A stretch of 64,000 nt of DNA from Ginglymostoma cirratum (Eukaryota), in assembly GCA_024137785.1 (NCBI GenBank), contig JAHRHZ010000107.1, positions 1 through 64,000 of the forward strand. The letters are read 5' to 3'. The position numbers and the translations under genes were made by a program. Positions 1-64,000 of the stretch are shown here, in pieces (positions within the stretch are counted from its first letter, which is position 1; the number at the start of each line of letters is the position of its first letter). A model generated the notes under the pieces. The model searched no databases. It was not told the origin of the DNA and saw only the letters and a list, made by a program, of their open reading frames with translations.

Positions 1-750
1 ATAAATGTGAGGTGTTGCAGTTTGGTAAGGCAAAAGATGGCCGGGCTGATACAGTTAATACAGTAGGACCTCGGGGAGTGTTGTTGCACAGAGGGGCCGA
101 AAGGTTCAGATATATAGATCCTTGAAAGGAGACGAGGTGGGGAAGAGAATTGGGGCAGGCTTGCTTTCATCTGTCAGAGGATTGAGTTCTGGATTTGGGA
201 CGTCAAGTTAGTGCTGGACATGACATTGTTGAGGCCATGTTGGAGTTCTGCACACAGTTCTGGTCATCCTGCCAATAGGAAGGACATTATGAAACTGGAA
301 ACGCAGGAAACCAAGATTTAAATGATATTACCGACACTGGTGAATTTCTCTCCCTAGAGCGTAGAAGGCTCAGGAATGAACTTACAGAGGTTCATCAATC
401 ATGAAGGACATAGATAAGATGTATAGCCAAGCGCTTTCCTCCAGGGTAGGAAGGCCAATGTTCGTGGGCACAAGTTTACGGTGAGAAGCGAAAGATTTAA
501 AAGGGATCTGAGGGGCAACTTTTTCATGCAGATTTGGGTCCTTGCTTGGAAAGAACTGCCAGAGGAAGTGTCAGAGACGAGCACTATTACGACATTTAAA
601 AGATATTGGAGAGGGATATCGTTTGGAAACATTTAGAGGGATATGAGCCAAATGCAGGCCATTAGGAGTGATTCCGCTTAGGAGCCTGTTGGCATGGAGG
701 GATTGAGCCAATGCGTCTGTTTCCATGCTTTATTAGTTTATGACTCTACT
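1..750 (+). mobile_element. CR1-clade LINE (HER1-like), decayed 3' end
   Basis: Typical CR1 ORF2 C-terminal DNA (tgtgaggtgttgcagtttggta; gggatctgaggggcaactttttca), ending in a tatgactcta-type tail. Frameshifted. Confidence 0.8.
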
Positions 751-779
751 CATCGGAGTAAAGATGATCAAAAAATTTC

Positions 780-1680
780 ATTAGCTTTGTAGCATGTGGC
801 CAGCAGTTATTTCTCGTCCCTAGTTGCTCTTGAGAAATTATTTTCTTGAACCGCTGCAGACCACCTCCTGTGAATTGACCCACAATGCCATTAGGGAGGG
901 AAGTTTAGGGATTTTGACCCAGCGACTGTGAAGGAATAGTGATATATTTGAAAGACACGATGGAGAAGTGCTTGGAGTGGAACTTACATTTGGTGATGCT
1001 TTGTATCTGCTCCTCTTGTCCTTTGAGATGGAAATGGTCGCAGATTTGGAAGGTGCTGTCTGGGAATCTTTGGTGAATTTCTGCAGTGCTACTCCTGAAC
1101 GTCAGTGGTGGAGAGATTGCATGCTTGTGGATGTAATGTCAATCAAGTAGGATGCTTTGACCTGGATCATGTAGATCTTCTTGAATGCTGTTGGAGCTAC
1201 TCCCATTCAGGCAAGTGGGGAATATCCATCATACTTCTGACTTGTGCCTTGATGATGATGGGCAGCCTTTCGGGAGTCAGAAGGTGAATTATTGTCCGCA
1301 GTATTCATAGTCTCTGAAGTGCATTTGTGGTCACGTCCTTGGTGTGTCCAGTTATGTTTGTGGTCAATGAAAACACCCAGGATTTTGACAGTGGAGTATT
1401 CAGTGATGGGAACATCATTGAAAATCAAGCGATGGTGGTGAGATCGTGTTTTCATTGCTCATAGCCTGGCATTTGTGTGGCGTGAATATTAATTGTCACT
1501 TGTCAGCCCAAGCCTGCAAACTGTTCAGATCTTGCAGCGTTTGAATTAGGACTGCTTCAGTGTCAGAGGACTGGTGAATGGTACCGAAAATCATGCAAAC
1601 ATTGGCGAATATCCTCACTTCTGTCCTTCTGATGGAGGGAACGTCAGGATGGATGGACCAAGGACACTATCCTGATAAAC
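780..1680 (-). mobile_element. L2/CR1-group LINE 3' fragment
   Basis: Minus-strand translation ILGVFIDHKHNWTH resembles the LINE motif ILGVTIDQKLNWTSH. The same family recurs throughout the window. Confidence 0.65.
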
Positions 1681-2224
1681 AATTCCCACTTAATCACGGC
1701 ACATGTAATTTTCTCAATTAAGTTCAATAATTTTAATACAGTTATTTCCCTTTCATGACACCTAAATGAATGCCTGGCTGTACTTGACGTTGCTAACTGC
1801 ATTGCTATATCGCTTTGGTAATGTCTTCTATCACCTTCGCGGTGATAAATGTAAAGCTAATTGGGCTGGACTTTCCTATTTCGTGTGCATTTCATCATCT
1901 TATTCCCTTGTACGCAGTACTGCAAATATGGACTTCCCAATTTGTTATGCAGCTCTACTTTAACGTCCAACTCGTGTACTCATCGCTCTGACTGATGGAT
2001 ACAGTTTTGACGATCGTGTTCCTCATCATCCTGTCTATCTGTGAAGCCTCTTTCAAGGATTTACGCATCAGAAAACTAAAGTCTCACTGTTCGATAACAT
2101 TCCCAGTGCTGTTTTGTCTTACCAAACTACAACACCATGCATGTATCTTAAACTCCATGTGACAGTCCTCGGACCACTGGTCCAATGAATCAAGGTCCCT
2201 TTGAATTCTTCGATGGAATTACAG

Positions 2225-5200
2225 AGTCATGACTTTTCATGACATGAGTTATGAGAAATGCAATAAGGAAACAGGTCCTTCATTCCAACTTGTCCGTGCC
2301 GACAAGATGTCCTAAACAAATCTAATCTCACTTGCCAGCATTTGTCCCATATCCCGATAAAGCCTTCCTATTCATATACTCATCCAGATGCCTTTTAAAT
2401 CTTGCAATTATCCCATGACTCCAACAGCTCATCTGGCAGCTCATTCCAGACATGTATCACCCTCTGCGTGAAAAAGTTGCCCCTGAGTTCCCTATTAATA
2501 TTTTCCCCTCTCACCTTAAACCTATGCTTTCTAGTTTCTGACTCCTCCACCCTGGGCAAAAGATCTTGTCTATTTACCCGATCCATGCACCTCATGATTT
2601 TATAAACATCTATCTGGGCACCCCTCAGTCTCGAAGTGTCCAGGGAAATTAGCCCCAGCCTATTCAGACTCTCCCTGTAACTCCAACGCTTCAACCCTCG
2701 TAATATCGTTGTAAATATTTTCTGAACTGTTTCAAGTTTCACAACATCCTTCCGAAAACAGGAAGGCTAGAAATGCATGTACTATTCGAATTGTAACCGA
2801 ACCAATGTCCTGCACAGGTGTAACATAACCTCCCAACTCCTATAATCAATGCACTGACCAATAAGGGCAAGCATACCAAACGCATTCTTCATGATCCGAT
2901 CTACCTCTGAATCCACTTTCAAAGAACCATGAATCCGCACTCCAAGGTCTCTTTGTTCAGCATCACTCCCCATGACCTTACCTTTAAGCGTTTTACTCCT
3001 GCCCTGATTTGCCTTTCCAAGTGCAACAGCTCACATTTGTCTAAAATTAAACTCTATCTCCCACTCCTTGGCCCATTGGCTCAACTGATAAAGATCCCGT
3101 TGTACTCTGAGGTAACCTTCTTCGCTGTCCACTACATCTCCAATTTTGGTGTCGCCTGCAAACTTACCAACCACACGTCCTAGGTCACATCCAAATAATT
3201 TCTATAAATGATGAAAATCAGTAGACCCAGCACATATCCTTGCGGCACACCACTGGTCACAGATGTCAAATCTGAAAACCAAGCCTCGATTACGTTTAGG
3301 AAAGGGGAAAAGTTGTCAAAGAAAATCCCTGATATTCACTGTATAAGTGACAAGTAACAGTTTATTTATTTATTTAACCCTAACTGAGAACATAATTACT
3401 GTAAAACTGAACAATTGCCCCTTAGCCCCTCAGTATTCCCTAATTTATCGAATTTCTACTGATATGCCATTCCAATAAACACAAGTCCCATTTATGTAAA
3501 CCAAGTAATAAGCAAAAAATTAAAGCTTAGCCTCTCAAAGTCCACACAGAATGTATGTTTCGGGATGCTCTGCCTTCTCCACTCTCTCTCCAGTCATCAA
3601 AGCTTTTTTTTCTGTTGTTCTCAAGTCATAAACACCTTTCTTGCGCTGGTCCGTCTGCCAGTGATGTTTTCTTTGTGAAGACTCGTAGCTAGAAGTGCCA
3701 CGATGGTACCTTTTATATGTAGATACTACTTTCTTCGAGGGCTGAACAATTTCTTATGGCAGCTCGAGGCTTATTTCTCAGATGGCTGCTCTCTCTCGCA
3801 CTGATGTTCAAAAACCCTCTCCTTACATACTTTGAATGCCATATCAATTTTCTTGCAATAACACTGGTCCAATATTCAAAACTATCAGATTTAATTCAAT
3901 TGGCTTTCAGTTGCTAAGTGTTTGCTTTAAATGAATTGGTAGATTCCAACTCGTTGTCAAATATTCAAAACAAGCCTGAGGATTCCATTCGCACAATCAA
4001 TTGATTCATGTTGCCATTTCAGAACTGGCTGTACATCTTCACCTGCACACAGACACTTCTTTTTCTGTTTAAATCTCCAAGCTCAGAAAAGGTTTTTATG
4101 TCTTCAAGGGACCGTGCACTGTTCGCACTTACTCTTTTTTTAAAAAAGAAACAAATTCTAGCTTCCTACCTTCCAATTCGCGATTATTCCACACAACTTT
4201 GTAACAATCATCACCCTCTGTCTTCTACCTTCAAACTAGTTCTTTATCCAATTGGTTAGTTCTTCCTGTATTCCATTTCATCTAACCTTGTGAACCAGTC
4301 CACCATCATAACCTTTTCGACTACCTTACTGAAGTCCATATAGATCACATCCACCACTGTGCACTCATCTTCATTATTTATTCAAAATATTCAATCAAGT
4401 TAGTGAGACACGATTTCTCATGCCCAAAGCCAAGTTGACTATCCGTAATAAGTCACTACCTTTCCAACTATATGGAAATCCTATCTCTTAAGATTCCTTC
4501 CAACAACATGCCCACCATCAGTCTCAGGCAATCTGCTCTATAGATCCCTGGACTTAATCTCATCACCTTTCCTAAATGTTCGCCAACCTCCAGGATTCTG
4601 GCACCTTACCTGTGTCTTTCGATGACACAATTATCTCAACAAGGAACCCATCAATCACTTCTGTAGCTTCCCACAGAATTCTAGAGTACACCTGATCAGG
4701 TGCTGGGGATTTATTCACCTTTATGCATTCTAAAACGTCCACCACTTCTTCCTCTGTGATATGAACTTTTTTGGGGGAATGTTGCTCTGTAATCACCCAT
4801 GTTCTCTACCTTCCATATCCTTATCCGCAGTAAATGGTGATTCAAATACTCGTTTAGTACCTCCCCCACATCCTGCCATTCAACACAAAGGTGGCCTTGC
4901 TGATTGTTCATGAGCCCTATTCTCTCTCTCGCTAAAGTTTTGTCCTTAATGTATTCGTAGAATCCCTTTGGCTTTTCCTTAACTGTGTTTGCCAAATCTA
5001 TCTCATGTCCCCTTTTTGCCCTCCTGATTTCCCTCATAACCATACTCGTGCTAGTTTTCCTGTTGTGGGGATTGTATACCTGACATATGCTTCCTTCATT
5101 TTCTTAACCAAAGGGTCAATTTCTCTCGTCTTCCAGCATTCCCTGTTCTCACCAGCCTTTCCCTTCACGTGGACTAGAATGTATGTTTTCCGAGGTCTCA

Positions 5201-5560
5201 TTGCCTCTTTTTTTTAAAGACTTCCATATTTTCTAGCCGTCCCTTTAGCTGAGAAAATCCGTTCCCAATCAATTTTTGAAAGTTCTTCCTAATTACATCA
5301 AAACTGAGTTCCCTCAAATTTAGAACTTTAACTTTTAAATGCGGTCTATACTTTTCCATCACTACTTTAAAACTAATAGACTTATGGTCACATGCCCCAA
5401 AGTACTCCCCCACGGACACGTCTGTCACCTGCCCTGCCTTATTTCCCAAGAGTAACTCAAGGTTTGCACCTTCTCTACGAAGTACGTCAATATCCTGAAT
5501 CGGAAATTTTTCTTGTAAATATTCAACAAATTCCTCTCCATTCAAGCCCTTAACATTATG
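2225..5560 (-). mobile_element. CR1-clade LINE ORF2 remnant (endonuclease/RT), interrupted by an LTR-like insert at ~3288-4206
   Basis: ORF-track peptides NLELLLGNKAGQV..CDHKSISF, KSPAPDQVYSRILWE..KVPESWRLAN, QRDLGVRIHGSLK and RGNFFTQRVIHVWNELP are all CR1 ORF2 segments, in the expected order. Confidence 0.88.
3288..4206 (-). mobile_element. Probable solo LTR inserted in CR1
   Basis: Host CR1 is contiguous across it (tctgaaaaccaagcctc | atcatcaccctctgtcttctacc). Ends are (t)tacg... and ...tgtaaca, giving a TGTTAC start on the minus strand. Minus-strand AATAAA at ~3361-3375. TSD not resolved. Confidence 0.55.
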
Positions 5561-5569
5561 ACCCCACTA

Positions 5570-6549
5570 CCCAGGTCATTTTAGCCTCCCCACCCTTATC
5601 TGACTTCTGGAATGTCCGATTTCTCTGTGACTCCCTCGTCCATTCCATACTCCACACTAGCCCAACCACCCCTGGCACTTTCCCCTGCAACCGCAGAAAG
5701 TGCTGCGCCTGCCCCCACATGTCCCGCCTCACCCACATACCAGTACCCAAGAAAACTTTCAGCACTGAACAGATGTTCACCTGCACATCTGCTAATGTGG
5801 TATATTGTATCCGCTTTTCGCGATGTGGCCTCCTCTACACCGGGGAAATGAAGCAGAGGCTTGGGTACCACTTTCTGTAGAACCTACGCTCGGTTCATGG
5901 CAAACAACGTCACCTTCCAGACATGAACCACTTTGACTCCGCCTTCCACTCCTTGGACGACATTTCCATACTAGGCCTCCTCCAGTGCCACAATGATGCC
6001 TCCTGAAAGCTTGAGGAACAGCAGTTCATATTTCGCTTGGGACTTATGCAGCCCAGTGGTCTCAATGTGGACTTCATAATCTTCAAAATCTCCCCACCCC
6101 TGACATCATCCCAAGACCTATCCAGCTCGTTCCCGTCTCCTTGACCTGTCCGTCTTTTCTCCCACCTATCCGCTCCCGCACCTCACTGACGAACCACCAC
6201 TCCCAACTGCACTTCCTACCTACTCGCCTCATCCCTGCCTCCTTGACCTATCTGTTTTCCCTCCCACCTACCCGCCCCTCACTTCCAACTGACCAACCCC
6301 TATCACAACTCCCTATCTGCACTCAGCTTCACTGACTCCATCGCGGCCTCCTCGGCCTGTCCTTCTTCTCTCCACCTATTTCCTCCTTTGTCAACCTTCC
6401 ATCATCGTCTCCCTCCTCTCTATTTATGTCGGAGCCCCCTTCCCCTCCCCCATTACTGAAGAAGTGTCCAGACAATGAACGTCCGCTTTCCTGCTCCTCT
6501 AATGCTGCCTGGCCTGTTGTGTTCATCCAGCTCTATACCTTGTTATCTT
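5570..6549 (+). mobile_element. Penelope-like retroelement 3' part (GIY-YIG endonuclease remnant and pLTR)
   Basis: DNA encodes FTCTSANVVYCIR..RCGLLYTGEMKQRLG (GIY-YIG type), followed by a C/T-rich tract, a CTGAAGAAG..GAACGTC motif and the family terminus tgtgttcatccagctctataccttgttatct. Confidence 0.8.
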
Positions 6550-6589
6550 CATGCAAAAGAAATATAGTTCACGTCAGAATGCTCAGTGG

Positions 6590-7920
6590 CTCGAGGGCGA
6601 CGTTGCAGGTGGTCATCTTCCCATTTATCATTTTCCATTGACCTGGTAGGGAGAATAAGCGTTTGTTTCAAAAGTGTTTTCAAGCCATCCTGTACAATTT
6701 ATACAGAGCCCTTGGTCGATAATATATCATGTTATCATTGAGATTTGTTGAATGAGGGAATGGTGCTTGTAAATATGTTGCCAATCAAGTAGGTTGTTTT
6801 GTCCTGGATGGTGTCAAGGTTCGCGAGTGTTGTCAGAGCTTCGCTCATCTAGACATCCAGGGAGTGCTGCAACAGACTCCCGACTTGTACCTTGTAGAAA
6901 TGTACAGTCGTTGGTGAGTCAGGAGGTGAGTTAGTCGATGCAAAACTCCAGACACCTGACCACGTCTTGTAGCTGTCATATTCACGTGGCGAATCCAGGT
7001 AAGTTTAAATGATTAATGGTAACTCGCAGAATTTTGACAGTGTGGGATTCAGTGATGAGAGCACTATTGAACGATAAAGGCCTGGGCTATATTGTGCCTT
7101 GCTGGAGATTGTCATTTCCAGTCGCTTGTGTCGCTCAAATGTTCCTGCCATTTTTCAGCCTCAGTCTGGATATAGATCATGCGTTGCTGTATTTGGACTT
7201 CAGTATCTGAGGAGATGCGAATGATGCAGAACATTGTACTTTCATCGGCGACTGTCCCCAGTTCTGAGCTTACAATGGATGGAAATGATTTGATGAAACA
7301 GACGAAAATGATTTGTCCGAAGCCACTGCCCTCAGGAATTCCAGCAGTGATGTGTGGTGGAACCTCAACCATCTTCCTTTGTACCATGCATGGACTTCAA
7401 CAAGTGCAGAATGTTCCCTCTGATTAATATTGAATTCAGTTTTGCTCAGGATCCTTGAAGACACACTCGGTCAAATGCAGCAGTTCTGGTTTTCTGCTGT
7501 TTTGTCCATATCTGTAACAACCTGTGATCGGTGTGGGAATTTTGTGGCAGTGGCAGAACCCAAAGTGGGCATCAGTGAGCAGGTTATTTCTTAGTTAGGG
7601 ATGCTACCTTTTAGCAGTGTCCATGATGCCTTCATTACTTTAATGATGGAAGGTATATTGATTGTGTGGGAACTGGCCAGTTTAGATTTGTTCTGCGTTA
7701 TGTGTTCAGGCAATTTTCCAAGATTTTCGCATAGATGCCAGCGTTATAGCTGTACTGGAATAGTTTTCCTCGGGGTGTGGCAATTTCAGGAGCACAAGTC
7801 TTCAATGTTGTTGCTGGAGAATTGTTAGGATCCACTGCCTCAACAGTCTCCAATGGGCCTGAACCGTTTATTGTTTCCACATGGAGTCCATTGATTTGGT
7901 TGAAGACTGGCATATGTGAT
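6590..7920 (-). mobile_element. L2/CR1-group LINE RT remnant
   Basis: Peptide ITAGIPEGSGFGQIIFVCFIKSFPSIVSSELGTVADES is a degenerate GVPQGS..FINDLP..MFADD RT core. Confidence 0.7.
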
Positions 7921-7964
7921 AAAACCCGAAAGAACTGCGAATGCTGTAAATGAGGAATATGTGA

Positions 7965-8970
7965 AGTTGGTGACTGTGAATGGTGTTGTGACTTAGTGGT
8001 CGGTGCTGGGCCGATTGCTGTTTCTTATCTGCACCGATGATTTGAATAAGAATGGACAATGCATGATTAGTAAGCTTGCGGATGACACGAAAATAGGTGG
8101 TGTTGTGGACAGTGAGGAAGGTTATCAGAAATTGCAGCAAGATCTTAATCAGCTGGGGGAGTGGGCTGAGAAATGGAGTTTAATACAGATAATTGTGAGG
8201 TGTTGCATTGTGGAAAGTCAAATCAAGGTCGGAGTTTCATGGTGAATGGTAGGGTCTGTAGGAGCGCAGTGGACAGACAGACCTTGGAATGAAGATGCAC
8301 GATTCTCTGAAGGTGGAGTCCAGACAGATAGGGGAGTGAAGAAGGCATTTAGCACACTGGCCTTCATCTGTCGGGGTACAGAATGTGGGAAGTTATTTTG
8401 CAATTTTCCGGGATGTTAGTGAGTCTGCTCTTGGAATATTGCGTCCAGTTTTGATCATCTGACTTTAGGAATGATTTATTAAACTGGAAAGAGTGCAGAA
8501 GTAATTTGCGAGAATGTTGCCAGAACTCAAGGGACTGACTTATCAGGAGACGTTGGGCAAGCTAGGAGATTTTTTTTGAGTGCAGGAGACTGAGGGGAAT
8601 ATTATAGAAGTGTATAAGACCATGAGAGGCATGTATAGGATGAATCCAATCAGTCTTTTTTCCCAAAATTAATGGATTCGACGAGATGGCATCAGTTTAA
8701 GGTAAGAGGGGAAAAGAATATATGGGAAATTGAGGAGCAATTTTTTTTTTCACAGATGGTGGTACGCATATGGATTGAGCTACCAGTGGAAGTGGTTGAG
8801 GCAGGTACGTTAACATTTAAAAAACATTTTTGATTAAGTCATGGATAGGAAAAGTTTAGAAGGATATGGGACAAGTGCAGCAAAATAGATTTAGTGTGAA
8901 TGGAAATTTTAGTCGGCACGGACCCGTTTGGGCCGAAGGGCCTGTCTGTCTGCCGTCGGACTCTATGATT
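7965..8970 (+). mobile_element. CR1-clade LINE 3' portion
   Basis: ISKLADDTKIGGVVDSEEGYQKLQQDL..WAEKW (RT FADD region). 3' end gggccgaagggcctg...ctctatgatt. Confidence 0.85.
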
Positions 8971-9244
8971 CGATGGTGACCTCTGGAGTAACAGGGAGCA
9001 TCCACTTTTTAGATTTCACGATACACCCATGGTTATAGCTATCTGCTTCTCCAGTCCATTTTGTTCACAAGAACTTTCCAAAACCAACATGGATGTGACA
9101 ACTATTGTGCATTCAAATGAAGCTTCAGATTATCTTGTGGTCTAACCTAACACGTGAAAAGAGCTTGAATTCAGTTCTGTGTCATCCCTTTGGTCTTGGA
9201 CTGCAGGTTGAATATTGATCATTAATAATTTTGGCCCAAGGGTC

Positions 9245-9420
9245 TAATATAGAGTGATAGAGTCGTACAGCACGGAAACTGACCATTCTGTCCATCCAGT
9301 CCATTCTGACCATGGGCTTATTCAAATGTCTTTTAAACATGTTAACTGTACCGCATCCATGACCTCCATTGGAATCTCATTCGACACACGAACTACTTTC
9401 TGTGTGAAAAATTAAAAGTA
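9245..9420 (-). mobile_element. Short CR1 3'-tail fragment
   Basis: atagagtgatagagtcgtacagcacggaaac tail, shared with other CR1 ends in the window. Confidence 0.55.
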
Positions 9421-10469
9421 TTCAAATCTTCAACGTGAGTGGAAATACAGTTTTCTTTTCTCTGCGAGAGGGCTGTGTGTTGTACTGAACAACAATTGAC
9501 CTCTCATCTTTGGGTAAAACGATATATTTGAATCAAAAATCAAATCTAACAATATATATATTTCTGACACTTCTCACCTTTTAACTTTTTAGTAGGCACC
9601 TGGGCACATCTGGACATTATTTTCTTGTAAATCCTGACCACATTCTCTGTCAATAAGCCTTCAGCAGAAATACAGAGTTTAAACTATTTAAATATTCAGG
9701 TCGCAACATTTATAACAGACCGTAATCTTTATTCTTGCAATGCAACAAATCAGGTGTGATTGCACATAAATGTATATCTGCTCTCTCTCCCACCAGTTCT
9801 TCATTGCATAATCTTCTGTCCAGACACATCATGTTGCATGTGTTAGTACACGTAGTCCAGATTTCCGTAACCTCCCCGTGTCATTCAAATTTACCGTGTT
9901 CCAAACATGAAAGGCAAACAAACGTCAATTGACTGTGTTGCCCTACCCTTCAGTATTTAGATCACTCTTAGGTATTTTTTAAAATCTATGCATTTCCAAG
10001 TCCAAAGTAGCATAAATCTCTATCTCTATCTCTCTTTTTGTTATTCTTTCACGTGCAGACACTCTAAATCTCTACACTATTTTATTTAATGGACGGATCT
10101 CTGTTTCAACTATCTCTATCGATTCCTTTTAAAATATTTCTGCTGTTATGTTTCCTTCCAGCCTTGTGTCACGATACAAATTAGATTCCATTTTCTACCT
10201 GAAAGGTAGGAAATTCATTGCAGACACAAGAATCTATTGGTACTTATTCGGCAGTTTCGATGAAAAAGTATTGAACTCTGCAGCGTTTACACACACCCAA
10301 ACAACAGTTTAAACCTGGAATGTTGACAGTGAGGCATTCAGTGATGGCAATAGCATTGAATATCAAGGGGTGATGATGACATTATCTCTTGCTGGAGATG
10401 GCCATTGTCTGGCGTTTGTGGCGGGAACTTAACTTGTCAATTGTCAGCCCAAGCTGACAAGCGCAAGAT

Positions 10470-11495
10470 ACTACATTAGACTCATCACCCACACTTCTGC
10501 ACTCATGCTTTCTCTTCCCTCCTGCAAAAGTGACAGGGTTCTCCTTGTCCCTACCTACCATCCCACCAGCAACCAATATTCAGAAAATCATCAGACGCCA
10601 TTTCCAACACCTCCAGCGAGATACCACCACCAACAATATATTGCCCTCCCTTCCCTTGTCCGCCTTCCACAGGGACTGCTCCATTCGGGACACCCTGGTC
10701 CAATCTTCCTTCACTCTCAACTCCCCACCCCCGCCCCCCACAGCCCCACGGCACCTTTCTCTGCAACCACCGAAGATGTGGCGCCTACCCATTTACCTCC
10801 TCCCTCTCCAGTATCCAAGGGCCCAAATGTACTGCCAGGCAAAGCAGCACTTGACGTGCACTTTTCAGAGTCTAGTCTACTGCATTCATTGCTCACAATG
10901 TGGTGTCCTCTATATTGGAGAAATGAAGTATAGACTGGGTAACTGCTTCACAGAATATCTACGTTCATCTCGCAAAAAGACCCTGAGCTTGCAGTTGCCT
11001 GCCACTTTAACATACCACCCTGTTCCCTGGCCAATATCTCTGTCTCAGATTTGCTGCAGTGTTCCAGCGAACCTGGAAAACAACACATCATTTTCCACTT
11101 GGGGACCCTGCAGCCCTCTGGACTGAATACTGAGTTTAGTAATTTTAAGGCCTAAACTCTCCCATGTTTTATCCCTCTACCCCACACACCAGGCCTTGTT
11201 ATCACATCGTCGGCCATTACACACTACCTATTTCAGTCATGAACCGTCCCCATTAACAACGATTCTCCCTATCAACTCCTTTGTCCATCCAACTGCACTT
11301 CTCTCTATTTTGGCTCTGTCCCCGAATAAGGTTTAGTCTTTACTCCTCCTCCTCCCTCTCTTCTGCATATAAACCAACATTTGGCTTGCTACCATTAGTT
11401 CTGCGGAAGGGTTACTGGACACGAAATTTTATGTCTGATTTTTCTTCACAGGTGCTGCCAGACCAGTTGAGCTTTTCCAGCAACCTCTGTTTTGT
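10470..11495 (+). mobile_element. Penelope-like retroelement 3' part (GIY-YIG remnant)
   Basis: ORF 10530-11126 includes IQKIIRRHFQHLQRD..PLSAFHRDCSIRDTLV and LTCTFQSLVYCIHCSQCGVLYIGEMKYRLG (VY..YIGE GIY-YIG signature). pLTR-like end at ~11400-11495. Confidence 0.85.
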
Positions 11496-12949
11496 CCCAA
11501 GAGTCGATACAGGTGTTGTTCCATTTTGGATGTGGATTGCTGATGTTGAACATCGTTCATTTTATTACTTTTCAGAACCATCAATCTCTGTCAATATGAG
11601 AGTTGGGGAAGAGCAGCCAACGAAATACAACGGAAGTCAAAAAAACGTGCTAATCTTTATTTCTCTACTACCTTCACGAAAGACAATTGTTAAGACGCTG
11701 AGTGTCAACGAACAAATTCAAGACCACTCTCACCTCGCATCCCGACCTTCCGCCCGGTCCCCACCACAACCGCCAAAGGCGGATCATTCTGTCCACTAAC
11801 TGCATGCGCGCAATAAGGCCAACAGGGGGAAGTAAAGTACAACCTGTGCACACGAGCCAAAAGTTTTCCGTCATTCCAATCGATTCGTACGAATTGGGGG
11901 AATCGTGTTGGTACCTGATTACAATCTTGGAAAGCAAGTTACGTACCAAAAAGCAAAGTTGCATACGTGGTGTTGCTCGGGGTAAAAGATCAGGCTATTA
12001 TTGCCAGAAAAAAGAACATGCCACGTTGTTGTTTCATTTTGAGAACTTTTTTCACATTCTCCTTAAATATTTTATCGTGGTTTCACCTGATGGTAGACTA
12101 ATATTAGAAGTAAAATAACACGAATTATTCTTAGTACTATCATTTCATTACTGGTGTTGCACTATTTAAGAACAAGAAAAGAAATGGAAAGAATTCGTGG
12201 CGATTTTTCAGTCAGGAAAGATTAGATGTTTTTCAAGATTTTGGCTGTGTATACATTGGTATATCATTGGTGAAGACTTATTCCTGACAGCCCTGTCGTT
12301 CTTTTTCCACCAATTGCAGTATTAGACGATTATTGTATGAAAAACAAAAGTACCGTTGTGACATTTCCAGAAATAAATAATGTATTCCGCAAAGAATTAG
12401 CTTGATGAATATTTCATCCTCCCGCTGTCGGGCCAAGTCATGTTGTGTAAACACGGAGAAGTCAACTGGACAGCAATGTTAAAACGTGAGGTGCAGCATG
12501 GTAATTTATTGTAGCTTTCCTGCCTCTGTAAAATGCGTGTGTACAACACAAATGTCAAAACAATATGTCGATAAATATGCAATTGCATGCTCCTCAGATC
12601 CGATCATCACGACAAGGCTTTGCACTGAACGATGAATACTTTCCGGTTTGTTCAGAGTTTTCAGGAAACCAGCGGGCTGCTCAGGGAAGCTGCATGCGAC
12701 TGATTGTAGCATAAAATACTTAGATGTTTCTGAATATTTGGAAATTACTACCACAGCCGGGTTTGGAAGCTGACTATTTGACAATGTTTAAAGTAAACTT
12801 TGACCGGTTTCTGATTGCCAGTGGTGTTAAAAGTTATGGGGATATGTAGCATTGAGTATTTTATCAAGCACATGCGGATTAAATAGCGGAGCAGGTTCGT
12901 CGGGCTGAATGACTTATTCTGTTCTTATGCTCCTAAATATTGCTTAATC

Positions 12950-13440
12950 TGTGGATTGGTGGATCTATTGGTGGCTACAACCTACTGGCCCACCTTCTTT
13001 GCACTTCCTCTGCGCTTTGTCTCTTCAAAATAAAGGGGATCACATGATGAACAGGCGAACAGTGCACGAGGTTGAGAGAAGTGCAAGTAATTCGTTACTT
13101 CCTCCAGAAAATGTATCTGGAATCTTCGATAGTGAGGAGGATGGAGATAAATTGGTAAGTGTCGTACCTTCTGAGATTGCATGGGAAGATGCCATGGGAT
13201 GTGGGGAGATGTTGGGATTAGAAGAGGAGTGGACCAGGATGTTCAGGAGAGAAAGGTCCCTGCAGAAGGCTGACAAGGGAAGGGAGAGGAATATGTGCCT
13301 GTTGGTAGTATCCTTCTGGATTTCATGGAAACTAGGGGTTCTGATCCCTCCAATGCGGATGCAGCTGGATGGAGAGTGAGGACCAGTGAGACCTTATCGG
13401 TATTGTGTATTCTGAGAGCCTAAGTGTGGAAAATTGTTTC
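12950..13440 (-). mobile_element. Penelope-like fragment
   Basis: Minus-strand SAFCRDLSLLNILVHSS matches the SAFHRDCSIRDTLVQSS segment of the 10.5 kb copy. Confidence 0.65.
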
Positions 13441-14025
13441 GACTATTAATACTTGCTCTGTATCAATATTATTCCCTTGTCTACAATCATGATCATTCAC
13501 TTTATCTTTTATTCTTTGTCACTATTCATCTGTAATCTGCTTCACGCAATAACCATTCATTGGCTTTCCGTTTTGTTCCACTTGACCTTCACTTTTTCAG
13601 CATAAATGCCGTCACATTTTCACGTTCTTCTGGAAATATTCACTTCATTTTTGTCTCCCACAGTTACTAACAGACTTGTGGGGCTTCGCCAGCACGTTCT
13701 GAGCTTCTTTTCTTTAGTTAAGTACGGATCTTTTTTTTCTGTTCTTTTCGCCAATTCTGTGGAAATGATGGCACTGTCCTTTTTTAATGCTTTTCAGTCC
13801 TGAATTGATTGTCGGTACAGGTTTTCACACATTCTGGGTTATCCAGAAAATGCTGTCAAATTGCAGAAAGACATCTGATTTCAGAAAACAAAAAAGCATT
13901 TGAAGTTTCGTAAGCACGGCTGGCTGGGTACAGTCCAATGCTTATTGTAAACAGCTGAAGGGAAATCTGGGTGTATGTAGAATTATGTTGACAACCAATT
14001 TAGGAATAGTTGGGTTTGCTGTCAT

Positions 14026-14375
14026 GGAGGAGGCGATGGCCCAGTGGTATTATCGCTGGACCGTTAATCCAGAGAACTAGATAACGTTCTGGGGACCTGG
14101 GTTAGTCATCCCACCACGGAAGATGGTGATTCTGATGATGATTCAATAAATACCTCGGATTAAAAGTGTAATGATGACCGTGAATCCATTGTCGATTGTT
14201 GGAAAAAACCCATCTGGTCCACTACTGTCCCTTTGGGAAGGAAACTGCCATCGTGACCTGGTCTGGACTCGAGACTCCATAGCAATGTTGTTCACTCTGA
14301 ACAGCATTTTGGGCAATTAGGGATGGGCAATAAACGCTGCTTCGCCAGTGAAGCCCTCATCCTGTGAACGAATTT
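14026..14375 (+). mobile_element. tRNA-derived SINE with L2-type tail (DeuSINE/SacSINE-like)
   Basis: A-box tggcccagtggta, B-box-like gggttagtcatccc, body ccctttgggaaggaaactgccatc..acctggtctgg, tail gggcaataaacgctg..catcctgtgaacgaa. Confidence 0.65.
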
Positions 14376-14899
14376 TTAAAAAACAGTCAGCAGCATCATG
14401 AGGGTGACCTCCAAACCATCACGGTTGATAAACAGGAGCTGCGTATCACAGTTGTGGTTATGCACCTGGTGGAAATCCCTTGATTACTTATGTGTGTTTG
14501 GGTGTGAGAGAGAGTGTTCATGAGTCAGTAAAATCACAATGTGCAAGATAATTCCATTAAACATTTCCACCACTGGGACAAACACCACTGTGAATGAACA
14601 GCTAATGAACAAGCAAAGCTCGAAACGAGCAACACTGACATGGGAAAAGTGAAGAGGACTGCAGAGGTCAAATCAAAAAAAGATTTGGAGCGTGAAAAAA
14701 TGCAATACACTCCCTGCTGTGCCAAACTCAACAGGGATTTCATAAATTTGCAACTTAATCAGAACTTCAAATTCAACAGGAACTTAATGCTTGTCTTGCC
14801 AATGTTGCCTTTATCCCGTGAATGAATAACAAAAAAGCCATGATCGTGCTTCCTGTGAAGAGGTACAATAAAGATCAAAGTGCCATTTTCCTTAATTAT

Positions 14900-15175
14900 T
14901 TTCTATTCATTTGTGGGATGTCGGCGTCACTGGCTGGCCACGATTTCTTGCCCATGACTAGTTGCCCTTGAGAAGGTGGTGATGAACTGCCTTCTTGAAC
15001 CGCTGGAGTCTTCCTGCTGTGGGCTAACCCACAGCGATATCAGGGAGGTAATTCCAGAATTTTTGCTCAGCGGCAGTGAAGGAACGCTGATATACTTCCA
15101 CGTCTGGATGGTGAGTGACTTGGAGGGGAACTTGGAGTTGGGAGTGTTCCCATATGTCTTACAGGGTGCAGAGCG
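14900..15175 (-). mobile_element. L2-like LINE 3' end; absent from the paralogous site at ~34625
   Basis: Begins ttcatttgtgggatg..gcccttgagaaggtggtgatga (reverse of the family tail). Confidence 0.6.
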
Positions 15176-15787
15176 GTCCTTGAGTAGTAGAAATGAGGGA
15201 TGAGCTTTTCTATTTTCCGAAGTACAATAAATAAAACTAATGTTTTCATTTACACTTTGCAAACTGGTGCTCAACAATTGAATGTATTAATTCATTATCT
15301 TCCCCGGTGAGAGACGAAGGCTGGGCTTTTGAATATTTATAGAATTAAACAGGAAATCAAGTGTTTTGGAGGGCAGTCGGAAATATGGATTTCAGTTGGA
15401 ATCGGGTGAGCCATGATCTATTCAAGTGGCAGAGCAGATTCAAGGGGCTAAATGGCCATCTCTGCATCCATTTCTTGCAAACTTACTTATGTTAACACAA
15501 AGTCATTGAGTTTTATCGTGAGGGTAACGGACAGGGCTTCTGAAGGAATTGCTATTAATTATGTACACAATGGCAAAAAAAGCAGGAATCACTGACCAGG
15601 CTTCTCGAAACAACTGAAGCTCTAGAAATACGATTGGCACCCAGGAATGGTTATGATATTCCCCAAACTCTTAGGAAACAGAAAGTTATGTTGACTGATC
15701 GTTTTCATAAGAGAGGGTTCTGTGGAGAATTTTGTTTTGCATTCTCAGGGTGACTGCTGAATTTGATACGAATGTGTTTATCTGGTT

Positions 15788-15807
15788 GTAACACGAGGGG
15801 GAGCAGT
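15788..15807 (+). promoter_or_regulatory. CTCF-like motif (copy A)
   Basis: GTAACACGAGGGGGAGCAGT; paralogue of the stronger motif at 35156-35175. Confidence 0.35.
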
Positions 15808-16819
15808 TCATATACATGCCTTGTTTCAGTCTCATTTTCGAGCTCCAGCAGGAAGGAATAAAACGAACATTTTTTTTTGAAATCTTCATTTGTTCCAGGA
15901 ATGTGGGAGTCACTAACTAGCCAAACATTTTATTATGAACCCTGAATTAGGCTGCATTTTTTGAACCATTGCAGTTTCAGGACATGCACAGACACGCAGA
16001 GTGCTGTTGGGAAGGTCTGTCAAGGACTTTAACCCAAAAGAATGAACAATATTGAAGGAGCTACGACATATGTCCAAATCAGGATGGTGAGAGACTTGTA
16101 GGGAATTTGAAGACGGGGCATTCACATATATCTGCTGCCCCCATCCTCGACTGGAGAGATCACAAGTTTAAATGGATACCACAACGTTCAATTCACTCAT
16201 TTTTACATATGTATAATCCTTAGTCAACTCATATAGTTCTGATCTTTTAACGAGACCCTTCGGAAAGCGGACTTCTGCTAATTTAGCGAAAGGTTAAGGT
16301 AAGCACTTTGAATAAATTATCTATAAAAATCATTACCAATTGTGGGACACGAAGAAATAAGATTATGCATTGAAGCAAGCAAAGATAATGCAAGTTTTAA
16401 TCCGAGTGTCATTCCTTTGAGTTACGGTTATGTTGTGACATGTTCTGAAACCAACGGGCAGGCGGACTTGACCGTGGATCTCCTGGCTGAAAGGTAACGG
16501 CATTGCCACTGCTCCACAAGAGCTCCCTGCGACGACACGAGGCATGATAAATGACTATAATCCCACAGGACGAAACAACTGCTGGGTCATTAGAGAGAGA
16601 TGACAGGTTGTGGTTTGACCTGAGTGTCATCACACTTTAGGAGAGAGGAAAGGTTGAGAAGGGAAGTATTTCATGGTGGACTCATCTTGTGTAGGAACAG
16701 TACTTTGAGTACGTGGCTCAGTTCTCTTAAACGACTGAATCAATGACATTCCCAAAACTGGAAGGCCAAAAGTGGAGTAGATCGTTGGTAATTGCATAAC
16801 ATTTAGCACACTCGTGAGT

Positions 16820-17590
16820 TCTCAGCTACTGAACCAAACTGTGCACATATGCAGCAGGACCTGGACAGAATTTCGGTTTGAGTTGATAAATGGCACTTAA
16901 CATTCACACCACGTAAGTATCAAGCAATGATGTTCTCCAACAAAAAGGAAAGACGCCTTCTCCACATGACATCGCCCACCTCACACGCATGAACATTGAT
17001 GTCAAGTGTTTATCACTGACCAGAAACTGAAATGGACCAACCATAGAAATATCTTGGACTCACAAAGACATACGATGTTGGGATTTCTGCTTTGAGTAAT
17101 TCGTCATGTGTCTTCCCAAAGCTTACCACCACCTATGAAGCACAAGTCACCAGTGAGATGGGCTGACCTCCAAATAATTGGATGGGTGTAGCACTATCAA
17201 CATGGAAAAACCTCGACACTATCCAGCACCAAGTACTCCACTTGATCGATACTCTATTCCCAAATTTAAGTGTTCGTTCTCTTTAACATTAGCACTTAAT
17301 GATACAGCAGTGTTCCACCTATTTGGTATACTACAGTAACTCCGTCGTGCTATGGTCACTGCTCCTTGCAAAGCCGCGACTCTACTCCCTAAAAATCCAG
17401 AGGAGGAGACTCACTTTTGCGCTTCCATATGAATTTAATCAGCGATTTCACTTCCAAGTGCACCCCATCCTGAATTGGAACAATAGGGTCTATTCCATTA
17501 CTGTTGCTTGTTTAAATTTTCCGGACTTCCCTCCCTGAGAGCACTTCGGTGTGTACCTGCAAATCAAGGACTGCAGCTACTCCAGAAATA
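16820..17590 (+). mobile_element. L2-like LINE 3' fragment
   Basis: actgaccagaaactgaaatggacc..acctatgaagcacaagtca..cttccaagtgcaccccatcctgaattggaa; same family as 780-1680. Confidence 0.6.
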
Positions 17591-17609
17591 AAAAAAAAAC
17601 TGGAAAGAC

Positions 17610-18280
17610 ACTAGGAAGTTCAGAGGAAAAGAGGAATTTTAGGATTATCATCCACAAATCCCAGAGGCAGCAGTATGGTACAATACGTTAGTTAAGAAGG
17701 CTTTCGAGATACTTGCTCTTATCAGTTGCGGCATACATTGTTTAAACAGGGAGGTAATATTGAAGCTGTGGAGGACTTCAGTTACTGCACAGCGCAATTA
17801 CTGTGTGCAGTTCTGGTCACGGCACAATACGCAGAATATGGCTGCACTGGAGGCGTTTCAGAAATTCACCAAGATGTTGCCTGGTTTGGGCAATTTAACG
17901 TGGAAGAGAGTGTGGATAGGCTCGGGTTGCTTTATTCAGAGCAGAAAAGGCCGCGAGGGGACATCGCTGAGTTGTTAAGATTACGAGGGCGTGGACACAG
18001 TGAATTGGAAGGAAAAGTTCTGATCGTTTGAAAAGGCAATTATGTTGGGGGTATAATTTAAAAGTGACAGAATGTTTAAAAGGGATTTGAGTGAAACATT
18101 TTTCAGCCAGGGAATGTAGAGGCTTCAAAGCATTGCCTGAGATTGTATCAGAGGTGGGAAACCTGATAACCTTTAACGGTTCATGGTTAAGCACTTGAAA
18201 TATCATGACATTTGGCGCAGACTTGATAGATGAAGATCCTCTTACGTGTCATATGATTCAGTGACTCTCTGATTCTAAGT
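17610..18280 (+). mobile_element. CR1 3' fragment
   Basis: YCVQFWS..ALEAFQKFTKMLPGL peptide; tail gtgactctctgattct. Confidence 0.75.
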
Positions 18281-20169
18281 TAGCTCAATGACTTCAAGTG
18301 AAAATCAGCGGTAAACGCTGTCCCTGACCAGGACTCCAAAATTCTATGAAAGAATGTCAATCAAATTCATGGATATCCCTAACTGACAACATTGTGGGTC
18401 TGTCCACAGCACATGACAGCAGCATTTCAAGAAGGCAACACAGAACTTCCTTCTCACGTGCACTTGTAGAAGGATAACAGACGCTGACTTTTGCAGTTAC
18501 ACCACTGTCTAATTATGATAAAGAAGGCATTTTTTTAATCAGCGAATGATTTATCTAAGACGGAAAGAAGATCAAGAACTTTTCACTGAGAAGCAATGCT
18601 CGGGCCTTTGGATTCTGAGAGGGGAGGATGTAAAAGAGCAGGAAGAATCAAAGGAAACCAAGGGATTATTTCAATGCAACTGGGCAGTGAAAGAGAGTAT
18701 CATAAATGGATGTTCCCTTCAGACTGCTGAAAGCGATTCTTTGCTGTAGACTGTTTTGTTTAACTTGAGCGTGCTTTTCGGATTTCAGCAACAGATGTAC
18801 ACTACTGTTCTAACAAACAAATAAACCACTTTGCATTTCCACACTCTTGCAACACTCGAATGTCATCTCGGAACATTAACCACAATTATTATCATGCAGC
18901 CACAAGCGAGTGATTCGAAGAACTTCCTCAATTATGCTTTGATTGAAGAGGTAATTAATAATCAATTGCTAACGTCATTGCTGAGTAGCAGGCAATAATC
19001 TGCCATTTATCAGCAGAACATAAGAGTATTGGTTCGATTTCCCAAAGAGCTTCTTCCTCTTACTTACGTCCAGGCAAACGCAAAACAAACAGTATTTTGC
19101 CAGATGTTTTCACTAGTTTCCATGGCTATCACGCCCGCTCCCCACACCCGCCACTCCCCACACCGCTCACTGTCACAAACTGAAGCACCAGGGCCATAAA
19201 TCTACTGATAAATCAGACCTGAGGGTCGAAATCTCTTCCATATTGGTAATAAACGAATAACTCAATGGACAACTATTTGGAATCTGCAATTCTCAACATT
19301 CTTCGTGTCAACATACCTCGACCGAATTATTTGCTTCCAAGCTTGCACCTTCTTGCCAACAAAACAAGCGAATTAGTAATAAGCCAATGGCACAATTTCA
19401 CAACCTGGCCAATGTCATAATTAGTAAAGTGTTCCATTTCTCGCCTTAAATTCAAAGAGATGACTAGAAAGTGGAACAACTTGTAAACTTAACTATTGTA
19501 ACATGCCTCCACGAGAAGAAGGGACGCATTAATATTATCGTGTGGCAGGTGTTTGGTTATCTCAGTTGGCTGAAAGTCAAGTTTCTGATGCAGACTGAAC
19601 AGTGTGTGTTCAATCCCCTTGTTCACTTTGCATTTACAGTCAGGGAGTATTCAGTCAAGAAGTTAGAGGTCTTAAGTTACAGTGAAAATGACTTCAAGGA
19701 AAGACATTTGAGATAGAGAAGTTGCACAACCAAGACAGGATGTATTCTATTCGAGACCAAGAAAAGTGAGGGTGGGTTTTATGGAATTTTGGACACAATG
19801 ATACAAGTCTGATCTGTTGAGAGAGTTCATGACAGGAATGGAGTGTCGTAAATATGAAGCCCTTCTGAGGAACGAGGATGGGGGTGCAGAAAGCAACACC
19901 TGCCAGTAATATCAATTGGAACTGTGGTCACAGGAAAACTTAATAACATTTAGACAAATATGGCTTAACAATGAGCACTTGTTGGTGACTTCGTAATGGC
20001 TGGGACTCAGAATCTACAAAGTTATTCGACATCGTGTCAGGGATGGAAGAGAGAAAACTGGAGTGGGATAGACCATTAACAGTAAATCACATTGTGGTGT
20101 AATAAAACACACTTTTTATATATACAAGGGCTTTTTTTCCTATTTAGAACATGCAAGACCACAGTAATT

Positions 20170-22360
20170 TAGACTCATACAGTCATAGGGTCATGGATCA
20201 CGGAAAGAGACCCTGAGACCCAACTGGTCCAAGCCAACCAGATGTTCCAAACTGAAATAATCTCATTTTCCTCTTCACCATCCAAGTCAATGTCCAAATA
20301 TCATTTTAATTTTGGTATTGTACTCGCCTCCAACACTTCATCTGGCAGCTGATTCCATATACACACCATCTTTCTTTGTGAAACATTTGCTCTTCAAGAC
20401 ACTTTTAAATTCTTCCCGAACACCTTAAACGTCTGCCTTCGAGTTTTGGTTTGAGAAAAGTCCTCAGCTCTTCATCCTTTCAATGCTCCTCATCATTTTA
20501 TAAACCTTTATAAGGTCACGTTTCAGCCTCCTGCACTCCAGGGGAGAAAAGTCCCAGCTTATCCAGGCTCTCCAAAAAACTCAAAGATTCCAGTCTCGGT
20601 TGCCTTTTTCTAAATCTTTCTTTTGAACCCTTTCCAGATTAATAACGTACTTCCAATAACAGGACGAACAGATTTATACGCAATGCTCCAAATGAGGCAT
20701 TGCCAATGTCTCGTACACTCGTAACATGTCGTCCCAAACTCTTGTACTTTTCAACTGTGACGAATGGAATGAAGGTACTTTTGCCAAACGCCTTCTTCAC
20801 CACCTTGTCTATTCGTCACTTCACTTGCCAGAAACAATCTATCTGCTTCCCAGGTTCTCTTTGTCCAACAACACTCCCAAAATTCCTACCATTAACTCAA
20901 TAAGTTCTGCACTGATTTGTCATACCAAAATGCAATGCCTCACATTTGTCTAAATTAAACTTCAACGGACATTCCTCGACTCATTAGCTTGAATGATCAA
21001 GAGCATGTTGTACACTTAGATAACTTCCTTTACTGTCCACTACAATTCCAATTTTGGTGACATCCACAAACTTACAAACCATGCTTCCTATCTTTTATGC
21101 AAATAATTTATATAAGTTACGAATAATTGTCGACCAAGCACTGATCCTGATTGTACACTGGTCGTCGCAGTCCTCCAATCTGAACAACCACTGTCTACCA
21201 CAACTACTGTCTGTTACCTTCGAGACAGTTTTGTCTCCAATTGACAAGGTCTCCCATACTGAGTATCCTAAATCAGTGCTTGCCTTTCCAAACACATGTA
21301 GACCTTATCTCTCAGAATACACTACAACAACACATCTACTGCTGACGTCAGGCGAACTGGTCTGTTGCTCCATGGTTTTTCATTGTAGACTTTCTTAACT
21401 AATGGCACAACATTAGGCACCCTCCAGTCTTCCAGCACCTCAACTGTGGCTGTAATTGATGCAAATATCTCTCTGTGTGCCCCACGGTTTCTCCCCTAAA
21501 TTCCCATAATCTCCTGGAATCAACCTGTTCAGATCCCAGGAATTTAGCTATAAGTATGCGTTGTCAGACCTCCAGCACCTCCTTGTCAGTGATGTGGACT
21601 CTTTTCATCTCTATTTATTTCCCGGAGTTTACTAGATTGCATGTCTTTTCCCATGTCTCTCTGTGGTGAAATATTCGTTTCGGATCTCACCTATCTCCCA
21701 TGGTTCAATACATACATAAGGCCACTTCTTTAAGGTGGCTTCTCTCTTAAGTTGTATCAGAGATACTCGTTTTCCCTTAATATACTTGAAAAACTTCTTT
21801 GGATTCTTCTTAATATTACGACGAAAGTTATTGCATATCCCCATTTTTGCCTTCCTGATTTTCCTCTTAATTATGCGCCGATACCCCCATTGTCCTCACG
21901 AGATTCGCTTAACCTCATCTGTCTATACTTGACATATGCCTCCTGTTTTGCTTAACCAGGGCGTCAATACCTCTCACCATCCAGTGTTCCCTTCTCCTGC
22001 CAACTTTCCCCTTCAAACTTTCAAGAACATGTTATCCCTAAGATATCATCTCGATTGTGAAAGACTCCTATTTGTCAAAAGTCCCTTTATCTGTGGGCAT
22101 CTTCCCGAATCAACTTTTAAAAGCTCCTTTCTAACACCATCAAAATTGGCCTTGCCCTCGGTTAAAACTTAAATGTTTGGATCAAGCCTATCCTTCTCCA
22201 CAACTATTTTAAAACTAGCAAAATTATGGTCACTGGTCCCAAAGTTTTATTCCATTAACACCTCAGTCACTTTGCCTGCCTTAGTTCCCAAGGAGAGGTT
22301 TAATTTTTCCCCTTCTATAACAGCGCCAACCACGTGTTGATTGAGAAACCATTCTGACTT
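20170..22360 (-). mobile_element. CR1-clade LINE remnant
   Basis: Tail tagactcatacagtcatag at 20170; peptide NIKKNPKKFFKYIKGKRV..LCIEPWEIGEIRNEYF. Confidence 0.8.
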
Positions 22361-23354
22361 GAAAAGGAAGTATTGCTGCACCCATATCCGTTACTTTAGA
22401 GGATAATCAGTAATGCATACGAATCACCCTATCAACACGTTTGCTGTTGAACAGAAACATTGAACCATATAGGAAAGTCAAAGATTAATCTGCCAATCAT
22501 GCACACTTGTTGGCTTTCCGAAGGAGATACCGAATTAGGAGCACTTTGGAGTACAGTAGCCTTAATTATTTTATTGGTAAACTGTCTAGTACAATGTTTC
22601 TTTTTAATGTCGTGAGTGCATCTGTTTGAAACACCTTTAGAATAATATTTATTAAGCCCAAATAACTCGCTTTATCAAACCAAAGCAAGTCGCTCTTTGT
22701 TGGATCTTGTTTTAACGTAATTATCTTAAATTCATTATTCGCTATTGGTAGTATTTTCAGTTGAGATGATTTATTCCCATAACCAACCTAAAACTTTGAA
22801 CCTGTCAATTAATTATCCTCGACAACATTTTTAAAAGAAATTCAATCGGACGACTGTGCGATGCAGTGGTACTATTTTCTACACTTCTACATATTTGCAA
22901 TTTCTCATAACTGGGTAAATTTTAGTAGACGTTCTCAAAGCAATGTCACCCTTTGTAACGGCAAAGACCGTTTCTTGACACAAAACAGATCTCAGATTGA
23001 TTTAGCGATTTATGAAGAATCATCATGTCTTCATGATGTATTTTTATCTGGGCCCTTATTAACTTGGACAAAGGTCCTGCATGTTCTAGTTGGAGAATTT
23101 AAATGTCTTCCCGTCCCTTTACAGGTATGTGTTTCTGAAATCCTGGTCTTCATGCTCTTTGAAATTCATCCTTTGCACATCAAAGCAAGAATGCATCCCT
23201 CAGGTCACATAATATTACTTGCATGATATTTTGAGTTTGCCCTCCTTGACCATACATGTCATCTGGGAGAAGCAAACCATGATGCCATTTTGTTGCAACT
23301 TTTGATACCTCCTGGTCACTGTCCATCTCCCTCAATGGCCTTCATGTTTCGACT

Positions 23355-23940
23355 GTAAAACTGAGGAGCCATTTAGCCCATCGAGTTTTCTCTCCTCTAT
23401 TCAATGAGATCATGTCTGATCTGATAATCATTATCTCTACTTTCCTGACTTTTCCTGATAAACCTGGATTCCTTCATTGACCAAACTTCTGCACACCTTC
23501 GCCTTGAAAATATCTAATGACCCAGCATTGACATCCCTCTGCCAGGTGAAATTCGACAGATTCACAAACTCCTGAGAGAGGAAATTCCTCCTCATCTCTC
23601 CTTGAAATAGTAACTCCCTTACACTGATTTCGTCCTAGGTCCGAAACTCTCCCACAATCGGCAACAACCTTTGTACATCTACCCTGCCAAATCGCTAAAG
23701 TTTCACATTCGTTTTGATAAGATCGTCTCTCATTTTTCTGAGCTTCAATCAGTTCAGGGCCAATCTATTTATTATTTTTAAAAAAAACTCCTTATCTGCG
23801 ATTATCCTCATGAATGTTCTCTGGACCGTCTCCAAAATCAAAATATTTTTCCATCGATAAAGGTACCAAAAATCATTCGCAGTCTTCCAGCTGTAGTCTG
23901 ATTACTGCCTTCGATATATTTAGCTATACCTCCTTGCACT
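23355..23940 (-). mobile_element. CR1 3' fragment (paralogue at ~40155-40740)
   Basis: ccatttagcccatcgag..gaaattcctcctcatctc CR1 3' end, at the equivalent position in both duplicate copies. Confidence 0.7.
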
Positions 23941-24229
23941 GTTCGTAAGAAAGATGATTACATATGTTTGATAATTCGTAGGTGTTGATATTTTAGCAAG
24001 TGATAGAGTTAATCTCAAATTTACATAATGACATACTTATGGAAAGGAGGACTAAGAAGTTCATCATCCGCCATCCCATACTTTTTAAAAAAAACTCTCA
24101 GTAATAACAATGTATACACTATTCGTTTCAGCTGAATGCCAGAGGGGATGTGAGAATGATTGTCCTTTTTATCAAATTAGCTGTTGACCAAATGCGAAAT
24201 CAAGGACCTCTGACAAATTGAGAGTCAGT

Positions 24230-24725
24230 GAGAATCTGTTGGAAAACTTTATGTTGGTTCGCGTGGTACCTAGCAAATGGAAGATAGTTTTGGTCGTTGG
24301 AGATCAGTGATCACAGCTCCACTGCTGAAGTTCTTCGTTGGAACGACCTAGGCTGAACTATGCTCACCAGATTCTTTAATGACCCTCCCTTTATCATGAG
24401 GGCAGAAGTAGGGATGTTCATCGATGATTGCAATCAGTTCAGCACCTCTCATGACTCTCATATACATGTCCAAATGTATCAGCACCTGGACTCACAGCCA
24501 ACTTTGAGATAATCAGTGGCAAGAAAGTTCCTGCCATACAAATGCCAGGCAATGGCTATCCCCAATAAAAGGAAGCCTAGGTATTCCTGTTAGACATTCA
24601 GTGATATACCAATCAAGGGATTCCGCACTATCGAAAACTTGAGGGTAACCATTGACCAGAACCTGACCTGGTCCAGTCATATAAATACAATAGCTGCAAG
24701 AGGAGGTCTGAGGCTAGTAATCTGA
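24230..24725 (+). mobile_element. L2-like LINE RT fragment (paralogue at ~41510-42080)
   Basis: gaagtagggatgttcatcgatgattgca (MF.DDC)..accattgaccagaacctgacctgg. Confidence 0.6.
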
Positions 24726-24729
24726 GCGA

Positions 24730-25830
24730 GTGATGTCAGGATGTAATGCTGCATCCCTAAGTCAAGGATATGATGATGCAGCTGTCGGAAATCCATTCAA
24801 GGACCAGGTTCCAGTCAGAATTCGCCGTCCTCATTGGTACCAAGGCCATAGGCCTGAAGAGAAGTGCAGTCCTGAAGATAGGCTTGAGCAAAGAAACTAA
24901 AAGGCAGATTTTCAAAGTCAGTAATTTTGTGATTGTTCTGATCTATGGGGAGGCATCTTGGATCAGTGATTAGCAGGGCCAGGGACCCAGGTTTGATTGC
25001 AGCCTTCAGTGACTGTCTGTGTGCAGTTTGCATATTCTCCAATTGTCAGTATGGGTTTCCTGCTGTTGCTCCAGTTTTCTCCCAGTCCAAAGCTTTATTG
25101 GTTCGGTAGATTGGTCATACTTAATTGCCCATAGTGTCCAGGTATGTGAAGGTTAGATGGGGTGGGCAAGGTTATTGAGTAGGAGGTGGGTCGAGACGGG
25201 ATGCGTTTTTTAGGGTCGGTGTGTACCTGATGGGCGGAGTGGCCTGCTTCCACACTGTAGGGGCTGTATCTTCCAGTGATCATAAAAACAGAATTGTTAA
25301 TCACGTGGTTGGAGAACCTGTAGTGGATTTCTGCGGAATTCGGACGAATTCTGCTGCATGTTGTGGCAGTGCCAGCTGAATGTGCTACATTCTTATGGGT
25401 CAGGGACTGATATTCTAGCAGGGTTATTAGCTCGTGTTGGTGAAGTTGGTTTCAAGTGGCTTGTTAGGTGGGTGGGAGTTGAAGGACAGCCTAAATTGGT
25501 GGACGGGTCAGTAATGTTAGAGACAGGCAATCCAAAAGTTGTTTGGCGAGTGTAGAAGACGAGGGAAATGAAGCTCGGCGTCCAGTATACCTTGAAGGTA
25601 AAATGATGTCCAAACGACAAAGTTAAGAGTGTTCGACCTGAATGTACTCAACATTTACAACAAAATAGACAATCCAAAGAGATAAATAGAGACACATTGG
25701 TATGATTTAATTTCCATTACAGAAACAAGGTAGAATGGTGACTCGGACGGATTTTGAACGTTCAAGGATATTAACCGTTTAGGAAAGACAGACAAGAAGG
25801 AAAAAGTGTGCAGTTTTGCTCACAATACAA
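24730..25830 (+). mobile_element. CR1 ORF1 (esterase-like) and ORF2 5' remnant, split by a SINE
   Basis: AVLIGTKAIG resembles the CR1 ORF1 esterase motif VHIGTNDIG. cctgaatgtactcaacatt..attacagaaaca resembles the start of the ORF2 endonuclease. Confidence 0.55.
24948..25270 (+). mobile_element. HE1-type tRNA-derived SINE (elasmobranch)
   Basis: ccagggacccaggtttgatt B-box; gactgtctgtgtgcagtttgcatattctcc core; CR1-like tail gcctgcttccacactgtaggg. Confidence 0.8.
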
Positions 25831-25999
25831 GAAGGTTACTTCTCAAAACAGAACAGCAATTGGTGGAATCTGTTTTGGGCGGAAACCAGCAAAGGGGTAG
25901 CACAATGACAGAGGTGAGGCAAGAGGAGCAGGCCGTGGCATTGAGGCCGCATTTGACTGAGCGTGACCGAAAAAAGCTCAATGATAATCAGAATCACAG

Positions 26000-26540
26000 G
26001 GAATTAACATAAAAAATTGGTTGCAGTCGTGCTTGGTGGAAATGAAGATCGTTGTAGTCACTCGGGATAAGTTTTCCCAGCTTCAGGACTTACCAGCAGA
26101 AATCACTCAGTCTTGTGTCCTTGACCCTACCATCTTCAGATTCTTCATCAGTTACCTTCCCTTCATCACAAGTTGTCAGAAGTGGGGAATGTTTGCCAGT
26201 GACTGCACAATGCTCAGCAGCATTCGTGACTCCTCACATACTAAAGCAGTCCGTGGACAAATCCAGTAAGATGAGAATAATACCCAGATTTGAGCTAAAA
26301 AGTGACAACTAACATTCAGGTCACACAAATTTCAGGCAATGGTCAACCCCTGTAAAAGGCAATATTTTGGCCTTTGGCCAATGGCCAACCATTGTCCATT
26401 GACATTCCGACACCACCGACAACAAATCCTCTAGTATCAGTATCCTATTGATCACCATTGACCAAACTGACATCCTGATTCCCCAAAGCCTGACCACCAA
26501 CTACAAGGCACAAGTCAGGACTGTGACGGATATTCCTCCT
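26000..26540 (+). mobile_element. L2-like LINE RT fragment
   Basis: Peptide ITQSCVLDPTIFRFFISYLP..GMFASDCT. Confidence 0.6.
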
Positions 26541-26544
26541 CCTT

Positions 26545-29290
26545 AAACTTTTAGCTATAAACATTATCCCGGTTCTGAACACCCCATTATCATAACATTC
26601 TTCCCGCATCTAACCTGTTTCGTCCTGCGATATTTTTATAGATTTGTATGACAGCCCTACTCATTCTTCTGAACGCTCGTGAATACAATCCTAAACAACG
26701 CAAACTTTCCTCACATGTCAAGTCATGCCATTTCAGGAATAAGTTTGATCAAACTTTGTTGCACTCGCTATCTCGCAAGAAAATCCATTCTTAGATTAGA
26801 GGATGAAAATTGCACACGTGCATCCTTATCAGTGCTTTGCATAATTTCTTCAAAACTTTCTCGTTCATTCATTCGAATCCTCTGACTATAAAGGCCAAAC
26901 TACAGTTTGTATTCCTTATTGTCAGCTGCACCGGCATGCTTACTTTCAGTGACTGGTACACGAGGGCACCCAGATCTCAGAGAACATTTCTTTCTCTGCC
27001 TTCTTATTTTTCCAACCAAAGTGAATAAGCTCAAATACGTCCACATTATACTGGATCTGCCATGCATTTTCCACTCATTCCGCCTATCCACATCACCATG
27101 CAACATGTCTGAATCCTTCTCACAGCTCACACTGCGACTCAGTTTTGCGTTATCTGGAAAATGTGAGGTGTTATGTTTAGTTCCCTCATCTAAATCATTA
27201 ATTATATCGTTAATAGAAGGATCATCGTCGCAAACATTGTGGTATCTCATGAGTCACCAACTGCAATTCGGAAAATAAATCCATGGATCCCTACTCTTTG
27301 TTTTCTGCATGCTAACCATGTTTCTATCTATTTCAATACTCTGAACTCAATCCCATGTGTTTTGATATTAAACATCAATCTCTTGTGTGAAACTTTATTA
27401 AAAGCCTTCTGGAAGTTCAAATTAACTACATTCACTGGCTCCCCCAATCAACTTTACAAGTGACATCCTCGAAGAGTTCTCGTAAATTTCTCAAGCGTGA
27501 TTTCCCTTTCGTAAATCCATCTTGACCATGTTTGATTCTGCCACTACTTTCTTAGTGATCTCTCATACAATCATTGATAGCAGAGGCTAGCACCTACCTC
27601 AATAATGACACCAGAGTCAATGGTCTATGATAGCATGTTGTCTCTCTATAATTTTTAAATAGCTTGGTTACACGAGCTACCACCCAATTTGTCGAAACTA
27701 TTCCAAGAGTTTCCAGAATGTTTGATAGTGAAGATGCTATTGGGATAACATCCCATTGATTTCTATATTCTCTATCAATTAATGCTCTTTATCTGCTTCC
27801 GCAGAGGTATGCAGGCATTGCCTTAAAACTTCCTGCCCAACTAGAATTAGCTATAAACTTTGTTTATCTTTGTTTTCCTGCACAGGGGTATGGAGAAGCT
27901 GTCTTAAATAAGATTAGGTGGCAACGTTTGTAAAGGTGTGAGACTTCTGAAATCCTGTAAAGAATGTAACTTCTCGTTCTGCTCAAGGGGCCAGGACACT
28001 GACCTTTGTTCAATCCAGACACTTCAGAAGCTTGAAATTACATTCTGTCACTTCGGCAACTTGAAATCGCCTCCTGCCGTTCGCAGACATTGAGAACAAT
28101 CGATACTGTATCCTGCTTTCTTTATGTTTTCGATGTAGTAATTGTTTGTGTGTCTCATGTCATTGTCCGATGTAGTGATTGTCTCATGTAGCATGCCATT
28201 GTGAGATGTAAAATTGCTTTATGTACTATGCACTTGATAAGGTATAAAAAGTGGGGACTGTCCGCTGCTCGGGGAGAATCGCTTACGAGACTCTGCATTC
28301 TGTGCCGGGTTGAGTACAGTGATCATTCACAGCTTGTACTTCCTTTGTAATAAAGGATAGGTGTTTTTCTAAACAGGTCCTGTCTTGTTATTGCATCAAG
28401 TCCGTGAAGTTCTCCAAAAACAAACCTAATATGATGACTACTATTACATCCATTAGTTTCAGGGCCACTTCCTTCAGTACTCTGAGATCTAGATTTCAGG
28501 TCCTTGGGATTTAACAGGCTTCAATCCCATCAATTTGTCCATCACAATTTTCTACAGTTTTTTTTTTTCCTGTCACTGAACACTGTGTTCCTCGTCATCT
28601 CTGATGTGTTATTTGTGACCTCATTTGTGAAGACAGAAGTGAAATACGAATTTAGTTCATCAGTCTTTTTTTTTGGTCTCCATTATAAATTCACCTGTTT
28701 CGATCACAAGAACCTATGTTAGCAATCACTAATCTTTTCTCTCTTCACGTCTATGTAGAATATTTTACCGTTCTTACTTGTGTTCCCTAAAGATTTACTC
28801 TGATACTGTGTTTCCCCTTCTTAATCAATCCTTTTGTCCTCTTTTGCTGACTTCGAAACTGTTCTCAATTCTCTTTTTTTGTATTGTTTTTATTGCTGAT
28901 TAATTTGCGTGGGTATTTTTGCATCTAATAATACCTCTAATTGCACTCAGAAACTCTGGTTTGGTTAATTTTCTATTTGCATTCTTGTGTCAGACAGGAG
29001 TAAACGAATTTTGGAGTTCAGCCATTAACGCTGTGAATGTTTTCCATTTCAACTGACAGTCATTCCTTTCAGTGACATTTCCCAATTCATCACAGCCATC
29101 TCATGCCTCACGACATCATTGGTTCCTTCTTAATATTCACACCCGAGTCACAGAATCAACGATCTCACTCCCTATCTTGATGAATTCTATTATGTTAGAG
29201 TCATCAAACCCCAAGGGTTTTGCCCAGCTACATTACAAATTATTCCTATCCTATTGTACAATACAGTCTAGGTGTACTGTTTTCTGATTC
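26545..29290 (-). mobile_element. CR1-clade LINE remnant with a solo LTR inserted at 27723-28431
   Basis: INDLDEGTKHNTSHFPDNAKL (RT); aaagccttctggaagttcaaa (reverse of DFQKAF). Host sequence is contiguous across the LTR. Confidence 0.75.
27723..28431 (+). mobile_element. Solo LTR (ERV/LTR retroelement), copy 1
   Basis: TGATAG...CTAATA ends (consensus TGTTAG...CTAACA), TATAAAA 28243-28249, AATAAA 28349-28354. Highly similar inverted copy at 29704-30493. Confidence 0.8.
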
Positions 29291-29479
29291 TTTCAGATGT
29301 CATGTCTGAAATAAGATATATATTTAAGACTGACAAGAGACACGGTAATGATCTCAGTCAGCGACTGTTTGAGTTATTAGATCATTGGATTGGCTGTTCC
29401 AATGAATAGAGAGAGGTGTCATAGTAACGATGATTCCAGAGAGATGAACACCTCCCAGCATTCTATTGTTGAGGCTTGC

Positions 29480-31590
29480 ACAGAATCAGAGGCTTGTCAT
29501 GACGGAGAAGGGGGTCATTCAGCGCAGTGTGCCTTTTCCAATTCTTCAAACCAGCATAATTATCTAGTGGCACGCTCTTGTCTTTTCCTCCAATAACTGT
29601 ACACGATTTCTATCCAAATTTGATGATTAATCCAATGCTTCTTTGAACACCTCAGTTGAACCTGACTCCATTGCTCTCTCAAGCAATGCTTTCTAGACCC
29701 TCATGTTAGATTCGTTTTTGGAGACCCTCACGGACTTGATGCAATAACAAGACAGAACCTGTTTAGAAAAACACAAATCCTTTATTACAAAGGAAGTACA
29801 AGCTGTGAAGGATCACTGTACTCAACCCGGCACAGAGTGCAGAGCCTCTTAAGCGATTCTCCCCTAGCAGTGGACAGTCCCCACTTTTTATACCTTATCG
29901 AGTGCATAACACGGAAAGCAATTTTACATCTCACAACGGCATGTTACATGAAACAATCACTACATCGGACGATGACATGATAACACAAACAATTACTACA
30001 TCGAAAACATAAAGAAAGCAGAATACAGTTTCGATTGCTCGCAAACTGACTGCTAACGGCAGGAGGCGATTTCAAGTTGCCAAAGTGACAGAATGTAATT
30101 TCAAGCTTCCGAAGTGTCTTGCTTGAACAAAGGTCAATGTCCTGGCCCCTTTAGCAGAAACAGAAGTTACATTCTTTACAGGATCTCAGAAGTCTCGGAC
30201 CTTTACAAACATTACCACCTAATCTTATTTGAGACAGATTCTACTTACCCCTGGGGAGGAAAATAAAGACTTACAAAGTTTATACCAAATTCTAGTTTGG
30301 CAGGAAGCTGAAGGGAGTGTCTTTTATACTTATGTTTAGGAAGATAAGGATTTACAAAGTTTTACACCTAATTCTAGTTGGGCAGGAAGTTTTAAGGCAG
30401 TGCCTGCATACCTCTGTGTAAGCAGATAACGAGCATTAATTGATAGAGAATATAGAAATCAATGGGATGTTATCCCAATAACATCTCACTAAATGCTTGA
30501 TGTGTGAAATGTTGTTTTCCTCACATTATCCTTGCTTCTTTTGCACATTGATTTAAATCTGTGCCCCCTTCGTTCTTGTTTTTTTTATGACAAGGAACGC
30601 TTTCTCACAATGTACTCAACCCAGCACACCGATTATTTTGAAAACCTCTATCAAAATTTCTGTCAGCATTCTTCTCTCCAAGGAGGACAGTCTCAATGTC
30701 TTCAGTTTATCGTCGTGACTGAAGTTTTGAATTCCTGGAAACATCCATATAAATCGCTTTTGCTTTCCCTCTAAAGCATTTGCATTTTTCCTGTAATATG
30801 ACACCCACAACTTCTCATGATACCCCAGCTCGCAAAAAAGTGATGCAAGGTAAAATACAACATCACCTTTTTACCCTTGCATTCGAAGCTCCTGTCAATA
30901 AATCTGAGGGCACTGCATGCTTGATTAACTATTCTTTCCACTTGTACTGCCATCTTCAATGATGTGTGCACATTTGCATTCTGTTCTGTCTGCTCCTGTA
31001 ACACTTATTTTATGTTGTCTTTCAATGTCATTCCTCTAAACTGCATTTAGATCACAGATATCTGCATTTCAATCTCATAGCCTACCTATCCACCCATTCC
31101 TCAAACTTTCGTAGGTACACACTGCACTGCTTATAACTTCCAATCCCTTCACTGTTGTGCCATCTGCAAACTTTGAAATTGCTCCTTCTAAGCCAAATCC
31201 AAATCATGAATATATATTTGAAAAAGCAAGAGTCCCAATACTGAGCACTGAGAAACTCCACTATAAGCATTCCGCTGATGCCAGTAATATCACTCGACCA
31301 ATGTTCTTTGCTTCCTATCACTGAGCCAATCCGAGTTGTTCCTCTCCCTTTTATACCATAATCTATAACTTTCCACACTAAGCCGTTGTGCAGCACTGCT
31401 TCAAAGGCTTTCTGCAAGTCAACATATTCCACATCAGCAGTGTTACCCTCGTCAAGCACTCCGGTACTCCTGCAAAAAAAAAAAATTGTAGAAACGCACC
31501 GAAACACGATTTCGCCTTTAGAAATTCAGTTGACTCTACCTAATGCATTTGAACACGCAACCTTCCTGGCATGGGGTAATTGAATATGTT
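29480..31590 (-). mobile_element. CR1-clade LINE remnant with a solo LTR inserted at 29704-30493
   Basis: LDEGNTADVEYVDLQKAFEAVLHNGLVWK and YRKNANALEGKQKRFIWMFPG peptides. Confidence 0.75.
29704..30493 (-). mobile_element. Solo LTR, copy 2 (inverted relative to copy 1), with an ~81-bp U3 tandem duplication
   Basis: Reverse complement of 27723-28431. TGTTAG at 29704; minus-strand TATA at 29886-29892 and AATAAA at 29781-29786. Confidence 0.8.
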
Positions 31591-32834
31591 TCTCAAGAAC
31601 ACATTTGAAATGTAATGATAGTGACAAATGCATTGCGTCTAACAAAGTGTCAGGGCTTGACATTCTTGAAGAAACCGAGAGGGAACTGAGAACTGCAGTG
31701 CTCATCCACACGGACACCTATATCTGAAAAAAAAGTGCTGTTGCTCACTCTGTTTAAAACCTCAGTGATAAATTGCTCCTGGAATTTACCGTTGTGGGAT
31801 CAGCGTGCGTCAGAATTAATTTTTGGAAAGGCTTTTTTTCTGACGTTTTAAAATACTCACTTTCCTATCTGTCAAAATTACCAAACAAAAGACATGCTGC
31901 ATCAAAGACCTCATACTGACACTGCCTATTGTTGAAAGATGGATATCTCCATCGAATCATTTCAACCAACGGCATTTAAAATACCCCATAAGTAGAAACA
32001 AATTTAGTGGAAATGTCATGTGCGAAATGCCGTTGTGTTGAATGAGACAGCAGTGCAGTCAAGACATTAATATGCATATACTACATCTATGTTGCTAATT
32101 TAGAGCAACATTTGATCTGACCGTCAACTTCATGACTTCACAGCTCCCAGGTTCTTTCACGACATTTCAAGAAGTCAAGCAAGGAATTCCGAGATCAAGA
32201 AGGGGCCATGAAAGATATTGTCAAGTACAGGAAAAGAGAATCCCAAGTCATTCTCTGTGTACTTTCGAGACGAGAGGAGAACGAGGGAGAAGGTAGGAAC
32301 ACGCAAGGATAAAGGAGGGAAGTTATGCTTGGAGGCAGAAGATGTGGGCGAGATCCTGAATTAATACTTTGTGTCATATTCAGCCAAGAGAAGGATATGC
32401 AGGATAGTGAGACTAGTTTGATACATATTAATAAGCCAGGGCACTTTGAGATTGTTTGGACAAAATCAGATCCTCTCAATATTGTTAAGAAAAATTTTTA
32501 GCTGAGCCTCTAACATTTCTTTCAAAGCTACATGTGAAGTTCTGTGTTCCAGATGCAATGTAATTGGTCAGACTACTCAACGTTAAGCAAAGAATGATTT
32601 TTTAAAACACTATAGTTAACATACAAACATTAAAGGAGGAATTTTCAATACCTTAACGACTGGAAGACTTTACCGAATACCAGATTTAGTATCCATTACT
32701 AAGTAACTGTTCAAAAATCGTAACATGTCATTAACTCACCACCTGGCAAACAGGCAAATTATACACAGATTCTCACATGCAGTTCTCCAATCCAGGAGGC
32801 AAAATCATCCGGAAAAATTCAAACAGTGCAACAG

Positions 32835-33531
32835 CCAGGAGACGTTGTGGCCTCCTCGACATCGGGGAAAACAAGTGGAGACTTGCGGACTGCTTTGCAG
32901 AACCCTTATGCTCGGTTCGCAATAAACAACTGCACCTCCCAGTCGTGAACCATTTCAAATCCCCCTCCCATTCCTCATACGACATGTCCATTCTGGGCCT
33001 CCTGCAGTGCCACAACGATGCTACTCGAAGTTTGCAAGAACAGCATCTCACATTCCGCTTGGGAACCCTGCAGCCCAATGGTATCAATGTGGACTCCACA
33101 AGCTTCAAAATATCCCCTCCCCCTACCGCTTCCCAAAACCAGCCCAGCATGTGCCCGCCTTCCTATCCTGTCCATTTTTCCACCTATACCCTCCTCCCAC
33201 CTCAAGCCCCACCCCCATCTACGACCTGTTAACCTCATCCCACCTCTTTGCCCTCTCCGTCCTCCCTGGACTGACCAATCTCCTCCCTAACTCTCCACCT
33301 ACATTCACCCTTACTGGCTACATCCCCGCCTCTTTACCCTGTCTTTCTCCTCTCCACCTATCTTCTCCTCTATCCATCTTCAATAAGCCTCCCCCTCTCT
33401 CCCTATTTATTTCAGAACCCCCTTCCCCTCCCCCATTTCTGAAAAAGCGTCTAGGCCCAAAACGTCAGCCTTCCCGTTTCTCTGATGCTGCTTGGCCTGC
33501 TGTGTTAACCCAGCTCTACACCTTGGTGTCT
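32835..33531 (+). mobile_element. Penelope-like retroelement 3' part
   Basis: RCGLLDIGENKWRLADCFAEPLCSVRNKQLHLPVVNHF..LQEQHLTFRLGTLQPNGINVD (GIY-YIG C-terminal half); same terminus as the 6.5 kb copy. Confidence 0.82.
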
Positions 33532-35155
33532 CGGGTTTGGATAGTGCCTGTTTAGCAAACTATTTCCCCCGAAGGTAACAGACAACGGTTCAAATGCTCA
33601 GCAGCTTCTTTGGAGAGAAAAAGAGCTCATTTTTAAGACCTCTGTGGTTTGTTAAAGTTGAGATGGTCCAAAATGGTAAATAGGGTCTTTCACACAAATA
33701 TATTCAAACAATTTTTTAAAGTTATTTATTAATATCTACCCACAGATAGGCACCACTGTTTGTTTTATGCTGGAATCCAAAACACTGATATTTCAATTTC
33801 AGTTTGGAACAGATCTCAGTTTGACACCAATCTCAGGTCCGGAAACTCAATTCCAGCATTTCCCGTTGTTCTTCCTGAATCTAAACGCAATTGTAAAGGA
33901 AAAAAAAAACACAGAAAATACTGGAGAAACTCAATAGGTCTAACAGCATCTTAGACTTCTGCAGACGAGTCATACTGGATTTGAAACGTTATCTCTGCTT
34001 CTGTCCACACAGATTCTGTCAGTTAACATTTCCATTATCGTAATCCCTTTTGAATGAAAAGCTTGGCAGTTTTAATGCTGCAGCTGACACTCCAAGAATG
34101 AAACTGCAACTGAACATCTGCAACTGGGTACACCACCAATTGCAAATACCCCTCCAAGTCACTCACCATTCTGACTTGGAAATTTGTTGTTATTTCTTTA
34201 ATATTGCTGGGCCAAAATATTGGAGGTCTCTCCCTAACAGCGTTGTGAATCTAACGAAAACACGTTGATTGCTCTGGTTCAAGAAGGTAGCTCACTCCCG
34301 TCTTCTCAAGGGACAACTAGGGTGGGCATTAAACGCTGGACCTTGCCATCAATGCCCATGTCTCATGATGTGAAAGGCTCCCCTCAGTGTTGTGGCCACA
34401 TGAGCACTGTCAAAACCAACAATAACATTGGAGGTGAACACTGATGAAAACAGTCTCCGTCTTCTTCGATTCTGACAAAAGAACACAGTCACTGCAACTA
34501 CAATTTGAATAGGAAATTAACGCTTGCCTTGCTGCCGATGCACTCCTCTTTTGACCGAATGAAAAAAGCCGGGAACTTGCTTCCAGTTAAAGCATATAAT
34601 AAAGACCAAAGTGTCATTTTCCCTGAACTGTGCAAATTGTAGGTAAGTAAGTCGAAGGAATGAGGGATGAGCTATTCCTACCACCCAGAAGACAAAAAAG
34701 ACAATGTTCTTATTAAAGCTTTGCAAACTGGTGCGCAACCACTGAATGAATTAACTTGTTGTCTTTCTGAGTAATCGACGAAGGCTGGCCACTAAATATT
34801 TATTGTATTAAATGGAAGTCAAGGTTTTTGGAGGACAGTCTGCAACGTGGATTAGGCTCGAATCAGTTAAACCATGATTTTATCACATGGCAGAACAGGT
34901 TCAAAGGGCCAAATGTCCCACTGCTGCTTATATTTCTAATTGTCTTACTTGGGATTACTCAGGTTTCTCTACACAACTGAAGTTTTTGAAATTAAATATG
35001 CAGCACGGAACGGTTACAATATTCCCTAAGAACACAGGAAACAGAATATTGCGTTTACTGATTGTTTTCATAAAAGAGGATGGTGCAGACAAAATCCTTC
35101 TGCATTCAGCTGCCAGGATTCTTGTGACATTTGACATGAATGCGCTTGTTTGTTT

Positions 35156-35175
35156 GTAACACTAGGGGGCGCAGT
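35156..35175 (+). promoter_or_regulatory. Candidate CTCF-binding site
   Basis: GTAACACTAGGGGGCGCAGT closely fits the core CCACYAGRKGGCRS (one mismatch, at the first C) and lies in non-TE sequence. Confidence 0.5.
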
Positions 35176-35899
35176 CCATACACATGCCCAGTTGTGGTCT
35201 CATTTTCGGACTGTCAGCTGGCAGGTCGAAAACTAGCGAAGTGTTCTTTTCATTCGTTCAAGGCACTGTGGGATTCATTAATTAGGCAAATATGTTATTG
35301 CTTATCCTGGGCTGAGCTGCAGACTTTGATCCATTGCAAACTCTGGCCTTGCAGTGACACCCACAGTGCTGTTGTGAAGGTAGGTGAAGTTGGTGGTTGT
35401 AAATAAAAATAAAGAGGACTGAAAGCAAAGAGATTTGATATGGAGAAGTTGCACAACCAAAGCAGGATATATGCTACCTGAGAGCAGGGGAAGTGTGAGT
35501 GAGGTTGATGGAACTTCTGACCAATGTGTTCCAAGTCCGATGTGTTGAGAAAGTTTACGGCAGGAATGGATGATTGCAAATACGAACCCCCTGTTCAAGA
35601 TCATGGAGGGGGTTGCAGCAAACTCCCACATACAGTAATACCAATTGGAACTGTTGTCACGGGCAAAGTTAATTACACTTGGACAAAGTATCAGTTAACA
35701 ACCGGCAGTTTGTGGTGATTTGTTAATGGCTGGGACCTGAATTTCCAATGGCTTTCAACATTCTGTAAAGGCAGGAAGCTAAGAAAATGAAGTGGGTAGA
35801 TTATTATCAGGAAATCCCATTATGGCATCATAAAATTTGCGTTGTAAATTCAAGAGTTATTTTGTCCCAGTTTCATCATGCAGGGCAGAAAACATTTGT

Positions 35900-38450
35900 T
35901 CATACAGCCAGAGAGTCAGACAACATGAAAACAGATGCTTCGGCAAAACTGGTCTATGCCAACCAGGATTCCTAAACTGAACTCGTCCCGTTTGCTTGCG
36001 TTTGGCCCATGTCCATGTAAATCTTTGCTATCCATGTACCTGTCCAAATGTTGTTTAAATGCGTGACTGTATCTGCATCTACCACTTCCTCTGACAGCTC
36101 ATTCTATCTATGCATCACTTTCTGTGCAGAACATTTGTCCCTCAGGTAACTTCGACGTCTTTCTCCTCTCACCTTAAAGCTCTGCACTCTCGATTATGGC
36201 TCTTGAACAGTGGAGAAAAGACCCTGGCTGTTCACTCTCCCGGTGCCCTTCATGATTTTATAATGTGGAGGTGCTGGTGTTGGACTGAGGTGCACAAGAT
36301 CAGAAGTCACACGACACCAGGTTATTGTCCAACAGGTTTATTTGAAATCATGCGCTTTCGGAATACTGTGCCTTCACCAGTGAAGAGATGAAGGGGCAGC
36401 ACTCTAAAAGATTATGATTTCAAATGAACCTGTTGAAGTCTAACCTGGTGTCGTTTGACTTTCGACCATGATTTTATAAACATTTGTAAGGTAACTCTTC
36501 TGCCTCGTACACTCCGGGGGGTAAAAAAAGGTTCCAGCGGATCAAGCCTCTCCTTATAACTCAAACCTTCCCATCTCGGTAATATTCTAATAAATCCTTT
36601 TTTTTTTGCACTTTCCATTCTAATAGCATCCTTACTATTGCAGGGCTACCAGAATTGTATGCAGTACTCCAAACGTGTCCTCATCAATGTTGTGTATAGC
36701 TGTAACATCACATCTCAAACTCCTGTAATATTTGACAGATGAAGGCAACTGTGTCGAATGCCTTCCTCACGAGCCTGTCTACCTGTGACGCCACTTTCAA
36801 GGAACAATGTATCTGCACTCTTAAGTCTCTCTGTTCGTCAATTCCCAGAGTCATACCATTAAGTCCTGCTCTGGTTTGTCTTACCAAAATGCAACAACTC
36901 GCATTTATCTAAATTAAACTGCATCGAAATTGTTCGGCTCAATGGCCCAATTGATCAAGGCCACGTTGTTTTACTCGACATCCTCCTTCACTGTCCATTA
37001 TACCGCCAATTTTCGTGTTGTCCCCACTAACTCACTGAACATGTCATCTATTTTCTCATTGAAGTCATTTACATAAATGACCAATAGCAGTGGATCAATC
37101 ACCGATCCACGACGAATTCCAATGGTCATAGGCTCCTTTCTGAACAACAACCCTCCAACATCAAATTCTAACTCCTACCTTCAAGCCAAATTTGTATCTG
37201 GTTGGATAGCTTTCCCTGCATCCCATGTGATCTTACCATATTATCCAGTCTCCGATGCAGAACCTTGTAAAAGGCCTTTTATCCATGCTGACAACGTCTT
37301 CTGTTCTGTCTTCATCGATCTTCTTGGTCACCTCTTTTTTGATCGCAATCAAATTAGTGACTCAAGATTTCCTACGCTCAAAGCCAAGCCGAGTTTCCAT
37401 AATCAATCCTTGCCTTTCCAAAGGCATGCAGGTCGTATCTCTCAAAACCTCCTCTGATAATTTACCCACCACGCACGCCAGGCTCCGTGATTTATAATTT
37501 CCCAGCTTTTCCTTGCACCCTTTCTGAAATAATGGCCCAACATTAGCAACCCTCCAGTTCGAGCACCTCACCTGTGGTTGTCGATGCCACAAATATCTCT
37601 GCCAGGGGCCCAACAATTTCTTCACTCGATTCCCACAATGTACTGGTATACATCTGATCAGGTTCCAGGCATTTATCTAACTTTGTACCTTTTAAGGCCT
37701 TCAGCACCTCCTCTTCCATGATGTGGGCCCTTTTCAAGACATCAGTAATGATTTTGCCAAATTCCCTCGCTTTCCTGTCTCCATGTGTTTCTGATACGAA
37801 ATATTTGTTTAGGATCACACCCACCTCAAATGGTTCCACACAGAGATGGGGCACTTTCTTTCGGTGTCCTCTTCTCTCCCTAATTACTCTTTTGCCCTCA
37901 ATAGACTTATAAAATCTCTTTGGATTTTGCTTAATCCCAACTGCCCTCCTGTTTTCCCTCTGAAGTATGCTCCCACGCCCACTGTACTCTCAAGGGGTTT
38001 ACTTGATCCCAGATGTCTATATTTGACATATTTCTCTTTCTTTTTCTTGACCAGAGCCTCAATATCTCCAGTTATTCAGTATTCCCTACTCCCGCCACCC
38101 TTGCACTTCACACTAACAGGAATATATTGTCCCTGAACTCTCATTATGCCACTTTTGAAAACCGTCCATTTGCCAGACGCCCCTTTATCTGCGAATTGCC
38201 TCACCAAATTAACTTTTGAAAGTTATATGTCTGATACCATCAAAATTGGCCTTTCCCTGATGTAGAATTTAAACTTGTGGATCAGGTCTACCTTTTCCAT
38301 AACTACCTTACGACGAATACAATTATTATAAACTGGCCCAAAAGTGCTCCTCCACTTACAGCGCTGTCACTTGCCCTGCCTTATTTCCCAACAGGAGGTT
38401 GAATTTTTCCCCTTGTCTGGTACGTCCACCTACGCATTGATTGAGATAAG
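35900..38450 (-). mobile_element. CR1-clade LINE remnant
   Basis: NWRVANVGPLFQKGCKEKLGNYKSRSLACVVGKLSE and KCLEPDQMYTSTLWE peptides; tail at ~35905. Confidence 0.85.
36264..36466. mobile_element. Short hairpin (inverted-pLTR) Penelope-type insertion with a 13-bp TSD
   Basis: CATGATTTTATAA repeated at 36251-36263 and 36467-36479; internal imperfect inverted arms. Confidence 0.65.
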
Positions 38451-38949
38451 ACTTTTTGCTTGGAAAGGAAGTATTGCTGCTCCCATGCCAGTTACATGAG
38501 AGGATAAACAGCAATCCATATGAATCACCCCATTGACACATTTGTGGTTGCACAGAATCAAAGAACTGTGCAGGACAGCGATAGACTCATCTGCAAATTG
38601 TGCACGCTTGCTGGCTACCTGAAAGAGATATTCAAGTAGTAGCCCTTTAGAGTGTTTTCACTGTCGTTGTTTTATTCGTAATCTGCCAATCCCAGTGCAT
38701 TTTAAAAGTCATGAATGCATCTGTATCCAACATTTTTAAGGTAACAGCTACCACGCCCAAACAACTTGTTGTGTCAAACCAAAGCTTGTCGCGTTTTTGT
38801 CGGCGAAAGTTTTAAGGTAATTGTCTTAAATTCAGGCTTAGGTATTGGTAGAGTTGTCAGAGGAACTGCTTTATTCTTATAACCAAGCTATAGTTTTGAA
38901 CTTGTCAGTTCAAACTCCCCTGCAACTAGTTTTCTCAAGACAACAGAAA

Positions 38950-39632
38950 GTGGAGTTGCTGGCAGATCGGATAGTGAGGAAGGTCTTTGATATGCTTGCA
39001 TTTATTGGCCAGGGCATTGTGTTTAGGAGTTGTGAGGACATTTTGTGGTTATAAGAGACATTGGTTCGGGCACTTTTGGAATACTGCACGGAATTCTGAT
39101 CTCTCTGCTGAACGAAGGATGATGTGAAACTTGAAAGGGTTAAGAAAAAAAATTGCAAGGATGTTTCCAGGGTTGAAGGGTTTGTGCTTTTGGGAGAGGC
39201 TGAATAGGCTGGGAGTATTTTCCCTGGAGATTCGGAGGCTAAGGGGTTTCCTTGTAGAGGTTTATAAAATCATGAGGGGCATGTATAGGGCCACGAGATA
39301 AGATCTTTTGTTCCGGGGTGTGGGAATCCACAACAAGACGGCATATATTTAAGATGTGAGGGGAAAGATTTGACAGGAACCTAAGGATCAACTTTTTCAC
39401 ACAGAGTGCTGTACGTGTATGGAACGAGCTGCTAAAGGAAATGGTGGAAGCCGGTACAATTGCAATATTTAAAAGGCCTCTGGAAGGTTTTCTGAAGATG
39501 AAGCGTTTCGAGGAAAATGGGCCCAATGCTGGCAAGTGGGAGTAGACTTATCGAGGATATCTGGTCCGCCAAGACGAGTTGGACGAAAGTGTCTGTTCGG
39601 ATGCTGTGCATGCCTATCACTTTATGACTCTG
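38950..39632 (+). mobile_element. CR1 3' fragment present only in duplicate copy B
   Basis: DRIVRKVFDMLAFIGQGI..; tail tttatgactctgat. Absent at the paralogous site ~22840. Confidence 0.78.
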
Positions 39633-40905
39633 ATAGGAGTACTGTACTGTTACAACAGTACTATTTTCTACACATTTACAAATTTGAAATCTTTCATAAC
39701 TGGGGAAATTCGAAGAAAAAGTGGCTACAGCAACGGCACCCTTTACAAGGTTAAAGCTGTGCACTGATAGAAAACACATCACAGATTGATTCAATGATTT
39801 GTGACGAATGAGCATGTCTTCATGCTGTATTTTTCTCTGTTGGTCTTTTAGCCAGGCCAAAGTTCTTGCAGGTTTTAGCAGTAGGGTATTTATAGGTCTC
39901 CCATCCCTTCTCATATTTGTGTTTGCGAAATCGTGGGGTTGATAGTCTTTGAAATGCAGCCTCTGCACATCAAACATTCGCAAAAGAAAATCACTTCCGT
40001 CATTCGCAGAGCAAATGTATGATTTCTTGAGTTTGCCCTCGTTAACCACCCACATCTTCTTGGAGATTTCAATCACGATGTCTTTAAGTTGCATCTTTTG
40101 ACATCTCCTGTTCTCTGTTCATCTCTTCAATGGCCTTCACCTTTAGAATGTCAAACTTATGAGCAGAAATAGTCCATTCAGCCCATCGAATCTGCTCCGG
40201 TATTCAATAAGGCCAAGGCTAATCTGATCATCCTTAACTTCATTTTCCTCACTATTCCTTATTGCCATTGATTCTTTTACTGCGTAAAAATCTGTCCATC
40301 TCAGCCTTAAAAATACTTAATAACCCAACATCGACAGCCCTTAATGGCAAGAAATTCGACAGATTCACAAACTTCTGAGAGAAGAAGTTCTTGCTCATCT
40401 CTACCTTAAGTACATAACCCATTACACTGATGATGTCCAGTCGTCCTCGGCTCTCCCACAAGGGGAAACAACCTTTCCACATTTATCCTGCCAAATTTCC
40501 CGAGAATTGCAAGTGATTCGACAAGATCACCTCTCATTCTTCTCAACTTCAACTAGCATGTGCCCAATATATTAATTAGATATGAAAATCATCCTTCAAT
40601 ATCGGAGAAAAACCTCATGAAACGTCTCTGGAATGTCTTCAATTTCAAAACAACGTTCTATAGATAAGGGGATCAAAAACTGTTCGCGGTATTGCTGCTG
40701 TTCCTGATTATTGCCTTCGAGAGTTTTAGCAAGAACTCCTTACACAGTTCATAAGAAAGATATGTGAGTTAATTTGCAGGTGTTGATACTTTTCACATGT
40801 GACAGGGTTTGTCCCCAATTTGCATAATGACCTACTTATGGAAAGAAGAGTTGAGAAGTAAGTCATTCACCACGCCTTGCTTAAAAATAACTACTTACTA
40901 ATTAT

Positions 40906-41415
40906 GAGGTAACAAGGTGCAGAGCTGGATGAAAACAGCAGGCCAAGCAGCNNNNNNNNNNNNNNNNNNNNNNNNNNNNNNNNNNNNNNNNNNNNNNNNN
41001 NNNNNNNNNNNNNNNNNNNNNNNNNNNNNNNNNNNNNNNNNNNNNNNNNNNNNNNNNNNNNNNNNNNNNNNNNNNNNNNNNNNNNNNNNNNNNNNNNNNN
41101 NNNNNNNNNNNNNNNNNNNNNNNNNNNNNNNNNNNNNNNNNNNNNNNNNNNNNNNNNNNNNNNNNNNNNNNNNNNNNNNNNNNNNNNNNNNNNNNNNNNN
41201 NNNNNNNNNNNNNNNNNNNNNNNNNNNNNNNNNNNNNNNNNNNNNNNNNNNNNNNNNNNNNNNNNNNNNNNNNNNNNNNNNNNNNNNNNNNNNNNNNNNN
41301 NNNNNNNNNNNNNNNNNNNNNNNNNNNNNNNNNNNNNNNNNNNNNNNNNNNTGTGTTCATCCAGCTCTGCACTTTGTTATCTCAGATTCTCCAGCATCTG
41401 CAGTTCATGCTGTCT
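40906..41415. mobile_element. Penelope-type inverted-terminus insertion spanning the assembly gap, 15-bp TSD
   Basis: CTACTTACTAATTAT at 40891-40905 and 41416-41430. The arms on either side of the Ns are reverse complements of the Penelope terminus. Confidence 0.75.
40952..41351. other. Assembly gap (400 N)
   Basis: Run of N. Confidence 1.
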
Positions 41416-42485
41416 CTACTTACTAATTATAATGTGTACCCTGGTTTCAGCTGAATGCCAGATTTGATGTGAACATTATTGCTCTTTATATCAAGATCGA
41501 CACTGATCAAATGCAGAGTCAATGACGTCGACCAAGATTGGAGTCAATGAGAGCCAGATAGAAAACTACCTGTTTGCTCGCATGATAGCTGGAAACTGAG
41601 GTTGTTTTGAGCAGTTGGAGATCAGTCATATCAGCTCCAGAACATCTCTGTTGAAGTCCTTCAGGGAAATGACCTTGGCTGAACTACCTTCATCTGATTC
41701 ATCAAAGACCACCCCCCACCCCCCCCAATCCCCATCGTAAGGTCAGAAGTAGGGATATTGACTGATGATTGCTCAACGTTCAACACCATTCACGGCTCTT
41801 CAAATACTCAGGCAGTCCACGTCCAAATGTAACAAGACGTGAATCCACAGCCAGCTTTGGGCTGACACGTGGCAAGGAACATTCCCACGACACAAATGCC
41901 AGGCAATGGCTATCTCCAACAAAAAATGTCTGTAAATTGGCTCGAGACATTCAGTGATATTACCATTGCAGGATCCCCAATGTCGACAAACTGAGCGTTA
42001 TCATTAGCCAGAACCTGAACTTGTCGTACAATATAAATAGAGTAACCATGCCAACACATCAGAGGCTAGAAATCTGAGCGAGTAACTACAGGATGGTGCA
42101 TTTTCTCCGGATGTCAAAGATATCATGATGAGGCTGCAGAATTCCTTCTCAGGAAGCGAGTACAGACAGAAGCCACTGTCCTCATTGGTACCAACAACAG
42201 AGAAAGGAAGAAGAATGAAGTCCAGAAGACAGATTTCAGCGAGTTAAAAAGGAAATTAAAAGGCAGATCCTCAAAGGTACTAATCTTAGGATTATTCTCT
42301 GCCGTGTGCTAGTGACTATAAGAATAGAAGAATTGATTAGTTACACATGTGTTTGGTAGTGGAGAGAGGAAAGTGGATTTTTGAGTATTTCGGAACAACG
42401 AAGCATCAGGTTGGTCGGTGTAATCTGAATGTACTGTGTTTTCACTGGCCGAGCCAAATCCTTGCTTCAAACAATAGTGATAAAT

Positions 42486-42687
42486 TAGAGACAGTAAGGA
42501 CTGCGAATGCTGGAAGCCAGAGTCAATATTTGTGGAGCTGGAAAAGCATAGCTGTCACTGAGCATTCGAGGAGATGGAAGGTCAATGCTTTCGCTCCTGA
42601 GAAAGGGTTTCGACTCAGAATGTTAATTTTCCTGCTCCTCAGAAGCTGTCTGACCTGCTGTGCTTTTCCAGCTCCAAACTAATTGGC
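42486..42687. mobile_element. Short hairpin Penelope-type insertion with a 10-bp TSD
   Basis: AGTGATAAAT at 42476-42485 and 42688-42697; arms tggagctggaaaagcatag / ctgtgcttttccagctcca. Confidence 0.65.
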
Positions 42688-43434
42688 AGTGATAAATGGC
42701 TCTGGAGATTTCTCATCGTGATATCAATGTTGCCTCCGTCGAAACACCTTTTTCTAATATGTTTTAAAATGCTCAGTCGACTAGCTATCGAAATTAGCTA
42801 GCAAACAACTGGCCGTGTCAGATGCAATATGGCAACACTGCATATTGTTCAAAATGCATATCTCAACTACATTAGTTTGTGGTATCAAGAAGTGGCTGAA
42901 AGCACTGAACACCGCAAAGGCGACTGATGTCGCCAATGTCCAAGATATGTTCTCCGAAACTGGCAACTTCCCTACAAACTTTCTTCCAGTATAATTAAAA
43001 TACTCTCGTCATACAGCAGTGGAGAAACCGACCAATATATATTCTGTCATGAATTACAAGGCAAATGCGAAACAGAAGTTATCACCACAGTTGACTGTTG
43101 TCAGTTATGAAAATAATGAAGGACCATCTCGGCGACAGTGTGCTTAACAATAACATGCCCTCCAGCTCTCAGTTTGTCACTTCATTACAAACGTATCCAA
43201 AGCAGACATTTATATGGCTTGTCTATTTCAATTTCTGGTCAATCGTAACTCGCAGGATGTTGGTATTCAGTGACTGTAATGCCATTGCATCTCAAATGGG
43301 GACAGGTAAATTCTTCCTTGTTGTAGATGGTCGTTGGCTGGATCTCAGTACATTTGAAATCCACAAAAGTAAAAACAAAATCAGTGAAAACATCATCTGA
43401 AATCTGATTCTTTGTTTCATGAAAGGGATGTGCA

Positions 43435-43560
43435 ATCGAGATATGAATATGCATAGACAATCTTTCTCTCTATGTATATATAGTACAGGCGCAAGTGTGT
43501 GATATCTATGTATATACATTTCTCGCTGTGTGTATGTGCACACATACATACGTACAAATA
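43435..43560. repeat. Degenerate (TA/TG/CA) low-complexity microsatellite
   Basis: tatgtatatatag..tgtgtatgtgcacacatacatacgtac. Confidence 0.5.
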
Positions 43561-44074
43561 TTCATTTCTGTCACATTTCGAACGTATTCGGTCGGTACCT
43601 TAACTTCATTGCCCTATTTCTCCCAGATTCTTTAACGACCTATGCTGACACAGAATCATCGAGGTCTATAGCACAGTAAAATGCCAGTCCCACCATCTTG
43701 GGAACAAGTATGGTCACCCTTCTTTGCGCTCCCTATATGGAAATAATATTTTCCAGCGTTAAGGAGTAAAAGATTCACACAATACTCCAGGTGAGGTCGA
43801 AAAATGCTCCTAGACTAACAAGGCAACACTTCAAAATTCCTGTCATCAATTTCTGTTGTGATAAAGGCTGAAATTCCATAACTTGTCGAACAGCTTGCTG
43901 CAAATGTATGTTAGTGTTGATTGTCTTATGGTAAAGGACACCCAAAACCTGTTTTACTTCTTCATTCTCCAACATTTCATCGTTTAACAAATATTCTGGA
44001 CGTTGATTCTTTCTGCAAGAGTGGGTAACTGTTCATTTTCTCAGGGTTTCTTTTTCCCATCTGCCATGATCAGT

Positions 44075-45610
44075 GATAGAATATAGAACAGAACAGCACA
44101 GTGCAGGCTCTTCAGCCCACGATGTTGTGCCGAGCTATTATCCTCCTCTAAGATCAAACTATCCTGCTTACCGTACAATTTACTATCATACAAGTGCCTA
44201 TCGAAGAGTCGCTTAAATGTCCCTAATGTATCTGACTCCACGACCACCGCTGGCAGCTCATTCCGAGTACACACTACTCTCTGTGTAAAGAACCTAAGGT
44301 TGACATCTCCCCATGCCTTCCTCCAATCATCTTGAACTTATGCTCCCTCTTAATAATCATTTCCGCTTCAGGAAAAATTCTCTGGCTATCCACTCTATCT
44401 ATGCCCCTCATCATCATGTACAACTCTATCAAGTCACCTTTCATCCTTCTTTGCTCCAATGAGAAAATTCCCAGATCCCTCAACCTTTCCACATAAGACC
44501 TGCCCTCCAGTCCAGGCAACATCCTGGTAAATCTCTTCTGCACCCTTTCTAAAGCTTCCACATCCTTCCTAAAATGAGGCAACCAGAACTGCTCTCAATA
44601 TTCCAAGTGTAGACTAACCAGGGTTTCATAGAGCTGCAGCATAACCTCACGGCTCTTCAACTCAATTCCCCTGCCAATGAAAGCCAACACACCGTATGCC
44701 ATCTTAATGATCCTGTCAATTTTGGTAGCAACTTTGAGGGATCTATGGATGCGGACCCCCAGATCCCTTTGTTCCTCCACACTGCTCAGAATCCTGCCAT
44801 TAACCCTGCATTCTGCATTCAAACTCGACCTTCCAACATGAATCACTTCACACTTTTCTGGGTTGAATTCCATCTACCACTTCTTTCCCCATCTCTACAT
44901 CCTCTCAATGTCCCGTTGCAACCTATAACAGCCCTACATGCTATCCACAACTCCACCATCCTTCGTGTCATCGGCAAACTTACTAACCCACCCTTCCACT
45001 TTCTCATCCAAGTCATTTATAAAGGTCAAAGAGCAGAGGTCCCAGAACAGATCCCTGCGGAACACCACTGGTCACTGAGCTCCAGGCTGAATACTTTCCA
45101 ACTACTACCACCCTCTGTCTTCTACTCGACAGCTAATTCTGCATCCAGTCAGCCAGATTTCTCTGAATCCCATGCCTCCTTACTTTCTAAATGACCCTCA
45201 AATGGGGAACCTTCTCAAATGCCTTGCTAAAATCCATATACACCACATTCACTACTCTGCCTTCATCAATGTGTTTTGTCACATCCTCAAAGAATTCGAT
45301 AAGACTTGTGAGGCATGATCTGCCCCTCACAAAGCCATGGTGACTATTTCTTATCAAACTGTGCATTTCCAAATAATCATAGATACTATCACTCAGAATC
45401 CTCTCCAATAATAAGCCCACCACAGAAGTAAGACTGACTGTTGTGTAATTACCAGGACCATCCCTTTTCCATTTTCTTGAAAAAGGGAATAACATTTGCC
45501 ACCCTCCAATTGTCTGGTACTACTCCAGTGTACAGCGAGGAAGCAAAGATCATCGCCAAACGCGCAGCAATCTCTTCCCTCGCTTCCAGTAGTAACATTG
45601 GGTAGATCCA
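44075..45610 (-). mobile_element. Relatively young CR1 LINE, RT plus 3' end
   Basis: Long near-consensus peptides: PGNYTTVSLTSVVG..HGFVRGRSCLTSLIEFFE..YMDFSKAF, MEFNPEKCEVIHVG, ALERVQKRFTRMLPGL; (agaac)n tail. Confidence 0.92.
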
Positions 45611-46453
45611 AGATTGATTTAGGATGAATTAGCAGAGCAGCATTGGCGATTTTACTTCATGCTCCGAGTATCCAGATCAAAGATCTCGAGTGAGCCTTGA
45701 ACATTTTTTCAGCTTCTGCAGCTACTTCAAAGCTTGGTCTTTGTGAAATTCTAGGTTTCAAGTTTTGTAAGCCCTTAAAAAAGTCCTCTAACATTGTCAA
45801 CTTGATACAAATCGTTCCAGAGATGTTATGCGGGGGTATTCGTGTGGCCGGCCTTTTCTAACAATCTGCATCTTCTTGGAGGTATCAGCCACGATATCAA
45901 TAACTTGCACGTTACGTTATTTCCTGTATGCTGTTTATCTCAGTTCACCAATTCCGATTTTATATGGTTGAGAGGAATCCTGACCAGAGACATCAATTTT
46001 AATCAAAAGTGTGGAACCTGTTTCTCGTGGATGGGTTCGCCCCTAATTTACAGTATGTTTCAACTTTTTGGATCCTTAAGAGATAATATTTAATAAGTAT
46101 TGACGTGCCTGAAGAATGTGATTGCGTACTATCAATGTAGTTGGATTGTCAATTTTGGATTGATAGCATGAAACAGATCTTAATCCATTGTTTAAATTGT
46201 GTGGCTTTCAAGACAAGCGATTATTTACGATCTACATTTTGTGACAGAAAGCTGGTTGTTGTAAAACATCGTCCAGCTTCGCGACTGCAGAGTACTGATC
46301 GCTTCATGTACAATGGCCTCAGATCAGCCAACTATGAGGTTTTGAAACATTGTAATTGTATCTCCACACAATTTACTGTGTGATTCATATTTGATATTTA
46401 ATTTCAATTTTGTGCTGTGACATTTATTTCCAGTACTTTTGGGGTTTTGTCAT

Positions 46454-46770
46454 GGGGGGACGGCTCAGTGGCTAGCACCGTTGCCTCACAGCTCCAGGGG
46501 CCCAGGTTCAATTCCACCCCAGGAAACTTTCTGTGTGGAGTTTGCACATTCTCCCCATGTCTGCATGGGTTTCCTCCAGGTACACCTGTTTAGTCCCACA
46601 GTCCAGAGATATGCAGGTTACGTGAATTGACCATCCTAAATTGTGCATAGAGCTCAGGGATGTGTAGATTAGGTGGGTTATAGGGGTTGGGTCTGGATGG
46701 GATGCTCTGAGGGTCAGTGTGGACTTGTTGGGCCAACGAGCCTGTTTCCACATTTTCGGGATTCTGTGAT
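46454..46770 (+). mobile_element. HE1-type tRNA-derived SINE
   Basis: cggctcagtggctagcaccgttgcctcacag (A-box), ggttcaattcc (B-box), core tgtgtggagtttgcacattctcccc, CR1-derived tail. Confidence 0.88.
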
Positions 46771-47439
46771 TAATTTCATCTGCCACAATTCTAATAATGC
46801 TGATACGTACACAAAAACTGAATAATGTTGATTCTTGTTTAACTCCAAAACTGAGATTTCATTTTAAAAAGTATATTTTTCAGGATGCAAAAGCAAAATT
46901 GAGATTTCTAACAATCTGTTAGTCGACTTGATGCCAACGACCAATTACTTTGACAGCAAATTGTGTTTGAGATATGAAATGAAACAGTGGAGTCTCGTTC
47001 AAATTGACTTCACACTCCTAACCTGTAATAAATAATTGCCAAACAGATTGAATTGATTCAAAGTGAACTCAGCGTGAGGGACAGAAATCAAAACATTTTT
47101 GTGTTATCAAGAAATGGTTGGAAGCTCTGGACACAGCAAAGGCTGTTGTCATTGCAAATGTCCAGGCAGTGGTTACAAAGTTATAATGCTTGAAAACTGG
47201 CCACTTTTCTTCATCAGCTCTTCCAGTCGAACTAAAATGCTGTCATCTTCCAGAAACGCAGAAACCTGCCCAGATAGATTCTGTCCAGGAATACAGGACA
47301 AAAGCAAAAAAACGCAGAAATATAACACTCAAGTTGTTGGTTGTTATTTATTTCAAAAAATAGGACAATCTCAGCAACAGTGTGATTAACAATAACATGC
47401 TCCCCGGCTCTCAGTTTGTGTTCTCATTACAACCTTACC

Positions 47440-48345
47440 CCAAATATGTATTTACTCGGCTCGTCAATTTCAATTTCTGGTCAATGCTGATGCCCAGGAT
47501 ATTTGTAATGGGGGAATCAGTGACTGTAATGCTGTCAAGTAATGACAGCTAGATGCTTTCTAGTTCCAAATGGTCATTGGCTTACAATGTGAGGTGCGAA
47601 TGTCATTGTCAATTTTCAGCCTCAACCTGGGCATTTTCCAGGTCGTACTGCATTTGGCCACCGATTCTTTCAGTTTCCAAGACGTTATAAGTTTTGCTGA
47701 ATATTGTGTTGTCTTCAGCGAACATCCACACTGCTGACCTTCGGGTGACTGATGAAGCTGCTGAAGATGGTTGAGTATACAATGCTACCCCGAGTAATTC
47801 CTGCCGAGATGTCCTGGAACTGAAATATCCAATCTCCAATCGTCACAATCATCTTCGTTTGTACTAAGTATAACTCCAACCAGTGAAGATTTTTGATTCT
47901 CATCGAGTTCCAGTTTTGTGGGGGCTTCATACTTCTAAGTATGATAAAACGTGGCCTTGATATGAAGGACTGTCTCTTCCACCTCACCTCTGGAATTCAG
48001 CTCCTTTGTCCATTGAACTGAGGCTGAACTGACATAAGGATCTTAGTAGTTTTGGCAGAAGGCCAAAGTCACTGCTCAGCAGGTGATTCTTTTCAACACT
48101 GTTGAAGACCCCGTCGATCACTTTACCAATGATCGAGATTTTACTGATAGGGTGGTAATTGCGTCGAGTTGGAACAGGAAAGAGCCAGATAATTTTCATC
48201 GTTGCTGGGTAGGTGCAAATGTAGTGGCTGTACTGGAACTGCTTGTTTCGTGGCATGGCAGATTTTGGAGCACAAGTGTTCAGTACAATTGTTACAATGT
48301 TGTCAGGCCTCATAATCTTTGCAATATCCAGAGCCTCCAACCATG
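47440..48345 (-). mobile_element. L2-like LINE RT remnant
   Basis: NYHPISKISIIGKVIDG, QDISAGITRGSIVYSTIFS and MFAED peptides. Confidence 0.7.
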
Positions 48346-49859
48346 AATCGAAACTGAACATTTACATCTTCGATTCCTGTGCATCTGCAGGAGCAGAAAT
48401 TGAAGAAGAAAGCTAACCACCTTCTCACGTGCAACAAGGAATGGGCATAATTGTTAGCTCAGCTGTGATATCTACATACCACGAAATAACATCAATTAGA
48501 AAAGAGGAGCACGCTAATTTACAATCAACAGCATCTTCAATGCGCACCTTTCTTTTGACAGAAATTGACAGGACGAACTTGAAATGACAAGAAGCACCAA
48601 GTGTACTTCTAAGCTTGCTATAATATCGCCATTCGTGTTCTCTCCCGAATTTAAGAAGCTGTAATAGAATTTTCTGACAGAAATGTGGAAGTTTCTCCTG
48701 ATAGGATGAAGTACTTGAAGAAGATGTCATGCCAGTACTTTCTCAAGTGTAATTTTGGAACTGTAACTAAAACACGACTTGCCAGTGTCGCTTATTTACA
48801 AAGATTTAGTTCAAATAACAATGAATAAAAGCTTATTACTCTATCTAAAAGAAGTCACAGTGTATTGTGTGGCCAATATGCAACTAATAACAGCTAGCGT
48901 GCATGCTCTCCGTCAGGATCTGTTTGGTGACAAATTCTCCATCGTTATAAATTGAAAAGATTGTTCTGCACAGTAACCGATGTGAGGAACGTACAGTTAT
49001 TGATTGTAAGGGAGCGGGAAGGTAATGGCAATAAGAGACAAGAAATGTGCTAGTTCCTTCTTTTAGTTCCCTTGTGACACAGAAACTTTGCTCTAAATGT
49101 GACATCGGGGCGAACCCGACTGCTTATTGCGGTAAACACCGCAAATATTGATTGGCTGAACTCCAGGTCGTATTTACTTTCAGAAAATTTAAACATTTGA
49201 AACTGTATGAATCCATTTCATGGATTGCTGTCGATTAGCTTGTTTAATTGTGTTCTTTCATCAAATACAATCTATCAAGTCGTGTGCGTGAGGTAATGAG
49301 AGTCGTTATTACACAAAAGAACTTACATCTACAAATGGAAGTTTCACCATCTCGTGCCAACTGGAGAGCTTCACAAACAATAAGTATTTCTATAGGGACT
49401 GCAGTGTAAGAAATACTTTTAGATATCCAGTTATACACTCGGAGACCAATTCTAAATATTATTTCCGCTTCCAGTTGGATATTTATTTCTTGTTTACTAT
49501 TCTCCCAACAACATCCAGAATTGCTGACGCATTTTAGATTGCTCCCTGCATGAAACTCCGTATTTGTTAAGAATTCTAAGCATTCTCGCTAAAGCCATGA
49601 AAACATTTTGGTTGGAATAGGTATCCAGGAATAATGATTTGCTGTAGTTTCTGAATCGAGACAGATTTACGGGCGTTCTGGCGAAGATTTGAACGTTCCA
49701 TGTAAACGTTTTTGTGGATTGACATAACGTTAGCTTTCTGTGCGCGCCTGACAAGTGGATGAATGATTGTAAATACTGGAAAATTAGATCAGAATTATGA
49801 TCCTAAAAAACTGCCTATGTTCATATACTTGAAATGAACCTGCAAAATCTATCAATAAA

Positions 49860-52300
49860 AACCATAAGACCTTAAGAAATAGGAGTAAGAATAAAGTCAT
49901 TCAGCATATTCGAGTTTACTTTGTCATTTGATCATGGCTGATATGCTTTTCAACACCATTCTGCTGCCTTCTCCCCGTAACACCTGATGCTCTTGCTAAT
50001 TTCGACCCGAACTCTCTCTTAAATGCACTCAATGACTTGTGCCACAGACTTCTGTGCTAATTCATTCCACAGGTTCACCCCATTCTTGCTGAAGAAATTC
50101 CTCCTCATCTCAATACTAAAGATTGTCCCTTCAGTTTGCGTCGAAGTCTCTTCGACAAGTGGAATTATCTTCTCCACGTCTAATCTAAACAAGTCTCTTA
50201 GTATTCTGTAAGATTCAATGAGATCCCCCCTCATCCTCAAAATTGCATTGAATCAGATTAAGGGTCCTCAACTGCTCTTCATATGATAAGCCATTCATCC
50301 ACTGGAATACTCTTTTGAACCACCTGTTGACCCCTTCCGATGCCAGCACGTCCTTCCTTCGGTACGGAACTCAAAACTGCTCACAATATTCCAAATGTGG
50401 TCCTTGTACAGCCTCAGAGGGATATCCCTGCTCTTGTATTCTCGTCCTGTTGATATTAATGCTAACATTGCATTTCCCTTCCTACTTGCCACCTGCATGT
50501 TAACCTTAAGGGAATCCAGAACTAGGAACCCCAAATTCCTTTGTGCTTCAGATTTCAGAAGTCTTTCCCCATTTAGAAATGGTCTACGTCTCTATTCTTC
50601 CAGCCAAAATTCATAACCTCACATTATATTCCATCTACCAGTTCTTTGCTATTCCCCAGTCTGTCAAAGTCCAATTGCAGCCTCCCTGCATCCACAACAT
50701 TACCTGTCCCTCCACTTATCTTTGTGTCATCTGCCAACTTGGCAAAAATGCCCTCAGATTCTTCATCTGGGTCGTTTATGAATAACGTGAATAGTTATGG
50801 TTCCAATATTTATACCTGTGGAACTCCAATTGGCACTGTTTACCATCCTGAAATAGATATCTTTATCCCCACTCTTTGCCTCTGCCAGTTCGTCAACCCT
50901 GTATATATGCAAGTACGTTGCCCCAACTACCAATCTCTTATCGTATTTAGCAGCCTCCTATTCTTATCAAAAGCTTTCTGGAAATCCAAATAGATCACGT
51001 CCACTAGTTCTCCTTTGTCTAACGTACTGATTACCACATCAAAGAATTCTAACAGATTTGTGAGGCATGACTTTGCAATGATGAAGCCGTGCTGACCCAG
51101 CCCTATTTTACCAAACACATACAAGTACTTTGCAATCTCGCCTTGAATAATTGACTCGAAAATGTTACCAAAGACTGAGGTCAAACTTATTGACCTACAA
51201 TTTTCTGTTTTCTCACTCCCTCCCTTCTTCAGCAGGTGTGTTACATTCGTCAATTTCTCGCCCTCCCAGACTACACTTCTTCCTGAAAGATCGTCACCAA
51301 TGTCCCCATGATCTCCTCAGCTTTCTGCTTCAGAACTTTGGAGTTTGGTGCATCTGGTACTGGTGATTTATCCATCGTCTGACCAATCAGCTTCGCCAGC
51401 ACCTTCTCCTCAGTGATGGATTCGACACACACGCTTGTTCTTTGACTCTCTTGAAGTTTTGGTATATTACTGGAGTATTCCACGGTGAGGGTTGATGCAA
51501 AGCACCTATTCAGTTCCTGTGAATTTTTTTCGTCCGAATTACTGCTTCTCCAGACTCGCTTCCCAGTGGTCTCTGTTACCTTCTATATATCTAAAATATC
51601 TCTTGTCATCTCCTTTTGCATTACAAGCTAGATTATTCTCACATTTCATTTTCTTCCCCTTTTTGTTAGCTTTCCACTGCTGCTTTTCGAGATTTCCTAA
51701 TCCTCTCGTTTCCCACATAATTCATTTATTGTAAGCTTTATCTTTTTCTTTTCTGCTGCGTCTGATTACCCTTGTCAGCCATGATTACCTCGTCCTCCAC
51801 AGAGTATGTTTCTTCTTCCTTGGGATGAATTTCTGCCGTACCTCCTGAATTATCGCAGAAGCTCCTGCCATTGTTTCAGCAGTATCTTCATGCTATTGTT
51901 CCCTTCCAGTACAGTCTGGACAGCTCCTCTGTCATATCTGAATACCCCTCACATCAATTGTAAAGCCAAGACATCTGATTCAAGCTTCTCCCTCTCAAAA
52001 CATCGGCTGAATGACATCCGAGTCCAGCTATTTACCTCGAGGAGTTCCTTCATTTGAGCTTCCAGTCAAGTACTCCCCAACGGATATCACCAAATCCATA
52101 ATTTCCTGTACTCTACTGGGCTGTACCACAAGCTTCACCAAAAATAACCTCCTAGACATCGCATGAATTTCTTTCCTTGGGATTTGCTACCAACATGATT
52201 TTCCCAGTCTGGCTGCATATTGAATTCCCCCAAGATTATTGTAAGTGTGCCTTTCGTACATCCTTTATGTGTTTCCTGATTTATTTTCTGCTCCAGATAT
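49860..52300 (-). mobile_element. CR1-clade LINE remnant
   Basis: QHGFIIAKSCLTNLLEFFD..YLDFQKAFD and DKSPVPDA peptides; accataagacc tail. Confidence 0.88.
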
Positions 52301-54094
52301 TATTGACGTTGTTGTTCGTGACAGCAACCTGAAGCCAGTGAGGTGGATTTGAAACAGAAGCAAGATAATTCTATTCATTTTACTGATCGATCCCAAGAGT
52401 CGCATAATCGTGTTTACACATCCTCCTCTGAAGTAAATCTAATGATTAGACAACCTTTAATTATAAAACCTGATCTGTGCCTCTGTCATATTTCGCATAC
52501 TGATAGTGGATCTGGAGCCAGGATTCAGACATTTCAATTTCACTAGTACACGACCTGTTACAAGGATCAACGAACCAAGATTTTTCTGATGTTCTCTCCT
52601 GCACGAGTTGTTTGAAGAAAGGTGATTGCCCCAATCCTTCCTTGTACTACCCCCTGCTTTTGAATGAACTGAACAGTCGCAAGAGTCTGAACATTAATAA
52701 ATTACCATTAATCTAGTTTTTAAACAAGCTTTTATTCTCTACCATATTTGCATGTTACACCTTCAGCACCTACGGGTACAGAATGACTTGGGACAGATCA
52801 CGCTCGGGAATCATACACGAGATCAACACACCTTTGCAAGGAAGTAGATGGGTTTCTTCAAATACGTACAACTGCTTGTACCAAATTTTACAATTTCTGC
52901 TGGAGAAAAAGCATGTTGATCTGAAAAGGGCGCAATTGTACTCAAGACCAAATTATTCCAGGCTTTCCAGCATCTGTGGAGCATGAACATATTCGTGTTT
53001 TCTGCAATTTTCTTTCAATGTTATTCGATAAACTACACAAAATGTTCGTGTTTTCTTATTCACATGAAGATATCACTTAATTTATCCTGTAACAGTCAAG
53101 TTGTCAAATTAGATTATCATTTAAAAAATATTATACTTCATTTTATCTGAACTTGGACTGGGGTCCATTTCTTTCCTCTTTGAAGAACACCTGTCACAAG
53201 CAGAAATCTGATTCACATTCCTGGGGAGGCCCACTCATTTGTTAAACCTTGCAATAGACTTCTCAACGGTACTAGATCCTTAATATTATACTTTCAGTTA
53301 ACTCCCACTTTCTAGTTTCTACGGATGACTCAGATGGGAAATGTTTCAGGAATATTGTCCTTGGGATAAGCACATCTGCTGACGAAGATAGATTGAAGTA
53401 GTTGCGCAATTATGCTTAAGCAAGTTAAGGATTCATTGCCTGTCTTCTCACATTACCGAAGGTTGGATAGAGTAGACGAGGAGAAGCTGTTCCCTTTACT
53501 GAAGGGCCAAGAATCACTGGTTATAATTAAAGGTTATTGTGAAAATAATAATTAATGGCTTCATGAAAAAAATGAGAATGATTAGACTCTGGGATGCATG
53601 GTCTGAGGGTTTCATGTAAGCAGAATTATTCATGGCTTTCATTGCAGAATGGATAATCATCAGAAGAGACAACATTTGCAGTGAGATTTGAAGAATACAG
53701 TGGAGTGCAACGGGCTGAACTGCAGGGATAGAGAGCCTGCATGATTAAAACTGGACCAGTGCTGTATTTTGCATATTAGATGTGGTCTTACCAATGCCCT
53801 GTATTACTAAAACATAACCTCTCTACTCTTGCATTCAATCTCCGTCACTATAAAAGATAACTTTTATTTAACTTTCCTGATTACTGCCGGTATCTGGCGA
53901 CCAACTTTCTGCAGGTCATGCACTACGACACCAAGATCTATCTGCATGTCAGAACTCTGTAGCTTTGCGCCACTCAGATAATATGTTTTAATATCAATAA
54001 ATGCATCTTAAACATTGTCCTGAAAAATAATGGCTCACGGCATGGTGTTAGCTCATTATTTGTAGAGGAGCTCCACAGTGATCATTGTTCCCCT

Positions 54095-54345
54095 TTATTC
54101 ATTCACGGGATGTGAATCCCGTGATCATCGCTGATCAGACAGCATTTATTGCCCAAACTGAATTGCCCAGAGTCAATCACTTTGCTGTTGGTCTGGAGTC
54201 ATCTGTAGGCGAGACCAAGGAAGGAGGCAGTTTTCTTTCGTAAAGGGAATTGGCGAACCAGATGGGATTTTTTTTTCCAACAAGGACATTTGATTTTTAA
54301 TTCCAGGTATTTTATTCAATTCAAATTCCACCACCTGCCTTACTC
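54095..54345 (-). mobile_element. tRNA SINE, same family as 14026-14375
   Basis: Reverse complement of the core gaaaactgcc..cttggtc..tacagatgactccagacc and tail gggcaataaatgctg. Confidence 0.6.
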
Positions 54346-54429
54346 TGAATGTTTTCAATTCCAGTGCCTTAAAGTTAGTAGATAAGAATCTCTTTATGAT
54401 CTCACTGATTCTTCAAATTATTGACGTCA

Positions 54430-56572
54430 TTCCATACGAGTTAAAATACAGAAGAGAGATAGAGGGCTTGGTGAAGTGGTGCCGTGAAAATAATTTGCCC
54501 GTAACCATTGGCAAGACGAAAGAATTGATATTTGACTTCAAAAAGAAAGGAGGAGAACATGCCCCCATCTACACCAACAGAACTGAGGTTGGGAGAGTGC
54601 AGAGCATCAAGTTCCTCAGGGTGACGATAACCAACGACCTGTCCTGGACTTCCCACGTAAATGTGACAGTCAAGAAGGCAAAACAACGCCTCTTCTTCCA
54701 CAAGCGGCTCAGGAAATTTGGCAGGTCCATGAGATCCCTCACAAACTCCACAGATGCACCATTGAAAGCATACTCTTCGGGCGCATAATGGCCTGGTTTA
54801 ATAACTGCTCTGCCCAGGACAGTAAGAAACCATAGAAGGTGCTGGGAACAGCTCAGACCATCATGGAAAGCAACCTTCCATTCATGGACTCTATGTACAT
54901 GGTTCGCTGCCTCAGAAAGGTGGCCAATATCATCAAAGACCCATCACACCCTGACAATGACCTCCTACAACCTCTTCCGTCTGGCAGAAGATACAGAAGC
55001 TTGAAAACAGGCAGAAGAAGGTTCACGAACGACTCTTTTCCGGCCATTAGGAAGAAATAGAAAGGCATCTGGATACAAACTCTCCCATTGGGAACACCCA
55101 GCATGTGTTCACGAAGGGTAGGTCATGTTTAACTGATTTGGTGGAATTGTTTGAGGACATTACTTGGATGGTGGACAATGGGGAACCTGCGGATGTGGCG
55201 TATCTGGATGTCCAGAAGGCATTTGACAAGATGCCACACCAAAGTCTGCGACATAAGATAAATTTGCACAGTATTACAGGTAATTTAATGACATGTACAG
55301 AGGATTGGTTGACTCGTAGAAAGCAAAGCGTAAGGGTAAATGGATGTTTTTCTGTTTGGCGTCACTGGCTAGTGGTGTGCCTCAGAGATCAGTGTTGGGA
55401 CGAAACTCTTTACAATTTATGCAGATGATATGGAGTTGGGGACTAAGCGTGGTGTGTCAAAATTTGCAGATGACACTAAGATGAGTGGTAGAGCAAAGTG
55501 TGCAGAAAACACTGAAAGTCTACAGAGGGATATAGATAGTCGAAGTGAGTGGGAAAACGTCTGGCAGATGGAGTACAATGTTGATCAGTGTGAGGTCATC
55601 CATTCTGGGAGGAATAACAACAAATGGTCTATGCTTTAAATGGCAAATAAATGCTGCACTCTGCTGTGTCGAGCGACTTGGGTGTCCTTGTGCATGAATC
55701 GCTAAAAGTAGGATTGCAGGTTCAGCATGGAATTTAAAAGGCAAATAGAATTTGTCTGTCATTGCTAGCGGGATGGAATTCAAAAACAGGGAGGCTCTGC
55801 TGCCGTTGTGTATGATCCTGGTGAGGCCACACCTGGAGTACTGTGAGCAGGTTTGTTCTCCTTACTTGAGAAGGGATACACTAGCACTGGAGGGGGTGCA
55901 GAGGAGATTCGCTCGGTTGATTCCAGAGTTGAGAGGGTTGGATTATGAGGAGAGACTGAGTAGGCTGAGATTATACACATTGGAATTCATAAGAATGAGG
56001 GGAGATCTTCTCGAAACATAGAAGATGATGAAGGGAATAGATAAGGTGGAGGCAGGGAGGTTGTTTCCACTGGAAGGTGAAACTAGGACGATGTGGAATA
56101 GCCTCAAAATAACGGGAAGCAGATGTAGGACTGAGGTCAGGAGGAACGTCTTCCCCCAAAGGGTTGTGAATCTATGGAATTCCCTGCCCAATGAAGCGGT
56201 TGAAGCTACCTCGTTGAATGTGTTTCAGGCAATGCGAGATAAATTTTTGATCAGTAAAAGAATTAAGGGTTATTGTGTGAGGGCGGGTCAGTGGAGCTGA
56301 GTCTCAAAATGATCAGCCATGATCTGATTGAATGGTGGAGCAGTCTCGAAGGGCCATATGGCCTACTCCTGCTCCGAATTCTTACGTTCCTACGTTCTTA
56401 TATCATTAGACTGTTGAATGCACTCTGGAGGAAATAATGTAACCTGTATGTTTCGAAATCATTTCGATCTGTACATCCTTTGCTTGCTGTGATCTACGTG
56501 CACTGCTCGTACACAAAGATTTTCAATGTATTTCCGTACACAGTGAAAACAAAATCAGTCAATCAATCAACA
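54430..56572 (+). mobile_element. Rex1/Babar-clade LINE 3' part, split by a CR1 insertion
   Basis: KTKELIFDFKK..IKFLRVTITNDLSWTSHV..KKAKQRLFF..LRKFG..IIKDPSHP..LPSGRRYR (Rex1/Babar C-terminus). Resumes at 56404 and ends in (caat)n. Confidence 0.75.
55051..56403 (+). mobile_element. CR1 LINE RT plus 3' end, nested in Rex1 (TSD CATTAG)
   Basis: SCLTDL..YLDVQKAFDK, SKFADDTK, VRPHLEYC peptides; CATTAG at 55045-55050 and 56404-56409. Confidence 0.9.
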
Positions 56573-56668
56573 TTTTGTATCATAAAAAAATCGATCAGGG
56601 AAATGAAATCAAGGAAGCCACTTGCCTGTCAGTACATGATCATTATTTGGAAGCCACTGGACTCACGA

Positions 56669-57022
56669 GGGTGGCATAGGGTGATACAATGGTTAGTACC
56701 CGACCTCACGATACCAGGGGGCCGGGTTCAAACCGAGCATCAGGCGACTGTCTTTGTGGAGTTCACTTGTATCAACGTGGGTTTCCTCTGGGTGCTCTGG
56801 TTTCCTCCCACAGTCCAAAGATTTATAAGTTAGGCCGATTGACTATGCTGAATTGCCCAAAGTATCCAGGGAAGTGCAGGCAAGATGGATTAGCTATGGG
56901 AAATGCAGGGTGACAGGAATGGAATGGGGCGGTGGATCACCGTGGGATGCTCTTCAGGCAGTCAGTATGGACTCTATGTTCTGATTGAAATGACCTGCTT
57001 CCGCATTTCAGAGATTCTCTTA
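56669..57022 (+). mobile_element. HE1-type tRNA-derived SINE
   Basis: tggttagtacc..cctcac..gggttcaaacc..gactgtctttgtggagtt..cctcccacagtccaaaga. Confidence 0.8.
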
Positions 57023-57819
57023 TTGAGTGACTGAAGGCCAAACATCAACAGAGCTGTGTTCATGATTTGTCATGTCAGACCATCGAGTTTCCCTTTGAAG
57101 TAGGTGGTTATGTACCAGAATGTCTATTGAAGTTACCCGTAATAACTTTCAAAAGGATTCCCCAAGGTTCCACATCTAAGATGATCACAATAATTCAGAA
57201 TGCACAAGGTTGGAGTGAGTCTTTGAACAGAAGTTGGAATTTGTATCAGGTGCGAAAAATAGTGTTTTGTTAATTGACAGGAAAAAATGATATGGAGCAA
57301 AGATTATAGAATTACTTCTCTATATGCTCAAATGACACTATAAATCGGAATATAAAATGGGAAAGATGGCACCTCAAAGGTCGAAGGTACAGAAACAAGC
57401 TTTGAATGAGCAGAACCAAATTTTCAAATTGAGAAAACGTGAAGCTATTGAGTGTTCTTTTGTTCAAGATGTCTGCTGTTATTGTTCTTCTTGGTATTAG
57501 AAGTCACATGTTTTCAAGACCCTGGCGAATGAATCTTGAAGAGTTGGTGCAGTGAATTTTGTCGATAAAAAAATGCCTTTGCCACAATGGTTCGTTGTTC
57601 ATGGAGTAAGTATTATTGGAGGTTGTGCAATTATTGGTCAGACTTGTCTTGGATAGTGTCGAACCCCTCGAGTGGGTGGAGCTGCTTTCGTCCAGTCAAT
57701 TGATGCTTCTTGAAGTTTGCCTTGCAGAAAGTGGTAACCTGGAGGAGTTATTGATTACAGAATTACGAGCATCCGATCTGTTCTTTTAGTCAGAGTATTC
57801 ACATGGATCACTAAATTAG

Positions 57820-58690
57820 GCAGAGGCATCGGGTCATAGAAGCATTCAGCGTGGAAACAGACCCTTCAGTCAAAGTCCTCTGCACCGACCAGGCATCCCA
57901 ATCTGACCTAGTCCCATTTGTAAGCATTTGGCCCACATCCCTCTGAACCATTCCCATTCATATATCCAACCAGATGCGTTTTTCATTTTGCAATTGTACC
58001 AGCCTCCACGACTTTTCCTAACAGCTCGTTCCATACGCACACCACCTTCTGTGTAAAGAAGTTACCCCTGAGCTCTTTTATTTTAATTCTTTCCCCTCTA
58101 ACCTTAAACCGATTCCCGCTAGTTTTGGGATCACCCACCCGAGGAAAAACACCTGCGCTATTCACCATCCGTGCCCCTCATGATTTTATACACCTCGAAA
58201 AGGTCACCACCAAACCTCCGATAGTCTCGGAAAAAACATAAGCCCCAGCCTATTAAGCCTCTGTACATAACTCAAACCCTTCGGTTCCGGCAACATCTTT
58301 ATAAATCTAATCTGCACCGTCTCTAGTTTAAGAAAAGGGAGAACAGAATTTTATTTTAAAAGCGGCTGAATGAATGTCCCATTTGACGCAACATGACGCC
58401 CCAGCTCCTGTCCTCAATTTACTGACCAACGGAGGAAGTCATGTCAAGTGCCTTCTTCACCACTCTGTCTACCTATGATTCCACTTTCACCGAACTCTGC
58501 CTCTGCACCCTTAGGTCTTTTTGTTCAACAACACTCCCCACGCCCCTACCATTAAAGTCCTGCCCTGATATGCCTTTCCAAAATTCATCACCTCAGATTT
58601 ATCACTCCTTGACACATTAGCTCACATGATCAAGATCCCGCTAGACTCTTAGATAATCTTCCACATTGCCCACGAGACCACCAACTTTCA
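57820..58690 (-). mobile_element. CR1 3' fragment; last TE before the IgNAR promoter
   Basis: GNRFKVRGERI..LRGNFFTQKVVCVWNEL peptide. Confidence 0.82.
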
Positions 58691-59914
58691 GAAGACTACA
58701 GCTGATTACATAATGATAATATGACAAGTTACGTTCCCAAAATTTTCCCCAATCTAAAAATATTTTGCCAACCAATTTCATCTCTCAGTTCTGGACACAG
58801 AATTGTGTTCTTGTTCATTGAACTGGAAACAAGCTGATCAAATGATTCTCGTACACAATTCAGTAAATCATCACCAAGAACAGAACATGCAATGATACTC
58901 GAAATTTTGCATTAAAAGACAAATAGATTAACCTTGAAATGCTCAACAGCCTTCGCAGCATCTCAGTAGACCAAAAGTAAGTTAAAATGTCATGTCATGA
59001 GCATTAATCGGAGCACTTCTGAGGAAATATCACAGCATGAAACTTTCCCACTGTGAAATGTTTCCAAAGCTTCACGACCCTGTCTACAAAGGTTTGTCTT
59101 CTGCCCCTCTGCTAAAGATTTTACATTTACACGTGTATAAACTGTTTCTGTTTCCATCTTCTTCAACTTCTCTTTGCAAAGAGGTCCCACCTATTCAGAA
59201 TTTCAAACAAGTCTGTTATGTGAGCCAATAATGACAGTTTTTCGAATAGAGAACAGCTCAAATTTAATATGCTCATCAAATCGCGATTTGTACAGAGAAG
59301 TCGACATTCTCGTGAATCTCTGGTGCAAGCTCTGAAATCACAATCTTCAAACTCTTGGCTGGAATCGAATACTGAACTCTTGAAATATGTTTTTGGTCTT
59401 CAGGACCTCTTGTGATTTGTAATTTGTACTGACTTTTATTGATTTAACAACAAGAAGAAGAACTGGAGTTTCTTTTGATTGCTTTTAGAGTTGTATCAAG
59501 CTTGAAAGCTATCGTCAAAAAAACCTTTCATATCAAAGCACCAAACCTCTGCCAATTGAAAGCATTGCCATTGCTTTTTGTTTAAAAACTGCAAAATTTC
59601 AACAAATAATATTGACTTCCATATGCTAATTGCTCCAATTTATCAGCTTTTAGGTGTGTCCGTGTCCATGAGTTCACTGTCTTAACATGATAAATGTTCC
59701 CAGAAATGAAATTAAAATATCACCAAGTTAAAACACAAGTAAATTAAACACATACAATGAAGCCTGATTGGAAGAAATGCGGCATAGTTATATGGAAGTG
59801 GTTTCTCCATTATACCAATTATCTGTTCATTCTAAATCGATGCGAATCCCCATAACGTGACTAAGTTGAGAGGACACAAAACTCAGCCCATCACAACCCT
59901 GAGCTATAATGAAC

Positions 59915-59972
59915 GTGATTGGTTTCTTGCTGCGTGCCATGCAAATAAACCCAGTCTCACAAGGTTTATAAT
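59915..59972 (+). promoter_or_regulatory. IgNAR V promoter: inverted CCAAT (GATTGG 59917-59922), octamer ATGCAAAT (59939-59946), TATA (TATAA 59967-59971)
   Basis: Perfect IgH-orientation octamer 20 bp upstream of TATA, 121 bp upstream of the leader ATG. Confidence 0.75.
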
Positions 59973-60059
59973 GTCAGTGCTCTGATACACACAGTTACAC
60001 AGAGCAAGCTGTGTTGAAATCTGGATTTTGCTGTTCATAATTCTATCGGTGCAGAAACA

Positions 60060-60102
60060 ATGAATATTTTCTTGCTTTCAGTCCTTTTAGCCTCATTACC
60101 AT
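60060..60102 (+). CDS. IgNAR: IgNAR leader exon (MNIFLLSVLLASLP, phase-1 split codon)
   Basis: ATG at 60060, hydrophobic signal peptide matching the known IgNAR leader (MNIFLLSVLLA..), donor GTAAGT at 60103. A 134-bp intron runs to the acceptor tttctctgtccAG at 60236. Confidence 0.95.
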
Positions 60103-60236
60103 GTAAGTGGTGTTTCATGTAGATATTTATTTGTTTAAACTGTGCATCTGTTTTTACGTTATTGTAATGTCCCTTTCTGAAAACTCTTCTATTGACAGAT
60201 AAATGTCATGTATTAAATGTGCATTTCTCTGTCCAG

Positions 60237-60504
60237 ATGTCTTTACTGCTCGAGTGGACCAAACACCGAAAACAATAACAAAGGAGACGGGCGAATCACT
60301 GACCATCAACTGTGTCCTACGAGATACTAGCTATGCATTGGGCAGCACGTACTGGTATCGAAAAAAATTGGGCTCAACAAACGAGGAGAGCATATCGAAA
60401 GGTGGACGATATGTTGAAACAGTTAACAGCGGATCAAAGTCCTTTTCTTTGAGAATTAATGGTCTAAAAGTTGAAGACAGTTGGACGTATCGATGCAAGG
60501 CATA
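60237..60504 (+). CDS. IgNAR: IgNAR variable (VNAR) germline V exon, type IV-like (no non-canonical Cys)
   Basis: (Y)[89 protein letters not shown]22, W36 and C83 present, with the VNAR-type CDR2 deletion. Ends at the RSS heptamer. Confidence 0.97.
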
Positions 60505-60542
60505 CACAGTAATGAGCTTGATCTTTCATCATTGCAGAATGC
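60505..60542 (+). other. V 3' RSS (22-bp spacer)
   Basis: CACAGTA - 22 bp - GCAGAATGC (nonamer 5/9 to ACAAAAACC). Confidence 0.8.
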
Positions 60543-60740
60543 CATCAAATCTCCTACTAAGTAATTCGGGCTTATTTTTTCTTTCAACGCTGAACACTGA
60601 CTTTGATTAAATCAGTTCGGATCTGTAATAGCAGGAGGCAGGTTATAAATGATTGATGCCAACATTCAGCGGAAAGATCTGGACAAGAGGTAATTGGATG
60701 TTCAGCGCTGCTATTCAATTTACCGTTATGTACGACCATT

Positions 60741-60821
60741 TATTTTTGCATTGGGATGTAACACTGTGATAACTGGGATTGACACAGCAATCGAAAATAT
60801 GACTCTGGTAATACAGAAACG
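60741..60821 (+). other. IgNAR: IgNAR D1 (60769-60782, ATAACTGGGATTGA) with 12-RSS and 23-RSS
   Basis: TATTTTTGC-12-CACTGTG | D | CACAGCA-23-ACAGAAACG. Confidence 0.92.
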
Positions 60822-61010
60822 ACCAGCATACATTGTCACCAGAATCAGAAATACCTTGATTTATGGGTTATCGGGATGGGCAGCTATTCTGTAGCTTGGA
60901 GGGCTATCAATGTTAGTTTTCTGAAAGAGCCACAAAAAGATGTACAATGGTAGGAATCTGAATTGTGGTTTGCCCCTCGACTGCAGGCTGTTGTATGAAT
61001 GAATGCGGGA

Positions 61011-61089
61011 CGTTTTTGTACTGATCTGTGTGACTGTGTTACTGTGAATACCACAACAACGAAACTTTCAGTCCCGTAATACTGAAACC
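61011..61089 (+). other. IgNAR: IgNAR D2 (61039-61051, TTACTGTGAATAC) with 12-RSS and 22-RSS
   Basis: CGTTTTTGT-12-GACTGTG | D | CACAACA-22-ACTGAAACC. One frame encodes YCEY. Confidence 0.9.
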
Positions 61090-61410
61090 TCCCAACACCT
61101 TAGAGTCCATTATTAATGCAAATTATTATTTCCATGCCAAAAACACATCATGCTTAAATGCTCCTTGCAACTGTTAAAGTCTGGCTGCTGCTGTCGAACG
61201 ATAATCATACTCCTTCAGTTGATTATTATGTGAATGCCAAAATCATATTCACATTGCAATGTTGACAATTATCATTTGCTGAGTGACCAAAAAGTATAAA
61301 CGTTGACTGGGAACACAATATAAAGGGAATGATTTGCATCATACATTCTGCATCAGTCAATCAATATCCTGGAACATCTGGATGATTTTTGGCGATATTT
61401 GCACCAATGG

Positions 61411-61478
61411 ATTTCTTGTGCTGGAGTGAAATAGTGTGATATGCTGTCGACACAGTGACACACGCCGCAGCATAAACC
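61411..61478 (+). other. IgNAR: IgNAR D3 (61439-61450, ATATGCTGTCGA) with 12-RSS on both sides
   Basis: ATTTCTTGT-12-TAGTGTG | D | CACAGTG-12-GCATAAACC. Frames read ICCR / YAV / MLS. Confidence 0.9.
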
Positions 61479-61790
61479 TTTCCCACGGTTGTCTGTTTTA
61501 CTTCTTGAAAGTAATTTCAATCATGAACTTTCTTGCTGATGGTTGCTGCTTCATCAAATTTAACATCAATTCTAGTTTGCCATTTTCTGGAATTCTCGAC
61601 ACATCCTCGGATGTAAACTCAGCATGCTGTCTTTTCCACTGTTACTCACACTCGCATTGGAAATAGGAAAAATGTGAATGAATTTATAACTGTCCATAAA
61701 TGAGGATTAGTTAATGCTATGAATGTGTAATGGAGACACTAGAGAAGACGTGTCTTTAAATGTTGATAGAATGACGGTTGCTTCACTGAC

Positions 61791-61829
61791 CCTTTTTGGG
61801 CAGCACTGATTGAGATCTGATTGACTGTG
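61791..61829 (+). other. J 5' RSS (23-bp spacer)
   Basis: CCTTTTTGG-23-GACTGTG. Confidence 0.88.
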
Positions 61830-61874
61830 ACAGCTATGAATACGGAGGTGGCACTGTCGTGACTGTAAATCCTG
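61830..61874 (+). CDS. IgNAR: IgNAR J segment (SYEYGGGTVVTVNP)
   Basis: YGGGTVVTVN FR4 motif characteristic of IgNAR; phase-1 donor G|GTAAGT at 61875. Confidence 0.96.
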
Positions 61875-62869
61875 GTAAGTGACCTCCCTCGCTACAAATC
61901 GTTATGGTTTTGCTGACAAATTAAAAAAGTCATAGTTCTCATTAAAACAGTTTGAAATGCATACCAGTGATAACTGGAAGAATTTTTTTCATGGGCTCGC
62001 TTAGGTATGTTGCCAATTTATGTGCCTTAAATTTCAAGCTTATTTTCAGATTTCGTTGGAGCATGAGTATATTGCTAAATATATCATTCGGCTGGGAACA
62101 AGCCAATATTTAAACATATAATCGACTTGGCGTGAAGAATGGAAGATGCTTATTGAAATAGATCATGGAGTTCAGCTGCTACAAAGGAAACCGACAACGA
62201 AGTTATCGTGTATTTTGGCGTGCTAGTGTTTCACAGATACACAGGGCTTTTCATTCGAACAGTTTAGGCAAGTCTGAATTTAGAAAAGCTTTACGCAAGC
62301 AGTAAAGCTTTTTTGAATTGGGGTCTGAATGAAATGCAGAGGAGATGACTCATGCAATTAAAAATTGACAAGAGCTTCGGCTGTAATATCGTTGATTTGA
62401 TGGCAAATTCCCTGAAAATGATTATAACTGTTTGAATGAGGTGGGACCGACTGTGTTTACACAATGTAATTTTAATTAATTTCCCGGGTGTCTTCAAGAG
62501 CCATGAAAATCTCATTTTATTTTTCTGCAATGTCGTGTTTTGTAGTTACAAATGCAACCTTTTTTATCTTTTTTACAAACCTGCTTAAATTGATTTTGAC
62601 TTAAACATTGATACGATTATGCTTACCAATACAGAGATGACTTTTTCAACTTGGGAAACTTTCTTGTAGACGAATATCGCAATCTTCTGCAATTGGCTGC
62701 AAAGGGCTACAATTACTGCAAAGCAAAATTGCTGAAACATGACCCAATATCAAATATGAGCTACTGCTTTCGACTTTGCCATGAAGAAAATATACAGTGA
62801 ATTTTATTGAAGATTAGATCAGTCCAGCAAGTGGTAAATGTAACTAACCCTGAGGAATAGTCTTCCATA

Positions 62870-63235
62870 TAATACATGGAAACATAGAAGTCGGAATAGC
62901 AGAAGAGCGTTTTGTTCTTCGGGCCTGCTCCACAGTTCAATATGATCATTACTGATAATTCAACTGTATAACCTGTACCCGTTTTGTCCCAGACTGCTTG
63001 ATCAATTTAGCCCGAAGAGCTATATCTGAATTCTTATCTCAAACATTCAACGTTTCAGCCTCAGCCACATTTTCTGGGAGCGAATATGGTCCGGACAGTA
63101 CTTATACACTTAATGGTAAGGCCCTGGGTCATGTTGGAGAACAGAGTGACCGAAGGGGTCAGGTCTATAATTCTTTGAAATTTCCATCACTGGTGGACAG
63201 GATGGTTAAGTAGGCGATTAGCATGCTTGCCTTCA
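62870..63235. mobile_element. CR1 fragments in the J-C intron (3' tail on -, RT-distal piece on +)
   Basis: acatggaaacatagaag.. tail, then YTLNGKALGHVGEQSDRRGQVYNSLK..VDRMVK. Confidence 0.7.
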
Positions 63236-63552
63236 AGTTCACAACCCCCGTCAGTACTTAAAAGCCTTATAATTTTAATGAGTCCTCATCCAATATTTAT
63301 CGCTGTAATGTTTCACTTATTCTCTGAATATTCCATTCTTTAATGGCAATTTCATTTTATTCTCCAAAAGAGAGAATGCTGTTTGTGTCATAAGTCTTGC
63401 ATGTCTAAGATATATCTCTTTCGTTGATTTAAAAAAGAAGAAAAACACCCATGAGATATAGAAGTCGCTGACTGGGTCAACATTTATTTTCACTTTAGCA
63501 AATTTGGGGCACAACACACTCTGCCACATAAAACATCGAACAAATTTGGTTG

Positions 63553-63642
63553 AGATGACAAGGTGTCGAGCTGGATGAACACAGCAGGTCAAGCAGCATC
63601 AGAGGAGCAGGAAGGCTGACGTTTCGTGCCTAGACACTTCAT
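63553..63642 (-). mobile_element. ~90-bp Penelope pLTR fragment with a hammerhead-like core, flanked by a 12-bp direct repeat
   Basis: CAAATTTGGTTG at 63541-63552 and 63643-63654. Minus strand reads TGATGA-AGTGTCTAGGCAC-GAAAC-GTC, then the Penelope terminus. Confidence 0.75.
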
Positions 63643-64000
63643 CAAATTTGGTTGCACAGTTCAGAATAACTCCGATGTTTTATTGCAGTTATTGGTAAAT
63701 TAGACCAAGTTTTTTTTTTCCAAACTGGCATATGATTTAATGAAATAAGTTGCAACCTCCTAGTCCTCCATGGGGATAATTTACTCTGTGTTTCCTTAGA
63801 TGTCTTTCATTTTACTGGGAAATGATACACTGCAACTGATTTTTAGTAGATTTATATTTTGTTATGGCCCTGACTGTGCAACATCCAATTATGAATGCAA
63901 CATTTAACTAACAGTTCAGGCAGGAGGGCTGCAGAACCATTACTCATAAGATAATATACTCATTCAAGGGACTTCTCTGGTGACCCTTCTCTGAACAGCC

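Follow-up and report, generated by a model that had tools for sequence, protein, structure and literature searches.

VNARs are small stable binders, and both library primers and the type classification rest on known germline loci. A survey of the nurse shark reported three IgNAR loci, found expression from type I and type II only, and allowed that further loci may be hidden (PMC11641339). The type II cluster (GcIgNAR2, PMC11641339; PDB 2I26, 7S83_B) consists of a leader, a V, three D and a J segment. The D segments of the type I cluster (GcIgNAR1; PDB 1SQ2, 6X4G_N) can encode Cys, and type I has been reported in the nurse shark only (PMC6312525). In type III, D1 and D2 are joined in the germline and CDR1 contains Cys and Trp (PMC4622739). 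Dogfish, wobbegong and bamboo shark have type IV (type IIb) VNARs (for example PDB 4HGK, 9UP9), which are expressed proteins with two canonical Cys in V and a Cys-free FR4; in a library from naive nurse sharks, type IV accounts for 1.6% (PMC6312525, tabulated in PMC12865624). Bamboo shark and nurse shark both carry tandem IgNAR arrays in which only some clusters are complete and expressed (PMC8692893, PMC11641339), and the white-spotted bamboo shark has seven IgNAR clusters, three of them incomplete or unexpressed (PMC8692893).

Here we describe a cluster from the nurse shark (Ginglymostoma cirratum), located in the first 64,000 nucleotides of contig JAHRHZ010000107.1, hereafter referred to as the window. 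By sequence, this germline V-D-D-D-J unit is of a fourth kind, beyond the three surveyed nurse-shark loci. The cluster shares its layout with type II and is a diverged paralog with Tyr at the positions where type I and type II bear their extra Cys. Compared with the incomplete bamboo-shark clusters, its V-D-D-D-J part is intact rather than truncated.

Anatomy of the cluster and its recombination signals

An initial annotation had named an unjoined germline IgNAR V-D-D-D-J cluster in the window, and every element that it named was found in its place. The elements are as follows.

59939-59946, forward strand: Ig octamer ATGCAAAT of the V promoter, read directly, 20 bp upstream of TATAA
59967-59971, forward strand: TATA-like box TATAA, read directly; transcript coverage starts ~30 bp downstream
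60060-60102, forward strand: leader exon, MNIFLLSVLLASLP and one more base that opens a split codon, then a GTAAGT donor
60103-60236, forward strand: leader intron, GT...AG, 134 bp, with the acceptor ...TGTCCAG at 60236
60237-60504, forward strand: V exon, leader end plus an 85-residue VNAR V domain, from its open frame and translation
60505-60543, forward strand: V 23-RSS, heptamer CACAGTA, weak nonamer CAGAATGCC
60741-60768, reverse strand: D1 5' 12-RSS, CACAGTG ... GCAAAAATA
60769-60782, forward strand: D1, ATAACTGGGATTGA; frames ITGI, stop-LGL and NWD-stop, without Cys
60783-60821, forward strand: D1 3' 23-RSS, CACAGCA ... ACAGAAACG
61011-61038, reverse strand: D2 5' 12-RSS, CACAGTC ... 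ACAAAAACG
61039-61051, forward strand: D2, TTACTGTGAATAC; frames LL-stop-I, YCEY (frame 2) and TVN
61052-61089, forward strand: D2 3' RSS with a 22-bp spacer, CACAACA ... ACTGAAACC
61411-61438, reverse strand: D3 5' 12-RSS, CACACTA ... ACAAGAAAT
61439-61450, forward strand: D3, ATATGCTGTCGA; frames ICCR (frame 1), YAV and MLS
61451-61478, forward strand: D3 3' 12-RSS, CACAGTG ... GCATAAACC
61791-61829, reverse strand: J 23-RSS, CACAGTC ... CCAAAAAGG
61830-61874, forward strand: J, SYEYGGGTVVTVNP and one more base that opens a split codon, then a GTAAGT donor at 61875

RNA-seq coverage by paralog reads begins in the bin 59998-60071, and the leader intron bin 60146-60219 has zero depth. The leader is 93% identical to the nurse-shark NAR leader P0014 (tblastn) and has Ser at position 12, where the paralogs have Leu (60094 C>T in all reads). 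Searched alone, with the leader exon not spliced on, the V exon aligned end to end with solved VNARs in the PDB (phmmer, E = 7.6e-45), was 86-87% identical to nurse-shark VNARs and scored 44 bits against Pfam V-set. It is a V of the VNAR type, short, devoid of the C' and C'' strands and with two canonical Cys, while J combines the FR4 motif GxGT-x-VTVN with a splice donor. From the J donor position, 96 paralog RNA-seq reads run into C1, their loose end reading GIPLSPPIVS.

The recombination signals were in part as the initial annotation had described them. The heptamer CAC is kept in all eight RSSs, and six of the eight, within ~1.1 kb, passed a strict scan that required a match of 5/7 or better for the heptamer and 6/9 or better for the nonamer; in the remaining window strict matches occur at 0.27 per kb, so that ~0.4 would be expected in 1.5 kb. 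Two signals are weaker: the V nonamer matches at only 4/9 with a spacer of 23 and 5/9 with a spacer of 22, and the D2 3' RSS has the heptamer CACAACA and a 22-bp spacer. Bamboo-shark IgNAR clusters have likewise been depicted with 22-bp spacers (PMC8692893, Fig. 1B legend). The earlier assignments also needed correcting in that D3 has 12-RSSs on both sides and the 23-RSS belongs to J, and the Tyr that had been placed at the end of V is not encoded there, V ending in TA directly before the heptamer. Across the whole 64 kb, facing RSS pairs around a short segment were found at D1 and D3 only, and D2 passes when the 22-bp spacer is allowed. Paralog reads align over the V RSS flank at a minimum of 95% identity with no difference listed, nor are any differences listed for the heptamers and nonamers that such reads cover.

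The spacers read V-23 | 12-D1-23 | 12-D2-22 | 12-D3-12 | 23-J, and the 12/23 rule is obeyed at every join. By design, this arrangement is predicted to operate as other IgNAR clusters do. Four joins would be made by RAG (V-23 to 12-D1, D1-23 to 12-D2, D2-22 to 12-D3 and D3-12 to 23-J), in an order set by the RSS spacers, and D3 should not be skippable because the J 23-RSS can pair only with the D3 3' 12-RSS. Transcription of the assembled V exon would then start from the octamer/TATA promoter, and splicing would link the J donor with a C1 exon. No C exon or other Ig-domain exon was found in 61876-64000, the 2.1 kb from J to the end of the window, and neither a Cys-Trp-YxC pattern search nor tblastn with 19 VNARs revealed any Ig exon in the window besides this V.

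Sequence character of the V, D and J segments

The absence of non-canonical Cys from V and J was borne out by the translation. V has Cys at positions 22 and 83 only, with Tyr29 encoded by TAT and Tyr35 by TAC, and J, which is without Cys, has a Tyr (TAC) before GGGT. As also annotated, D2 and D3 each have one Cys-encoding frame, YCEY and ICCR, respectively; frame 1 of D2 contains a stop and its Cys occurs in frame 2 only. D1 and D2 have separate RSSs and are spaced by 256 bp. We also considered whether the cluster is type III, and rejected this identity on its three separate D segments and its CDR1, TSYALGST, which contains neither Cys nor Trp.

The combination of a type I-like CDR1 with a type II-like J, noted at the outset, was confirmed by comparison with VNARs: CDR1 is TSYALGST here and (A/P)SYALGST in P0001 and P0019, and FR4 is YGGGTVVTVN, the same as in P0002-P0004. 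V joins the framework of type II to a CDR1 resembling that of type I. With type II it shares the FR1 TPxTITKE, Tyr35, GSTNEES, EDSxTYRCK and the FR4; the two are 86-87% identical in protein sequence overall, and the flanks of the two clusters are at least 95% alike. It differs from type II in having no Cys29 (TAT, not TGT), in having SYALGST where type II has NCALSST, and in its private K8, L41, G72, K74, W79, leader S12 and a J Glu in place of Val. The CDR1 SYALGST is common to type I, whereas the FR2 Cys of type I (TGC) is replaced by Tyr35 (TAC) and its FR4 Cys by Tyr; in addition, FR1 has KTI instead of the type I RSV, and FR3 has EDSW instead of EDGG. In the brownbanded bamboo shark V P0015, the CDR1 is ASYALRGTS and is likewise Cys-free.

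Two of the private residues fall on conserved FR3 positions. A set of 16 nurse-shark, wobbegong, bamboo-shark and dogfish VNARs has Asp throughout (16 of 16) where this V has G72, and Gly or Ala throughout (16 of 16) where it has W79, the site being the Gly/Ala of the D-x-G-x-Y-x-C motif. To gauge decay, we counted the invariant columns that are broken; this proved indecisive, as functional, mutated, selected or engineered VNARs also break zero to four such columns each; for the same reason G72 alone is not exceptional. The changes private to this copy comprise seven replacement and two silent substitutions, near the neutral expectation.

Reads from the cluster and its paralogs

We compared the cluster with the reads of two nurse-shark runs, one of polyA RNA-seq (X23) and one of raw VNAR amplicons (X24), a sample in which neonatal or tissue-restricted use, as in type III, would be missed. 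Run X1, which looks like a tiled synthetic oligo library, was set aside. Of the sampled V-exon words, the best run contained a share of 0.81, and no run contained all of them. Nearly all V and J reads in X23 and X24 come from the type I and type II paralogs. At the positions that distinguish this V, the paralog letter is found in 98% of reads at 60369 (L41 to S), in 97-99% of X24 reads and 37 of 38 X23 reads at 60462 (G72 to D), in 95-98% of reads at 60468 (K74 to T), and in 94-97% of X24 reads and 25 of 26 X23 reads at 60482/60484 (W79 to G). At 60269 (K8 to Q) it is present in 96-100% of X23 reads and 74% of X24 reads, the latter exception probably reflecting type I reads that are clipped over FR1. 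The type I letter at 60351 (A>G, Tyr35 to Cys) occurs in ~65% of amplicon reads and, with type I reported in the nurse shark only, speaks for that species, as does the V-D1 spacer contig of X2 described below. In J, positions 61839 and 61867 show the paralog letter in 88-99.9% of reads and the Glu is mostly replaced; the silent A at 61867 is common to 7 of 103 RNA-seq J reads, which are not assignable to this locus. The D1 stretch AACTGGGATTG was found within the CDR3 letters of rearranged paralog reads.

Low-level reads from the unrearranged locus do exist. Nine of 210 X23 reads are at least 99% like the window, ~3 of them on the unrearranged V 3' flank, where reads over 60516-60663 carry the window letters at 60649 and 60658, and one X23 read holds all four FR3 letters. 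In the data set X2, a 124-nt contig identical to the V-D1 spacer has a depth of 143, and the contigs nearest to the FR3 of this V, with one difference over 60442-60501, have depths of 50-85; the paralog V contigs in X2 reach a summed depth of 1-2.5 million. No rearranged read assignable to this locus was found in X23 or X24, and the private V peptides had no match in a full-text literature search for VNAR papers. Altogether, the reads suggest that the share of this cluster in the expressed repertoire is close to nil.

Readings of the cluster

The cluster is an additional IgNAR minicluster, unrearranged, within the tandem IgNAR array of the nurse shark, and is probably a silent or decaying spare. 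It would be either GcIgNAR3, the third locus reported as unexpressed, or an unannotated cluster that may be without its own constant region. Like type III, it is a minor locus beside two main ones and hardly seen in adults. Candidate causes of silence include the lack of a C region or enhancer and a closed locus; alternatively, G79W together with D72G may damage the V domain, such that B cells bearing this V would not be selected. The letters of the cluster give no proof that it is dead; the frame, both splice sites, the promoter motifs and the eight CAC cores are intact. If it is silent, the cluster matters mainly for annotation: it would not be a repertoire source, nurse-shark type IV reads could not be attributed to it, and it would document IgNAR divergence and decay within a tandem array.

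Use restricted to early development or to a special tissue, or a role as gene-conversion donor among IgNAR clusters, is unlikely. Type III offers a precedent for the former, being expressed mainly in young sharks (PMC4622739; PMC8692893), and the reads from the unrearranged locus would fit it, but X23 and X24 contain no rearranged product, and the presence of W79 and G72 at conserved FR3 sites speaks against a selected protein. For the latter, the V combines type II-like frameworks with a type I-like CDR1, a mosaic of the kind expected from exchange between clusters. A related and distinctly improbable possibility is that the nurse shark has kept a recombination-competent, Cys-free cluster as an ancestor-like or intermediate link between type I and type II, perhaps with low-level or stage-restricted type IV-like use; Tyr29, Tyr35 and the FR4 Tyr are each one A-to-G transition from Cys. 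If the cluster is expressed somewhere, disulfide-free VNARs would have a germline origin in it, and it would shed light on the emergence of type I and type II.

The initial annotation had gone further and proposed a functional germline locus dedicated to type IV (Cys-free) VNARs, which we now regard as very unlikely. The intact reading frame, promoter, splice sites and 12/23-compatible RSS chain are as such a locus would have them, V and J have no non-canonical Cys, and type IV VNARs do exist in the nurse shark (1.6% of a library, PMC6312525). The reads, however, speak against the proposal, in that ~94-100% (74% for K8 in X24) carry paralog letters at the FR2, FR3 and J markers, the few matching reads lie on the unrearranged flank, and rearranged transcripts from this V are absent as far as X23 and X24 reach; nor do the private peptides match published VNAR texts. 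By simple inference, a Cys-free CDR3 would result from about one-third of productive frame combinations, whereas about two-thirds would put a D-encoded Cys in CDR3, and these products would not be type IV by the usual definition; the Cys content of CDR3 would depend on which D2 and D3 frames are used. In this, and in the expressed product found elsewhere but not here, the cluster differs from type IV VNARs of other sharks, with which it shares the two canonical Cys in V and the Cys-free FR4. Loss of Cys from type II can also yield type IV reads.

An assembly artefact, in which near-identical paralogs collapsed into a type I/type II chimera, is extremely improbable: the V does look like a type I CDR1 set into type II frameworks, and the cluster flanks are at least 95% alike, but K8, L41, G72, K74 and W79 occur in neither paralog, and marker letters recur in independent data (the X23 read, the X2 FR3 contigs and the spacer contig). 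Finally, although NAR-TcR V domains are related to the IgNAR V, a NAR-TcR cassette (an extra V of a TCR delta chain) is almost certainly the wrong reading, given three D segments instead of one, no leaderless TCR V within 2.1 kb after J, a leader and V that are 86-93% identical to IgNAR, and the FR4 YGGGTVVTVN followed by a donor at the position where the paralogs splice to IgNAR C1.

An unjoined IgNAR cluster without non-canonical Cys in V and J

We read 59400-62400 directly and with two scripts, and every element named in the initial annotation (promoter, leader, V, three D segments, J and RSSs, all unjoined) was present at its place, so that the observation was confirmed in full, small corrections aside.

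Elements of the cluster (all on the + strand)
59939-59946, Ig octamer ATGCAAAT, read directly
59967-59971, TATAA, 20 bp downstream of the octamer
60060 (ATG)-60102, leader exon MNIFLLSVLLASLP plus one base, GTAAGT donor next
Leader intron, 134 bp, starting GTAAGT and ending ...TGTCCAG
60237-60504, V exon, open frame, mature part of 85 residues
60769-60782, D1 ATAACTGGGATTGA, no Cys in any frame
61039-61051, D2 TTACTGTGAATAC, YCEY in one frame, a stop in another
61439-61450, D3 ATATGCTGTCGA, ICCR in one frame
61830-61874, J SYEYGGGTVVTVNP, GTAAGT directly after

Translation confirmed that V has Cys at positions 22 and 83 only, and that D2 and D3 each encode Cys in one frame, as had been proposed.

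Recombination signals (heptamer, spacer in bp, nonamer)
V 3′: CACAGTA, 23, CAGAATGCC, weak, 4/9 (5/9 at spacer 22)
D1 5′: CACAGTG, 12, GCAAAAATA
D1 3′: CACAGCA, 23, ACAGAAACG
D2 5′: CACAGTC, 12, ACAAAAACG
D2 3′: CACAACA, 22, ACTGAAACC
D3 5′: CACACTA, 12, ACAAGAAAT
D3 3′: CACAGTG, 12, GCATAAACC
J 5′: CACAGTC, 23, CCAAAAAGG

All eight signals are there and keep the essential heptamer CAC; the corrections concern D3, which has a 12-RSS on either side, the 23-RSS at J, the 22-bp spacer 3′ of D2 and the weakness of the V nonamer. Bamboo-shark IgNAR clusters, too, are depicted with 22-bp spacers (PMC8692893). The spacer chain satisfies the 12/23 rule at all four joins, and ordered joining would follow from it directly, with D3 obligatory in any assembled exon since the J 23-RSS has no possible partner other than the 3′ 12-RSS of D3. 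Six of the cluster's RSSs, within about 1.1 kb, passed a strict scan (heptamer at least 5/7, nonamer at least 6/9) that gave 0.27 matches per kb in the rest of the window, and across the whole 64 kb the cluster's D segments are the only short segments lying between facing RSS pairs. This concentration is far beyond chance.

The V exon was searched alone. It was assigned to Pfam V-set and aligned end to end with solved VNAR structures (best E = 7.6e-45), with 86-87% identity to nurse-shark VNARs versus 73% to bamboo shark; the leader shares 93% identity with that of nurse-shark NAR. The window, which ends 2.1 kb after J, holds no further Ig-type exons. The 59 kb upstream are LINE-rich and include a 400-N gap at 40952-41351; many LINE/RT-like open frames occur on both strands of 1-59000, and one lies in the would-be J-C intron.

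Examples of LINE/RT-like open frames
44277-44873, - strand
50930-51316, - strand
55051-56297, + strand
62959-63210, + strand, LINE reverse transcriptase C-terminal-like (...YTLNGKALGHVGEQSDRRGQVYNSLK...), 1.1 kb downstream of J

A mosaic V segment with private residues

Compared with 16 VNARs from four species, V reads as a mosaic of type I- and type II-like parts. FR1 (TPxTITKE), Tyr35, GSTNEES and EDSxTYRCK resemble type II, and CDR1 (TSYALGST) resembles type I; the FR4 encoded by J (YGGGTVVTVN) is type II-like, so the proposed pairing of a type I-like CDR1 with a type II-like J was borne out. Tyr codons occupy every type-defining position (TAT 60332-60334, TAC 60350-60352, TAC 61841-61843), in agreement with the claim that V and J lack non-canonical Cys, and each is one A-to-G change away from Cys. 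Reads of the expressed paralogs show such codons: 60351 A>G (TGC, position 35) marks type I, and TGT stands at position 29 in the loose CDR1 end of type II. The Cys-free copy could be ancestor-like or a derivative that lost its Cys. A bamboo-shark germline V model, P0015 (Chiloscyllium punctatum, chiPu_0020361), has a likewise Cys-free, type I-like CDR1 (ASYALRGTSWY) and may represent an IgNAR lineage without such Cys that is of older date. Type III differs from the cluster in its germline-joined D1-D2 and a CDR1 with Cys and Trp (PMC4622739).

Four V residues are absent from all 16 VNARs: K8 (R, Q or T in the set), G72 (in place of an Asp invariant in 16/16), K74 (T or R) and W79 (G in 14, A in 2). 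Position 79 is the small residue of the V-domain D-x-G/A-x-Y-x-C motif (Kabat H88/L84), which in known V-domain structures points into the lower core, and a Trp there is therefore predicted to be damaging. Private changes relative to the reads comprise seven replacement codons (leader S12, K8, L41, G72, K74, W79 and a Glu in J) and two silent ones, a ratio close to that expected under neutral drift, in a small and unpolarised sample. The leader change, at 60094 in the signal peptide's hydrophobic stretch, gives Ser (TCA) in the cluster and Leu (TTA) in all paralog reads. Mutated or engineered VNARs themselves break 0-4 otherwise invariant columns each, and sequence alone is therefore no proof of a dead gene. 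The private peptides of V gave no matches in searchable full texts.

Public reads and the fate of the cluster

Of the public runs, none matched every V-exon word that was sampled (best share 0.81). We aligned 59850-62050 to four runs: X23 (polyA RNA-seq raw reads), X24 (VNAR amplicon raw reads with a cloning tail ahead of FR1), X2 (contigs from an amplicon-like run) and X1. The last (organism A), with VNAR contigs of about 51 nt on 60248-60467 between constant flanks (...GGGTGAGGAAAATGCAG / GATAGGGTGGTGAAGTGGATG), resembles a library of tiled synthetic oligos rather than shark DNA and was set aside. Reads of the sampled shark (organism B) carry the type I FR2 Cys, reported in nurse shark only (PMC6312525), and a 124-nt X2 contig of this organism is identical to the cluster's V-D1 spacer; both observations point to the nurse shark, Ginglymostoma cirratum. 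Reads cover leader, V and J, and V-to-J joints with CDR3 letters number in the hundreds; the runs therefore do contain rearranged IgNAR. About 65% of amplicon reads are type I (Cys35), and type II is visible through a clipped CDR1, SNCELSNTYW.

Paralog letters at marker positions, as share of reads
60269, K8 to Q: 96-100% in X23, 74% in X24
60369, L41 to S: 98%
60462, G72 to D: 97-99% in X24; 37/38 in X23
60468, K74 to T: 95-98%
60482 and 60484, W79 to G: 94-97% in X24; 25/26 in X23
61839 and 61867, J: 88-99.9%

The initial annotation had taken the cluster for a dedicated germline source of type IV VNARs, and these marker positions speak against that. The cluster stands as a Cys-free germline IgNAR V-D-D-D-J, but nothing shows it contributing to the repertoire, and the reads examined suggest that it does not. 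Even in principle it would be a poor dedicated source, because one D2 frame has a stop and another has Cys, and D3 encodes two Cys in one frame out of three; the Cys-free share of productive frame combinations is about 1/3 by a naive estimate that ignores trimming. A naive nurse-shark library has type IV at 1.6%, and the type is termed under-represented there (PMC6312525; table in PMC12865624).

The reading we favour, as fairly probable, is that the IgNAR array of the nurse shark carries this cluster as an extra copy that is silent or decaying. Three IgNAR loci lie on one nurse-shark scaffold, of which only type I and type II are expressed and GcIgNAR3, published with neither coordinates nor V sequence and thus only a candidate for being this cluster, is below detection; the authors expect more unidentified loci (PMC11641339). 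The bamboo-shark tandem array has seven clusters, three incomplete (PMC8692893). If silent, the cluster might lack a constant region or an enhancer, the locus might be closed, or G79W and D72G might have damaged the V domain.

Only 9 of 210 aligned RNA-seq reads are at least 99% like the window, and about three of these carry its letters on the V 3′ flank (60516-60663), hence derive from unrearranged template, which could be germline transcript or carried-over DNA. X2 depths, being rough, lend supporting evidence only: the cluster's V-D1 spacer contig has 143 and the contigs nearest its FR3 50-85, so that its unrearranged flank equals or exceeds its V in abundance, the reverse of the expressed loci (V contigs totalling 1-2.5 million, spacer contigs about 18,000-166,000). 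X23 J reads carry the window's A in 3/44 cases at 61839 and 7/103 at 61867 (silent), a larger share than that of V reads with the cluster's letters; the seven may come from the cluster's J, another paralog or read-through transcripts. Paralog reads over RSS heptamers and nonamers (D1, D2 5′, J) place the listed differences in spacers or just outside, and the signals of this silent-looking copy thus look as good as those of working loci where reads cover them.
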